Of a stretch of 64,000 bases of DNA, positions 1 through 64,000 are shown one piece after another. The position numbers and the translations under genes were made by a program. Position 1 is the stretch's first letter. Every line of letters starts with the position of its first letter. Location: NCBI GenBank assembly GCA_044225365.1, contig JBGAIQ010000014.1, positions 32,001 to 96,000 on the forward strand, written 5' to 3'. The notes below the pieces were generated by a model, which was not told the origin of the DNA, ran no database searches, and saw only the letters and a list, made by a program, of their open reading frames with translations. Source of the stretch: Planctomycetota bacterium. GTDB taxonomy: Bacteria; Planctomycetota; B15-G4; JADJEK01.

Positions 1-1
1 T

Positions 2-1042
2 GAGCGCGACGTCGTCGCGGAAGCGAAAGCCGGCCTCGCCCAGCTCAAGAAACTCGCGACGCTGACCTCGAGCGAGTCGGACAAGAAGAGCAAGAAGGAC
101 GAGAAGAAGGAGAACAAGGTCGTGGCCCCCGTGGGCGACGTGCCGCCTGCGCCTACGACGTCGAATCCGACGTCCGAACCGACGACTACGCCCGCGCCTG
201 CAGCGGGCGAGAAGTCCGAGCCGGCGAAGACCGAGGGCGCGGAGAAGTCGGACAAGAAGAAGCACAAGGACGGCTCCTCCTCCGAATCGGACGCTGCGAA
301 GTCGTCGAAGAAGGAGAAGAACGCCGAGCACGCCAAGGCGGACTCGCACGCGAAGAACGACAAGAAGAGCGAGAAGAAGGACAAGAAGGCGCAGGAGTCG
401 ACGAAGCTCTCTCCTGAGGCCGAGAAGCTCGCGAAGATCGCGACGAGCAAGGACAACGAGAAGAAGGCGCGCGGCGTGTTCGCCGTTCAGATGCGCCTCG
501 GCGTCGGAAGCGACAACGCGCTCGCGTTGACCGAATCTCGCCGCATCAAGCTCGAAGGCAAGTCGGAAGGTTCCGTCGTCGACGACGAGAACGGCACGCT
601 CTTCGTCTCCGAGGCGAAGAAAGGCATCTGGAAATTCCAGGCCGATGGCGGCAAGGACACCGTCGATGTCGGAACCCTGATCTGCAAGGTTGGCTTCCCG
701 AATCCGCTGCGTCCGGATGTCGAAGGGATCGCGCTCTATCGCGGCGAGAACGGCGCGGGATATCTCGTCGCCGCATCCGAAGGCAGCAAGGACTTCGTCG
801 TGTTGAAGCGCGCGGCACCCTACGAATACGTCGGTCGCTTCAAGATCGAAGGCAACGGCACGGTCGACGCCGTCGACGACTCCGGCGGACTCGCGGTCGC
901 GAGTGGCAATTTCGGCGGCGAACTCGGCAGCGGTGTCGTCGTCCTGCAGGACGAGAAGAACGAGAACGCGTCGGGCGGCGTCGAGAACCAGAACTTCAAG
1001 ATCGTGCCCTGGTCCGAGGTCGCGAAGACGCTCCAGCCGTGA
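2..1042 (+). CDS. Beta-propeller phytase-family protein, 5'-truncated by window edge, with a Lys/Glu/Pro-rich low-complexity segment
   Basis: Frame is open from position 2. C-terminal motifs EGSVVDDENGTLFVSE, GIWKF, DVEGIALY, GYLVAASEG and QDEKN...NQNFKIVPW match Bacillus-type phytase blades. Confidence 0.8.
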   Translation, partial: ERDVVAEAKAGLAQLKKLATLTSSESDKKSKKDEKKENKVVAPVGDVPPAPTTSNPTSEPTTTPAPAAGEKSEPAKTEGAEKSDKKKHKDGSSSESDAAKSSKKEKNAEHAKADSHAKNDKKSEKKDKKAQESTKLSPEAEKLAKIATSKDNEKKARGVFAVQMRLGVGSDNALALTESRRIKLEGKSEGSVVDDENGTLFVSEAKKGIWKFQADGGKDTVDVGTLICKVGFPNPLRPDVEGIALYRGENGAGYLVAASEGSKDFVVLKRAAPYEYVGRFKIEGNGTVDAVDDSGGLAVASGNFGGELGSGVVVLQDEKNENASGGVENQNFKIVPWSEVAKTLQP

Positions 1043-1070
1043 CGATCTCGCGATCACGCAAAGGCGCGGT

Positions 1071-1319
1071 ATGACGTTCGGCGCCAGCATGGGATACGGT
1101 CACGGCGATCCGACGATCCCATCGGCCTGCGTGCGAGCGCACGCGGAAGCGATCGAACGCGGGCAGCGCTTCTATCTCGACCCGGCCTCGGGCATGTACG
1201 TCATGACGACGCTGAAGCTCCTCGAGAACGGCGGTTGCTGCGGCACCGGTTGTCGCCATTGCCCCTATCCCGGGCCCGCCCAGCGGCGCGCGGGGCGACC
1301 GGTCTGCCGACCGCAGTGA
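1071..1319 (+). CDS. Small Cys-rich protein (DUF5522-like)
   Basis: H..A...G..FYLDPASGMYVMT...L..GGCCGTGCRHCPY signature. Start is ATG 1071 or 1089. Confidence 0.75.
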   Translation: MTFGASMGYGHGDPTIPSACVRAHAEAIERGQRFYLDPASGMYVMTTLKLLENGGCCGTGCRHCPYPGPAQRRAGRPVCRPQ

Positions 1320-1409
1320 GCGGCGATTCCGGTGCGGGGATCCTCGGCCCTTTTCGCGTGAATGGAAAAAGCGAGGTATGATCCTCTCCGCTCATCACGG
1401 AGTGCACGC

Positions 1410-1919
1410 ATGAATCGCAGGTTGTTCGTTTCGCTGGGTCTCGTCTGCGCCGTCCTTGGGTGGAGCGGCTGCAGCAAGAATGAAGAGAAGTCCGCCGCCG
1501 GCGCGCAGGGCAAAGCTCCCGGCGCTCCGAAGAGCGCGGACGCGGGGAAGCCGCCGGCGCCGAAAGCCCCCGTCAAGCCCCAGGGGCCGCTGCAGTCGGT
1601 CACGGGCACGCGCACGGCGCGACTCGAAGTGAACCCGACGGGGCGATTCTTCATCACCGTTCTCGCGGCGAATCGGCGCGACCCCGAGCCCATCGACGCC
1701 AAGGAACTCGACTGCTCGCTGATGCGCGCCGGCACGAACGAAGGCCTGAAGCTCACGCCGAAGCCGCTCGACACCGAGAAGGACGGCAAGTGCTCGCGCT
1801 ACACCGGATTCTCGAAGCTGCTGCTCGACGGCAAACCGATCGAGGTCGTCGTCAAGTTCCCCGAAGGGGAGAAGAAGATGGCGAGCTTCAAGGTCCCCGA
1901 GAACTACAAGTCGTACTGA
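1410..1919 (+). CDS. Hypothetical lipoprotein
   Basis: MNRRLFVSLGLVCAVLGWSG-C lipobox-like signal; GC3-rich codon usage. Confidence 0.7.
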   Translation: MNRRLFVSLGLVCAVLGWSGCSKNEEKSAAGAQGKAPGAPKSADAGKPPAPKAPVKPQGPLQSVTGTRTARLEVNPTGRFFITVLAANRRDPEPIDAKELDCSLMRAGTNEGLKLTPKPLDTEKDGKCSRYTGFSKLLLDGKPIEVVVKFPEGEKKMASFKVPENYKSY

Positions 1920-1922
1920 ACC

Positions 1923-4112
1923 TCAGCGAGGGGCTGCGAACTCTCGCAACCGAATCTCGAGCGCGAGGGTGATGAGCGCGGTCGTCGTCACGGGATGGTC
2001 GCCGCCGAAGGAGCCGGCTTCGGCTCCGTCGCGTCGTTGCTCGATCAAAGCGTTCTCGAGCGCAAGGGACACCCACGCATCGTGGGAGGACAACTTCCGC
2101 TGATGCCGAGCGAGAGTCGCGAAGTAGATCGATCGCGCGGAGCGAACTTCGTTCGGATGGGGCACGGCGAGATCACTGCTGATCGCGCTCTCTGGTGACT
2201 TCTCTCTCGCCATCAGGAACATCTCGATGCACTCCGCCGCGAAGGCGCGAGATGCCGCGCTCTCGGCGTCGTCGTCGGAGTTCGCGGCCTCCTTCAACGA
2301 CGCGAGAACGAGTTCATCGATCGACGTGTCGTAGACGACTCCGGCGTGTTTCGCCGAGCGCAAGGCAACACTCGACCAGAATCGGAACTCGATCGTCGAC
2401 TCGGAAACCGTTCGCGGATTCCTCCACTCCTCGATGAGTCGCCCCAGAGCGCGCTCGAGTACGAGCAACGACTCGGCGCGTGCCTTTTCGGGCGGACTCT
2501 TCATGGTGAGACCCGCGTACTCGGCAAGCGCGGCCACCACGAGGGCCGTGGCGACGCCATGATCCGCATTGTCGCTCGACGCGGCGTGCCGCGTCAGGAA
2601 CGCGATCGACTTCTCGACATCCAAGGAAGGTTCGCCCGATCCCATCAGTGCGAGGGTAGCGATTGCGGATTCCTCGATGTCGCCGAACGAACCATCCGCG
2701 CGCTGTTGGCGCTGCAGGTATTCCCTTCCGGATCGCACCCGGCGACGAATCTCGTCCTCTTTGTCCGAGATCCAACCGGCAAACGTGACGTGCGACGCTC
2801 CCGCCTCACGCAGGCACTCCAAGATCGTTTGGACCGCGCGATAGGGCGCCGCTTCCTGTACGTGGAGATCGACCACGGCCGTCCCGTCCTTCGTCATCGA
2901 GTCCTTCGCGGCACCGGACACTTCATCGATGGTGACCGATTTGCCGTGCAGGTAGGCCTGGCTCGAGGCGTCGATCAGGAGAGTGAGTCCCGGCGCCTTC
3001 GTGCCGGACTGGAGTTCGACGCTCTGTCTCGCCTCGGATCTCGCAAACGGAAGCAATGCGAGACCGACGATCAGCACGAGACACGCCTGGAACACCGTGC
3101 GAATCACTCCGGACCTGTGCTCGGACAGGACTCGCGCGAATCGACGGACGAGACCGTGCCGTCCGCCATGCATCGGCGAGGCCGCTGCGAGCGAGAGGTT
3201 GCTCCACCGATCGGACGATCGTTGCGCGATGCGAGCGACCTCGAGAAGCACCGAGCAGTACGAGGACGCCGACACGGAGCGACGCGCGATCACTTCGTCG
3301 TCGCACCAGTCTTCCTGGATTCGTCGCGTCTCTCGCAGGAGCCACCACGCGAGCGGATGGAACCACCAGATCGCGGTGATCGCGAGCGCGAGAAGATTCG
3401 CGGCGTAGTCTCGATGGCGAAGATGGGTCGACTCGTGCGCGAGGACGATGTCGAGTCCCCGACGGTCGAGAGAGTCCTTCAGACCCATGGGAAGAAGGAT
3501 CGTCCTTGGAGAGAAACCGTAGGCGAGCGGTCCTCGGACATTCGCGCACTCGAGGATTCGCGTGTTCCCGTCGAACCCGAGTCGGGTTCCGGAGCGGGCG
3601 ATCCGTTCCAGCCGAACACGGTCCTTCACCGACGCGAGCACGACCCCCAATGCCCCAAGGACATGGAACATCATCCACCACGACGTAGTTTCCGATTCGC
3701 GCGAATCGTCGTCCGATGTTCGCCGAGCGTCCACGGATGCCACGGCGCCCGCCGCATTCTCTTGATGTGAGTCAAAGCCCGCGACTTCGTCCTCCCACAT
3801 CGCGAGCGACGAGAATCGTCGCATCGCCGACGCATTCGTTCCTACGGGCTTCGCATCTCGATCCACGCCGAGAATCCGCTCGAGGCCCGATCCACCCTCT
3901 TCCGCCGCCACGAACACGCTCGTCCCGGCCGTGAAGGACGGCGGAAGCACGAACTTGAGCCACGCGATCGCCATCAGCGCGTAGCGCAATCGCGGGTCGG
4001 CGCGACGAAGCAGATGGAGAGCCACCAGCACCACGAGCGCGACGATCGTGGCCTGCACACCGACTCGCGTGACCCAATGCGACCACGTCGCCGCGCAATT
4101 CGAGAGCGTCAT
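1923..4112 (-). CDS. M56 (BlaR1/MecR1) family metallopeptidase with ExbD-like and prenyltransferase-repeat-like C-terminal domains
   Basis: N-terminal TM segments, LAHESTH (HExxH), WWFHPLAW and EDWCDD. Start overlaps the stop of the BlaI-family gene. Confidence 0.88.
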   Translation of the reverse strand: MTLSNCAATWSHWVTRVGVQATIVALVVLVALHLLRRADPRLRYALMAIAWLKFVLPPSFTAGTSVFVAAEEGGSGLERILGVDRDAKPVGTNASAMRRFSSLAMWEDEVAGFDSHQENAAGAVASVDARRTSDDDSRESETTSWWMMFHVLGALGVVLASVKDRVRLERIARSGTRLGFDGNTRILECANVRGPLAYGFSPRTILLPMGLKDSLDRRGLDIVLAHESTHLRHRDYAANLLALAITAIWWFHPLAWWLLRETRRIQEDWCDDEVIARRSVSASSYCSVLLEVARIAQRSSDRWSNLSLAAASPMHGGRHGLVRRFARVLSEHRSGVIRTVFQACLVLIVGLALLPFARSEARQSVELQSGTKAPGLTLLIDASSQAYLHGKSVTIDEVSGAAKDSMTKDGTAVVDLHVQEAAPYRAVQTILECLREAGASHVTFAGWISDKEDEIRRRVRSGREYLQRQQRADGSFGDIEESAIATLALMGSGEPSLDVEKSIAFLTRHAASSDNADHGVATALVVAALAEYAGLTMKSPPEKARAESLLVLERALGRLIEEWRNPRTVSESTIEFRFWSSVALRSAKHAGVVYDTSIDELVLASLKEAANSDDDAESAASRAFAAECIEMFLMAREKSPESAISSDLAVPHPNEVRSARSIYFATLARHQRKLSSHDAWVSLALENALIEQRRDGAEAGSFGGDHPVTTTALITLALEIRLREFAAPR

Positions 4113-4510
4113 GATCGGTCCTCCGCCTTGCGGGCCCTCTTGTGTTCCGCGAGGAGCTTCTCGAGTTCGCGGATCTCGTCGAGCGAAGGCGGGCGCGTCT
4201 CGAACAGAGAACTCACGAGCGCGACGCTGCTGCCTGCGAACAGTCGCTCCATGAGATCACCCGCTTTCTCGCGCAGCGTCGCGTTGGGCTTGACCTTCGC
4301 CCGATAGAGGAACGCCTTGCCGATCTTCCTGCCGCTCCGGGCAATGAGTCCCTTCTCCTCGAGTCGGGTGATGAGCGCGAAGGTCGCTCCGTGGCTCATC
4401 GGTCGCCGCTCGAGCAGCGCCTCGCGCACGTCTCGCGCGGTCGATTCACCGCGTTGCCAGAGGACGGACAGAACATCGAGTTCGGCCGGGGGGAGATTGG
4501 GAAGTGACAT
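4109..4510 (-). CDS. BlaI/MecI/CopY family transcriptional repressor
   Basis: LPPAELDVLSVLW..GESTARDV, TRLEEKGLIAR, GKAFLY and RLFAGSSVALVSSL. Confidence 0.92.
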   Translation of the reverse strand: MSLPNLPPAELDVLSVLWQRGESTARDVREALLERRPMSHGATFALITRLEEKGLIARSGRKIGKAFLYRAKVKPNATLREKAGDLMERLFAGSSVALVSSLFETRPPSLDEIRELEKLLAEHKRARKAEDRS

Positions 4511-4543
4511 CGAAGGAGACTCCGTATGGATCGGCGCCGATCC

Positions 4544-4592
4544 ATACGCGAGTATATTTCAAGCCCACCGACCGGCAACCATACATCCGTAT
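4544..4592 (-). promoter_or_regulatory. Sigma70-like promoter of the blaI-blaR operon with two BlaI/CopY-type operator boxes
   Basis: Minus strand TTGCCG (4578-4573), 16 nt spacer, TATACT (4556-4551). ATAC-N4-GTAT palindromes at 4544-4555 and 4581-4592 resemble the TACA-NN-TGTA BlaI/CopY box. Confidence 0.6.
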
Positions 4593-4608
4593 TTTTTTCT
4601 TCGAGGCG

Positions 4609-4890
4609 CTACCGGCTCCCGAGTCGATCGATCGCGAGCGCGAAAGTGAAGTCCTTGGTCGTCAGCCCTCCGGCGTCATGGGTCGTGATCTCGATCGCCA
4701 CCCGATTCCATACGTTCTTCCATTCCGGATGATGGCCCATCTTCTCCGCAACGAAGGCCACGCGCGTCATGAATGCGAACGCCTCGCTGAAATCCGCGAA
4801 CACGAACGAGCGACGGAGTTTGTCGTCGAATCTGCGCCACTTGGGAATCGTCTTCAGCTTGCTCTCGATCGCCTGCTTGCCGAGTTTCAT
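4609..4890 (-). CDS. phhB: Pterin-4-alpha-carbinolamine dehydratase
   Basis: [45 protein letters not shown]; GAAGGAGG SD before ATG 4890. Confidence 0.92.
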
Positions 4891-4900
4891 GTCGCCTCCT

Positions 4901-7900
4901 TCAGTGAACATCGAGTACGCCGAACCACCGCTCGCTGCCCGCCGCTTCACCGACCACTTCGAGGAGAGCGCCTTCTCCCTTCTTCAGCCAGGAGTCCGCG
5001 ATCTCGATCGTGAGGACTCCCGTCGCGTCCTCCGAATTCTTCGCCTGCACGTACCACGTCATCACGACGTCGCCGTCGTTGCGACTCACCGTCGCGTCGT
5101 CGATCTTCACGTCGAACTTCATTGCCTCGCGGCCGTTCACGAGCAGGGTGAATCCCTTCCCCGGTTGCGAGTTCCAGCCCATCGCCGCAGCGAGCCGGAA
5201 CCGCATCTTCGCTCCCTCGCGCAGGGTGTCCGGGACGATCGCGGTCTTCCACGCCACGCGCGAGCGCCCATCGGTCTGTCGACAGAAGCGCATCGGCGTG
5301 GGCCCGAGGAAGCTGTTCTGCGCGGGAAGCACCTGTCCATCGAGGATCTCGAGACAGCCATTGGCGCTGCCCTGGAGGAACTTCGCCCTCGCGTCGGCAC
5401 ACTCGGCTTCCGTCAGCGCGTCGAGTCTCTTCGGTGCGGTCTGCAAGAACGCGATGAGATCGGCGACTTCTTGATGCGAGAGTCCGAGGACGAGCCCTTC
5501 CGGCATCAGCGAGCGGCCCGTTGCATGGAACGCCAGGATCTCGCTGCGTGGGATCGATTCGTGAACGCCGCCCTGGAGTCGCAGGTTGATCGCGGTGCTC
5601 GATTCGCCCTCGACGATTCCGAGCAACTTGCGATGTTCGCTCGTTTCAAGATCGTAGGCCTGATACCGCACGTCGACGGCTGCGTTCGGATCGACGATCG
5701 AGAGCAGAAGGTACTGCGACGAACGATCCGTCAGTCCCGAGAGGTCCGCCCCCACTTCGTTGCCGCGGCCACGGAACGAATGACACGAAGCACAGAGATG
5801 ATCGAAGTGCGCCGCGCCCCGCGCGCGATCGCCCGCGAGCGCGAGAACCGGCGTGAGATTCTCGAGTACGGCCTTTGCCGAGGACGGCTTGCCGAAGAGG
5901 GTCACCGCACGCGGGCCGACGCGTGGATCCGGATTCGACACGAGCCGTTCGCGACGCAGCGCGTCGATGGCGGAGATCGGTACGTGGCGATTCTCGATCG
6001 CGTCGAGCAGGACGACACAGTCGATGTCGCGCTCGAGGAAGCGATCGAGCAATTCGCCCCGCAGATCGGGGCCGAGCGACGAGAACGCGTTCAGCAGGAT
6101 CGTGAACGATGCTGCTGCATTCGCATCGAAGAGCCGCAGCATCGCGGCTCGCTGCAGGATCGGATCGATGCTGGGGTCGAGGAGATTGCCGAGGAGGGCG
6201 AGGTCCTGCACGCGGTTCGCAGGAGTCCGCACGAGCATCTCGCACGCCGCCGCTCGCTCTTCGAGCGGACGCCCCGCATCCGCGACGATCGAATACGCCG
6301 AGTCGACGAGCCGCGCGATCGTCTCCTCGTTCGCTTGCGGCGTGGACGAGTAGACGTTTGGCAGATGCGAGATGTCGACGTGGAGATGGTCGCACGTCTC
6401 GAGCGCCCTAGCGAGCATGCGCCACGGCACCGGCCGGCGTTCGGCGCCGTCGTCCGAACGCACGCTCGAGATGACGCTCGAGAGCGCCAGCGCGGCGAGC
6501 AGATTCTCGTTCCGACCCTCCGCCGTCGCGCACATGCCCTCGGCGAACGTCTCGAACCGATCGAGCACGTCGATCGATTCGCCCGGCTCGAACTTGGGGA
6601 GCTTGAACATGGGCGCGAACTTCTTGGCGTCGATCGTCGAGAGCAGGAGAGTGACTCCGTAAGGGTCCACCGCGACGGTATTGGCAACGCCGAGGCCGCC
6701 CATCCAATCCGGTCGCAGTGCGCGGCACTCCGGCAACGTCAGCAGGACCTGCCTCGCGACGACGAAGTCCTGAGCGTCCTTCGCGAGCTGCGTGACGCGT
6801 CGCTCGAGTTGCCCGCGTGGGTTCTTCGCGAGGCGCGGCTCCGCGAGCCGGACCGCGTGCGCCCTCACCCACGATTCGTTCGACAGGATCGCGAAGTCGA
6901 GCATCGGGTCCGTGAGTCCTCCGAGCTGATCGAGCGCGTACATGGCCTGCACTCGCGCCGCGGCGGACGCGTCGCTCGCAATGATTCCGGCGAGCAACGA
7001 AGCGGGAGCCGCATCGTTTCGCCGCAGCAATTCCGCGTGCGCGATGTCGCGAAGCGCGCCGTTCGTCGAGCGCATCGCGGCGACGACGTCTTCGATCTTC
7101 GCCGTCGCGAGGTCGGGCACGTGCTTGCGATGATCGGCCGCCCGCAACACTCGCCAGATCCTTCCGAGATGTTCTCCCGCGCGGATGTCGATGTGCGCGA
7201 GTTGTTCCGCGCCGACCCACCGCGGATGCTCGATGAGGAAACGCGCCATGTCGACGACGTAGAGCGCGCCGTCCGGTCCCGCCTTCGCCGCCACCGGGCG
7301 AAACCAGTTGGAGTGCGACGCCATGAAATCGCGGTCGAGCGCGTCCTCGGGGCGGGTTGCCGAATACGTCGCGCCGTTGCGCTTCAGCACGTAGCGCATC
7401 ACCACGTTGCCGACCGGCTCGCAGCAGAACGCATTGTCGCGATAGTCGTCGCCGAGCGTGTCGTCGCGGTAGATCTCGAGTCCGCACGCCGACGTCACGT
7501 GGTTCTCGTGGTCGTAGTCGTTGTAGCGCTGGAGATGCGGACTGATCGGGAACACGCGCCGCGGGTCGCCGTCCGCCGCTTCGATCGCGATGTGATTGCC
7601 GGGCGGCGGCGAGAGGAAGGGATTGCGCGCGAGATACGCATCCTCGAGCGGGAAGTCGAATACGGGAATGTTGGAGTCGCAGCCGAACCACTCTCCGAAG
7701 TCGTTCCGCGCGCGGCCCTGTTGCGAGATACCGGAGATCGCCTCGATCTTCCCCCGCTTCGGATCGATGCGGAAGTCGCGGCCGTGGACGTCGACGACCT
7801 CGCCAGTCTTCGTCGACGTGATCGCACCGCCGAAGAGACCGCTCGCGCCGTAGATCCAGCCATCGAGTCCGAGACGCAGAGAGTTGGGGCGCGCTTGCTC

Positions 7901-9652
7901 GTTCTCCGCCGGAAAGCCCGTGAACAGCACCTCGCGCGAGTCCGCGATCCCGTCGCCATCGACATCGCGTGCGAAGAGGATGTCGGGCGCCGCGCACACG
8001 AGGACGCCCCCGCCGTAGGCCATGACTCCGGTCGGGAACGCGATGCCGTCGAGGAACACGCTGCTCTGGTCGAAGACGCCGTCGTCGTCGACATCGACGA
8101 GTCGCCGGATCCTTCCGCCCGGTTCGAGATTCCCCTTCATTCCGTTCGGATAGTCGCGCATCTCAGCGACGAACATCGCGCGATCGGGCGCGAAGTCGAT
8201 CGCGACCGGCGATTCGACGAGGGGCTCGCTCGCCGCGAGCTCGACGCGCAGGCCGCGGTCCACCTCGATCGCGGCGAGCGCTTCCTCGGGCGACGGCGGC
8301 GGCGGGAATTCGGCGAGCGATACGTCGCTCACGAACGAGAGCGGCAGTTGCGCTCGCACCGCGCGGACGATGATGTCCTCGACGACGGGCGCGAACTTCG
8401 TCGGCTGCCGGTAGTACGTCATCGCGCTCTCGCCCTCGTAGCCTCCCTCCTGGAGGATCCTTCGCGACGGGATGTAGCACGGCAGATCGTTCGAATACGC
8501 TGCGAGGAACAGCTTCTCGCTCTTCAACTCGCGCTTCAGGCGAAGCGCGTAGTCGACGACGACCTCGCCCGCGAGGAAGGCCATCGCGAGCTGCTCGCCG
8601 AAGCGAATCGTCTCGACGGGATACGGGATCGCATCGGGAATGGGTTCGTTCGCTTCGAGCTTGCCGAGGAAGTACTCCGCGTGATGTGCGACGGCGCCGC
8701 CTTGCTTCTTCCGCGCCTCCCACTCCTCGCGCGTTCGCGGCACGCCGAACGGCAAGGTGATCGAGTCGAACCGCGTCGTCGGAGCGGCATCGATCGGCGC
8801 GAGGTTCGTCGCAGCGAGTCGCTCGATCTCCGCCGCGAGCTCACGACCGTGCTGCTGGCTGTTCTCGAGCGTTCCCCCGGGCGACGGATTCTGATCCGCA
8901 CCACAACCGATCGCGATGAGTGCGATCGAGCCGGGATGCGCCGTCTCGAGCGTCTCGGACGCATAGCCGGCCCAATCGCCACAGCAGAAGTTCTGCGCGG
9001 GGCCGAGGGTCGTGCAATGGCAAGCGTACGCCGCGAGCGTCGCGATGCGCTCCCCCTTCGCGTCGCGCACGAGCAGCAGCGGCACGTCGTGATCCACGGG
9101 GCCGCCCTTCGTGCGGCGATTCGCGCCGAAGCTCGCTTCGCCGTGTCCGAAGGCGAGTGTCGCCGGCTGCATCGCCGCGAGCGCGTCGTGGATCGCCGAT
9201 GCCGCTCCCTCGATCACGTGCTCCGTGTATGCACCGATCCGTTCGACCTGATCCTGCGGCAACTCCATCCCGAACATGTTCGGGATCGCGCTGGCGAGGT
9301 GCGGCGCATTGTGATCGTGCGTCGCGCAGAACGCGAGATGATCGCGCGCGATGCCGTCGCTTCCGAGCGCCTTCTTCGCAATCGCGTCGCAGACCACCGC
9401 GGGCAATCCGATCGCGTCGATCGTGACGACGACCACCGCGCTCGTGCGATCCTCCCCCATCGCGAGCGCCCGCGCGAAGATCGGCTGCTCGATCCGATCG
9501 CTCTCGGTCGTCCGCGCCGCGTAACCGGAGAGCCGAATCGGCGTCGTCGGCGAGACGTCGACCTTCGCCGCGCCGGCGAGCAGCGCCGCGTGAGCGAAGG
9601 TCGCTCCCAACCCCCACGCCGCGATCATCGAGACAGGCAGCAGCGTACGCAT
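4901..9652 (-). CDS. Secreted multidomain protein: neutral ceramidase-like N-domain, PVC-type dehydrogenase beta-propeller, HEAT repeats and CxxCH cytochrome c
   Basis: Signal peptide; ATHDHNAP and YACHCTT ceramidase-like motifs; [24 protein letters not shown]; [11 protein letters not shown]; CASCH followed by VGADL...SLMPEGL. Confidence 0.85.
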
Positions 9653-10170
9653 GGCGACCTCCGACGAGAACGCAGGCCGCCGATCGTATCCGAGATTCCC
9701 CGGCCCCGTAACGCGGCTCGGTGTTCGTGGGACCGCCGGGCTTCAAGTCGGTCCCCTCCTCACTGGGAGCGCCGGGCTCCCAGTTTAGGGGGGCGGCGAT
9801 TCGTCTTTCGCCTCGCAATGCCGCGCGGTACTTCTTCACCGCGCGCGTCTGATGCTCGGGGTCGACGTGGCGCACGAGGAGATCGAGGTCGAGGTTGGTG
9901 ATCAGTTCGCTCTTTTGGATCGACCCATCGTCTACCATGCGCGAGGCGGGAGGATTCGTCACCGTTCGGGTCACCGGAGCGAGCGTCTCAAAGGACGAGA
10001 ATGCTGCGGGGGATCGGTGGCATCCTGGATTTGCGCGATTCTCATCGGCGGCCAGAAGGCATCGCGGCAAACGGACCGAGCGATGAAACACTCGGGACGG
10101 AACTCGCCCGAATCAGCACTCGTCGAAGGAGCCCTGTTGTGGGTGAAGCTCGTTCTCGGCGGGGTGCGGA

Positions 10171-10455
10171 ATGCTCGAACTCAAGATCCTCGATCAGTTG
10201 CGGCGGCGACCCGACTGCACGTTCTCAGGAACGGACGAGGAGTGGCGCGCCCTGCTCGACGCGGCCGATTACACCGAAGTTCATCAGGCCTTGACGGCCT
10301 TGAGCCAGCACAACCTCATCCTCTGGTTGCGCATGTCGGGTGGCCGATCGAATACGGCGATCCTGAAAGTGACGGCACTGGTGCCGAGCGAGCCGAGCGA
10401 GCCCGAGCGGCCCGAAGTCGTCTGGTACGACGTCTCTCCCACCATGGCGCGCTGA
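10171..10455 (+). CDS. Hypothetical protein (possibly winged-helix-like)
   Basis: 94-aa ORF with coding-like codon usage, ending 2 bp from the stop of the convergent gene. Confidence 0.5.
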   Translation: MLELKILDQLRRRPDCTFSGTDEEWRALLDAADYTEVHQALTALSQHNLILWLRMSGGRSNTAILKVTALVPSEPSEPERPEVVWYDVSPTMAR

Positions 10456-10456
10456 G

Positions 10457-12214
10457 TTACCGGGGAACTCGAAAGATCAGATTCGATGTCCCCGCTCGGT
10501 AGTTTCCGCCGCCGCCGAGTCCGTGGCCGTCCTTCGTAATCACGATCGAGTAGTCGGCACCCGGCTCGACGGGCGCGAGGACGAAGGAGCCTTCCGCACT
10601 GGTCGTCGCGCGGATCAGGGTCGGGTTCGACTCTCCGATGCGCCGGCACTCCACCGTGACGCCACCGACTCCGGGCTCGTCCTCGGCAGCTTGGGCAGCT
10701 TGGGCATCTTGGGCATTTAGGGCACCTTGGGCGACGACTCGCCCGGCGAGACGGCTGGTGTCGGCATCGAGATCGAATTCGACGACGGGCTCGGCGCGGG
10801 GCTGCAAGAGAACGGGCCGCTTCGCGGTGACTCCGATCGGACGCGACGTCGCTTCGAGCAGGATCGCGCCGAGTTCGGGTACGTGGATCTCGAACGCGCC
10901 GTCCACCCCGGCACTCACCGCACCGTGGTACGTCGTACTCTTCCATTCGATTCGCGCCTCCGTCGGCGCACCGTTCAATCGCACATGGCCGCGGATCACG
11001 GCCGCATCCGGCGGCGGCTTGAGGTCGAGGGTGATGTGCTGCCCCGGCCGCTCGAAGCGCGGTCCGGGTGCGACGGTCTCCCACCCGTGGGACGATTGCA
11101 CCGTGACCGTGTCGTACTCGATCGGGAACAGACGATCGAAGCGGTACCGTCCCCTTCCATCCGTCCAGACCTCTTCGCTCGACCCCTCACCGTTGTCGGT
11201 GTCGACTTCGAGTCGCAGTCCCCGAACGGCTTCGATTCCGAGCGCCTGAGTGATCGCCTGGAGCGGATCGACGCGTCGATGTAGGACCAGTTTCGTCGGG
11301 GCGGACCGGCCGCGCTCGTCCTCCGTCGATCCCTCGAGGACACACGTTTCGCCGACGAAGAGCACCGCGGAATGGGCCGTGGGGACCTCGGTCTGTTGGA
11401 ACGAGATCGACGATCCGAAGCCGCCCCTCTTGGTGACCCGCACCGAGATGTTCCCGAAGCGCGACGACGGTCCGCGGATCGTGAAGCGTCCGCTCGGATC
11501 GAGTCTCCCCGCCGGAACCCACGGAATGCGTGCGCCGGGCGAGTGCATCGACACGATGACGTCCTGCGTCGCCGGACGGCGAGTCGCAAGGTCGAGCACC
11601 ACGCCTTCGATCGACTCCGAACGATCGAGTCGAAAGATCCGCGTGTTCGTTCCGGGCTCGATCTGCATCAGCGGGATCGTGGTCTCGACCTCCAGCGGCG
11701 CGTCGATGCGCGCTTCGAGATCGCTCCGCACGGGGATGCCCTCGATGCGGTAATGACCATCGAGATCCGTGACGACCTGCGGCGGCAATGGGTCGAGTCG
11801 GACCGCGCCCTTCGGCAAGGAGATCTTCGATCTCGGAGCGAGCGGATCGTCGATGACGTCGGGCCCCTCCACCCTCCCGTACTCGATCGCGATCCTCTCT
11901 CCGGGCAGCGGGTTTCCGGTCCTCGATTCGAGAACGTAGCCTTCGAGCGTCGCTACGGTCGCGGATACGGGTGCGGATTCTCGCTGCACGATCTCGCTCG
12001 GCCCCGACAGTGAGCCATCCGACTGCGTCGAATGCGCGAGTTCGGTCGGTTTCGTTTCGACCCCCGGCCCAATCCGGTCGTGGCTCGGCGGAATCGACGC
12101 CGCCCCGACGTCACGGTCGATCGCATCACGACGGGCGAACAAGACGGCGGCCACCGCGCCGGCAATCAGGACGATTGCGATCGCGAACGATGGGAGGAGC
12201 GCTCTTTCCGCCAT
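10457..12214 (-). CDS. Membrane-anchored carboxypeptidase-regulatory-like (Cna-B type) repeat protein
   Basis: N-terminal TM; repeated LEGYV/IEGVV/IRGHV...TD..GxY/FxI modules; abuts the stop of the M16 gene. Confidence 0.75.
   Translation of the reverse strand: MAERALLPSFAIAIVLIAGAVAAVLFARRDAIDRDVGAASIPPSHDRIGPGVETKPTELAHSTQSDGSLSGPSEIVQRESAPVSATVATLEGYVLESRTGNPLPGERIAIEYGRVEGPDVIDDPLAPRSKISLPKGAVRLDPLPPQVVTDLDGHYRIEGIPVRSDLEARIDAPLEVETTIPLMQIEPGTNTRIFRLDRSESIEGVVLDLATRRPATQDVIVSMHSPGARIPWVPAGRLDPSGRFTIRGPSSRFGNISVRVTKRGGFGSSISFQQTEVPTAHSAVLFVGETCVLEGSTEDERGRSAPTKLVLHRRVDPLQAITQALGIEAVRGLRLEVDTDNGEGSSEEVWTDGRGRYRFDRLFPIEYDTVTVQSSHGWETVAPGPRFERPGQHITLDLKPPPDAAVIRGHVRLNGAPTEARIEWKSTTYHGAVSAGVDGAFEIHVPELGAILLEATSRPIGVTAKRPVLLQPRAEPVVEFDLDADTSRLAGRVVAQGALNAQDAQAAQAAEDEPGVGGVTVECRRIGESNPTLIRATTSAEGSFVLAPVEPGADYSIVITKDGHGLGGGGNYRAGTSNLIFRVPR
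10685..10732. repeat. 9-bp in-frame tandem repeat, about 5 copies (GGCAnCTTG)
   Basis: ggcagcttg ggcagcttg ggcatcttg ggcatttag ggcaccttg ggc; encodes AQGALNAQDAQAAQAA. Confidence 0.7.
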
Positions 12215-15064
12215 TCACCCGCCGTCGTCGGTGGACTCTTTCGGCTTCTGGGTCTCGGCGTTCGCCTTCGGTTTTCCGTTCTCATCGACGGTGGTGACGG
12301 GGGCGATCGCCTTCAGGCCTTCTTCGATCTTCGAGGCGTCTCCCACCACCACGATCGTGAGATGATCGGGATCGATCACTTCGCGCGCGAGCTTCTGAAC
12401 GTCGTCCGCCGTCGTCTTGACGATCCCGTCGAGATAACGATCGATGTAGTCGAGCGTCATGCCGTCGAGTTCGAGGCCGAAGAGCTGCGAGACGATCGAC
12501 TCCGGCGTCTCGTGATCGCCGGCGAACGATCCGACGAGGTACGACTTCGCCTGCGACAACTCCTTCTCGCTCGGCGGTTCGTTCTGCATGCGCTTCACTT
12601 CTTCGAGGATCGCGGCGACGGCTTCGACCGTCGTCTTCGTTTTGCTGAACGTCGAGACCGTGAATCGACCGGCGAAGCGCTGCGCGGAGAGGCCGCCACT
12701 CGCGCCATAGGTGAGGCCCTTCTTGACGCGAATCGTCTCGTTCAGGCGACTGTTGAACGCGCCGCCGAAGATCTGCGTGAGGACCTTGCCGGTGAACCAA
12801 CGCGAATCATCGCGCTCGATTCCGCGATGTCCGACGCGGATCTGGCTCTGGATGGCGCCCGGGACGTCGACGAGCAGGATGTGGGTCTTCTCTTGCGGCG
12901 GGAATGCATCGAGCTTCTCGCCCGGAGACTTCCCGTCACTCGTCCAGTCCGAGAACAACGCCTCCGCGAGATCGAATGCGTTCTGCGCGGAGATGTCGCC
13001 CGCGACGTAGAGCACCGCGAGATCGGGGCGCCCGTACTGCTTCCACCATGCAATCGCGTCCTTCACCTTCAGATTCTCGAGGTCGCCCGACAGCCCTCCC
13101 GACGGACGGCCGTAGGGATGCGTTCCGAACAATGCCTTGGCGAATTCACGATCCGCGATCGCGGCGGGCTGCTTCTCGCCGATCTTCTTGCCCGTGATGC
13201 CCTGTCGCTTCAACTTGCCGAATTCCTTCTCGGGGAAGATCGGATCCTTGACGACGTCGGCGAGCGTCTTGAACAAGAGCGTCGTCTGCGCCTTCAGCGC
13301 GCTGCCGCTCACGGTGCAGGAATCGAGGCTCGCGTTCGCACCGAGCTGGATCGCGTTGCTCTCGAGCACTTCCGCGATCTGCTGCGCGGACTTCGTGGCG
13401 GTGCCCTTCATGAGCATCTCCATCGCCATCGACGCCGTACCGGGCTTGCCCTTGGGCTCGGAGAATTCGCCGTCCTTGAAGCCGAGCGTCACCGAGACCT
13501 TCGGAAGCTCGTGGTTCTCGACGACGACGACGCGCAGTCCGTTCTCCAACGTTTTGCTTTGCGACGCAAAGTCGACGTGCGTCTTCTCGAGCGGCGCGAC
13601 CGGCGCGCTCTCGGGATACCCCGCGGGTCGCTTCGCCGAGGCTTTCGGTCCCATGCGCTGCGGTCCGGGATCGTTCGCGGCGATCTCCTTCTTCGGCGCA
13701 GCTTCTTCGCCTTCTGCCTCGCCCTTGCCACCGAGGAGCGTGCGGAGCATGCCGCCGACGGTCGGCTCGATCTTCACGATCACCTTGCGCTCGGGGACGA
13801 AATACTCGTTGGCCACGCGCTTCAGATCGTCCAACGTGATCGCTTCGATCTCCTTCGGCCGATCGTTCAGTTTGCTCACTCCGCCTTCGAAGAGCGCCGC
13901 GTTGCCGAGTTGGTCGCACTTCTTCGCGACCGTCTGCGAAGATTCGACGAGCTTGCGCAGGTAGTTGGTCTTCGCCTTCTTCAATTCCGCGTCGGTGACG
14001 CCGTCCTTCTTCACCTTGTCGAGTTCGACATCGATCATGGCGAGCGGCTTGTCCATGTTCGACAGCGGCATCAACACCGCGCCCGCGCCAGCGAAGCCCT
14101 CCTGTTCGAGCGACATCGCAGCGCCCATGGCGAGGACGGCGATTTCGGCGTCGTCGACGAGCGCCCGGTAGAGTCGACTCGTCTCGCCGCCGCCCACGAT
14201 CGACATGAGGAGTTCGAGCGGCAGCGCGTCCTTGTCGCCCTGCCCGACGGTTCGATACCCGATCGCGACGATCGGTACGGGACCTCGCGTCTCCTCGATC
14301 GTGATGGTCTTCGGCTTGTCGAACAGCGGCTCTTTCGCGGTGATCCGCGGCGGATCCGCGCACTTCGGGATCCACCCGAACGCCTTGTCAGCTTCCTTCT
14401 CGACCTGATCGTGCGTGACGTCGCCGACGACGACGAGCGTCGCATTGTTCGGAACGTAGAACGTCTCCCAGAACCGCAGGAGCTCTTCCGCCGTGGCGCG
14501 GCGCAGGTGTTCGATGTTGCCGATCGGCGACCATCGATACGGGTGGACCTTGAAGACCTGCGCGAGGAGCTTTTCCGGGACCGATCCGTAGGGCTGATTG
14601 AGCCCGAGCCTGCGTTCCTCCTCGACGACCGCGCGCTCCGTCTCGAAGCCCGCGCGATCGACCTTGAGCGACGCCATCCGCTCGGCCTCGAGCCAGAGCA
14701 CCATCGGGAGCTGCTCCTTCGGCGCCTCGTTCTCGTAGACGGTCTGGTCGAAGGCAGTGTGCGCGTTGCACTCTCCGCCCGACGCGCGGATGTACTCGAA
14801 GTGCGCTTCCGGCCCGAGCCGGTCGGTGCCGCGGAACATCATGTGTTCGAACATGTGCGCGAAGCCGGTGCGCTCCGCGTTCTCGTCCTTGCTTCCGACG
14901 TGATACCACACCTGCACCGCGATGATCGGGCAGGAGTGGTCCTCGAGCGTGACGACTCGCAGGCCGTTCGCGAGGACGTGCTCGTAGATCGCGGCGTCCG
15001 CGGCGCGCGATGCAGGGCTCGCGAGGGCGAGGAGAGCGAGGCCGAGGATGAGGGACGTGCGCAT
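12215..15064 (-). CDS. M16 (pitrilysin/insulinase) family zinc peptidase, two-module, secreted
   Basis: Signal peptide MRTSLILGLALLALASPASRA; YHVGSKDE...GFAHMFEHMMFRG (HxxEH); second module with NSRLNETIRVKKGLTYG. Confidence 0.92.
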   Translation of the reverse strand: MRTSLILGLALLALASPASRAADAAIYEHVLANGLRVVTLEDHSCPIIAVQVWYHVGSKDENAERTGFAHMFEHMMFRGTDRLGPEAHFEYIRASGGECNAHTAFDQTVYENEAPKEQLPMVLWLEAERMASLKVDRAGFETERAVVEEERRLGLNQPYGSVPEKLLAQVFKVHPYRWSPIGNIEHLRRATAEELLRFWETFYVPNNATLVVVGDVTHDQVEKEADKAFGWIPKCADPPRITAKEPLFDKPKTITIEETRGPVPIVAIGYRTVGQGDKDALPLELLMSIVGGGETSRLYRALVDDAEIAVLAMGAAMSLEQEGFAGAGAVLMPLSNMDKPLAMIDVELDKVKKDGVTDAELKKAKTNYLRKLVESSQTVAKKCDQLGNAALFEGGVSKLNDRPKEIEAITLDDLKRVANEYFVPERKVIVKIEPTVGGMLRTLLGGKGEAEGEEAAPKKEIAANDPGPQRMGPKASAKRPAGYPESAPVAPLEKTHVDFASQSKTLENGLRVVVVENHELPKVSVTLGFKDGEFSEPKGKPGTASMAMEMLMKGTATKSAQQIAEVLESNAIQLGANASLDSCTVSGSALKAQTTLLFKTLADVVKDPIFPEKEFGKLKRQGITGKKIGEKQPAAIADREFAKALFGTHPYGRPSGGLSGDLENLKVKDAIAWWKQYGRPDLAVLYVAGDISAQNAFDLAEALFSDWTSDGKSPGEKLDAFPPQEKTHILLVDVPGAIQSQIRVGHRGIERDDSRWFTGKVLTQIFGGAFNSRLNETIRVKKGLTYGASGGLSAQRFAGRFTVSTFSKTKTTVEAVAAILEEVKRMQNEPPSEKELSQAKSYLVGSFAGDHETPESIVSQLFGLELDGMTLDYIDRYLDGIVKTTADDVQKLAREVIDPDHLTIVVVGDASKIEEGLKAIAPVTTVDENGKPKANAETQKPKESTDDGG

Positions 15065-15176
15065 GTTCGAGATCTCGAGCAACGAGGTGGCGATGGGGAC
15101 GCGGGACAATCTACCCGAGTGCGCGAACGGGAAGGTCCGGCGATCGGGAGTCCAGCGAACGTGAAAGCGATTCGTT

Positions 15177-17192
15177 TCAGTGCGCTCCGTGCGGTTCCTT
15201 CCCGCTCGCCTCGGCGAGCGCGGCGAGGGCCATCGCCCGCACCGAGTGTCGGGCGGCTTCTTCGGGCTTGAAGTTCGCTTCGACGCGCGCGACAGCGGTT
15301 TCAAAGGCCTTCTTCGCGCCCGCCTCATCGCCCTTCGCCGCGCAGGCGCGTCCCAATGTGAACCAGCCGAAAGGATCTTCGGGATGGATCTCGACGACGA
15401 CGCGGGCGAGGGCGAGCGCCGCGTCGACGGGGCCGTCGTCGATCCATCGCATCGTCATGTAGGTCATTCGATCCGGATTGACGAGCCGATCACTGGGGTC
15501 CGCTTTCGCCATCGCGCGGTAGAGAGCCGCGCCCTCGTCGAGCTTCGACGCGCCATACGCCTCGCAGGGCGTCATCGCATCGTCTTGGAGCCGCTCGAGG
15601 TACTTCGCGTCCTTGCCCTCGCCGAGATACGCGTCCTCGAATCCCTTGTCGCCCGGTTCGTCGAAGCGGATGTGGATGCGGCGATCCATCGAGTAGTACG
15701 TGCGCGGGCCGACCCGGTACAAGCGGTCCTGGTACGTCACGGGATCTGGCGGGAACTGGACGAAGAGTCGATCGCCTTCGGCGCGGATCACCATGGTCTC
15801 GTCGGCCGAGATCTCGTAGCGGCCGGGTGCTGCTTTCAATTCCTCGGCCTCGGCGGCGGGATCGGGCTTCGCGAGCGCGATCGGATCGGTCGGGAAGAAG
15901 GTCGGCCAGGCGTAGACCTCCGCGACGGCATTCACGACTTCGGGGAGCAGGTCCTCGCCGCCGTCGGAGTTGGTGAGCACGACCACGCCGCAGCCCTTGT
16001 CGCGATGGCTGAAGAAAGCGTTGCGGAAGCCGACGTTCGCTCCGTTGTGCGCGAAGTAGATGTCGCCGCGGTGATCCTCGACGAACACACCGAGGCCGGT
16101 CGGTCCGCCGCCGACGGGCGTCGTCATGCGGCGGACGGTGTCCTGCGTCAGGACCTTGCCAGAGTCGTCGCGCAGCGATCGCTGCAGATCGATGACGATC
16201 TTCGCGAGGTCTTCGGCAGAGACCCAGAGTCCGGCAGCGCAGAGTTCGGGATGGACGTGGAAGCTCCCGGGCGTCGGTTTGCCATCGATGAGGTGCGCCG
16301 CGCTGTGATCCGGGAATCGACTCACGGGGAGCGGTTGTTCGTAGGTGCTGTGGGAGAGCCCGAGCGGATCGAATACGAGCGATTTCAACGTGGCGGGGAA
16401 TGGCGCGCCGGTCACGTCGAGGATCGCTTGCTGCAGGATCGTGGTGCCGCCGCCGGCGTAGCGGAACGGACCTCCCGGCTGCGTGTCGACGAAGATCGGC
16501 GGCGAGTTCGCGGGGAGGGTTCCATCGAGGATCTGGGGGACGGTCGGAATCGCTTCGTAGCGCGTGTACCCGAGGAAGCCGTGGACCGTCACACCGCCCG
16601 TGTGCGAGAGGATGTGCGCCATCGTCAGGGGCACGGCCTTCGTGAATTCGTTCTCGGGCAGCGTCCACGACTTCAAGTACTTCGCGATCGGAGCGTCGAG
16701 CGCGAGCTTGCCGGTCTGCATGAGCGCGAGCGCACCCATCGCTGCGACGGGCTTGCTGATCGATCCGGCTTGGAAGACCGTGTCCTTCGTGACGGGCTGC
16801 GCAGTGGCGGCGTTCGAGGTGTCGCGGACACCGAATCCCGCGACCCAGTCGATCTCGAAGTTCGAGATCACCGCGATCGCGACGCCAGGTACATGGTGAC
16901 GCGCCATCCGCTCGGCGAGCGTCCAGTGGGCGCCCGCGGGGGCCATCTGCGGCCGCAGACTCTCGAGGACCCGCTGTTGGCGTTGCGCCGCGCCGGTCGG
17001 ATCCGCGGCGGCTCGCGGGTCGAGGGAGACGACGATGGCCAAGACGGCGGCGGCGGCTGCGATCCGTATCCGCCGGGTCGACGAATGGGCGCGGGTGGCG
17101 GCGGCGGCTGCGATCCGTATCCGCCGGGTCGACGTATGGGCGCGGGTGGCGGCGGCGGCTGCGATCCGTATCCGCCGGGTGGAGTCGGCCAT
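15177..17192 (-). CDS. Serine hydrolase (beta-lactamase/AmpC-like family) with C-terminal TPR
   Basis: FQAGSISKP (SxxK), ILSHTGG, FRYAGGG and HNGANVGF; C-terminal TPR-like GWFTLGRACAAKGD. Start ATG 17192. Confidence 0.88.
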   Translation of the reverse strand: MADSTRRIRIAAAAATRAHTSTRRIRIAAAAATRAHSSTRRIRIAAAAAVLAIVVSLDPRAAADPTGAAQRQQRVLESLRPQMAPAGAHWTLAERMARHHVPGVAIAVISNFEIDWVAGFGVRDTSNAATAQPVTKDTVFQAGSISKPVAAMGALALMQTGKLALDAPIAKYLKSWTLPENEFTKAVPLTMAHILSHTGGVTVHGFLGYTRYEAIPTVPQILDGTLPANSPPIFVDTQPGGPFRYAGGGTTILQQAILDVTGAPFPATLKSLVFDPLGLSHSTYEQPLPVSRFPDHSAAHLIDGKPTPGSFHVHPELCAAGLWVSAEDLAKIVIDLQRSLRDDSGKVLTQDTVRRMTTPVGGGPTGLGVFVEDHRGDIYFAHNGANVGFRNAFFSHRDKGCGVVVLTNSDGGEDLLPEVVNAVAEVYAWPTFFPTDPIALAKPDPAAEAEELKAAPGRYEISADETMVIRAEGDRLFVQFPPDPVTYQDRLYRVGPRTYYSMDRRIHIRFDEPGDKGFEDAYLGEGKDAKYLERLQDDAMTPCEAYGASKLDEGAALYRAMAKADPSDRLVNPDRMTYMTMRWIDDGPVDAALALARVVVEIHPEDPFGWFTLGRACAAKGDEAGAKKAFETAVARVEANFKPEEAARHSVRAMALAALAEASGKEPHGAH
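17046..17180 (-). repeat. Three copies of a 29-bp element in 51-bp units, in frame within the serine hydrolase N-terminus
   Basis: GGCGGATACGGATCGCAGCCGCCGCCGCC (minus strand) with plus-strand starts 17046, 17097 and 17148, separated by near-identical 22-bp linkers. Confidence 0.92.
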
Positions 17193-17459
17193 GGAAATCG
17201 TCCTCGCGGATTCGGGCGATGGGGATGATGGGACCGGATCGTAACGGGTCACCCGCTGAATCCTCGTCGGAGCAGGACGACTTCGATCGCTTGTTACACA
17301 ACTTTGGAGCCGGGAGGCGGGACTCGAGAGTAGGATCGTGGGCCGGACTTGCGAGGATTCGGCGCGCTTCCGAAGAAGGCCCGGAGTTCGGGATCGGAAG
17401 GATCGGGACGAAACCGAGAAGCGGCCGGTCGGGTTGGAGACGCGAGAAGAGGAGCTGCT

Positions 17460-19784
17460 GTGAATCGGGAAAGCCGTCGATCGATCGGAATCATGTTCAC
17501 GAGTGTCGCTTTGATCGCAGGAACGGCCTTCGCCGGCGACGACCACACGTTGCCCCCGAGCCGCACGCAGGTCTTCCCGCGGCCCGCGCCGGTTGTCGTC
17601 TTCCCGCCCGTCGATCACAAAGTCCTTTTGAAGGACGACGAATCCCGCGACCCGTGGTTGCCCTATCGCTTCGGGATCGAACTTCCCGCCGACCTCAACC
17701 CGCTGAATTCCGGCGAGTGGACCAACCTCGGAACCGAGCGCGCGTGGCGCCTGCGAATCGAGACGGACGGAGCGTTCTCGATCAATCTCATGTTCTCCGC
17801 GTTCAAGCTGGCGCCGGGTGGACGCCTCTACATCACGAACGATGCCGGTCGCGTGCTCGGCCCGTTCACCGACCGGGACAACCGACCCGACGGCATCTTC
17901 GCAACGCGACCGCTCGCCGGTTCGGCGACGACGCTCGAGTACATCGAGCCGAATGGCAAGGTGCACGGCGTCTTCAACGTGAGCCACGTCGTCCACGCCT
18001 ATCGCGATTTCTTCGGCTACTTCGCCGGAACCGCGAACGCCTCCGCCCCCTGTCACATCGACATCAATTGCCCCGTCGGTCAGCCCTACCAGAACGAGAA
18101 GCGCGCGGTGATGGTGCTCATCGCGGGCGGAGGCGGCTGTACGGCGGAATTGCTCAACAACACGCAACTCGACGGCAAGCAGTACTTCCTCACCGCGAAT
18201 CACTGCTTCGTCGGCCTCGGCGGTCCCGCCGGCTGGGTGTTCACATTCAACTACGAAGCACCGACCTGCAACGGCAATCCGGGAACGATGAGCGATAGCG
18301 TCACCGGTGCGACCGTCCTCGCGAACAGCACGATCTCCGACTTCTGCGTCGGCAAGATCGATGCGCCCATCGCACCTTGGTACAACCCCTACTTCCTGGG
18401 CTGGGACGTCACGGGCAATCCCGTCCAGTCCAGCGTGGCGATCCATCACCCGAAGCTCGACATCAAGAAGATCACGCTCGACAACGATCCCGCCGCGAAG
18501 GTGACGGCCTTCCAGGGCTCGCTCGCCTGGCAGATGCTCACCCTCGAAGGAGGAGCGTTCGAAGGCGGGTCGTCGGGCTCCGCGATGCTCGATCAGAACC
18601 ACCATGTGGTCGGGCAATGCATCGGCGGCAGCGTCGCCAATTGCGTTCCGCAGGAAACCGAGTGGTTCGGCCGCTTCGACGTCTCGTGGGGCATCGGCGT
18701 GACGCCCTACCTCGATCCCAATGGAATCACGACCGGCACGCTCGACGGCATCGACGGCGCGGGCCTCCTCAGCGTCGATCTCGGTGCGCTCGGTGCGTCG
18801 GGACAGCCCACCGCGGAAGTCGGATCGCTCATCTCCATCACTACGGACGTCGCCTCGCTCGGCACCTATCCGCCGCCGACGTTCGCGTATCAGATCCGAT
18901 TGTCGACCGACAACGTCATCGACGCCAACGACCTCGTGATCGACTCCGGTGCGGAGAGCCAGTACGGCCCGGTCGTCCACGACATCCAACTGCCCTTCAC
19001 GCTGGCGCCCGGCGACTACTTCCTCGGCCTCACGGTCGACCCTGCGCAGACCGAAGGCAACGTGCTCAACAACCTCGTGCTCGGTGACCCGATCAAGCTC
19101 GTCGAGAGCACGTTGCCGAATCTGACCGCCGTCGCCGTCGGGGGTCCCGCATCGGCGGACAAGGGCGAGACGATCCCCGTCACGTTCAAGGTCGCGGGAA
19201 ATGCCTACGCGCCGACGAGCTACTCGGTGGAAGTGCATCTCTCGTCCGACGAGATCATCTCGGCGAACGATCCGATGCTCGGCACGCTCACGATCAACGG
19301 ACTCGGCGACGCGCAGGGCAACGTGAAGATCCCGCCGCTGATGCCCGCGGGCGATTGGTTCCTCGGGCTCCTCGTGAAGCCCGCCGTCGAAGAAGGATAT
19401 CTCGACGACAACACCCTCCTCGGCGCCGTGCTCACCGTCACGACGCCCGCGGTCCCGCCGCCGGACGTCCACGTCGACTCGGTGAAGGGCCCGAAGAAGA
19501 GCAAGGTCGGCAAGAAGGCGAAGCTCACGATCGACATCGAGAAGGACACGTTTGCCGGCAAGCTGCCGTATACCGTGCGCCTCAGCCTCGACCCCGAGAT
19601 CACGCAGGACGACATCGTCGTGGGTACATTCAAGGCGAAGAAGTCGGGTCAGCAGAAGATCCAGCCGAAGGTCCCCTCGATCGCGCCCGGCGTCTACTAC
19701 TGGGGCGTGACGATCGACGGCATCTCGAACGAGCTCGAACTCACCAACAACTCGCTCGCCGGCGGCACCGTCACGATTCCGTAG
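17460..19784 (+). CDS. Secreted trypsin-like serine protease (lysyl endopeptidase/Achromobacter protease I-like) with CARDB/Ig-like C-terminal domains
   Basis: GAGGAG SD then GTG 17460; catalytic triad LTANHC, SDFCV and EGGSSGS; IHHP.LDIKKI. Confidence 0.88.
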   Translation: MNRESRRSIGIMFTSVALIAGTAFAGDDHTLPPSRTQVFPRPAPVVVFPPVDHKVLLKDDESRDPWLPYRFGIELPADLNPLNSGEWTNLGTERAWRLRIETDGAFSINLMFSAFKLAPGGRLYITNDAGRVLGPFTDRDNRPDGIFATRPLAGSATTLEYIEPNGKVHGVFNVSHVVHAYRDFFGYFAGTANASAPCHIDINCPVGQPYQNEKRAVMVLIAGGGGCTAELLNNTQLDGKQYFLTANHCFVGLGGPAGWVFTFNYEAPTCNGNPGTMSDSVTGATVLANSTISDFCVGKIDAPIAPWYNPYFLGWDVTGNPVQSSVAIHHPKLDIKKITLDNDPAAKVTAFQGSLAWQMLTLEGGAFEGGSSGSAMLDQNHHVVGQCIGGSVANCVPQETEWFGRFDVSWGIGVTPYLDPNGITTGTLDGIDGAGLLSVDLGALGASGQPTAEVGSLISITTDVASLGTYPPPTFAYQIRLSTDNVIDANDLVIDSGAESQYGPVVHDIQLPFTLAPGDYFLGLTVDPAQTEGNVLNNLVLGDPIKLVESTLPNLTAVAVGGPASADKGETIPVTFKVAGNAYAPTSYSVEVHLSSDEIISANDPMLGTLTINGLGDAQGNVKIPPLMPAGDWFLGLLVKPAVEEGYLDDNTLLGAVLTVTTPAVPPPDVHVDSVKGPKKSKVGKKAKLTIDIEKDTFAGKLPYTVRLSLDPEITQDDIVVGTFKAKKSGQQKIQPKVPSIAPGVYYWGVTIDGISNELELTNNSLAGGTVTIP

Positions 19785-19914
19785 TCCGACGGAGCCTCGT
19801 TACAAGCCACTCCGAATCGGGTAGTCTGCGCGACCGCTGCCACGGGAAGTCGCGCCGCTCGATTCCGAATCGGGCCGGCAGGGATGCCCAAGCTAGACGT
19901 TCGAGGAGTGGATC

Positions 19915-22263
19915 GTGATCGATTGGTGTCGCGCGGCTCGTGTGTCGATTCGAATCCCGTGCATGCTCGCGTTTGCCCTGCTCGGCTCTTCGGTCCTCGC
20001 CGGCGAAACGAAGACCCAGCCGCCGGGATTGCTCCACGTGCTCCCAGGCGACGTCCCGACCGTCATCCTTCCGCCCGCCGATCACGCTGCCCTGATCGCG
20101 AGCGACGAAGGTCGCGACCCGTGGCTGCCCTATCGCTTCGGCGTCGAGGTACCGCTGGACATCGCGCCCGTCGGCGCGATGGATCTCGGTCAATGGATCG
20201 ATCGCGGAGACGAGAGACTGTGGCGGCTGCGCATCGAATCGCCCGGCGCCTTCTCGCTCCATCTCATGATGGACTCGTTCCGCCTCGTTCCTGGATCGCG
20301 CCTCTACGTCTACAACGATCAGCATCGCGTGCTCGGTCCGTTCAGCGACCGCCAGAATCGCAAGGATGGTTTGTTCGCGACGCAACCGCTCCCGGGTGAC
20401 GCGCTCACGATCGAATACGTCGAGCCGTCCTTCGGGCCGCGCGGGGTATTCAACGTCCACGAAGTCGTCCATGCCTATCGCGATGTCTTCGGCTTCAAAG
20501 CAGGCACCGCGAATGCGTCGGGCTCCTGCAACATCAACGTCAACTGCCCGCTCGGCGCGAATTTCCAGAACGAGAAGCGGGCCGTCGCGATGCTGGTGCT
20601 CGGCGGCGGCCTGTGCACCGCGCAACTCCTGAACGACGCCGCGAGCGACGGCGCCCAGTACTTTCTCACCGCGAACCACTGCGCCGTCAGCGGCGGAGCC
20701 GGCGGCTGGAGTTTCGTCTTCAACTACGAAGCAGCGACCTGCACCGGCACTTCGGGTCCGCAGAGCGACAGCGTGACCGGCGCGACCGTCCTGAACCAGA
20801 GCAATCAGTCGGACTACGCGATCGGCACGATCGACGCCCCGATCCCGCCGTGGTTCAACGTGTACTTCCTCGGTTGGGACAACACCGGGGCGCCGTTCAC
20901 GAACAGCAACTGCATCCACCATCCGCTCGGCGACATCAAGAAGATCAGCGGCGACAACGATCCCGCCGCCAAGTCGACCGCGTGGCAGGGCACGCTCGCC
21001 TGGCAGATCCTGAAGTGGGATGCTGGCACGACGGAGCCTGGGTCGTCCGGCTCGGCGCTGCTCGACCCCAACCATCGCGTCGTCGGCCAACTGCTCGGCG
21101 GACAGGCCGCGTGCGGCAATTCGGTCAACGACTACTTCGGTCGCTTCGACGTGTCATGGCAGTTCGGCGCGTCGTTCGTGCTCGACCCCGCGCAGATCAC
21201 GAATGGCACGCAGAACGGACTCGATGGTTCACTCGTGCTGAGCGTCGACCTGCAGGCGCAGTCGATCTCTGCACCCGCGACCGCGGAGGTCGGTAGCGTC
21301 GTGTCGTTCGCAACCGACATCGAATCGAGCGGAACGTATCCGCCGCTGACGTTCGGCTACCAGATCCGGCTCTCGACGGACAACGTGATCGATTCCTCGG
21401 ACCCCGTGATCGCGACCGAGACGGGAACGCAATTCGGTCCCGTGAACGTCGACGCGACGCTCGGCTTCGATCTCGTCCCGGGCAATTACTTCATCGGCCT
21501 CACCGTCGATCCGGCGCAGACCGAGGCCAATGTCGCCGACAACGTGATACTCGGAACGCCGCTCACGCTCGTTCCCAGCACTTTGCCCGATCTCACGGCG
21601 GTCAGCATCGCGGGGCCGGCATCGGCGGACAAGGGCGCTTCGATCGGCGTCGACTTCGTCGTGAACGGCAACGCCTTCGCGCCGCAGACCTACACGGTGG
21701 ACGTCCATCTGTCGGCCGATTCCGACATCACCGACCTCGATCCGCTCCTCGGCTCGGTGGCGGTGCCCGCACTCGGAGCCAACACGGCTCTCGTCAAGAT
21801 TCCCGCGTTGATGCCGGTCGGGAACTACTACCTCGGTCTCGTCGTGAAGCCGGCGGTCGACGAAGGCAACCTCGCCGACAATGTCGTCGTGGGCCCGCTG
21901 CTCGAAGTCACGACGCCCCCTGTTCCGCCGCCGGACGTGAAGGTCGTCTCGATCACCGGCCCGGCGAAGGGAAAGGTCGGCAAGAAGGCGAAGATCGCGG
22001 TGCAGCTCGACAAGGGCAACTACACGGGCAAGGTCAGCTATACGGTTCGTCTCAGCACCGACGAGATCATTACCTCCGACGACATCGCCGTCGGGACCTT
22101 CAAGACGAAGAAGTCGGGAACGGTGAAGATCCAGCCCAAGGTCCCCGCCATCCCCGCGGGTATCTACTTCTGGGGCGTCACGCTCGACGGTGTGCCCGAT
22201 GAAGTCGACTTCACGAACAACTCCGTCGGCGGCGGCGGCGTGACGATCAAAGCGAAGAACTGA
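19915..22263 (+). CDS. Tandem paralog: lysyl endopeptidase-like serine protease with CARDB/Ig-like domains
   Basis: LTANHC, SDYAI, GTTEPGSSGS and NDYFGRF; collinear with the upstream paralog. Confidence 0.88.
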   Translation: MIDWCRAARVSIRIPCMLAFALLGSSVLAGETKTQPPGLLHVLPGDVPTVILPPADHAALIASDEGRDPWLPYRFGVEVPLDIAPVGAMDLGQWIDRGDERLWRLRIESPGAFSLHLMMDSFRLVPGSRLYVYNDQHRVLGPFSDRQNRKDGLFATQPLPGDALTIEYVEPSFGPRGVFNVHEVVHAYRDVFGFKAGTANASGSCNINVNCPLGANFQNEKRAVAMLVLGGGLCTAQLLNDAASDGAQYFLTANHCAVSGGAGGWSFVFNYEAATCTGTSGPQSDSVTGATVLNQSNQSDYAIGTIDAPIPPWFNVYFLGWDNTGAPFTNSNCIHHPLGDIKKISGDNDPAAKSTAWQGTLAWQILKWDAGTTEPGSSGSALLDPNHRVVGQLLGGQAACGNSVNDYFGRFDVSWQFGASFVLDPAQITNGTQNGLDGSLVLSVDLQAQSISAPATAEVGSVVSFATDIESSGTYPPLTFGYQIRLSTDNVIDSSDPVIATETGTQFGPVNVDATLGFDLVPGNYFIGLTVDPAQTEANVADNVILGTPLTLVPSTLPDLTAVSIAGPASADKGASIGVDFVVNGNAFAPQTYTVDVHLSADSDITDLDPLLGSVAVPALGANTALVKIPALMPVGNYYLGLVVKPAVDEGNLADNVVVGPLLEVTTPPVPPPDVKVVSITGPAKGKVGKKAKIAVQLDKGNYTGKVSYTVRLSTDEIITSDDIAVGTFKTKKSGTVKIQPKVPAIPAGIYFWGVTLDGVPDEVDFTNNSVGGGGVTIKAKN

Positions 22264-22281
22264 ACGTCTCGTTCGATACGA

Positions 22282-23886
22282 TCAAGGTCCGAGGAATTTG
22301 TTCATCGCGGCGATGTGACGCTCATTGAGCGCGTCGAACCCGAGTCCTTGATGGGCATCCTTGACCTTTTGGATCTTCTCGTGCGGCCATTCGCACCCGG
22401 TCGAAATGGCGGCGGAACCGAGCATCTTCCCTTCGAAGTATTGCGCCGCGCGATACGACTCGCAGAAGAGCGCTTCGATCCATACGAGGCTGCGATAGAA
22501 CGAAACCCAATTCGTCGCGTTCAGCTTCGAGACCGTCTTCAGGATCTTCATGACCGCCTCGGACCATAGGAAGTGGTATCCGCTGTCGGGGCAACGAACG
22601 CCCAACCGCAACGATATGTCTCCCTTCGGTTCGAGCGCGCCGATCGAATAACGCACGAATGCGTGTTCGAGCAGATCCCAACCCGAGCGGCCAAGGTGCT
22701 TGACGACGAGCTCTTCGAACCCCTGGGCAACGCTCGCCAGAGTGCACACGCTCGCCTTTTCTTCGTTGGCCTTCGCCAAAGAAGTCGATGCGAGCCCGGA
22801 TGTGGCACGCTTCGAACGGCTCAATTTCGCTCGCGCGACATGCAGCAGCTCGGCCCGCAGACTTGCTAGGTACCCCACCGTCGAACTGGGCGCCGAAGGC
22901 GGAAGAACGGAGTCCTCGATCGCTTTGAAGAAGGCTCGATACGCAACATCGTTGCACGGCGAGTCGAACCGAAGCGCAACGAGATCGTGGGTCGAAGGTC
23001 CGCCGTCCGCGGCACTCCCGGCTCCCGCCGGCGATCCCGAAAGACCGTAGTGACTGAGGATGTTCTTCGTGTCGGTGAATCCGGGGGGCAACGCGATGGG
23101 CTCCGGAACGAAACCCGAGCCGCTCTCCGCGAAGCGAAAGGCCGTGAAACGGTTGGCGTCCTTTGCGAGCGACGACTCGACGATGAGCAGCACCGGAGCC
23201 GTGCCCTCGCCCGATCCACCCACGACGAGAGGTCCTCCCACGCCTTCGCGATGGCGCAGTTCGCGCAAGTGTCCGAGGTCGCTGGCGTTCTCCTTCGACG
23301 AATCCTGTGGCATGACTCGTAGATCACGGGTCAAGAGCTGCCGAAATCCGGACCGACGAAGCACGATCGTCGCGGTCTGACCGGGCAGGAGCGCGGGCAG
23401 ATCGACCGCAAAGGAGAACTCGATGGGCTCCTTGGGGATCGCCGTCACGTAGTAAACGAAGAACGCATACGTACTCTCGTTGGCGGAGTAGATCTTCGCC
23501 AGGGAGTCCGTACTCCCGTCGAACACCGCGAGGACGGGCGACGCGAAGGGATCGTTGTCGTCGGGGATGAACTTCCAGGTTCCATCCGGCCGCACCACAT
23601 GCGTCGTGACCACGAGGCCATTCACCGTGCCCTTCAGTTGCTTTCGGATCAGATCGGCCAACTCGGCCGTCGTCATCCACGGCTCCGACCCTTGCAGGTC
23701 GGCGCCTTCGGATTGGGCGAGTTCCGCGTTTTGCTCGATCGGGAACTTCACGCCGAACGGAATGGCGCCGTTCATATGCGTCCACCCGATAGGATCGAAC
23801 GTCGGGAATTCGACCGGCGAATTCGCTTTCTTCTCCGCGGACGACAAACCGCAGAAGATCTTGAGCACGTAAGCAGGCGAAGGCAT
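22282..23886 (-). CDS. Hypothetical protein
   Basis: Long ORF directly downstream of the kinase; ATG 23886 (or GTG 23895) with GGAG upstream; no recognisable motif. Confidence 0.65.
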   Translation of the reverse strand: MPSPAYVLKIFCGLSSAEKKANSPVEFPTFDPIGWTHMNGAIPFGVKFPIEQNAELAQSEGADLQGSEPWMTTAELADLIRKQLKGTVNGLVVTTHVVRPDGTWKFIPDDNDPFASPVLAVFDGSTDSLAKIYSANESTYAFFVYYVTAIPKEPIEFSFAVDLPALLPGQTATIVLRRSGFRQLLTRDLRVMPQDSSKENASDLGHLRELRHREGVGGPLVVGGSGEGTAPVLLIVESSLAKDANRFTAFRFAESGSGFVPEPIALPPGFTDTKNILSHYGLSGSPAGAGSAADGGPSTHDLVALRFDSPCNDVAYRAFFKAIEDSVLPPSAPSSTVGYLASLRAELLHVARAKLSRSKRATSGLASTSLAKANEEKASVCTLASVAQGFEELVVKHLGRSGWDLLEHAFVRYSIGALEPKGDISLRLGVRCPDSGYHFLWSEAVMKILKTVSKLNATNWVSFYRSLVWIEALFCESYRAAQYFEGKMLGSAAISTGCEWPHEKIQKVKDAHQGLGFDALNERHIAAMNKFLGP

Positions 23887-23943
23887 GTCGGGCACTCCGG
23901 TGTGGGAAACGAATGCGCGGCTCTCGTGGACGAATTCTCACGG

Positions 23944-26535
23944 TCACGGATTCGCGGTGCGCACACACCGGAAACCGTTCTGGATCTGGTGACTCTCCGC
24001 ATTCGGTACGTCGAACCCGTACGAATCGAGAGTGGTGTCGGGATCGGAGAGGAAGGATCCACCGAGAGTCGGTCGCTGCTGAGCCATCACGAGGAACGAT
24101 CCGTCCTTCTGCTGGACGACCGCGGGGCCGGCGGCGTACTCGGCGACATTTCCCAACATGTGAAGCACGCCCGTCGGAGTGCCCGCGAGCGGCGCCGCGG
24201 TCGCCGCGACGACGCAATCGCAGTAGGCCTTCCAATCCGCCTCGTCGCTCGTGTCGGCGCGCGCCGAAGCCCCACGCAGCACCGCGCCGGACGCTTCGAC
24301 GGTCAGCCCATTCGCCCACGGGGTGAGCCGAAACGCCGACGAACGCGCGGCGAGTTCCCATTCGGCGTGGCTCGGCAAGCGCTTGTTCACGTATCGCGCA
24401 TAATCGACGGCGTCGTACCACGAGATGCCGACGACCGGTCGATCGAGCACGCTCGCGGACTCATACTTCTGCAGGTAGTAAGGCCGGGCGTGACCCGTGG
24501 CCGCGCAGAAGGCGAGGTACTCCTGATTCGTCACCTCGTGACGATCGATGTAGTACGCCGGGATGTCGATGGTCGTCTTCGACAGCGGACACGTCCATGA
24601 GTCGGGAAACGTGACCCGTTCCGACGGAATGAGCGTCATGTCGGAGTTCGTGTCGTCAGGGGATGCGAGTCCGACGACGAGGTGATCGTCGCGCGGTTCG
24701 ATCCCCGGCGCGGCATCGGTCTCGACGATCTCGCCGGTGGGAAACCGAATTTGGAGGCGATAGAAGCCCGGTGCAACTCCGATGCCAGCGGTCCCCGTAC
24801 TGCCCATGTCGACGAAGTCGCGTGGCAATCCGGATGCGGCTTCGATCTCGGCGATTCGCACCGTCGCGAGGACCGTCGCGTCCGATCGATCCTTCGCCTC
24901 GACCGTGATGCGCGGGGACGAGAGCTTGCGGATCTCGGCGGCCTTCTTCGCGAAGTCCTCTTGGTTCGGATCCAGCGACACGATTTCGTCGGCGATCGCG
25001 GCCGCTCGAGTTCGATGCCAGGCAATCGACTCCGCCAATTCGGCTGGACGCATTGCGCGTGCGAGGTGATCGTCGATCTCGTGAGTCCAGCGCTCGAGTT
25101 GGTCTCGGACTCGAGACTCGAACGCGGCGATCTCGTCGCCCTCTGACACGGACAACGGAGCATCCTTCCCGAGCAGATCGTTGGACAGATCGATTGCACG
25201 GCGGACAACGAGGAGATCGACGCTCTCCCATGGATCGATGGCCATTGCAGTGCGAACGGCATCGAGGCCGTCGATCCTTCGTCGCTGCCGCGCCCAGGCG
25301 TCTCGCGCGAGCGAGAGCACGAGCAAGATCGCCACGACGCCGATCGTGAATCCAGCCGGGTGCCGCCGTACCACTGCGATCGTCCTGCGCACGATCGTCG
25401 GAGGTCGAGCGAGGACGGTTTCGTGACGCAGGAAGCGGCGCAGATCAGCGGCGAACTCTCCCGCGGACGCGTATCGATCGTCGCGACGCTTCTCGATCGC
25501 CTTGCCGCAAAGAACCACGAGATCTCGCGGAATTCGTGAGTCGACGCGATCGAGCGGAGGGGGCAATTCGTGGAGCACCGAATCCGTCGTCGCGAGATGA
25601 TCGTCTCGCTCGAACGGCTGGACTCCGGTGAGGCTCTCGTAGAGGACCACTCCAAGCGAGTACACGTCGCTTCGACCGTCGATCGCAGATCCCTTCGATT
25701 CGATCTGCTCGGGACTCATGTACCCGGGAGTCCCCGGCGCGATTCCGGTCCGTGTGAGGGTCGCCTGGTTACGCTCCCGCGCGATCCCGAAGTCGACGAT
25801 GCGCACGGTTCCCGACACTCGATCGAGCAAGAGGTTCGCCGGTTTCACGTCGCGGTGGACGATTCCACATTCGTGTGCCGCCTGAAGCGCATCCGCGACC
25901 TCTGCGATGATCGTCACGACGCGTCGCACGTACTCGTCGCTGCGATACGGCGGCAGCGTCGCGCCGAAAGGTCGGGCTCCGGTGCGGATCGCTCCGATCT
26001 CGTCGGCGAGACTGGTGCCGTCGACGAACTCCATCGCGAGATAGGCCCGTCCGTGGTCCGTACCGACCGAAAGGACCTTCACGATCCCCGGATGATCGAT
26101 CTTCGCGAGCGACTTCGCCTCACGGTCGAAACGCTCGAGCTCGCCGGGCCCCGCGCCGAACGGGAGGAGCTTGAGCGCGACTCGCCGATCGAGTCGACGG
26201 TCGCGCGCCACGTACACCTCGCCCATTCCGCCGCGAGCAACGAAACGCTCCACGACGAATCCGCCGAACTCCGAGAGGGGAGGGATACTCGCAAGCGGAT
26301 CGTTCGCCACGCCAGCGGCCAGGATCGGAATCGGATCGAGGGGAGACCTCGGATCCTCGGCGAGAGCGAGGATCTGATCGATCTCCCTGCGGAGTTCGAG
26401 GTTCTCGCCACACACCCCGCGCAGGAACCCCTCCCGCGCGCCGCCAACGAGTTCGAGCGCCCGCTCGGCGATGTCTCGGACCTGACGCTGCTCGTCGTCG
26501 CTCAGCGAGCAAGGAACCTTCGCAGCATCGCGCAT
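23944..26535 (-). CDS. Ser/Thr protein kinase with TM segment and FGE-sulfatase (SUMF1)-like C-terminal domain
   Basis: RGGMGEVY, VALK, HRDVKPAN, DFGIA and GTPGYMSPEQ; HEVTN.EY, RLPSHAEWE, MLGNVAE and GFRCVR. Start uncertain (26547, 26535 or CTG 26505). Confidence 0.92.
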   Translation of the reverse strand: MRDAAKVPCSLSDDEQRQVRDIAERALELVGGAREGFLRGVCGENLELRREIDQILALAEDPRSPLDPIPILAAGVANDPLASIPPLSEFGGFVVERFVARGGMGEVYVARDRRLDRRVALKLLPFGAGPGELERFDREAKSLAKIDHPGIVKVLSVGTDHGRAYLAMEFVDGTSLADEIGAIRTGARPFGATLPPYRSDEYVRRVVTIIAEVADALQAAHECGIVHRDVKPANLLLDRVSGTVRIVDFGIARERNQATLTRTGIAPGTPGYMSPEQIESKGSAIDGRSDVYSLGVVLYESLTGVQPFERDDHLATTDSVLHELPPPLDRVDSRIPRDLVVLCGKAIEKRRDDRYASAGEFAADLRRFLRHETVLARPPTIVRRTIAVVRRHPAGFTIGVVAILLVLSLARDAWARQRRRIDGLDAVRTAMAIDPWESVDLLVVRRAIDLSNDLLGKDAPLSVSEGDEIAAFESRVRDQLERWTHEIDDHLARAMRPAELAESIAWHRTRAAAIADEIVSLDPNQEDFAKKAAEIRKLSSPRITVEAKDRSDATVLATVRIAEIEAASGLPRDFVDMGSTGTAGIGVAPGFYRLQIRFPTGEIVETDAAPGIEPRDDHLVVGLASPDDTNSDMTLIPSERVTFPDSWTCPLSKTTIDIPAYYIDRHEVTNQEYLAFCAATGHARPYYLQKYESASVLDRPVVGISWYDAVDYARYVNKRLPSHAEWELAARSSAFRLTPWANGLTVEASGAVLRGASARADTSDEADWKAYCDCVVAATAAPLAGTPTGVLHMLGNVAEYAAGPAVVQQKDGSFLVMAQQRPTLGGSFLSDPDTTLDSYGFDVPNAESHQIQNGFRCVRTANP

Positions 26536-27092
26536 GCGAGCCTCCATCGGCGCTCCGCGGTTCGCAAGGAAAGCGCCATGACCTCCGCCGTTTCCTCCAT
26601 CGAGAGCCCTCCGAAGTGTCGCAATTCCACGATCCGCTCGAGGGCGGGATCGATCGTTCCGATCCACGAGAGCGCCTCGTGAATCACGAGTGGATCGATC
26701 TGCAACTCCGAATACTGGTCCAGGGCGATCTCGAGTTCTTCTCGTTTCCCGGGCGGACGGCGGCGCTGCCTTCCATGGCGACGAACGTAGTCCACGACGA
26801 TCGTTCGCATCGCACGCGAACAGAAGCAGAGGAAGTGATTCGTGTCCTGGAACTCGACGTCGACCTTGAGCAACTTCACGATCGCCTCGCTCACGAGTGC
26901 GGTGGGCTGCAAGGCCTGGGTGTTGCGCAACGAATGCAGGTGCGAGCGCGCGAGTTCCCTTAGTTGTGGAAAGAGTCGGACGAGCACCTCGTCACCCGCG
27001 TCGCGATCGCCATCACGAAATGCGCGGTTCAACAACTCCGTGTTCTTCAGATCTGCGTTCTTCGTGTTCTCCGGACGAAGCCCCTCGTGCAT
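26502..27092 (-). CDS. ECF sigma factor, kinase-associated TIGR02999/ECF43 type
   Basis: LRELAR..L...LQPTALVSEA..KL, HFL....AMRTIVVDYVR and IVELRHFGGLS.EETA; AGGGGAG SD before ATG 27092. Confidence 0.9.
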   Translation of the reverse strand: MHEGLRPENTKNADLKNTELLNRAFRDGDRDAGDEVLVRLFPQLRELARSHLHSLRNTQALQPTALVSEAIVKLLKVDVEFQDTNHFLCFCSRAMRTIVVDYVRRHGRQRRRPPGKREELEIALDQYSELQIDPLVIHEALSWIGTIDPALERIVELRHFGGLSMEETAEVMALSLRTAERRWRLACAMLRRFLAR

Positions 27093-27567
27093 CTCGACTC
27101 CCCTGAGGATTCGCACTTCTCCCGAACCTTGGCGCCGGCGAAGCAGCGGTTCGATGTACGAATTGAACGTCGAGATCCGAAATTCGTCAAGAGGGCTCCT
27201 CTGGCGGCGGACGCCATAGACGCGATGTGGAGCAGGCGTCCTTCGCGATCGATCGAGGGATTGGACATTCATGGAGATGCCGCGTGGAGGAGCGGCGAAG
27301 CGATTTCGCACGTAGGAGGCTCCGCGAACGAACGGGCCGAACGCGAGACGCTTTCGTATCGTGTCCCGCATCGAGTACGTCGCGGCAACATCGCGTCCGC
27401 CATACTTCTGACCGGGAATCCGAATGACCGTTCACGAGGTGGTGCAGTTACCAACGAACACGCAGAATCGTGAACGGTCACTTCGAGTTCGGTGAGATCG
27501 ACGCCACCGAACGGTCGGACGCCGTTGCCCACTCCCTTCCCGGGTCGACTTCGATACCCTCTTGCGC

Positions 27568-28308
27568 ATGCTGCGTGAGCACTTCTTCCACAAGGTCGCG
27601 CCGACCGATTCCGAGTTTCGCTGGCGCGGAATGCATGTCTCGCGGATCGAGAGCTTGACGGACGCGGTGTTCGCGTTCGCGATCACGCTGCTCGTCATCA
27701 CGATCGAGGCGCCGAAGACGTCGGAACAGATGTGGCTCGCAGTGAAGCAGGTGCCCGCCTTCGCGGTGTGCTTCTTCATGCTCACCATGCTGTGGTTCTT
27801 CCACTTCCAGTTCTTCCGACGCTTCGGACTCGAAGACTTCCCGACGCTGATGATCAACAGCGTCTTCCTTTTCGTCGTGTTGATCTACGTGTACCCGCTG
27901 CGCCTGTTGTTCACGTGGCTCGTGAATCCCCTGTTCGGTATCTCGCGAAGCGTCCAGCTCGAGAACGGCGAGAGCGTGCCGATGATCCCGGCCTCCGACA
28001 TGCGCGGCCTCATGATCTTCTACAGCGCGGGTTGCGCGTTGGCGTTTCTCTGCCTCGGGCTTCTCTATCTACAGGGATTCCGTCGCCGACACGATCTCGA
28101 GCTCGACGCCGTCGAATTGCTCGTCACCAAATCGTCGATCGGGTCGCACCTTATCGTCGTTCTGATCGCGCTCCTCGCGATGACGCTTGCGATCCTCCGT
28201 TATCCCGGGCTCGGAGGAATGTCGTACTTCGCTGTCGCGCCCGTGCAGGCGATCCACGGGACGTATTGGGGACGCCGCATCGACCGGGCGCGAAGAGTCT
28301 CCAATTAG
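27568..28308 (+). CDS. TMEM175/DUF1211 family membrane protein (putative K+ channel)
   Basis: SRIESLTDAVFAFAITLLVITIE matches the TMEM175 RxxxFSD helix-1 motif; W..H..FF; about 6 TM segments. Confidence 0.8.
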   Translation: MLREHFFHKVAPTDSEFRWRGMHVSRIESLTDAVFAFAITLLVITIEAPKTSEQMWLAVKQVPAFAVCFFMLTMLWFFHFQFFRRFGLEDFPTLMINSVFLFVVLIYVYPLRLLFTWLVNPLFGISRSVQLENGESVPMIPASDMRGLMIFYSAGCALAFLCLGLLYLQGFRRRHDLELDAVELLVTKSSIGSHLIVVLIALLAMTLAILRYPGLGGMSYFAVAPVQAIHGTYWGRRIDRARRVSN

Positions 28309-28841
28309 CGGAGTCCTCGCACGGCATTGCGGAGCATCTCGATCTGCGCAGGGTCGAGCACGTCGCGAACGAGCAGGATCGAATCCACGCGTTTCTTCAA
28401 CTCGCTGCGACGCGCATCGCACAATCGATCGACGAGTTCGTCGACCTTTGCGCGGTCGATCGTTTTTTCCGCGATCGCGGCTTCGAGGCTCGCGAGCACG
28501 GAATCCGTCGATTTCTCGAGCGCCATCATCTCGGCGCAACAATCGCTGCAGGTCGTGTTGAGCTTCGACATCTGCTCGGACGAGAGCGGCATCGCGCTGA
28601 CGCAGCACGCGACCGCGTTCTTCTGCGCGTCGCCGACATTCAAAGCGGTCGCGTCGTAGACCGACGGTGGCGCGCTCGAATCCTGTGCGGCGAGTTCGCG
28701 CTGGGCACGCACCTGCATCTCCGCCGCACGAGCCCGCTCCGCCTGAGCAAGCGCTTCCCTCGTGCGCAGGAAGAACAGCGTCGCGACGACCAGCGAACCG
28801 AGCAGGAGCCACGGCAGGCCGAAGAATACGAATCGTTTCAT
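28305..28841 (-). CDS. Membrane-anchored periplasmic Spy/CpxP/CnrX-like sensor, Cys-rich
   Basis: N-terminal TM; LSSEQ...IDRAKVDELVDRL...VRDVLDPAQ LTxxQ-type motifs; ACC and CSDCC clusters. Confidence 0.7.
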   Translation of the reverse strand: MKRFVFFGLPWLLLGSLVVATLFFLRTREALAQAERARAAEMQVRAQRELAAQDSSAPPSVYDATALNVGDAQKNAVACCVSAMPLSSEQMSKLNTTCSDCCAEMMALEKSTDSVLASLEAAIAEKTIDRAKVDELVDRLCDARRSELKKRVDSILLVRDVLDPAQIEMLRNAVRGLR

Positions 28842-29227
28842 CGAGGAATCTCCGTGCCGGATTGGGACGAACGGATGAGCACCATCTCGGGCCGCAGATC
28901 GAGTGCCGCGATTTGGCGATCTTCGATCTTGCCCGACTCGAAGTACGGCGCGGCGAGAACGAAATGTTCGGTGAGCGCCGTCAGGGCCGCCGCATCGGAG
29001 GGGCGCGATCCCGAATCGAAGTGGTCGAGGCTCTCCGCGATCCCGGCATAGACGGCGGCGCCCGCGGCGACGGCCGCGAGGCGCGCCGGCCAGGAGAACG
29101 GTGCGGGTTTCTCCTCGACGGCGTTCTGAATGCTCCGCCAGAGATGCGCGGGCGCGACGATCGTACGACCGATCGCGAGGCGCGAGCGAGCAGATGCGTC
29201 GAACTCGGAATCCTGGGGTTCGTTCAT
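28838..29227 (-). CDS. Putative single-TM anti-sigma factor
   Basis: APAHLWRSI anti-sigma-like motif followed by a hydrophobic stretch; ATGA overlaps with both neighbours. Confidence 0.65.
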   Translation of the reverse strand: MNEPQDSEFDASARSRLAIGRTIVAPAHLWRSIQNAVEEKPAPFSWPARLAAVAAGAAVYAGIAESLDHFDSGSRPSDAAALTALTEHFVLAAPYFESGKIEDRQIAALDLRPEMVLIRSSQSGTEIPR

Positions 29228-29808
29228 GGCAGACTCTCCGACGGCAGGGCGCTCGGTGCGATCTTCGTCTCCAGGTTCGCCGCGAGCGCGGAACGAGCAC
29301 GAGACAATCGCGACATCACGGTCCCTTCTGGAATATTCAGGATCTGCCCGATCTCGGCATACTCGAGGCCGATGATCTCGCGGAGGGCGAGAACGGCGCG
29401 CTGGGGGCGCGGTAGCGAACGAAGCAGACGATCGACCTCCTCGCGCGCCTCGACCTGCGACTCGGTCCTTGCGCCGTTGGCGGCTCGATCTTCGACCCGA
29501 AGGGTGGCGTCCTCGCCGAGGAGTCGCGGCCAGCGGAGGAGACGCCGTCGCAGGTTCAGACACTGATTCACGGTGAGTCGGTAGATCCACGTCGAGAGCT
29601 TCGATCGGCCTTCAAACGTCGCGATCTTCTTGAAAACGCGCAAGAAGACCTCCTGCGTCGCATCCTCGGCCTCGTGATCGTCTCCAAGAACGCTTCGACA
29701 CAGACGAAATACGCGATCGCCGAAGGCGCGGTAGATCGCCTCCAGCCCCACGACGTCGCCCGCCATGCAGCGTGCGATGTCCTGCGCGAGTGCTGTTTCG
29801 TCCGTCAT
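29224..29808 (-). CDS. ECF RNA polymerase sigma factor
   Basis: EAEDATQEVFL, FEGRSKLSTWIYR and LALREIIGLEYAEIGQIL.IPEGTVMSRLSRAR. Confidence 0.92.
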   Translation of the reverse strand: MTDETALAQDIARCMAGDVVGLEAIYRAFGDRVFRLCRSVLGDDHEAEDATQEVFLRVFKKIATFEGRSKLSTWIYRLTVNQCLNLRRRLLRWPRLLGEDATLRVEDRAANGARTESQVEAREEVDRLLRSLPRPQRAVLALREIIGLEYAEIGQILNIPEGTVMSRLSRARSALAANLETKIAPSALPSESLP

Positions 29809-29973
29809 CGAATCAAGGACATCCAGGCGCCCATCGATGGATTCGCGGCGTTCGACACGAGACGTCATGGCCGCGCTTCCGAGAAATCTTCGCTCTTCGA
29901 AATCGCGTTGGAAAGCGGCGTCCCCATTAGAATGCTTGGGCCGCCCGTGCTTCGATTCGAGGGAGACCGCGAC

Positions 29974-30972
29974 ATGTTCGACCGATTGGCCTCTTGGGCA
30001 GGCCTCGCCCTGTTCGTGATGGGAGTTCAGGACCTCGCACTCGGGGGCCAGGACGACGTAAAGACCGCCCCCGCCGAAACGGAGCCGCTTTCCGGCGTCC
30101 GCTTCCTGTGCGGCGACTGGCGGGACTCCCAAGACGGACTCGGGCTCTTCGAGGAGCACTGGTCGCTGCCCGCGCATGGATCGATGCAGGGGATGTTCCG
30201 TTGGGTCGGCGACGACGGGGCGATCCGCATGAACGAATTGCTCGAGATCACGGTCGAGGGCGACAAGCCCGCGCTTCGCATCCGTCACTTCGATGGCAAG
30301 CTCACCCCGTGGCCGACCGAAGCGAACGGCGGCCCGCTCCTCACGCTCGCCGAATCCGGCGCGTCGCGCGCGCTCTTCAAGAACACCGATGCGAACGCTG
30401 GCCTCGCTTCGATCGAGTACGCCCTGAAAGCCGATGGCCACCTCGCCGCGGTCGTCTCGTTCAAGGACGACAAGCGACCCGCGCTGAAATACGATTTCGA
30501 ACCGATCGGCAAGGGCGACCCGAATCCCGTCACGCCCGAGCAGGCGAAGGCCGCCTACGACCGCCTGAAGAAGCTCGTCGGCGAATGGAACGCGGAGAGC
30601 ACGAAGGGCTGGACGGAGAAGGTCGAGTACAAACTGATCGCGAACGGATCGGCGCTGATGGAGATCTCGCATTCGCCGGACGATGTCGGCGGTATGGCAA
30701 CGCTTCTCCACCTCGACGGCGATCGCCTGCTCGCCACTCACTACTGCGGTGCGAAGAATCAGCCCCGCCTGCAGCTCACCCACGTGGAAGACGACGGGAA
30801 GCTGCTCGACTTCACGTTCCTCGACGCGACGAATCTCCCGTCGCGCGACAAGGGCCACATGGATCGCCTGAAGGTCCGCTTCATCGACGACCGCACGTTC
30901 GAAACGCAGTGGACGTGGTTCGAGAACGGGAAAGAGAACTGGATGGAGACGATCAAGAACGTCCGCCAGTGA
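29974..30972 (+). CDS. Secreted two-domain protein: DUF6265-like plus a second beta-barrel-like domain
   Basis: GGGAG SD; FLCGDW...EEHW..PAHGSMQGMFR...LRIRHF; second domain LKKLVGEW...GSALME...THYC..NQPRL. Confidence 0.7.
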   Translation: MFDRLASWAGLALFVMGVQDLALGGQDDVKTAPAETEPLSGVRFLCGDWRDSQDGLGLFEEHWSLPAHGSMQGMFRWVGDDGAIRMNELLEITVEGDKPALRIRHFDGKLTPWPTEANGGPLLTLAESGASRALFKNTDANAGLASIEYALKADGHLAAVVSFKDDKRPALKYDFEPIGKGDPNPVTPEQAKAAYDRLKKLVGEWNAESTKGWTEKVEYKLIANGSALMEISHSPDDVGGMATLLHLDGDRLLATHYCGAKNQPRLQLTHVEDDGKLLDFTFLDATNLPSRDKGHMDRLKVRFIDDRTFETQWTWFENGKENWMETIKNVRQ

Positions 30973-30976
30973 ATTC

Positions 30977-31092
30977 GGCGGATACGGATCGCAGCCGCCG
31001 CCGCCGGCGGATACGGATCGCAGCCGCCGCCGCCGGCGGATACGGATCGCAGCCGCCGCCGCCGGCGGATACGGATCGCAGCCGCCGCCGCC
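30977..31092 (+). repeat. Four head-to-tail copies of the 29-bp element GGCGGATACGGATCGCAGCCGCCGCCGCC (REP-like)
   Basis: Identical units start at 30977, 31006, 31035 and 31064, 4 bp after a stop codon. Confidence 0.95.
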
Positions 31093-31192
31093 GCTCTTGG
31101 CCCAGGGTTCTTGAAAGTGGATCCATCATCTCCCGCGATCCGTACGTACTCTGTCCCCGTCCGCACCCTTGCACCGATGCTTGGAGATTCGA

Positions 31193-32308
31193 ATGACCTT
31201 CAGTCGACGTGATTTCGTGAAGTCGGCGAGCCTCGCCGCAGCGGCTTCGGCCTTGGGCGCGGCGCGTTCGTTCGGACGCGAAGGCGAGAACGGCAAGCCG
31301 CAGAAGGTGCTGGTTCTCGGCGGCACGGCCTTCCTCGGCCCGCCGATCGTCGATGGTCTCGTCGCGGCGGGGCACACCGTCACGTTGTTCAATCGCGGGA
31401 AGACGAATCCGAAGTTGTTCCCCACGCTCGAGAAGCTCATCGGTGATCGTCATGCGGACGTGAAGTCGCTCGAGGGCCGAGAGTTCGACGTCGTCATCGA
31501 CACGAACGCCTACTTCCCGCGCGACGTGGTGAACCCGCTCGGCGCGCTGAAGAGCGTCGGTCACTACGTGCTCGTCTCCACCTGCTCGGTCTATCCCGGC
31601 ATGGCACAGGAGAAGCTCGACGAGTCGAGCGAAGTGGCGACGATCAGCGACGAAGAGATCGAATCCGCGACGAAGGCCAACAAGATCGGAATGCTCTACG
31701 GCGCGCTCAAGGTCGCGTGCGAACGCGCGGCGGAGAAAGCCCTGCCGGGCAAGGTCACGGTCGTGCGACCGGGACTCATCGTCGGCCCCGGCGATACGAC
31801 GGATCGATTCACGTACTGGCCAGTGCGCGTCGCCAAGGGCGGCGACATGATCGCGCCGGGCAAACCAGAATGGACGATCCAATTCACCGACGTTCGCGAC
31901 GTCGCCGATTTCTGCGTCCACACCGGTCTGAAGCGACTCGCGGGGATCTTCAACGTCAACGGCCTCGAGCGCCCCGTGCCGATGGGCAAGTTCCTCGAAG
32001 CGTGCAAGAAGGTGAGCAAGAGCGACGCGAACTTCGTCTGGATCGACGCGCAATTCCTCGCCGATCACAAGGTGCAGGCGTGGGCCGATCTCCCCGACTG
32101 GTTCCCGCCGCCCGAAGGCAAGGACGAAGTCGCCGTGCTCAGCTCGGAGAAGGCGATTGCGAACGGCCTGAAGTTCCGCCCGCTCGAAACGACGATCGAG
32201 GACACGCTCGAATTCCACAAGAGCCGCGGCGAGTCGTACAAGCCCACGTGGCGCCTCACCCCCGAGCGCGAAGCCGAGGTCCTGAAGGCGTGGCGCGAGA
32301 AGGGTTGA
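31193..32308 (+). CDS. Tat-exported NAD-dependent epimerase/dehydratase (atypical SDR)
   Basis: MTFSRRDFVK twin-arginine signal; VLGGTAFLG, FNRGKT, YGALK and VRPGLIVGPGD. Confidence 0.88.
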   Translation: MTFSRRDFVKSASLAAAASALGAARSFGREGENGKPQKVLVLGGTAFLGPPIVDGLVAAGHTVTLFNRGKTNPKLFPTLEKLIGDRHADVKSLEGREFDVVIDTNAYFPRDVVNPLGALKSVGHYVLVSTCSVYPGMAQEKLDESSEVATISDEEIESATKANKIGMLYGALKVACERAAEKALPGKVTVVRPGLIVGPGDTTDRFTYWPVRVAKGGDMIAPGKPEWTIQFTDVRDVADFCVHTGLKRLAGIFNVNGLERPVPMGKFLEACKKVSKSDANFVWIDAQFLADHKVQAWADLPDWFPPPEGKDEVAVLSSEKAIANGLKFRPLETTIEDTLEFHKSRGESYKPTWRLTPEREAEVLKAWREKG

Positions 32309-32360
32309 GAGCGACGAGAAGGGCTTCGATTTCGCGATCGGCTGATACGCTGGTCGCCCG

Positions 32361-33353
32361 ATGAAAGCGCTGAAGCGACTTCTGATCCTCGCCGTCTCGT
32401 TCGTCCTCGCTCTCCTCGCCGCGGAGTGCGTCTGTCGCGTGCTCCCCGGCGCGAAGAGCGCGGATTTCTTCGAAGTCACGCCGTGGTTGAAGGCGGACTT
32501 CTATCGCCTCGCCGAGAAGGTCGGCTACGAGATCATCCCGAGCGTGAGCGAGCAGGTGAACTCGCTGGGCATGCGCGGCGCCGAGCGGCCGGCGACGAAG
32601 CCGAAAGGCGGTTTTCGCGTCCTCGTCCTCGGCGATTCGGTCGCCTACGGCGTGGGCGTCGGCCCGAACGACACGTTCTCCGCAAAGCTCGAGGCTTTGC
32701 TGAAGGGCAAAGCGAGCGGCCGCTACGTCGACGTCCTGAATGCCGGCGTCTCCGGTTACAACACGCTCCAGGAGCTCGAAGTCCTGGAGAAGCGACTTCC
32801 GCTCGAACCCGATGTCGTCGTCCTCTCGTATTGCCCGAACGACATCAGCTCGACGCCGATCCTCTTCAAGCAGGGCGATGCGTTCTGCTTCTACTCCGCG
32901 GGCTCGGAGCCGCGAACCTACTCCTCGTTCCTGATCGAACACTCGGCCTTGTTCCGCCGCCTCGTCGTGGCACGCGAAGCCGCATTCCGCGTGGCCGCCG
33001 ACGGCGAGCTCTCCCGACAGAACAATCTCGACGCGCTCCGCCGCCTCGCCGCGTCGCTGCGAGCGAAGAAGATCCCGCTGCTCGTCGTCATCTTCCCCTA
33101 CCTCCTCGAGGAGTTGACGAAGTATGCGCCCACGAACGCGCGACTGCACGAAGACGTTCGCAAGATCATCGGCGACGAATTGAAGGGGGATGAAGGCGGC
33201 GTGATCGACCTGCTCGAAGTGTGGCGCAACCGCGACTACAAGAGCCTGCGCAATCGAATCGACCCGAGCGATTACGTCCATCCCAACGAGGATGGGCACC
33301 GTGAGGCGGCCGACCTCATGTCCGGCTGGATCTCGCAACACGCGTGGAAGTGA
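32361..33353 (+). CDS. SGNH/GDSL hydrolase family protein
   Basis: N-terminal TM; NSLGMRG, LGDSVAYG, NAGVSGYN, YCPND and DYVHPN. Confidence 0.88.
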   Translation: MKALKRLLILAVSFVLALLAAECVCRVLPGAKSADFFEVTPWLKADFYRLAEKVGYEIIPSVSEQVNSLGMRGAERPATKPKGGFRVLVLGDSVAYGVGVGPNDTFSAKLEALLKGKASGRYVDVLNAGVSGYNTLQELEVLEKRLPLEPDVVVLSYCPNDISSTPILFKQGDAFCFYSAGSEPRTYSSFLIEHSALFRRLVVAREAAFRVAADGELSRQNNLDALRRLAASLRAKKIPLLVVIFPYLLEELTKYAPTNARLHEDVRKIIGDELKGDEGGVIDLLEVWRNRDYKSLRNRIDPSDYVHPNEDGHREAADLMSGWISQHAWK

Positions 33354-33380
33354 ACCCCGCTCGCGGTCCTCGATTCTTGA

Positions 33381-34427
33381 TCAGGGCCCGATTCGTTTCG
33401 TAGCGACGAACCAATCGAAGATGCGCTTCGCCGCGTAAGCGTGGCCCTTGGCATTCGGATGGACGAAGTCGTCGGCGGCTTCGGGTCGCTTCCAGATGCG
33501 GTAGTCGGTGTCCTTCCACTCCGCGAGCAGATCGACGAGCGGGACCTTCAACTCGTTCGTGACCTTGATGAGACCGCGCTCGGTATTCCAGTCGACTTGC
33601 AGGTACTGATCGAAGGGGCCTTGCAGATAGGGAAAGGCACACACGATCAGCGCTAGGTTCTTCTCGGTCGCGAACTGCGACAGCTTGGCGAGCGACGCGA
33701 ACTGCGAATCCGGATCGAACAACAATCCGAATTTCAGGTCCGCATTCGCGCGATACGTGCCGCTCTCCTTCATGTGTGAGATCTCACGCGCCGCGAGGAA
33801 GGTCCGATACAGCGCGGAGTGCTCGATCAGGAACGGGCTGTAGAGCGCACGCCCCGAACCCTGGCGGAAGTAGCGGAGATGGTCGCCCTCGCGGAAGACG
33901 ATCGGCGTCGAGTGCACGTCGTTCGGGCAGTGCGCGACGACGACCGCATCGGGTGCGAGCGGCATGCCGCGATGCACCAACCAATCCCATTCCTGCTCGG
34001 TGTTGTAGCTGATGACACCGGCATTGAGGACCTCGATCGTCCGGTCCGGATAACGCTGCCGCAGCAGCGTCTCGAGCACGGAGGACATCGTCTCCTCGGG
34101 CTTCACGCCGATGCCGTAGGCGATCGAGTCTCCGAGCACGATCACGCGATACGCGCCCGCGGGCTTCTCCACCCGAATCTCGCGCATGCGCATCCCGAGG
34201 GAGTTGATCTCTTCGGTCGCGTGCGGCCGGATCTCGAAGCCTCGGACGGAACCGTCGACGAGCTGATAGAAGTCCGTCCGCATGTTCAACTGATCGTCGA
34301 ACTGCGCCTGCGCGAACTTGCCGAGACGAACTCGACACACCCACTCGGCGAGCAGGAGGACGACGACGAACGATCCCGCGCCGAGCGCGAGTCGCTGGAG
34401 GAGGCTCGATCGTGCCTTGCCCGTCAT
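33381..34427 (-). CDS. SGNH/GDSL hydrolase family protein
   Basis: NSLGMR, LGDSIAYG, NAGVISYN, HCPND and DFVHPN; ATG overlaps the kbl stop. Confidence 0.88.
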   Translation of the reverse strand: MTGKARSSLLQRLALGAGSFVVVLLLAEWVCRVRLGKFAQAQFDDQLNMRTDFYQLVDGSVRGFEIRPHATEEINSLGMRMREIRVEKPAGAYRVIVLGDSIAYGIGVKPEETMSSVLETLLRQRYPDRTIEVLNAGVISYNTEQEWDWLVHRGMPLAPDAVVVAHCPNDVHSTPIVFREGDHLRYFRQGSGRALYSPFLIEHSALYRTFLAAREISHMKESGTYRANADLKFGLLFDPDSQFASLAKLSQFATEKNLALIVCAFPYLQGPFDQYLQVDWNTERGLIKVTNELKVPLVDLLAEWKDTDYRIWKRPEAADDFVHPNAKGHAYAAKRIFDWFVATKRIGP

Positions 34428-35614
34428 CGCACGACGCCGAGCTTCCTTCCCACCTTGGTGAACGCCGCGACGGCCTGCTCGACCATGTCGGGCGTGTGTG
34501 CCGCGGAGAGCTGGACACGAATTCGGTCCTGCTTCTTCGGAACCACGGGATACGTGAATGCGATCACGTAGACACCCTCACCGAGCAGCTCTTCCGCCAT
34601 CTTCTGGGCGACCTTCGGGTCGTAGAGCATCACCGGCACGATCGGATGGAACCCCGGCTTGATGTCGAAGCCCGCGGCCGTCATGCCCTCACGGAATCGT
34701 TTCGCGTTCTTCTCGAGCCGGTCGCGCAGCTCGGTCGACTTCGAGATCAAATCGAGCGCGGCGATCGAACCACCGGCCACGGCCGGCGGCAACGTGTTCG
34801 AGAACAGATACGGTCGCGAACGCTGGCGCAGGAGGTCGATGATCGGCTTCTTCCCCGTCGTGAATCCACCGACCGCGCCGCCGAGCGCCTTGCCGAGCGT
34901 CGACGTGATGACGTCGATCCGCTTCATGACACCGAAGTGCTCCGGCGTACCGCGCCCGGTCTTGCCGATGAAGCCCGTCGCGTGCGATTCGTCGACCATC
35001 ACCATGGCGGAGTGCTTCTCCGCGAGGTCGCAGATCTTGTCGAGCGGCGCGAGATCGCCGTCCATCGAGAACACACCGTCGGTCACGATGATCTTGTCGC
35101 GGAGCGACGCGGCGTCCTTCAGCTTTGCCTCGAGATCGCTCATGTCCGCGTGCTCGTAGATGAAGCGCTGCGCCTTCGCGAGGCGTACGCCATCGATGAT
35201 CGACGCGTGGTTCAGCTTGTCCGCGACGATCGCGTCCTCGGCGCCCAGCACGCATTCGAAGATGCCGCCGTTCGCGTCGAAGCAGCTCGTGTAGACGATC
35301 GTGTCCTCGGTCCCGAAGAACTCGCAGATCTTCTTCTCGAGCGCCTTGTGCACGTCCTGCGTGCCGCAGATGAAGCGCACCGACGACAAGCCGTAGCCAC
35401 GCTCGTCGAGGGTGCGATGCGCGGCGGCGACGAGTTCCGGATGCGAGGAGAGGCCGAGATAGTTGTTCGCGCAGAAGTTCAGGTACTCGCGTCCACCGAC
35501 GCGGATCCGCGCGCCCTGCGGCGACTCGATGATGCGCTCGTTCTTGAAGACGCCGTCGGCCTTGATCTGCTCGAGGGTGGATTCGATACGAGCGCGGGCT
35601 TGATCGCTGAACAT
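34424..35614 (-). CDS. kbl: Glycine C-acetyltransferase (2-amino-3-ketobutyrate CoA ligase)
   Basis: NFCANNYLGL, SVRFICGTQD.HK, SCFDANGG, LNHASIIDG, TDGVFSMDG, TLGKALGG and RQRSRPYLFSN. Confidence 0.95.
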   Translation of the reverse strand: MFSDQARARIESTLEQIKADGVFKNERIIESPQGARIRVGGREYLNFCANNYLGLSSHPELVAAAHRTLDERGYGLSSVRFICGTQDVHKALEKKICEFFGTEDTIVYTSCFDANGGIFECVLGAEDAIVADKLNHASIIDGVRLAKAQRFIYEHADMSDLEAKLKDAASLRDKIIVTDGVFSMDGDLAPLDKICDLAEKHSAMVMVDESHATGFIGKTGRGTPEHFGVMKRIDVITSTLGKALGGAVGGFTTGKKPIIDLLRQRSRPYLFSNTLPPAVAGGSIAALDLISKSTELRDRLEKNAKRFREGMTAAGFDIKPGFHPIVPVMLYDPKVAQKMAEELLGEGVYVIAFTYPVVPKKQDRIRVQLSAAHTPDMVEQAVAAFTKVGRKLGVVR

Positions 35615-35698
35615 GTTCGGACTCCTCTCGGAATCCGGCGATCATACGACGTCTTGCCGCAAAACCGAATGGGGTCGCGATCGCTCGCGGCCAGGTCG

Positions 35699-36850
35699 TC
35701 AGGGTCGCGGAACGACGACGAAGCGGGGGAAATACAGTCGGTCGTCCGCGACGAGCTTTCCGAAGTCGAGATGATTCGAACAGTAGGTGAGCACGAGACC
35801 GCCGGTGTCACCGCGCAGCTCCGGATGGGCCTTGCCCTGGTAGAGCAGCACGCGATCGATCGCCTTCTCCGGCGGCGAGTAGACTTTCTCGAGCTTCGAC
35901 CACGGCCCCTCGAGCGCGGGGGCGTGACGCGTTTCGATGTCGGTCGCACCGAATCCGGTCGCCTGATATTGCACGAACTCCTTCGACCCTGGATCGCGAT
36001 GCACCGTGAACTCGGGGGACGCCGCTTCGAACACCGGCTTCGCGAGCGCCCGACACTGCTCGAGATCCCGCTCGTTCGTGACTCCGAGAAATCCCTTCTC
36101 GCCCGCCCACCATTCGATGCCCGTGAGATCGCCGTCGCGCGCCTTGGCGAGCGGAAAGCGCGCGAGGAAGACGTTCGTGCCGCCCGGATCGCGCGGCGCG
36201 TAGGCCCATACGTACTCGCCCTCGACGACCACGGCGCAGGCGCCGACGATGAACTCGGCGCTGTTCCGCGGCGTATCGGCCTTGCGGATCTTCCACGCCT
36301 TCGGATCGGAGTCGAGGCCCTCGACGATTACCGCGCCCCACTCCGTCACCTTGAATCCGAGGCCTTCCTTCACCGCGTGGACGCGCATCAAGAATACGAG
36401 CAGTCGGTCGCCGAGCTTGACCGCATCGCCAGGCCAGAACCGATCGCCATCGACGTCCGGGAAGAACGCCCGCGGTGTTCCATCCTCCGCGCGTCTCCAA
36501 TGGAATTCGATCGAGGCATGACTCGGGTCGCGGCCCTTCTCGATCGCGATCGTGTTGCCGACGATCGTCGCACCCTCGCTACGACGCGAGCCCTTGCCGG
36601 TGGGGTCGATGAATGTGTCGGCGAAGAGCCAAAGTATGCGGTCGTCCCCGAGATCGACGGAATACGCCCCATCGGCGCCCACCCAGAATTGGTCGTGACG
36701 AAAGAGCTCGTCCGCCGCGGGCCACGCCTTCGCTTCGTCGGAGGCTTGGACGTGCGGGACGAGGAACGCGAGGAACATGCCCAGGATTCCGGACCAACGT
36801 GCTCGCCAGTGCGGCCGTGGATCGCCGGGAACATCTCTTCGTTCGATCAA
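35699..36850 (-). CDS. DUF4185-like secreted beta-propeller protein
   Basis: W.GADGAYSVDLG..RILWLFADTF, FWPGD, EGPWS and Y.GKAHP. Start TTG 36850 (GGAGAG SD) or ATG 36778. Confidence 0.7.
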   Translation of the reverse strand: MIERRDVPGDPRPHWRARWSGILGMFLAFLVPHVQASDEAKAWPAADELFRHDQFWVGADGAYSVDLGDDRILWLFADTFIDPTGKGSRRSEGATIVGNTIAIEKGRDPSHASIEFHWRRAEDGTPRAFFPDVDGDRFWPGDAVKLGDRLLVFLMRVHAVKEGLGFKVTEWGAVIVEGLDSDPKAWKIRKADTPRNSAEFIVGACAVVVEGEYVWAYAPRDPGGTNVFLARFPLAKARDGDLTGIEWWAGEKGFLGVTNERDLEQCRALAKPVFEAASPEFTVHRDPGSKEFVQYQATGFGATDIETRHAPALEGPWSKLEKVYSPPEKAIDRVLLYQGKAHPELRGDTGGLVLTYCSNHLDFGKLVADDRLYFPRFVVVPRP

Positions 36851-37165
36851 GCGCTCTCCGTGGCTGAGAGACCCAAGAATGGAACCGATCGGACCGAACG
36901 CGTGGTGACGGACTCCATGGTATTCCAACGCGTGGTCCATGCAAGCGCTCCCGACCGACCGCTCGGTCCATCGAACCGGCAACTTTGGATTTCCTGACGA
37001 TTCGATGTCGCAGTCGCGGCTGTTCCGACGTCCGCATCTTCGATGATGCGCCCGTCACCTGAAATTGGCTGCTCGCGGTACGAGAAACTCGCGAACGGAC
37101 ATTCGTCTCGAGGCGGGCTGCGATCGAGGACCATCCAATCTCAACGTCATTCTCAGGAGGTCGGC

Positions 37166-38512
37166 ATGCGCGCTGCGATTCGTAGATTCTATCTCCACTC
37201 CGTCGTATGGCTCGTCGTGACCATCCCCATGGTCGATTCGCGAGCAGGGGGCCATATCGACACCGGTACGCTGGTCGCGGTTTCGCAAGGAACCTACGGA
37301 GCGATCCAATACATGCGTTACGAAGCGATGTTCGCCGGAGCGACGGCGGCAGGGCATTCGTATCGAGTGCCCTGCCAGATCATCGCTCCACTGAACCCCG
37401 AGAAGGGGCAAGGCCTGCTCTTGTTCGACTGGCTCGTGCCGAGTCTGATTCCAACGGCCGTAGGCCAGGAGCAAGCCGATGCGAGGTACACGCTGACCGA
37501 CGAATTCCTCTTCGGCCTCGGCGCTTCCTACGCCACGGTTCGGTGCAACCCGGCGGGTATTGGCAAGAAGTCTCCGGTGGCCAATCCTGTTCGCCCGTGG
37601 TCGGACGGGTTGCTCGACACGAGCGGCGAGTTCATTTCCTCCGCCGGCGACGAGTTCGACATCGTGGTCGACTTCGTGAACGCACTCCGGACGGACCCCG
37701 CTGCGATCCAACGCCTGGGAAACGTCCAGCGTACGGCGGCCTTCGGCTACTCTGCATCCGGATATCGATTGCGGGGTTTGTTACGAACCGGCTCGGGCAA
37801 GGGTCTCTTCGACTTCTCGCTCGTCGGAGGCACGGGAAACGGTTTCGACAAGCCCGCCGGAAACAAGATCGGATTCTCGAACGCTGAGAAACCGCCCCTC
37901 GCGGGAGCTGGACTGGAGATCGATTTCCAGTCGGAGACCGATGTCGTCGCCTTGGGGGCGCACAAGACGAGGCACGAGGAGCCGAACTATCGCGCGTATC
38001 AATTCGCCGGCGCTTCGCACCTTCGGGGCGTCGACGTCGCGGAATTCGGTCTGCCGGATCCGGAACTGGCGAATTCCGCGGACTGGGTACCTTTCTTCCG
38101 CGCGCTATTCGTCGCCGGGTACAACTGGTGCGACGGAATCGCTCCGCCCCCCAGCATTTGGCTCGGGGCTCCCAATGACCCGACGATCGCCCGCGACGCC
38201 AAGGGAAACGCGCTCGTGCGCTACGTCGGAGCCAAGCCGTCGGTCACCGCCGCGTTTCGCCTCCCGGAAGTCGCGGTCGGCGAGAATCAGTACATTCCAG
38301 TGGCCACGGCCTACGACGACGGAACGTTTCTAGGCACCCTCCGCGTACTCGCGGGAGGACATGTCGACCTCGCGAGCACCTTTGCCAGCCACGCTCAATA
38401 CGTCAGCGACGTGACACTGCATGCGAGCGGCCTCGCCGCCCAGGGCTACCTCTTGCAGGCGGATGCCGATGCGATCGTTCAGCAAGCCATCCAGTCGGAC
38501 ATCGGAAACTGA
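37166..38512 (+). CDS. Secreted alpha/beta hydrolase domain protein
   Basis: AGGAGG SD; GYSASG nucleophile elbow, SETD, YQFAGASH and RDAKGNA. Confidence 0.72.
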   Translation: MRAAIRRFYLHSVVWLVVTIPMVDSRAGGHIDTGTLVAVSQGTYGAIQYMRYEAMFAGATAAGHSYRVPCQIIAPLNPEKGQGLLLFDWLVPSLIPTAVGQEQADARYTLTDEFLFGLGASYATVRCNPAGIGKKSPVANPVRPWSDGLLDTSGEFISSAGDEFDIVVDFVNALRTDPAAIQRLGNVQRTAAFGYSASGYRLRGLLRTGSGKGLFDFSLVGGTGNGFDKPAGNKIGFSNAEKPPLAGAGLEIDFQSETDVVALGAHKTRHEEPNYRAYQFAGASHLRGVDVAEFGLPDPELANSADWVPFFRALFVAGYNWCDGIAPPPSIWLGAPNDPTIARDAKGNALVRYVGAKPSVTAAFRLPEVAVGENQYIPVATAYDDGTFLGTLRVLAGGHVDLASTFASHAQYVSDVTLHASGLAAQGYLLQADADAIVQQAIQSDIGN

Positions 38513-38590
38513 GGCCAGACGGCGATCCGGGACGCAACCGAACTGGTAGCCTCTCATTCGACGCGACCCCTCGTGGTCGGCGAATTCGAC

Positions 38591-40906
38591 ATGCTGAGGC
38601 CCGCCATCGACCCGGTTCCCATCGAGCAGCAAGTGCGATCGCGCGTCGATCTCGCGATCGAAGGCATGACCTGCAACGGCTGCGCACTGAAGGTCGAAGG
38701 CGGGTTGAAGCGGCAGCCCGGCGTGCTGAGTGCCGCGGTGAACTTCGCGACGTCGCGAGCGACGATCGAGTTCGATTCGAGCGCGACCGACCCCAAAGCG
38801 CTCGCGACGGCCGTCCACGAGCTGGGTTACTCCGTGCCGGACGCGAGCCTCGTCGCGGCCGAGGAGCGACTTCTCGGCCACGACGACCTCGCCCTCGCGC
38901 AGGCCGAGGACGCCGCCCTCGAACAGGAGCGCACAGCGGAGATCGCGCGCACGAAGAATCGGTTCGTCGTCTGCCTCGTCTTCACGCTCCCCTTGCTCGT
39001 GCTCGCGATGAGCCACGGGGCGATCCATCTCGCACGGATGCACGAGATCCAGTTCCTGCTTGCGACGCCGGTCGTCGTTTACGGCGGCCGGCCATTCCTC
39101 GTCGCGACAATGAAGGGTCTCGCGCATCGCACCGTCGACATGAACACGCTGGTCAGCGTCGGCACGCTCGCGGCCTACGGCTACTCGATCGCGAGCCTGT
39201 TCCTCGGCATGACGACGCCCGTCTACTTCGAGGCCGCCGCATCGATCGTCACACTCGTGCTCTTCGGTCGACTCCTCGAATCCGGCGCGCGCGGCCGAAC
39301 GACCGCCGCACTCCATGCACTCGCTCGGCTTCAGGCGAAGTCCGCCTGCGTCGTCGAGAACGACGTCGAACGCGCCGTTCCCATCGACGAAGTGCGCGTC
39401 GGCGACTTCGTGCGAGTTCGCCCCGGCGAGCGAATCCCCGTCGATGGAGATGTCGTACGCGGCGGCTCAGCCGTCGACGAATCGATGCTCACGGGCGAGA
39501 GTCTCCCGGTCGACAAGATCGCCGGCGACCGTGTCTACGGCGGCACGCTGAACGCCTCCGGTTCGTTCGATCTGCGCGCCACGAAGGTCGGCGCTGCGAC
39601 CGCACTCCAGCGCATCGTCCAACTCGTTCGCGACGCGCAGGGCGGAAAAGCGAAGATTGCGCGTCTCGCCGATCGCGTGAGCGGTGTCTTCACGCTCACC
39701 GTCATCGCCATCGCGATCGTCGCCGCCATCGCGTGGCTCGTTCTCGATCCGAGCCCCGGGCTACAGGAACGCCTCCAGCACGCACTTCTCGCCTTCGTGT
39801 CGGTACTGATCATCGCGTGTCCCTGCGCACTCGGTCTCGCCACTCCGACAGCGATCCTCGTCGCGACCGGTCGCGGCGCCGAGCGCGGGATCCTCTTCAC
39901 GAGCGGCACCTCTCTCGAGACGGCGAGCACGATCGACACCGTGCTGCTCGACAAGACCGGAACCGTGACGACGGGCCGCCCTGAAGTGACGAACGCACTT
40001 CCCAATGCGGGATTCGACGAAGCAACGCTGCTCGCCCTCGCGGGTGCCGCCGAGAAGGGAAGCGAACATCCGATCGGCGCTGCGATCGTCCGCGCAGCGA
40101 CCGATCGCGCGGGAAGCCCCGCGTCGCCCGAGGAGTTCGAGGCCCTCGCGGGCCATGGCGTCGTCGCGACGGTCTCGAAGAAGCGCGTCGTGGTCGGAAA
40201 CGCGAGACTGCTCGCCGAGCGCGGGATCGCGTTCGAAGAAGGCGCTGGAATCGAGGCCGAGTACGAATCACTCGGAGACGACGGCAAGACCGTGATCTTC
40301 GTCGGTGTCGACGGTCGATTCGCCGGCCTGCTCGCCGTCGCCGACGTCGAGAAGCCCGAGGCGAAGGGCGCGATCGCTCGGCTCGTCGCGCTCGGCCTGC
40401 GAGTCGTCATGGTGACCGGAGACAACTCCCGGGCGGCGGGAGCGATCGCGCGTCGAGTCGGTATCCCGAACGATGATGAGACCGTCTTCGCGAACACCTT
40501 GCCGGAGGGCAAGGTCGACGTCGTGCGGTCCCTGAAGGCCGCAGGCCGCAACGTGGCGATGGTCGGGGACGGCGTCAACGACGCCCCCGCGCTCGCCGCA
40601 GCGGACCTGGGAATCGCGATCGGGACGGGCGCCGATGTCGCGCTCGCGGCCGCCGATGTCGCGCTCGTGCGAAGCGATTTGAACGGTGTCGCGGAGGCCA
40701 TCGAACTCGGTCGCGCGACTCTGCGCACGATTCGCCAGAACCTCTTCTTCGCGTTCTTCTACAATTGCCTCGGGATCCCGATCGCGGCCGGTGCGTTGTA
40801 TCCATTCACTGGCACGCAGCTCTCGCCGATGCTCGCGAGCGCAGCAATGGCGCTGTCGAGCGTGTCGGTCGTGAGCAACAGCCTGCGCCTCCGGCGCGGG
40901 CGATGA
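38591..40906 (+). CDS. copA: Copper-type heavy metal translocating P1B ATPase
   Basis: GMTCNGC HMA domain, [31 protein letters not shown] and MALSS (Cu+ signature). Alternative start GTG 38573. Confidence 0.93.
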
Positions 40907-40936
40907 GTGGTATCGCACCGCACGAGGAATCGGCAC

Positions 40937-41287
40937 ATGGCCTTCGAAGATCGCTCGAAACCGCTCCTATCTCGATCGGCTTTCGTCCTACGAGTTCTGC
41001 GGAACTTCAGTATTGCGTCGGCGATCGTCGCCGTCTCGCTGCTGCTAGGAATGATCGGCTATCACCACTTCGAACAGTTGAATTGGATCGACGCCTTCGC
41101 GAACGCGTCGATGATCCTGTCGGGAATGGGACCCATCTGCGTGATGCACTCCGACGGCGGCAAGATCTTCGCGGGTTGCTATGCCCTCTACAGCGGACTC
41201 GCCCTCGTCACGACGACGAGCATCGTGCTCGCGCCGTTGATCCATCGACTCCTGCATACTTTTCACGCCGAAGTCGCGGACGATTGA
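40937..41287 (+). CDS. Small conserved two-TM membrane protein (ion-channel-pore-like)
   Basis: GAGGA SD; TM1, then WIDAF.NASMILSGMGP, then GKIFAG.YALYSG TM2. Confidence 0.7.
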   Translation: MAFEDRSKPLLSRSAFVLRVLRNFSIASAIVAVSLLLGMIGYHHFEQLNWIDAFANASMILSGMGPICVMHSDGGKIFAGCYALYSGLALVTTTSIVLAPLIHRLLHTFHAEVADD

Positions 41288-41293
41288 GCCCCG

Positions 41294-43357
41294 TCACTTC
41301 GACTTGTATTTCTCGAACCACGCGAGGATGTGCGCGATCTTCGTCATCAATTGCGATGGACGCGCGTCCATGTTGTGCGACGCCTCCGGGATCCGAACGA
41401 GCGCGGTGTCGATCTTGCGAAGCTTCAGCGCCGAATAGAATTCCTCGGACTGCGAGATCGGCGTTCGATAGTCCGATTCACCGGTGAGGAGCATCGTCGG
41501 CGTCTTCACGTTGCCGACGTAGGTGAGCGGCGATCGCTTCAGATACTGTTCGGTGTTCTCCCACGGGGGACCGGGGAACCAGTAGTTCGAGTAGAAGCCG
41601 ACATCATCCGAAGTGAGTGCGAAGCTGTACCAGTCGATCACGGGCTTCGCCGAGACGGCGGCCCGGAAGCGATCGGTCTTGCCGACGATCCAAGCGGTGA
41701 GCACTCCGCCACCGCTGCCGCCTGTCACGAACAGGTTCTTCGGATCGATGAATCCTCGCGCGATCACTGCGTCGACGCCCGACATCAAGTCGTCGTAATC
41801 GTGATTCGGATAATCATGATGGATGAGATTTCCGAATTCCGCGCCGTAGCTCGTGCTTCCCCGCGGATTGGCATACAGCACGACGTAACCCGCGGCCGCA
41901 TAGAGCTGGAATTCCGACGCGAAGCGATCGCCATAATCCGCGAACGGCCCGCCGTGGATCTCCAGGATCAGCGGGTACTTCTTCGCGGGATCGAAGTCCG
42001 GTGGCTTCACGATCCAGCCCTGGATCTTCTTCTTGTCGAACGATGACTCGAACCCGATCTCCTCGGTCGTCGCCATCCTCTTGGTAGCGAAGAGGTCGTC
42101 GTTGAGGCGAGTGAGGCGGACGACCTGCGGCGACTTCACCCTCGTCTCGACGAGCGCGACGTCCGCCGGGAATTCCGGGCGCGAATACGTGAACGCGATC
42201 GCACCGTTCGCGTCGACCGAGAAACTGCCGCCGTTGTAGGGTCGCCCCGCGGAGAGACCGCCGACGTCCTTCACGAGTGTCATGACCGTTCCATCGAGCG
42301 TCGCGAACCCGATCTTGGTGTTGCCCTGGTCGTCGTATTGGAAGTAGATGCCCGAGCCATCCGCGCTCCAGCGCGGTTGCTCGACATCGCGATCGAACTT
42401 CTCCGTGATGCACTTGGCGGCGCTGCCGTCTCGCTTCATCACGTAGAGATGCGTGCATTGATATCCCTGGCGGCGATCGTCGAATCCCGTGTAAGCGATC
42501 CATCGTCCATCGGCCGAGAGCGCCGGAGATTGGTCGGGTCCGCGCCGATTCGTAAGGTCCTTGATCGCGTTCAAGGCGCCGCTCTCGAGCGAGACCTCGC
42601 AGATCTCGGTGTCGAGACCGTCGTATTCCCACTCCGCGTGGCGATTCCCGCTGAACACGATGGACTTGCCGTCGGGCGCGAAGCACAAAGGCCCGCCGTG
42701 ATGGAACGCTTCATTCGTGAGTTGAAGCGGTGTTCCCCCTTCCGCGGGCACGATGAAGAGCTGCTCGAAACCATCCTCGAGATAACCCGCGCCGTCGGCT
42801 CGATATTGCACTCGCTGGATCACGCGCGCCGGCTTCGCCCACTCTGCACCTTCGGGCTTCGCGGGGAGCGTCGCGATCGGCGGCACCTCCACGGGCACGA
42901 ACATCGTGAACGCGATGAACTTGCCGTCCGGTGACCACGCGAGATCGCCCGGTCCACGCTGCAGACTCGTGATCTTGGCCGTGCGATTCGTAGCGAGATA
43001 CCGCACGTAGATCTGGGCCGTGCCGTCCGCTGCGGAAACGAATGCGATGCGCGACTGGTCGCGCGACCAACGCGGCGACGAATTCCCCGCGCCGTCGCTC
43101 GTCAGCGCTTCGAGGTTCCTGCCATCGGCGTCGACGATCCAGAGATCCGATCGGAAGCGGTCCTTCATGATGTCGCCGAAGACGCGCGAGAAGACGACCT
43201 TCGTGCCATCCGGAGCGATCTGTGGATCGGTCGCGAGTTCGAGGTCGAAGAGATTCGTGAGCTCGAATCGATCACCGGGTCGAGCGAGCTTGATCTCGTC
43301 CGCGGCAATCGCGTTCGAGGCGACGACGCTCAGGGCGAGCGCGACGACGTACTTCAT
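41294..43357 (-). CDS. S9 family peptidase (acylaminoacyl/dipeptidyl peptidase) with TolB-like propeller
   Basis: Signal peptide; IHGGP, NPRGSTSYG, GGSGGG nucleophile, GESDYRTP and EASH. Confidence 0.92.
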   Translation of the reverse strand: MKYVVALALSVVASNAIAADEIKLARPGDRFELTNLFDLELATDPQIAPDGTKVVFSRVFGDIMKDRFRSDLWIVDADGRNLEALTSDGAGNSSPRWSRDQSRIAFVSAADGTAQIYVRYLATNRTAKITSLQRGPGDLAWSPDGKFIAFTMFVPVEVPPIATLPAKPEGAEWAKPARVIQRVQYRADGAGYLEDGFEQLFIVPAEGGTPLQLTNEAFHHGGPLCFAPDGKSIVFSGNRHAEWEYDGLDTEICEVSLESGALNAIKDLTNRRGPDQSPALSADGRWIAYTGFDDRRQGYQCTHLYVMKRDGSAAKCITEKFDRDVEQPRWSADGSGIYFQYDDQGNTKIGFATLDGTVMTLVKDVGGLSAGRPYNGGSFSVDANGAIAFTYSRPEFPADVALVETRVKSPQVVRLTRLNDDLFATKRMATTEEIGFESSFDKKKIQGWIVKPPDFDPAKKYPLILEIHGGPFADYGDRFASEFQLYAAAGYVVLYANPRGSTSYGAEFGNLIHHDYPNHDYDDLMSGVDAVIARGFIDPKNLFVTGGSGGGVLTAWIVGKTDRFRAAVSAKPVIDWYSFALTSDDVGFYSNYWFPGPPWENTEQYLKRSPLTYVGNVKTPTMLLTGESDYRTPISQSEEFYSALKLRKIDTALVRIPEASHNMDARPSQLMTKIAHILAWFEKYKSK

Positions 43358-43378
43358 GAGTTGCTCCCGGAATCGGAT

Positions 43379-44437
43379 TCAGCGCGGGTCAGCGGTCGTG
43401 ACGAGGCGGCGACTCATCACGAAATCATTTTGCCGATCCGATCCGAGGACGAATACGGCGCGCCCGACTTTTGCGAAGCCACATTTCTCGTAGAACGCGA
43501 TCGCCCGCGGATTCTTCTCCCACACACCGAGCCACAGCACTCCGCGGCTCTTTGATCGGGCGAACTGCTCCACTTCGTACATCAGTCGTTGCGCGACGCC
43601 CTTGCCGTGCCACTCATGATCGACGTAGAAGCGCTGGATCTCGAGAGGCGCGTCGCCTTCCACTTCGGGCACCGCTTCACCGATTCGCAATTGGGCGTAG
43701 CCGAGGATCGTCTCGCCACTCGTCGCGAGCAGGACGGTGATCGAAGGATCTCGCAGCGCTCTTCCCTGATGCTCTTCGCCGAACGTCTTCGCGAGGTACT
43801 CCTCGACGTCCTTGGGATCGTTCTGGGCGCCGAACGTGACGACGAAGACGCGCTGTGAGAACTCGGCGTACGCTCGAGCGTCGGAAGGGACTGCCGTTCG
43901 CACGCTCATGGTTGCGAAGCCATGGGAGCGGAACTTCTCCGTGAGCCGCGGATAGAGCGATTCGAGGTCGCCGTCGTCCCACGGATTCCCCTTCGGCGTG
44001 TCGGGATGGGAGATCGGCTCGGCGCGGCGCACCGAATTCCCATCGTTCATGAACGCCCCGTCGACGCCATCGACGACGGCGTATGCGTACCCCTCGAAGA
44101 ACCACAGGTCGTCGTCGAAATACTCCGCGGCGAGGCCGTCCGGATCGGAGAGTGCCCGCTCGAACGCGGTGCGTCCCCGCGAGATCAGGGACGATCGAAA
44201 GTCGTTGAACGAATCGTCGCCGCAACCGCCGTGCATCACATACGCCGCACCCCACAGGCGATAGTCGTAGGCCTCGATCATCTTCGCGTCGAAGATCCGA
44301 CCGAATTCGGCCGCCTCCGTCGCCGGCAATGCGCCGACCAGGTCGCGAATCTCGTCGCACTTCCCATCCATGTCTTCCGGCGAGGCGTCGTGGGCGCGTT
44401 GGATCAGGTGCCAGAATCGGTCGTCATCCATCGCCAT
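43379..44437 (-). CDS. DUF4240 domain fused to a PaiA-like GNAT acetyltransferase
   Basis: MDDDRFW.LI, LWGAAY..GGCGDDSF.DFR..LI.RG and YPRL; then EIQRFYV..WHGKGVA and WLGVWEKN.RAIAFYEKCGF. Confidence 0.85.
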   Translation of the reverse strand: MAMDDDRFWHLIQRAHDASPEDMDGKCDEIRDLVGALPATEAAEFGRIFDAKMIEAYDYRLWGAAYVMHGGCGDDSFNDFRSSLISRGRTAFERALSDPDGLAAEYFDDDLWFFEGYAYAVVDGVDGAFMNDGNSVRRAEPISHPDTPKGNPWDDGDLESLYPRLTEKFRSHGFATMSVRTAVPSDARAYAEFSQRVFVVTFGAQNDPKDVEEYLAKTFGEEHQGRALRDPSITVLLATSGETILGYAQLRIGEAVPEVEGDAPLEIQRFYVDHEWHGKGVAQRLMYEVEQFARSKSRGVLWLGVWEKNPRAIAFYEKCGFAKVGRAVFVLGSDRQNDFVMSRRLVTTADPR

Positions 44438-44551
44438 CGATCGCCTTCCGTCGTCGTCCAGCAGCGTCCATCGTTGCGGGCATTGGCTTGGAGCCTACAC
44501 CGGAATCTCGTAATCTCGATCTCAGGAGCACACCGACATCGGGGGGATCCA

Positions 44552-46918
44552 ATGCGCCATCGCAAGGCTCGTCTGCGCGTCTCGATCTGCTCCCTCCTCG
44601 TCGCTTCGTTTTCATCGATTCCCGGCGCGCGGCCGGCGAAGGCGGAGCAGCTTCACTACCTCTCGAGCTGGCCCTTCGTCGCGACCAAGGCGATCGCGAC
44701 CGACCCCTATTCGAATCCGCCGATCTGCTTCGAGGGGAGCGGCGGCGGCATCATCGCCCTCGACGTCTCTTCGGTCGCAAAGCCGCATCCGGTCGCTCCG
44801 AACGCTTACATCCGAACGGGCGGATTCGTCTTCGACGTCGACTTCACGTCGAGCCAGGTCTTCGCAGCCGCGGGTTCCGCCGGGCTCGTCCGTATCGATC
44901 GCGGCACCCTCGCGGTCGATGCCAGTCTCGGATCGATCGGCGACGCGCGCGTCGTGGCTGCGTTCCGAGTCGTCGACGCCTCGTACGTGCTCGTCGGCAC
45001 CGAGTTCGGCAAGCTCCTCCTCGTGAAGTCGAGTAAGGCCGGCAGTTCGATTCCGGTGCCGCTTTCGATCGAAGCGGAGACGTTTGTCCCCGGAAACGTG
45101 AGTGCGCTCGCGGTTACGCAGGGCGCGCGCGCGGGCCACACCACGTTCCTCGTCGGCACCAAGTGCGGCGGCCTCCTGCGGTTCGACGTTCCGGACGCGG
45201 CGTTCGGGTCCCGCCATGCCGTGCTCGCCCACCTCCTCCAGTCGACCTCGACCTGGGCGCCCGTCAACCCTCACGGCAATCAGTCGTTCGTCCGATCGGT
45301 CGTCATCGACGACGATCTGCCGTCGCCGGCCGTTCTGCCCCGCGCGTTCGTCGCGACGCATTCGGATGGAGTGTTCGCGATCGATCTCGGGCCGAAAGGA
45401 GCGCTCCTCCCCGTCAGTTCACCGAACTGGCCGATCCATCCTCCCGGAATCTCGTACGCGCACGGACTCGCGCTCGACGAGCACGACGATCGTCTCGCCG
45501 TTGCGAACGGTCCGAAGTTCGACGACGAATGGAATTGGTGGGGCGATTGCGAATTCCCGTGGCCATGCGACGGTGCACCTTCGATCGAGCCCACCGCACC
45601 CGGGATCCGGATCTACGAGCAGACGAGTTCGATGCAGCCCGTCGAGGTCGGATTCGTCGGAGTCGATTACCTCGGGCCGCCGTTCCTGAACACGGCACCG
45701 GTCGACATCGCGATGCGCAAGGTCGGCCCGAACGAGTTGCGCTTCGACATCGCATCGGAGTACCTCGGATTCCACGTCGCTCGCGCCACGCGTCCGGCAT
45801 CGCAAGGCGGAGTCGGACCGTGGACGATCGGCGAGACCGGCGGCTTCGACGCCGACGACGGGATTCCGGTCGGGTCGATGTACGACGTGCTCGTTCGTCC
45901 GGACGTCGCGATCTACACCGCGAACGGGCCGACGTTCGCCGCGTTCAAGAACGACGCATCGAGCCCCCTCATGGCGCCGCCGAAAGTGGTGATGCCCGGC
46001 TGCATCTCTCTCGCGTTCGACGGGGCGACGACGCCGAGGATCTTCGGCGCGCGCAAGATCGATGGAATCGTGTTCTACGACGTCGCCGGCGCGAACTCTC
46101 TCGCCCCCGTCTACCTCGGCCTCATGTCGACGAACGGCAAGCCGAACAGTTGCCGAGTGATCCCCGGGCTCTCCGGGCCGGGTCATCCGTGGCTCTACGC
46201 GCCCAATACGTTCACGTTCGGACTCCCGCAGCCGTCGCCGGGCTCGTTGTTCATCTTCGACGTCGCCGCGGCATCGCCGGCTGCGGCCGTTCCCGTCGCA
46301 TCGTGGATCGATTCGACTCCTCGAACGTACGCGGACGTGGCGGTCGCGAAGACGGCGCCGGATCGCCATGTGGCATGGATGTGCTACGGACCCCACGCCT
46401 ACGGCGATCCTTCGTTCGGCATCGTGACCCTGCGCGCGCAATACGTGGCGGCGACGGGCCAGACTTCGCTCACTCCGCTCTCGATCCTCCCCGTCGCGAG
46501 CCCAGGGTCCACGGGCAATGGCGAGCCCGCGGGACGGATGTGCTACGACGCGACGACGAAGCGTCTGTACGTCGCGTTCGGATGCAACGGAGTTTCGATG
46601 TTCGACGTCAGCAATCCGGAATCGCCGGTCCTCCTCGGATCGCGCGCGATCCCAGCGCGAACGGCGCTCACGGTTCGCGTCGCGCCGTGGGACTCGCATC
46701 GATTGCTCGTCACGCTGATCGGCTACGGGAGCAACGCCGGTCTCGGCGTCCTCGACTGCACCGACAGTGCGAGCTTCCTCGGAGCGAACTCGATGCAGAT
46801 CCTGCCGACGCGATTCCAGTGTCAGAGCATCGACTTCCCGCCCGACTCCGCGGTGAAGCACACCTTGTTCCTCGCCGATGGTCGCGGCGGGGTGCATTTC
46901 CTCGAGGTCACGCCCTGA
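44552..46918 (+). CDS. Secreted LVIVD-like beta-propeller hypothetical protein
   Basis: Signal peptide; IIALDVS, GVSMFDVSNPESPVLLGS and LFLADGRGGVHFL repeats. Confidence 0.7.
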   Translation: MRHRKARLRVSICSLLVASFSSIPGARPAKAEQLHYLSSWPFVATKAIATDPYSNPPICFEGSGGGIIALDVSSVAKPHPVAPNAYIRTGGFVFDVDFTSSQVFAAAGSAGLVRIDRGTLAVDASLGSIGDARVVAAFRVVDASYVLVGTEFGKLLLVKSSKAGSSIPVPLSIEAETFVPGNVSALAVTQGARAGHTTFLVGTKCGGLLRFDVPDAAFGSRHAVLAHLLQSTSTWAPVNPHGNQSFVRSVVIDDDLPSPAVLPRAFVATHSDGVFAIDLGPKGALLPVSSPNWPIHPPGISYAHGLALDEHDDRLAVANGPKFDDEWNWWGDCEFPWPCDGAPSIEPTAPGIRIYEQTSSMQPVEVGFVGVDYLGPPFLNTAPVDIAMRKVGPNELRFDIASEYLGFHVARATRPASQGGVGPWTIGETGGFDADDGIPVGSMYDVLVRPDVAIYTANGPTFAAFKNDASSPLMAPPKVVMPGCISLAFDGATTPRIFGARKIDGIVFYDVAGANSLAPVYLGLMSTNGKPNSCRVIPGLSGPGHPWLYAPNTFTFGLPQPSPGSLFIFDVAAASPAAAVPVASWIDSTPRTYADVAVAKTAPDRHVAWMCYGPHAYGDPSFGIVTLRAQYVAATGQTSLTPLSILPVASPGSTGNGEPAGRMCYDATTKRLYVAFGCNGVSMFDVSNPESPVLLGSRAIPARTALTVRVAPWDSHRLLVTLIGYGSNAGLGVLDCTDSASFLGANSMQILPTRFQCQSIDFPPDSAVKHTLFLADGRGGVHFLEVTP

Positions 46919-47066
46919 TCTCCGCGCCTGGAACGAAGGAGCGGCAGAGCGCAATATGAAGTAGAATGGGGCGTTTCCCGCGTCGGCCCATGCCCTACGG
47001 CATTCGACCCGCACGCGACTCCCGTTTTCGTCCGGCCCCCTCCCGCAGACTCTGGAGACACGCTCG

Positions 47067-50771
<3,705 letters not shown>

Positions 50772-50775
50772 CGCC

Positions 50776-52257
50776 ATGGTCGATTCGATGAAGCCGAGAG
50801 ATCCCATCGAAGAACGCCAGCTCGCATTCACGCGACGGCGCTTCTTCTCGAAGACGCTGAAGACGGCGGCGAGCGGGCTCGGCGCTGCCGCGCTGTCGTC
50901 GCTCCTCGTTCCGTCGCTGGCTCGCGGCAAGGAACTCGACGGAACATTGCGGGGCCCCCACTACAAAGCGCGGGCGAAACGCGTGATCTACCTCCACATG
51001 GAGGGCGCTCCGAGTCAGCTCGACCTCTTCGACTACAAGCCTCGGCTTCGCGATCGATTCGACGAGGATCTCCCCGATTCGATTCGTCAGGGTCAACGCC
51101 TCACCGGGATGACGAGCGGACAAGCGCGCTTCCCGATCGCGCCGTCGATGTTCCGATTCAGCCGTTACCCGAACGCGCAGGACGGCGCGTGGGTCAGCGA
51201 ATTGATGCCGCACACCGGTGCGATGGCGAAGCACCTCTGCTTCATCCACTCCATGCACACCGACGCGATCAATCACGAGCCGGGCATCACCTTCTTCCAG
51301 ACCGGCAATCAGCAGCCCGGACGACCGTCGTTCGGCGCGTGGGTGAGTTACGGCCTCGGCAGCGCGAACGCAAATCTGCCGACGTTCGTCGTCCTGATCA
51401 CGCAAGGCGTCGGCAACATGCAAGCGCTCTCCGCGCGCTTCTGGGGCAGCGGATTCCTGCCGAGCGAGCATCAGGGCTGCAAGCTGCGCAGCGCCGCCGA
51501 CCCGGTGCTCTATCTCCACGATCCCGCGGGCGTCTCCCGCGAGGATCGAAGGCGCTTCCTCGACGTCGTCGCGAAGATCAACGAGCGTGAAGCCGCGCGC
51601 GAACTCGATCCCGAGATCGACACGCGCATCGCGCAAGCCGAGATGGCGTATCGCATGCAGATGTCCGTGCCCGAGCTCACCGACTTCTCGAGCGAGGACG
51701 ACGCGACGCTCGACATGTATGGCCCCGACGTACGGAAGCCGGGCACGTTCGCCGCGAACTGCCTGCTCGCGCGACGACTCGCCGAACGCGGCGTGCGATT
51801 CATCCAGCTCTACATGCGCGGCTGGGATCAACACGGCAATCTGCCGAACGAGATCCGCGCGCAGGCGGGATTCGTCGACCAGCCACAGGCCGCGCTCGTC
51901 GAGGACCTGCGCCGCCGCGGGCTGCTCGACGACACGCTCGTCCTGTGGTCCGGCGAGTTCGGCCGCACGGTCTACAGCCAGGGCACGCTGACCAAGGACA
52001 ACTACGGTCGCGATCACCACCCGCGCTGCTTCAGCAATTGGCTCGCGGGCGGCGGTATCAAGCCGGGGATCTCGTACGGCAAGACCGACGACTACGGGTA
52101 CAACATCGTCGAGGATCCGGTCGACGTGCACGATCTCCACGCGACGTTGCTGCACCTCCTCGGGTTCGACCACGAGCGACTCACGTATCGATATCAGGGC
52201 CGCGACTTCCGCCTCACGGACGTGTTCGGCAAGCCGTTGAAGCCCCTCCTCGCCTGA
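50776..52257 (+). CDS. DUF1501 domain-containing protein (Tat signal)
   Basis: TRRRFF; AKRVIYLHM.GAPSQLDLFDYKP, CLLARRL.ERGVRF, GEFGRT, GRDHHP and FRLTDV. Confidence 0.92.
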   Translation: MVDSMKPRDPIEERQLAFTRRRFFSKTLKTAASGLGAAALSSLLVPSLARGKELDGTLRGPHYKARAKRVIYLHMEGAPSQLDLFDYKPRLRDRFDEDLPDSIRQGQRLTGMTSGQARFPIAPSMFRFSRYPNAQDGAWVSELMPHTGAMAKHLCFIHSMHTDAINHEPGITFFQTGNQQPGRPSFGAWVSYGLGSANANLPTFVVLITQGVGNMQALSARFWGSGFLPSEHQGCKLRSAADPVLYLHDPAGVSREDRRRFLDVVAKINEREAARELDPEIDTRIAQAEMAYRMQMSVPELTDFSSEDDATLDMYGPDVRKPGTFAANCLLARRLAERGVRFIQLYMRGWDQHGNLPNEIRAQAGFVDQPQAALVEDLRRRGLLDDTLVLWSGEFGRTVYSQGTLTKDNYGRDHHPRCFSNWLAGGGIKPGISYGKTDDYGYNIVEDPVDVHDLHATLLHLLGFDHERLTYRYQGRDFRLTDVFGKPLKPLLA

Positions 52258-52266
52258 CGAGCCACC

Positions 52267-53838
52267 ATGAACTCGAGCGCTCTTTCCATCGTGGGCGATG
52301 TCTTCGGCCGGTTCCACCCACTCGTGCTGCATCTGCCGATCGGTTTGCTCGCTGGCCTCGCCCTTCTCGAACTGCGCGCGTTCGTGACTCGCACCGCGAC
52401 ACCGCGAAGCATGTTTCGATTCGTCGCCGCAGCGAGCGCGCTGTTCGCCATCGCATCCGCGGGGACGGGCCTCCTACTCGCGCGTAGCGACGAGATGACG
52501 AACACGCTCTATCTCCATCGAGCGCTCGGCATCGCAGTCGCCGCGCTCGCGAGTACGCTCGCCCTTGCCGCGCGCGCACGGACCGGTGAGATCGCGCCCC
52601 GCGGATTCGGGCTCGAACGAGCGCTCCTCGCGGTCACGCTTCTCGCACTCGTTCCTGCGGGACACCTCGGCGCCACGCTCACGCATGGTGAGAATTTTCT
52701 GTTCGCGCCCTTCTCTGCGCCGACTCGCGCCGAATCCTCCCTCGCCGAGGCAAAATCCGACGGGCCGAAGACACTCGTTCACGCCGACATCGCCCAGCTC
52801 CTCGACAAGTACTGCGTCGAGTGCCACGGTGGATCGAAGAAGAAGGGCGGGCTGCGACTCGACACGCACGAATCGATCGAGAAGGGCGGCAAGCATGGCG
52901 CCGTCGTTTTGGCCGGCGATGCCGAGAAGAGCGAACTCGTTCTCCGCATGCGAATTCCCTCGAGCGACGACGATCACATGCCGCCGCCCGAGAAGCCGCA
53001 ACCGAAGCCCGAGGAAATCGACGCGATCGCCGCGTGGGTGAAGGCGGGAGCCCGGTTCGGCGGCGAAGTCGCGGTCGTGGCGACGCAGGGGAAGGCGAAG
53101 CCGTCCCCCGACGTGAAGAAGGCTCCCGACGCAGGAGCGATCGCGGCGCTGCGCGAGCGCCTCGTCCACGTCGAATCGGAAGGCGAGGGCGATCCGCTCA
53201 TCAGCGTCGACTTCGCCGCCATCGCGGAAAAGATCACCGACGCCGATTTCACGGCGCTGATCTCTCCGCTCGCGGACTCCATCGCGGACCTCTCGATCGC
53301 ACGAACCAAGGTGACGGACGCCGCGATGACCCTCGTCGCGCGCATGCCGAACCTGGAGCGCCTCGACCTGCGGGGCACCGCAATCACCTCCGCCGGCCTC
53401 GCCGCGCTCTCCAAGCACGAGAAGCTCTCGGAACTCATCGTCGCGCAAGGCAGGCTCGACGACGCCGCGAACGCAACGCTCCTCGCCATGCCGGCGCTCC
53501 GCACGGTCCATCTCTGGAAGTCCGGAATCTCGGACGACGCCGTTTCGAAGCTCCGCGCCGCGCGCCCGGATGTCGCCTTCGATGCGGGCGACGGCGGTCC
53601 CGTCGCCGCGGCCGAAGTCGAACCGCTCGTCGAACTCGGCAAGAAGCCGGAGAAGAAGCCGATTCCCGAACCCGTCGCTGCGTTGATCGCGATCAACGCC
53701 ACGTGCCCGGTCTCGGGCGCTCCGGTCGACGCCAATTTCCGCGTCGTGTACGACGGCAAGGTCGTGGGCTTCTGCTGCGAGAAGTGCGCCGCCAAATTCC
53801 TCGCCGACCCGAAGGCGTACGCGGCGAAGCTGCAATAG
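52267..53838 (+). CDS. DUF2231-like TM domain, planctomycete cytochrome c, LRR and YHS-like domain protein
   Basis: GRFHPLVLHLPIG, GH.GATLTHG, CVECHG..KKKGGLRLD, LRR (LERLDLRGTAIT) and CPVSG...GFCCEKC. Confidence 0.85.
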   Translation: MNSSALSIVGDVFGRFHPLVLHLPIGLLAGLALLELRAFVTRTATPRSMFRFVAAASALFAIASAGTGLLLARSDEMTNTLYLHRALGIAVAALASTLALAARARTGEIAPRGFGLERALLAVTLLALVPAGHLGATLTHGENFLFAPFSAPTRAESSLAEAKSDGPKTLVHADIAQLLDKYCVECHGGSKKKGGLRLDTHESIEKGGKHGAVVLAGDAEKSELVLRMRIPSSDDDHMPPPEKPQPKPEEIDAIAAWVKAGARFGGEVAVVATQGKAKPSPDVKKAPDAGAIAALRERLVHVESEGEGDPLISVDFAAIAEKITDADFTALISPLADSIADLSIARTKVTDAAMTLVARMPNLERLDLRGTAITSAGLAALSKHEKLSELIVAQGRLDDAANATLLAMPALRTVHLWKSGISDDAVSKLRAARPDVAFDAGDGGPVAAAEVEPLVELGKKPEKKPIPEPVAALIAINATCPVSGAPVDANFRVVYDGKVVGFCCEKCAAKFLADPKAYAAKLQ

Positions 53839-53841
53839 AAA

Positions 53842-53874
53842 CGCGCGGAGGCGACGAGATGCCGCCTCCGCGCG
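53842..53874. terminator. Hairpin between convergent genes, probable intrinsic terminator
   Basis: 12-bp stem CGCGCGGAGGCG / CGCCTCCGCGCG with a 9-nt loop; followed by TTTCT on the minus strand. Confidence 0.7.
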
Positions 53875-53892
53875 CTGCCTCTCATGCGTCGG

Positions 53893-55827
53893 TCAGAACT
53901 TGCTGGCCTTGAGGTAACTCCCCGCCTGAACCGTCGTCGTCGTTCCGGCGGACGCAGTGTTCTGCGCCCACTGCATACGAACCGTGCCCGCCGTCGCTCC
54001 GGTGACCACCATTCCGCGGATCAGGCCCATGTCCGCAGGTAGGCCGCCGAACAGGTACATCGGGATCGCCGAGCCCCCGGCGGCAACGACGAACTGATCG
54101 AATCCGTTGTTGTCGTTGGTCCCGACGAGGGACCATTTGATCGTCGCGCCGGCCGGAATGGTGAAGGCGATCTTGAGGTTCGGGGTCGCGTTCGAGGCAA
54201 AGGCAGAGACGAACACGTCGAATCCCCAGGCCTCATTCGCACCGACCGCGAACGACAGCTCGTCATCGTTTTGGAGTGCGGCACTGTTCGCGACCACTTC
54301 ATCCACGGTCTTGCGGACCTTCGTGTCGCCCGGACCCGCTGGACCCTGAGGCCCCTGCGGACCTTGCGGGCCCACTGGGCCTTGCGGACCCGTCGCGCCG
54401 GTGATGCCCTGTGGGCCTTGCGGACCTGCGGGGCCCGTTGGACCCGTCGCCCCGGTCGCTCCGGTCAAACCGATCGGACCCACGTCGCCCTGAACTCCCT
54501 GCGGACCCGTCGCTCCTTGCGGGCCTTGCGGTCCAGCCGCGCCTGCGGGGCCCACGTCACCTTGCGGACCTTGGGGGCCTTCCGGACCTTGCGGGCCGAC
54601 CGAACCCGTTGCTCCGGTGTCGCCCTGCGGGCCCTGTGGGCCTTGCGGGCCGGCTGCGCCTGCGGGGCCCACGTCACCTTGCGGACCTTGGGGACCGGCT
54701 GGACCTGTCGCACCCGTCGCGCCCGTATCGCCCTGCGGGCCCTGTGGACCTTGCGGTCCGGCTGCGCCGACGGGGCCCACGTCACCTTGCGGACCTTGGG
54801 GACCGGCTGGACCCGTCGCGCCCGTCGCGCCCGTGTCGCCCTGCGGGCCCTGTGGACCTTGCGGTCCGGCTGCGCCGACGGGACCCACTTCGCCTTGCGG
54901 ACCTTGAGGGCCGGCTGGACCTGTCGCACCCGTCGCGCCCGTGTCGCCCTGCGGGCCTTGCGGACCCTGCGGTCCAGTTGCGCCGACGGGGCCCGCTTCG
55001 CCTTGGGGACCTGTCGCACCCGTCGCGCCCGTGTCGCCCTGCGGACCTTGCGGACCCGTCGCGCCGGTGTCGCCCTGCGGACCTTGCGCACCCGTTGCGC
55101 CGGTGTCGCCCTGCGGACCTTGCGGACCCTGCGGTCCAGTTGCGCCGACGGGGCCCACTTCGCCTTGGGGACCTGTCGCACCCGTCGCGCCCGTGTCGCC
55201 CTGCGGACCTTGCGGACCCTGCGGTCCAGTTGCGCCGACGGGGCCCACTTCACCTTGCGGCCCCTGGGGACCCGTTGCCCCAGTTGCGCCGGTGTCGCCC
55301 TGCGGACCCTGCGGACCCATCGGGCCGATCGGGCCCTGCGGACCCTGCAGCCCCGTCGCACTACCGACCCAGTTGCCGTTCTCGTCGATCACGAGCAGGC
55401 CATTGATCGAGACGCTCTTCGGGTGGATGTCGCCGCAGACGTCGCGCGCGAAGAGGGCGTACGGGACCGAGCCGATGAGCTGGCGCGGAGACATCTCGGG
55501 GTCCGTGCCGATCGTCAGGCCGAGCCACAGATCATTTCCGCTGCCGAACAAATTGCTCGGGAACGTGGTGATGGAACCGAGGAACGTATTCACGACGCCG
55601 TTCAGGGCCGTGACCGACTGGGTCTCCGTCCAAACCGGCGATCCGCCGGACGGCGAGTAATAAAGACTCGCCTTGAGCGAGATCCCCGGACCGTTGAGAG
55701 GCTGACCCGCGCCGTTCTTCAATCGCGCCTGGAAGTAGAGAACATCCGGCGATCCTCCGTAGGCCACAGCGCACAGGGAGAGAGTGGTGGCGAGCGTCAA
55801 GCTCGCGATCAAGGACTTCAGGTTCAT
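53893..55827 (-). CDS. Secreted collagen-like protein
   Basis: Signal peptide, globular N-domain (YFQARLK...WTETQ..NG), about 113 Gly-X-Y triplets and a beta-rich C-domain. Confidence 0.9.
54337..55353 (-). repeat. Collagen Gly-X-Y coding repeat with a 108-bp higher-order period in part
   Basis: GPQ/GAT/GDT triplets; near-identical blocks at 54721 and 54829. Confidence 0.9.
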
Positions 55828-55903
55828 GACGCATTCTTCCTAGTCATCGGCGTTCCGTCGCGAGCGACGGTCGTCGAGTTGTTCTTATGATCTTGGTTTG
55901 GTT

Positions 55904-56770
55904 TCAGAGAATCGCGGTCGTCGATGCGTTCGTTAGCTTTCCCGGCGGGAAACCGGACGCGAAGATCGAGAGCGATTGGAAGTGCACGACGAGGCCCGAC
56001 AAGATCGGGGCGACCGGCACGAAGATGTCGATGGAATCCACGCCCAGCGGACCAGGGTACGGCGTCGGCGGAATGAGTTGCAGGAACGGCACAGGGCCGA
56101 TCAGCAACGTCCCGTAGGGCTTGGCGAGGATGGAGGTCGTCGACGTCGAAACGAACGTCGTATACATATCCCCGAGTGAGCCGTAGTTCGTGATATTGAG
56201 CGTCCCACCGAGCATCACGGTCGGCGACGTCGTGATCGCCGGCGTGTAGATGAAGCCCGTGGGATCGGTCACGGAACCGAAGCTATTCACCATTTCGACG
56301 GGCCGCTCGCCGACGAGACCCGGAGGGGTCGTGAACGTCGCAAGCGTGTTGGAGAGCACCTGCACGTCCGTCGCCGGTTCGCCGCCTACGAGCACCTGCA
56401 TCGTTGGACCCGATCCGAACTTGTCGAAGTTCAAACCCGAGACGACAACGGGTGTACCTCCCGCGGTTCCACCGAAATTCGGCGTGATGCTGAAGATCAC
56501 GAGGCCCGCCGGAAGATCCGGATCGAAGCTCTCGAGGAACCCAACCCCCGCCATCGAATTCGTAGCGCTGAACGTGCCGCCCGAGACCTCTCCGACGGTC
56601 GAATACGCAATCCCATCGACGGAACACGTCCCGCCTCCGGTCGTTCCGAGACCCAAACCATCGAGTTGATAGTTTGGGCTCTGCGAGACCTGAGCGAGCG
56701 CGCTCGCCGTGATTCCCAAGGTCAATGCGAGCATCTGCAAGCCTCGCCTCGACCGACTCCTCGACTTCAT
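55904..56770 (-). CDS. Secreted IPT/TIG domain protein
   Basis: GAGG SD before ATG 56770; signal peptide; SITPNFGGTAGGTPVVVSGLNF...V.VGG..ATDV...TPPG...GFIY. Confidence 0.82.
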   Translation of the reverse strand: MKSRSRSRRGLQMLALTLGITASALAQVSQSPNYQLDGLGLGTTGGGTCSVDGIAYSTVGEVSGGTFSATNSMAGVGFLESFDPDLPAGLVIFSITPNFGGTAGGTPVVVSGLNFDKFGSGPTMQVLVGGEPATDVQVLSNTLATFTTPPGLVGERPVEMVNSFGSVTDPTGFIYTPAITTSPTVMLGGTLNITNYGSLGDMYTTFVSTSTTSILAKPYGTLLIGPVPFLQLIPPTPYPGPLGVDSIDIFVPVAPILSGLVVHFQSLSIFASGFPPGKLTNASTTAIL

Positions 56771-57038
56771 GCTGACCTCACTTTCAAGGAAACAAGCTCG
56801 ACGAACGTGGTCTCTCCCGCCGACGGTTTCGTCCGCCGTTGAATCGTTCCCACTCGTCTCGCCATCGCACCCGAAACCCACGACGCCCGCCCGAGTCACG
56901 GCGCGTCGTTCAACGAACTCCTCCGGAATCGCCGAAGGAGGTCCCCTCCGTCGTGCATTCGCGATGCTCGAAAGAGCGATCGTCCGGCACGACGGGATCC
57001 GCTCCTCACGAAACGACCCACGCGGTGTCGCCGACTAC

Positions 57039-57054
57039 AGCAGTTCCCATGCCG
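57039..57054 (-). promoter_or_regulatory. Candidate sigma54 (-24/-12) promoter for the IPT-collagen genes
   Basis: Minus strand CGGCATGGGAACTGCT has GG-N10-GC and resembles TGGCACG-N4-TTGCW. Confidence 0.4.
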
Positions 57055-57153
57055 CGCGGCGCGTTGCCCCTCCACCTGCGCCGATTCACGAATACGATCG
57101 TTCTCCGCCGCTCGAATTCGATTTGAAACGCGACTCGGTCAGCGGACCCATCG

Positions 57154-57180
57154 TTGGAAAATCACTTTCCACTTTGGAAA
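57154..57180. promoter_or_regulatory. Inverted/direct repeat cluster, candidate transcription factor binding site
   Basis: TGGAAA-ATCAC-TTTCCA (57155-57171) plus a second TTGGAAA 20 bp after the first; AT-rich in a GC-rich context. Confidence 0.45.
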
Positions 57181-57211
57181 GGAACTGAACAACGCGTGTC
57201 CCCAACGCCGT

Positions 57212-57601
57212 TCAACCGCGCTCGATTCGATCTTCTTCACGCGGACCGGACTTCCAGGTCGTTCTTCGCTCGAGATGATGGCGCACGATCTTCTCGCGCA
57301 GTGTCGGACGACTGATACCGAGCAAGGCGGCCGATCGCGCCAGGTGCCCACCGGTCTTCGTCAGAGCTTCGACGATCAACGCGACGTCGAGTTGTTCGAT
57401 GATCCAACGATGCGCATGCATCGGCGCCGAGTCGAGGCTCGTCCTCGCGAGCGCCCGCAGCGTCTGTCGTATGTCGAGATCCTCGGTCCGCGGGGCGCCA
57501 GCTTCCGATTGGAATGAAACGGAGTGCCCGAGCGCGGACATCATTCTCTCGAGTTCCAAGGTCGTTTCTTCGTCGCCGTCGACGATGACGATTCGAGCCA
57601 A
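57212..57601 (-). CDS. Fis-type HTH protein with a truncated receiver-like N-terminus
   Basis: AAGGAGG SD then TTG; RIVIVDGDE receiver start; EALTKTGG....AALLGISRPTLREKI HTH_8. Confidence 0.75.
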   Translation of the reverse strand: MARIVIVDGDEETTLELERMMSALGHSVSFQSEAGAPRTEDLDIRQTLRALARTSLDSAPMHAHRWIIEQLDVALIVEALTKTGGHLARSAALLGISRPTLREKIVRHHLERRTTWKSGPREEDRIERG

Positions 57602-57721
57602 TCTCCCTCCTTGAAGTGCGTGGGGCGCGGCGGGTGTAGCGCGGCTACATGTACCGACGCGCGCGACCGACGAATGAAGAGCAATCGTCGGGCCACGACC
57701 ACTCTTCGTGGCGACGAGCGC

Positions 57722-59578
57722 TCAGGCCGGAGCGGTCGGAGTGATCGAATCGAGAACCGCCCGCACTTTCGAAGTCATTCCGCGCGGCGTGACCGGCTTT
57801 TGTAAGAAGAACTCGCTGGAATGCAGGATGCCGTGACGAAGGATGGCGTCGTCGGTATAGCCCGACATGAAGAGTACTTTGGCGTGGGGCTGAGCGTCAC
57901 GCACCCTTGCGGCGAGCTCTCGACCGTTCATCTTCGGCATCACGACATCGGTGAGCAGGAGATCGATCGGGATCGACGAGTCGGAGCAGAGTCGAAGCGC
58001 CTCCGTCGGATCCCGCGCTTCGATGACTCGATACCCCGCGCGGCTCAAGATCGATTTCGATACTCCTCGCAAGCTCTCGTCGTCGTCCACCAATAGAATC
58101 GTCTCGCTCCCGGATGCCAGGCTGGGCGCCCCGACGGGAGCGGGCTCCGCGGTGCGGCCTTCACCGCGCGGCAGGTAGATCTTGAAGGTGGTGCCAACTC
58201 CCACTTCGCTATAGAGCCAGATCGCTCCCCCGCTTTGAGCGACGATGCCGAAGACCGTCGACAGGCCGAGTCCTGTGCCCTTTCCCTTGTCCTTCGTCGT
58301 GAAGAACGGCTCGTAGATCCGCGCCTGCGTGGCTTTGTCCATGCCACCGCCCGTATCGCTCACGACCAACACGGAATAGTCGCCGGGGACCATTTTCACG
58401 TGATCGATCGTGTACTCCTCGTCGAGGTGCGCCGTCGAAGTCGAAATCGTGAGCGTGCCACCGTTCGGCATCGCATCGCGCGCATTCACCACGAGGTTCA
58501 AGATCACTTGCTCGACCTGACTCCGATCGACCAGCACGCGCCACGATGTCGGATCGAGACGGAAATTCAATTCGACGTCTTCGCCGACGATCCGCTCGAG
58601 GATCTTCCGCAAGTTGGTGATGACGTCGTTGAGATCGAGGACGCTCGGTGCGAGCACTTGCTGGCGACTGAAAGCGAGGAGTTGGCGCGTGAGGTCTGCG
58701 GCACGGGTTGCGGCCTTCAACACCTCTTCGAGGGCGCCCCGATGACGATCGGCTGCGGGCAGGTCGTCGAGCACCAGATCGGCGTAGCTCATGATGACGG
58801 AGAGGATGTTGTTGAAGTCGTGAGCGATTCCTCCCGCGAGGCGCCCGATCGACTCCATCTTCTGCGCCTGACGGAATTGCTGCTCGGTTCGCTCGAGTTT
58901 CTCGACGGTCCGTTGACGGGCCTGGATCTCGCTCTCGAGTTGCTTCCTAGCGACGTCCGCGGCCTCGGAACGTTCCTGCAGCTTCGACTCGAGCTCGGTC
59001 TTCAGCTCCTGCAGTTCTCGATTCGCGTCCTGGACCTCCCTGGCTCGTTGCAACACGTCGACCGCCATGTGTCGGGTCGCCGCCGACTGGCCCTCGTCCG
59101 ATGCGCCGCGTTCGAGGAGGCGAATGTACTCCGTGACGTCTTCGACTCGGTGGATGATGAAATCAACCGCGCCCCTCTCGTCGAGCATGGGGCAATTGAT
59201 CGGGCTCCAGTATCGCTCCTCGAAACCTCCGCCCTCTGTTTCCGCCCGCTCGATGTCGTACTTCTGAACCGCCATCGTGTCCGGGCGACCCGTCGCGAGA
59301 ACCCGCTCGAGAGAAGCACGAAGCGTGGCGACGCCCGTCGCGTGAGCGTCTTCGGGATTGTCGGGAAACGCGTCGAAGATCTCGCGGCCCAGGAGATCGG
59401 CGCGGGTCCGCATCGTCGCGTCGAGGTAGGCATCCGTCACCGCCACGATCTCGAATCGTCGATTCAAGACCAGGAAGCAACCCGGCGCCGACTCGAAGAG
59501 TCGCCGATAATCCACGCCAGGGCTCTGCGGATCGGAAAGCAAATCGGAACCTACTTCTCTCGCCGGACTCGGACGCAA
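57722..59578 (-). CDS. Hybrid sensor histidine kinase (PAS-HisKA-HATPase-REC)
   Basis: PAS (YRRLFESAP, IFDAFPDNP); QKMESIGRLAGGIAHDFNN; NARDAM, EPFFTTK and GTGLGL; REC LLLTDVVMP. Start uncertain. Confidence 0.92.
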   Translation of the reverse strand: MRPSPAREVGSDLLSDPQSPGVDYRRLFESAPGCFLVLNRRFEIVAVTDAYLDATMRTRADLLGREIFDAFPDNPEDAHATGVATLRASLERVLATGRPDTMAVQKYDIERAETEGGGFEERYWSPINCPMLDERGAVDFIIHRVEDVTEYIRLLERGASDEGQSAATRHMAVDVLQRAREVQDANRELQELKTELESKLQERSEAADVARKQLESEIQARQRTVEKLERTEQQFRQAQKMESIGRLAGGIAHDFNNILSVIMSYADLVLDDLPAADRHRGALEEVLKAATRAADLTRQLLAFSRQQVLAPSVLDLNDVITNLRKILERIVGEDVELNFRLDPTSWRVLVDRSQVEQVILNLVVNARDAMPNGGTLTISTSTAHLDEEYTIDHVKMVPGDYSVLVVSDTGGGMDKATQARIYEPFFTTKDKGKGTGLGLSTVFGIVAQSGGAIWLYSEVGVGTTFKIYLPRGEGRTAEPAPVGAPSLASGSETILLVDDDESLRGVSKSILSRAGYRVIEARDPTEALRLCSDSSIPIDLLLTDVVMPKMNGRELAARVRDAQPHAKVLFMSGYTDDAILRHGILHSSEFFLQKPVTPRGMTSKVRAVLDSITPTAPA

Positions 59579-59675
59579 CCGAAACCGTGCGTCGCAGGGA
59601 TCTCTCCGCCGCGCCGCACGGTCATTATGGGATTCGATCCCTGCCGTTTCGAGAGTCGTCCGAACTTTCGAGCGA

Positions 59676-60776
59676 TTAACGTCGATCCGTCGGGTAGAGC
59701 ACGACCTTCATCGTCTCGTTCCTGCGGAAGCGGGCCATCGCGTCGGGGAATTCATCGAGGCTCGCCTCGTGCGTTACGAGGTGCGAGACGTCCAGGCCGG
59801 CGCGGAGCAGCCCGAGCATCTGGAACCACGTGTCGTACATCCGGCGCCCGATGATGCCCTTGATGTTCTTGCCTTTGAAAACGACCTCGCCGTTCCAATC
59901 GTGGAGCGTGAGCGCCTTCTCCTTGCCGATACCGAGTTCGACGAGATCGCCGCCCCAGCGCGTCATCTCGAGCGCGTCGTTGATCGCGTCGGGATGACCC
60001 GAGATCTCGAGTGCCGCGTCGACGCCCTTCCCATCCGTCCTCCGCTTGATCTCCGTCATCGCGAGCTTGCGCTTCTCGAGGCTTCCGGTATCGAGCACCA
60101 CGACGCGCTCGAGTCCCCGCGGGTGCTTGGCATTGATCCCTGCGGCCCACTTCTTGGCGTGCGCAACGTTGAAGGGATGCACCTCGGTCACGAAGACCTG
60201 TGCAGCGCCCATGAACTCGACGACGGCCGCGGCCATCGCACCGATCGGGCCGTACCCGATCACCGCGATGTCACGGCCCGAGACGCTCGTCGCCTGCGCG
60301 CAGTGCATCGCGTTGCCGAGCGCATCGAGGAATGCACCGACCTTGAGCGGCACCGCCGCGCGATCGAGCTTGATGACGTTCGTCGCCGGAACGACGACGT
60401 AATCCGCAAAGCTGCCGTCCTGATGCAGGCCGCAGATGACGGTACGCTCGCAGGCGTGACCATTGCCGGTCTGGCAAGGGACACAACGCCCGCAGACGAC
60501 GTGCATCTCGGCCGTGACGTAGTCGTCGATCGCAAAGCCGAACCCCTCGGCACCCGGGCCGAAAGCGTCGATCTCGCCGCAGAACTCGTGGCCGAGCGTG
60601 CGCGGCGGTTTCGCCTTCTCGATCACCGTCGCATCGCCGGCGCAGAGATGTTTGTCGGTGCCGCAGATGCCGGCCGCGAGGACCTTGATCCGGACCTGGC
60701 CGGGCCCCGGCTCCGGAATCGGCACGTCGCGCAGGAGCTTCGCCTCACCGACGCCCATGAGCCGAACGGCACGCAT
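59676..60776 (-). other. tdh: L-threonine 3-dehydrogenase domain of the fusion
   Basis: ICGTD.H, GHEFCG, AEMHVVCGRCVPC..G..HAC, DALGNAMH, GYGPIG, LEISG, KGIIGRRMYDTW and KVVL. Confidence 0.88.
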
Positions 60777-62819
60777 CACGCCGCCCGAGACACTCGGTCG
60801 CGGTGCCGCGGGAGTCGCGGCGCCGTCGGCCGAGGGCTGAGTGATCGGCTCGAGGACACTCGTGAGCGAACGGCTCGCGACTTCGCGCTTCAACGCGTTG
60901 ATCACGCTGTCGACGCCCATCGTGCCGATGTTGACGCCGTCGCGTCGGCGAACGTTGACCTGCCCGTTCTCGGCTTCCTTGTCGCCGACGACGAGCACGT
61001 AGTTGACCTTCTTCATCGAGGCATCGCGCACCTTGGAGCCGAGCTTGCCGCCGCCCATGTCGACGCTCGCGCGGATGCCCGCCGCCTTCAGTTTGGAGAG
61101 CGCGATCTGACAGGCAGCCTCGTGACGATCGGTCGCAACGGGGACGATGCGCACCTGTTCGGGCGCGAGCCAGAGCGGGAACGCGCCGCCGAAGTGCTCG
61201 ATGAGGATCGCGAACATGCGCTCCATCGAACCCAGGATCGCGCGATGCACCACCACCGGACGAGTCCGGCCGCCTTGCGCGTCGGCGAAGTAGAGATCGA
61301 ATTTCTCGGGGAGGGAGAAGTCGACCTGGATCGTCGCGAGCTGCCATTCGCGCTTCAGCGAATCGAGGACCTTGAAGTCGATCTTCGGGCCGTAGAACGC
61401 GCCATCACCGGGGGCGACCTCGTAGGCCGCGCCGAGTCGTTTCAACGACGTTGCGATCGCGGCTTCGGCGTTGTCCCACATCGCTTCGCTGCCGGTTCGC
61501 GATTCCGGACGCGTCGCGAAGAACAGCTTCACGTCCTCGAATCCGAAGACTCCATATACCTCGCGCACGAATGCCACGAGCGCTTCGATCTCGTCCTGGA
61601 GTTGTTCCGGGGCGCAGTAGATGTGCGCGTCGTCCTGCGTGAACGATCGCACGCGCGTGAGGCCACTCATCACGCCGGCCTTCTCGAAGCGATGGCAGAG
61701 CCCAAACTCCGCGAGACGCAGCGGTAGATCGCGATACGAGCGGATGTCCTGCTTGAACACGAAGGCCGAGCCGGGGCAATTCATCGGCTTCATGCCGATC
61801 CGTGGCTCGTCGAGCACTTCCTTCGGGTCGCCGTCATGGTGCACGAAGAACATGTTCTCGCGGTAATGCGTCATGTGGCCCGTCGTGCGCCAGACGCTCG
61901 TGTCGAGGACGACCGGGGTCTTCACCTCGACGTAGCCCTTCGCCTTCAGCTTCTCGCGCATCATCTCTTCGATGGCGTTGCGGCACACCATGCCGTTCGG
62001 CAGCCAGATCGGATGCCCGGGGGCTTCGGGGATGATGTGGAACAGAGCGAGGTCCTTGCCGAGCAGGCGATGATCGCGCTTCTTCGCTTCTTCGCGATTC
62101 TTCAGAAACTCATCGAGTTCCTCCTTCTTGAAGAACGCGGTCGCGTAGATGCGCTGCAACGACTCGCGCTTCTCGTTTCCCCGCCAGTACGCGGCGGCGA
62201 CCGAGAGCACCTTGAACGCCTTGCCGACCTTGCCAGTCGAGGGAAGGTGCGGACCGCGACAGAGGTCGGTGAATTCGCCCTGCGAGTAGAAGGAAATCGG
62301 TGCGTCGTCGGGCAATTCGTTGACGAGTTCCTTCTTCAGCTTCGCTCGACCCGCGCCATCGAGTCGCGCGCAGGCGTCGGCCTTGCTGTCGGCGATGAAG
62401 CGCGAGAGTTGCAGGTCCTCGTCGACGATCTTCTTCATCTCCGCTTCGACTTCATCGAGGAACTCGGGAGTGAAGGCTTTGTCGACCTCGAAGTCGTAGT
62501 AGAAGCCGTCGTCGATCACGGGGCCGATCGCGAACTCCACCTTGTCGCGGCCGAGCTTGCGCGCAACTGCCTGAGCGAGGACGTGCGCCGCGGTGTGGCG
62601 GAGGACCTCTAGGCCTTCCTTGGTGCCCGGATTCACGATCGCGAGCGCGCCGCCGGAATAGAGCGGAGTGTGAAGGTCGAAGATGCGGCCATCGACCGTG
62701 ACCGCGAGCGTCTTCTTCGCGTCGGGGATCTTGGACAACAGCTCTTTGATCGTTCGGCCCGCCGCCAGGGTGAGCTTCGATCCGTCGGCCAGGGTGAAGG
62801 TCAGCTCGCTTCCGCTCAT
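59676..62819 (-). CDS. thrS: Threonine--tRNA ligase fused C-terminally to L-threonine 3-dehydrogenase
   Basis: TGS domain; editing domain RHTAAH and DLCRGPH; RDHR.LG, KPMNCP, RVRSFTQDDAH, AFYGPKID and VHRAILGS.ER; anticodon domain VVGDKE; then a Tdh domain. GGAGA SD before ATG 62819. Confidence 0.95.
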   Translation of the reverse strand: MSGSELTFTLADGSKLTLAAGRTIKELLSKIPDAKKTLAVTVDGRIFDLHTPLYSGGALAIVNPGTKEGLEVLRHTAAHVLAQAVARKLGRDKVEFAIGPVIDDGFYYDFEVDKAFTPEFLDEVEAEMKKIVDEDLQLSRFIADSKADACARLDGAGRAKLKKELVNELPDDAPISFYSQGEFTDLCRGPHLPSTGKVGKAFKVLSVAAAYWRGNEKRESLQRIYATAFFKKEELDEFLKNREEAKKRDHRLLGKDLALFHIIPEAPGHPIWLPNGMVCRNAIEEMMREKLKAKGYVEVKTPVVLDTSVWRTTGHMTHYRENMFFVHHDGDPKEVLDEPRIGMKPMNCPGSAFVFKQDIRSYRDLPLRLAEFGLCHRFEKAGVMSGLTRVRSFTQDDAHIYCAPEQLQDEIEALVAFVREVYGVFGFEDVKLFFATRPESRTGSEAMWDNAEAAIATSLKRLGAAYEVAPGDGAFYGPKIDFKVLDSLKREWQLATIQVDFSLPEKFDLYFADAQGGRTRPVVVHRAILGSMERMFAILIEHFGGAFPLWLAPEQVRIVPVATDRHEAACQIALSKLKAAGIRASVDMGGGKLGSKVRDASMKKVNYVLVVGDKEAENGQVNVRRRDGVNIGTMGVDSVINALKREVASRSLTSVLEPITQPSADGAATPAAPRPSVSGGVMRAVRLMGVGEAKLLRDVPIPEPGPGQVRIKVLAAGICGTDKHLCAGDATVIEKAKPPRTLGHEFCGEIDAFGPGAEGFGFAIDDYVTAEMHVVCGRCVPCQTGNGHACERTVICGLHQDGSFADYVVVPATNVIKLDRAAVPLKVGAFLDALGNAMHCAQATSVSGRDIAVIGYGPIGAMAAAVVEFMGAAQVFVTEVHPFNVAHAKKWAAGINAKHPRGLERVVVLDTGSLEKRKLAMTEIKRRTDGKGVDAALEISGHPDAINDALEMTRWGGDLVELGIGKEKALTLHDWNGEVVFKGKNIKGIIGRRMYDTWFQMLGLLRAGLDVSHLVTHEASLDEFPDAMARFRRNETMKVVLYPTDRR

Positions 62820-63029
62820 CGATCAGGTCTCCGGTGTCTCGCGCCCGCCCGAACTCTCGGGCCTGGCCGAATCGGAACAGGATATCGGGTCGCTGCCGCA
62901 GGACATAGGGCATGGGTGCCCGTCGCTCCGACATCGTGAATTGCGGGCGATTCCGAGGATTCCGCGGGACACCCGGGATGACACCTGGATCTGTACTGCG
63001 CACCTCGTTCCTCGAACCGGATCCTCGTC

Positions 63030-64000
63030 ATGCGCCCTTCGATCCTCACCGCCCTGTTCTCTGCGTTCTTCCTCACCACGAATGGGTTTGCGACCATCGA
63101 AGCGATCGATGTGAAGCCCGGGAAGCCGTTCGTCGACCCGCCCGGGAAGCCGCAGCCGAACGCCGGCTGCGGCAGCATCTCGGCATCCAAGAATGGTCGC
63201 TACGTCGCGTTCTTGTCGGGTGCGACGAACCTCGTGAAGGGACTGCATCCGAACAAGACGCAGGCCTACCGCACCGATCGAGTGACGAACACGACGATCT
63301 GCATCTCGCTCGCGAAGAACCACGCACCGGCGAATGACGACGTGCTCGATGTCTCTCTCTCGGGCAACGGGCGCTACGCTGTGATCGTGACGCGTGCGTC
63401 GAACCTCGGGACGCCGTTCAACGGATTCGTCCAGGCGATCTTCGAGGACCTGAAGACCGGAAAGCGCCTCACCGCATCGCTCGCGGCATTCCAGCCGTAT
63501 TTGAATCTCGACTGTGATCGGGCGTTCATCAGCGGCGATGGCTCGACGGTGGTCTTCGAGACGGCGGCCTCGAACGTCCTTGCGGTCGGCAACAACGGGA
63601 AGAAACAACTCTACGCCTGGGATCGCTTCTCGAACGATGTCGATGCGTTGTCCTTCAGCCCCCAGGGTCAACCCGGCAACGCGGACACCCATGGATCGAG
63701 CGGTGTCGGAATCTCGAAGGACGGCAAGTTCGTGACCTTTGCCTCCGACGCGACGAACCTAGTGTCCGCGAACCCCGGCAACCCGTCGTACCTCGACGTC
63801 TTCGTGCGCGACCGCGCGGTCGGAACGACGGAGCTCATTTCGAGGAACTTCTCCGGAGGCGCCGCCAACAAGGCGAGCACCCATCCGTCGATCTCCGAAG
63901 ACGGTCGGTACGTCGGCTACGTCTCGACGGCGAGCAACATCACCACGGACGACAACGATGGCAATGACTACGACTGCTTCTTCTACGATCGCCAGTTGAA
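63030..64000 (+). CDS. Secreted TolB-like (PD40) beta-propeller repeat protein, 3'-truncated by window edge; absent from the ORF track
   Basis: ATG 63030, signal-like MRPSILTALFSAFFL; repeats S.NGRYVAF.S.ATNLV, ISKDGKFVTFASDATNLV, DVFVRDR and ISEDGRYV; frame open to the end. Confidence 0.85.
   Translation, partial: MRPSILTALFSAFFLTTNGFATIEAIDVKPGKPFVDPPGKPQPNAGCGSISASKNGRYVAFLSGATNLVKGLHPNKTQAYRTDRVTNTTICISLAKNHAPANDDVLDVSLSGNGRYAVIVTRASNLGTPFNGFVQAIFEDLKTGKRLTASLAAFQPYLNLDCDRAFISGDGSTVVFETAASNVLAVGNNGKKQLYAWDRFSNDVDALSFSPQGQPGNADTHGSSGVGISKDGKFVTFASDATNLVSANPGNPSYLDVFVRDRAVGTTELISRNFSGGAANKASTHPSISEDGRYVGYVSTASNITTDDNDGNDYDCFFYDRQL

Follow-up and report, generated by a model that had tools for sequence, protein, structure and literature searches.

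The window analysed here, a 64,000-nucleotide stretch of contig JBGAIQ010000014.1 from a Planctomycetota bacterium, carries on its minus strand a single open reading frame in which a threonyl-tRNA synthetase (ThrRS, gene thrS) is joined through a linker to a zinc MDR dehydrogenase resembling L-threonine 3-dehydrogenase (Tdh, gene tdh). Its parts, and the gene kbl on the same strand, lie at the following positions in the window:

59676..62819, minus: whole fused ORF (ThrRS, linker, Tdh-like dehydrogenase), 1047 codons plus stop, ATG start
60846..62819, minus: ThrRS part, residues 1-658, recognised by Pfam, NCBIfam and invariant residues
62145-62297, minus: ThrRS editing domain (tRNA_SAD)
61191-61802, minus: ThrRS class II catalytic core
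60885-61157, minus: ThrRS anticodon-binding domain
60777..60845, minus: linker, residues 659-681, 23 aa, rich in Pro, Ala, Ser and Gly
59679..60776, minus: zinc MDR dehydrogenase part, residues 682-1047 (366 aa)
60363-60707, minus: ADH_N domain
59805-60248, minus: ADH_zinc_N domain
34424..35614, minus: kbl, glycine C-acetyltransferase / 2-amino-3-ketobutyrate CoA ligase (TIGR01822, 644 bits against a cutoff of 493)

An earlier note on this DNA had described two complete enzymes in one ORF, and the ORF listing, Pfam and NCBIfam bear this out, with family matches for both halves far above chance (E 1e-192 and 1e-88). Along the protein, the Pfam domains are ordered tRNA_SAD (175-225), tRNA-synt_2b (340-543), HGTP_anticodon (555-645), ADH_N (705-819) and ADH_zinc_N (858-1005). 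The three ThrRS domains each exceed their cutoffs (PF00587, class II core; PF03129, anticodon-binding; PF07973, editing), and the thrS model TIGR00418 scores 641.6 bits against a cutoff of 383.65, aligning residues 74-646 to model positions 1-564; the N-terminal beta-rich region gave no match to Pfam TGS at E<0.01. C348, H399, H525, H79 and C187 are invariant in all nine sequences of the fused-family alignment, and H75 and H191 are present in eight of them. Following work on E. coli ThrRS, we take these positions to be the zinc ligands (Cys, His, His) and the editing-site His and Cys. Together with the TIGR00418 score, the alignment supports the note's view of a complete synthetase with intact editing and zinc residues. 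Since no other gene of this genome (94% complete, 103 contigs) passes the thrS cutoff, the fused gene must be functional, and its ThrRS half would be the cell's sole housekeeping synthetase, predicted to aminoacylate tRNA-Thr.

The dehydrogenase half is closest to Tdh among both NCBIfam families and PDB structures. For residues 683-1042, the best NCBIfam family is L-threonine 3-dehydrogenase and the next family reaches 151.7 bits; Tdh enzymes take the first five places among the PDB matches (212-229 bits), and another enzyme follows at 132. No further MDR-type Tdh candidate in the genome exceeds 133 bits; the fused gene is the genome's sole thrS and its best tdh. All 67 homologues, the window's protein among them, retain the catalytic residues C719, H744 and E745, the four structural-zinc Cys at 776, 779, 782 and 790, the glycines G855, G857 and G860, and the acidic residue for NAD. 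The description of this half as a "full Tdh" thus holds for the catalytic Cys/His/Glu, the structural Cys and the GxGxxG motif, but not for its family assignment: it scores below both curated cutoffs (NF003808, 297.3 against 380; TIGR00692, 278.7 against 458.35) and belongs to an Asp-variant subfamily. In alignments to 2dq4 and 2dfv, the EP motif, whose Glu we take to be the fourth zinc-site residue of the solved enzymes, is replaced by Asp832-Ala833. Asp occupies position 832 in all 5 fused, 5 linked and 20 unlinked Planctomycetota sequences and in 20 from Gemmatimonadota, and Glu in 9 of 10 Eisenbacteria-like sequences. The subfamily also has an insert of 15-20 residues in the nucleotide-binding (Rossmann) domain. 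The half is best placed in a Tdh-like sister subfamily, outside the equivalogs NF003808 and TIGR00692, and most likely works as Tdh.

Between the halves, the linker quoted in the earlier note corresponds exactly to residues 659-681. Across the fused family, linker length ranges from 19 to 34 aa and identity to the window's linker from 12 to 78%; identity to the window's protein is 59-89% in the ThrRS half and 73-95% in the Tdh half, the latter being the better conserved in all eight comparisons. Residues 650-680 lack secondary structure in a low-confidence AlphaFold2 model, and the linker is probably flexible. That full-length model, built from a nine-row alignment, has a mean pLDDT of 49.5 and a pTM of 0.29, too poor for conclusions on domain packing; a complex prediction of ThrRS 60-658 against Tdh 682-1047 scored 0.00 without controls and speaks neither for nor against contact. 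The internal Met codon at 60776-60774 (minus) encodes Met682, the retained start of the dehydrogenase half, and this Met is invariant in all nine fused proteins. As the note had stated, no clear Shine-Dalgarno (SD) sequence precedes it, the weak GG-rich stretches being the linker's Gly codons, and we saw no promoter- or terminator-like site in the linker. A separate Tdh may nevertheless be made from the internal start.

Downstream of the fused gene, the window has a hybrid histidine kinase gene, and infC-type genes are absent there. Rfam gave no match in window positions 57000-64000 with E values up to 1. Eight loci with the fused or linked genes, together 59 kb, likewise lack any match that reaches the gathering score. 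Comparison of thrS upstream regions by eye revealed no obvious common element, and no leader or riboswitch was identified in them.

Distribution of the fusion and of the unfused gene pair

The fusion is uninterrupted and in frame in all six species genomes of three genera (g1, g4 and g6) and occurs in none of 35 other relatives' genomes; its host group is a small set of uncultured Planctomycetota. Of 11 metagenome matches, 10 combine Pfam domains of ThrRS with those of ADH. Contigs of two other studies span the linker with no gaps, and no indel is seen among four runs. Relatives, to which the earlier note had looked for confirmation, and independent contigs both support the continuous frame.

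Mapping tdh homologues across Planctomycetota, we found that thrS lies directly 5' of tdh as a separate gene in 5 of the 25 genomes whose Tdh shows 44% identity or more. These five genomes represent five families, and in four of them the module thrS is the genome's only one. Compared with the fused gene, the unfused modules have the same ThrRS lineage, Tdh subfamily, gene order and strand, but their thrS ends in a stop codon and tdh has its own start. The distance between the two genes varies:

G079: tdh start overlaps the thrS stop
G063: tdh start 1 nt after the thrS stop
G065: tdh start 8 nt after the thrS stop
G168: tdh start 78 nt after the thrS stop, the gap containing a hairpin and a strong SD
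G042: tdh start about 190 nt after the thrS stop

In G168, G063 and G065, the unfused ThrRS already ends in a linker-like C-terminal tail. From spaced genes through overlapping stop and start to full fusion, every intermediate is present, providing a natural series from translational coupling to gene fusion.

In trees built by quick search, the six fused and five linked ThrRS form one clade (support 99), apart from the ThrRS of the same family's non-fused genera. Both trees unite the fused proteins in one group (ThrRS 98, Tdh 94), whose sister is the unfused G168, and the fusion has a single origin. An arrangement with all of the family's ThrRS in one group was rejected (p-AU 8.5e-5), this group being defined by taxonomy, although put to the test once the tree was already known. 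The Tdh tree was based on HSPs of at least 320 aa with E up to 1e-30, which excludes L018, L062, L063, L064, L065 and L103; L027-L029 were omitted as duplicates of L014-L016. For the ThrRS tree, HSPs under 540 aa (L071, L077, L088, L092 and L128) and 11 Bacillota-type outgroups (L070, L072, L074, L076, L079, L081, L082, L085, L086, L089 and L093) were omitted.

The fusion is thus the final stage of a conserved thrS-tdh-kbl gene module, no description of which turned up in the literature searched, and a dedicated ThrRS lineage accompanies tdh-kbl in at least six Planctomycetota families. The argument that two such genes are unlikely to have been joined by chance gains from this adjacency in five further families and from the module's own ThrRS clade.

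Pathway context of the dehydrogenase

The third member of the module is kbl, which lies directly downstream of tdh homologues in 24 of 29 Planctomycetota loci and 33 of 37 loci from other phyla. It follows the fused gene at 33-67 nt in all three genomes of the sister genus g6. In the window it is 24 kb away, and a search of the genome G008 (88% complete) did not find it. To our knowledge, Tdh is the only supplier of the substrate of Kbl. Because of the sub-cutoff scores, the Asp and the insert, we rely on best matches and synteny for the substrate, and by these the dehydrogenase half is probably an NAD-dependent L-threonine 3-dehydrogenase. These loci define a Tdh subfamily that is linked to kbl, carries the Asp variant and escapes the curated models now in use.

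Threonine synthase is clear in the window's genome (NF006050, 561 bits against 303) and is also present in G008 (451 bits) and in three of the five linked genomes. It was not found in the three g6 genomes or in the sister G168 (84-94% complete). The gene, thrC, is likewise missing from g3 and several f3 genomes, which have no tdh-kbl, and its absence therefore does not track the module.

What the fusion may do

We consider it likely that the fused protein is a bifunctional enzyme whose independent halves are made 1:1, the end state of the module, with threonine catabolism scaled to tRNA charging. The N-terminal 658 residues would charge tRNA-Thr, and the C-terminal 366 residues would use NAD to oxidise free L-threonine to 2-amino-3-ketobutyrate, which Kbl would split into glycine and acetyl-CoA. 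The halves, joined by a variable tether, most likely act independently, and we treat this independence as an assumption. In the ancestor of the three genera, the thrS stop would have been lost once, turning tight gene coupling into a covalent 1:1 link. Charging capacity for tRNA-Thr would then likely always scale with threonine-degrading capacity, and therefore threonine catabolism could not outrun translation. We infer both activities, the independent action of the halves and the gain for the cell; that 1:1 production is beneficial is a rationalisation, and the fusion could be neutral. Among the readings offered in the earlier note, fixed stoichiometry fits the evidence best. ThrRS is a dimer and MDR-type Tdh usually a tetramer, and the fusion may also create a higher-order assembly, such as a closed alpha-4 particle or polymers.

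The note had also proposed a metabolic switch that couples threonine catabolism to tRNA-Thr charging. In such a switch the halves would communicate, with Tdh gated by the tRNA-Thr, ATP or Thr-AMP state of ThrRS, for example, or with threonine shared out at a single site, and a functional complex of the two proteins would account for the fusion and the dedicated ThrRS lineage. The module's own ThrRS clade shows an old and specific association, and the tails on unfused ThrRS together with the stronger conservation of the Tdh half would suit such active coupling. However, the linker varies in length and sequence as a passive tether would, and at the catalytic positions examined both halves look like their free-standing relatives, so we regard active coupling as unlikely.

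A run of the pathway in the opposite direction seems less probable again. Here Kbl and the Tdh half would convert glycine, acetyl-CoA and NADH to threonine and hand it to ThrRS. Kbl and Tdh together are able to form threonine (Marcus and Dekker 1993, as cited in PMC3439479), and the g6 genomes, in which kbl follows thrS-tdh, and G168 appear to lack threonine synthase. This fits poorly with the threonine synthase genes of the window's genome, G008 and most linked genomes, with the loss of thrC where tdh-kbl is missing, and with the instability of the intermediate noted in PMC3439479. There is a small chance, about that of active coupling, that the module is a unit to make and charge threonine in the thrC-less g6 and G168, or more generally a complex with charging-gated oxidation. 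If either were true, the module would offer the first case of a housekeeping synthetase in physical connection with the metabolism of the free amino acid that it charges.

It is more doubtful still that the dehydrogenase half serves a different substrate, either another hydroxy compound as an MDR enzyme or threonine attached to tRNA. The missed Tdh cutoffs, the Asp in place of the Glu ligand and the Rossmann-domain insert point in this direction, but Tdh families and structures are the top matches by an about twofold score margin, the Asp and the insert are common to a whole subfamily almost always followed by kbl, and Tdh is the only known source of the substrate of Kbl; for tRNA-attached threonine, the dehydrogenase half bears no sign of tRNA binding. 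Finally, an artefact in which faulty assembly or sequencing deleted a stop codon or caused a frameshift between two separate genes is effectively refuted: a single small change would join the genes in the nearest unfused relatives and the assembly is in 103 contigs, but in-frame linkers of differing length recur in six species genomes, ten metagenome proteins and contigs from independent runs.

Comparison with known enzymes and synthetase fusions

Relative to bacterial ThrS of the E. coli type with editing (TIGR00418), the fusion shares domains, zinc and editing residues and single-copy status, but its C terminus is extended by 389 residues, made up of linker and dehydrogenase, and its ThrRS comes from a lineage found only beside tdh. 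With the solved zinc MDR Tdh enzymes (2dq4, 2dfv/2d8a, 5kia and 3gfb), it has in common the catalytic Cys/His/Glu, the structural Cys, the NAD motif and the pairing with kbl; it differs from them in its sub-cutoff scores, Asp832, the 15-20-residue insert and the connection to ThrRS.

Fusions of aminoacyl-tRNA synthetases to metabolic enzymes are rare, and the known bacterial and fungal partners use charged tRNA. In LysX (LysRS-MprF) of mycobacteria and ErdS (AspRS-transferase) of fungi, the synthetase shares its polypeptide with an enzyme from the metabolism of the amino acid that it charges, and, as far as the available parts of these sources describe, the partner uses aminoacyl-tRNA from its own synthetase (PMC2713425, PMC13219428). 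In contrast, the partner here would compete for the free amino acid: it is an MDR dehydrogenase with no transferase domain, which sets the protein apart from the LysX/ErdS type. The fused synthetase of LysX is an extra copy, whereas the fused ThrRS is the genome's only one. An essential single-copy synthetase is thus joined to an enzyme that would destroy its own amino-acid substrate, offering a concrete test system for the balance between amino-acid catabolism and tRNA charging.

The article texts searched contain no description of a ThrRS-threonine dehydrogenase fusion, in line with the earlier note. Unannotated database entries with a ThrRS-dehydrogenase architecture surely exist. Metagenome entries from jgi that contain the fusion are named simply "threonyl-tRNA synthetase".

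The ThrRS-Tdh fusion and its spread

The earlier note described one ORF encoding a complete threonyl-tRNA synthetase (ThrRS), a Pro/Ala linker and a full L-threonine 3-dehydrogenase (Tdh). The single frame and its Pfam and NCBIfam domains bear out this layout, and both linker and internal Met codon (60776) are exactly as reported there, but the last part is better called Tdh-like, as it falls below the cutoffs of the curated equivalog.

59676..62819, minus strand: ThrRS-Tdh fused ORF, 1047 aa, ATG start (ORF listing)
Residues 175-225: tRNA_SAD, the ThrRS editing domain (Pfam)
Residues 340-543: class II core (Pfam)
Residues 555-645: anticodon-binding domain (Pfam)
Residues 705-819: ADH_N, C-terminal to the ThrRS domains (Pfam)
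Residues 858-1005: ADH_zinc_N (Pfam)

The ThrRS half scores 641.6 bits with the NCBIfam thrS model TIGR00418 (cutoff 383.65). In the host genome (6.53 Mb, 103 contigs, 94% complete), the fused gene is the only thrS over cutoff and the best Tdh candidate (299 bits, next 133). Directly downstream of it, at 57722-59578 on the minus strand, is a hybrid PAS/histidine-kinase/receiver protein, CckA-like at 417 bits, far under the cutoff; infC-rpmI-rplT, often found after thrS in bacteria, is not downstream of the fused gene in the window.

Counting the window genome together with 40 genomes of relatives, we found the fusion in 6/6 genomes of three genera; it occurs in 0/6 from the remaining four genera of the family and in 0/29 from other families of the order. 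Matches are full-length and uninterrupted in three genomes of genus g6 (G005, G010 and G011; 72-73% identity); in genus g4, G008 has a continuous 1072-aa ORF (67% identity), and G003 has a contig break inside the dehydrogenase, not the linker, leaving an 806-codon frame that includes the junction. Another G008 contig end (C483:4-489) carries a 209-codon open frame 41% identical to fusion residues 70-236 (the editing region of ThrRS), which could encode an editing-domain protein on its own or be a piece of a second thrS.

Residues 620-1047, searched against 5.8 billion proteins (long proteins only, best 8000 candidates scored), gave 11 matches, 10 of which, 69-93% identical, hold ThrRS and ADH Pfam domains together. 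Among 1.84 billion cluster representatives, three of the best 150 matches span both halves, all at least 70% identical, and the next is a plain ThrRS (621 bits); thus, no independent ThrRS-Tdh fusion is seen among the scored proteins or the best 150 cluster representatives. Other long ThrRS forms from the search of cluster representatives are P0118 (1158 aa), in which an Aa_trans amino-acid transporter domain (750-1145) comes after a complete ThrRS and which could be a gene-model artefact, and P0133 (1062 aa), a ThrRS followed by a tRNA_bind domain.

Contigs from four sequencing runs were aligned on window 59600-62900, and none lists an insertion or deletion there. Contigs of two other studies cross the linker with 0 gaps (X5 record 16, 59600-60944; X7 record 25, 60639-61019), and a zero-difference piece comes from run X1, possibly the source sample. 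An assembly or sequencing artefact is excluded, the same fusion being present in relatives, metagenome proteins and gap-free contigs of other studies.

A dehydrogenase subfamily tied to kbl

Among NCBIfam families, L-threonine 3-dehydrogenase matches residues 683-1042 best by a wide margin (next family 151.7 bits), and the top five sequence matches with a solved structure are each an L-threonine 3-dehydrogenase (2dq4, 2dfv, 2d8a, 5kia and 3gfb; 212-229 bits, next enzyme 132 bits). The curated Tdh cutoffs are missed (NF003808, 297.3 versus 380; TIGR00692, 278.7 versus 458.35) because this half has Asp832 in place of the Glu of the EP motif in solved Tdh enzymes and a 15-20-residue insert in its nucleotide-binding domain. 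Both features are common to all fused, linked (thrS directly upstream of a separate tdh) and unlinked Planctomycetota sequences and to the Gemmatimonadota ones and are therefore marks of a subfamily, not of the fusion; this Asp-variant Tdh subfamily, missed by curated models, is new. The catalytic Cys719, His744 and Glu745, four structural Cys, GxGxxG and the NAD-favouring acidic residue are kept in 67/67 homologues.

The subfamily is tied to kbl, encoding 2-amino-3-ketobutyrate CoA ligase (Kbl). In other phyla, kbl is the next gene downstream, in the same orientation, in 33/37 loci, two of the remaining four ending at a contig edge, and in unfused Planctomycetota loci it lies at most 450 nt downstream in 24/29. 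It follows the fused gene by 33-67 nt in all three g6 genomes and by ~1 kb in G003, and was not found in G008 (88% complete); the window genome has a clear kbl (644 bits versus 493) 24 kb from the fusion, on the same strand and surrounded by unrelated genes. Given the best matches, the kept residues and the tie to kbl, the dehydrogenase half is probably a working threonine dehydrogenase; that it acts on another substrate is unlikely in view of the kbl synteny.

Unfused junctions and the lineage of the module

A Tdh-like match is present in 180 of 401 sampled Planctomycetota genomes, and only in the fused clade does it run from the first query residue, i.e., across the junction. Loci were fetched from 25 genomes with a Tdh at least 44% identical and from four more distant ones. 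In 5 of the 25 genomes, from five families, the gene immediately upstream of tdh is thrS, with the same orientation but a different frame; at two of the 25 loci the stretch available upstream is <600 nt, short for judging linkage. thrS is near tdh in none of the four distant loci.

Junctions of the linked genes
G042: ThrRS stops at its normal C-terminus; ~190 nt, then tdh-kbl
G079: thrS stop overlapped by tdh start
G065: 8 nt from stop to start
G063: 1 nt from stop to start
G168 (locus L094, G168:C37): 78 nt with a GC hairpin; AAGGAGG, a strong SD, precedes tdh, and kbl follows

The ThrRS of G168, G063 and G065 has a 12-23-residue Gly/Pro/Ala-rich tail resembling the fused linker, and the linked thrS is the sole one in 4/5 genomes, G079 having a second copy. 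The thrS-tdh junctions form a series that ends in the fusion, and thrS-tdh-kbl is a conserved gene module. The G168 spacer hairpin, a perfect, GC-rich 10 bp absent from fused genes, could be an attenuator or RNA-stability element.

A quick-search Tdh tree of 67 rows unites the five fused sequences (SH-aLRT 94) and makes G168 their sister (support 99). In ThrRS trees of 38 rows, or 41 including ThrRS from genomes in which tdh is absent or not linked, the six fused sequences group together (98), joined by G168 (100) and then G063 (98). A single clade (99) takes in every fused and linked sequence; its sole extra member, G129b, is on a contig ending 187 nt after thrS, too soon to show any linkage. 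Outside it fall G001, G002, G004 and G007 from non-fused genera of the same family, and families f3, f4, f5, f62 and f86. A tree constrained to keep all the family's ThrRS together is 234 log-likelihood units worse (p-AU 8.5e-5); the constrained group was defined by taxonomy but tested after the tree was seen. The module therefore has its own ThrRS lineage, which appears to have replaced the family's usual ThrRS type in the fused clade, and the fusion has a single origin inside this lineage; as the trees are unrooted, G168 is either the pre-fusion state or a later split. Two thrS over cutoff occur in three Planctomycetota genomes (G079:C70/C60; G129:C233/C333, a genome with 8% contamination; G298:C112/C96). 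In G079, one is of the module type beside tdh-kbl and the other of a different lineage, which could be an intermediate in native-thrS replacement.

Proposed working of the fusion

In a nine-sequence alignment of fused proteins, identity to the window's protein is 59-89% for ThrRS and 73-95% for the dehydrogenase, and only 12-78% for the linker (19-34 residues), a contrast that looks like two constrained enzymes on a free tether; the variability argues for a passive linker. Full-length fold prediction was of low confidence (pLDDT 49.5). We propose that the N-terminal part charges tRNA-Thr, as it must, being the only ThrRS of the genome, and that the C-terminal part would oxidise free threonine, with Kbl finishing the breakdown to glycine and acetyl-CoA. 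From the graded junctions in relatives, selection for co-translation seems to predate the fusion, which would set the ThrRS:Tdh ratio at exactly 1:1. Charging capacity would then rise with degrading capacity, a plausible benefit that would shield translation while threonine is burned.

Passive co-production is the simplest reading. Free Tdh could also be made from an internal start at the invariant Met682, although no clear SD is conserved there, in agreement with the earlier note. Active cross-talk or a switch between the halves, favoured solely by how old and specific the thrS-tdh association is, is unlikely, since the variable linker points to a passive tether. Still more doubtful is a reversed role in which Kbl and the dehydrogenase make threonine: the citing article reports its formation in vitro by this pair (Marcus and Dekker 1993, cited in PMC3439479), and threonine synthase was not found in g6 (3/3 genomes) or G168, but the window genome has a clear one (561 bits versus 303), as do G008 and 3/5 linked genomes, and thrC is missing too from lineages without tdh-kbl. 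Many genomes of the order, with or without tdh-kbl, give no threonine synthase match above ~100 bits, and these lineages may be threonine auxotrophs or users of an unrecognised route.

Genomes without a threonine synthase match above ~100 bits
g3: G002, G007
g6: G005, G010, G011
g10: G014, G017, G020, G029, G031
f3: G016, G019, G022
Linked genome: G168

ThrRS and Tdh are both well-known enzymes; what is new is the domain architecture and the conserved gene module, whose ThrRS forms a lineage of its own. In line with the earlier note on the fusion, no description of it or of a thrS-tdh-kbl cluster was found in the literature searched, and source databases label the fused proteins just 'threonyl-tRNA synthetase'. 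LysX and ErdS are also synthetases fused to enzymes, but their partner uses charged tRNA, whereas the dehydrogenase here is read as oxidising free threonine. The fusion matters as an essential single-copy synthetase wired to catabolism of its own substrate, for which nature supplies a whole series of junction intermediates for experiments.

A second, independent fusion of the Tdh-like subfamily is P0011 (704 aa), encoded on L031, a Gemmatimonadetes MAG contig (tdh-like match 3813-4889). It joins a thioredoxin-reductase-like flavoprotein part (Pyr_redox_2, residues 11-299) to a Tdh-like part 49% identical to the window's domain, and kbl directly follows its gene.
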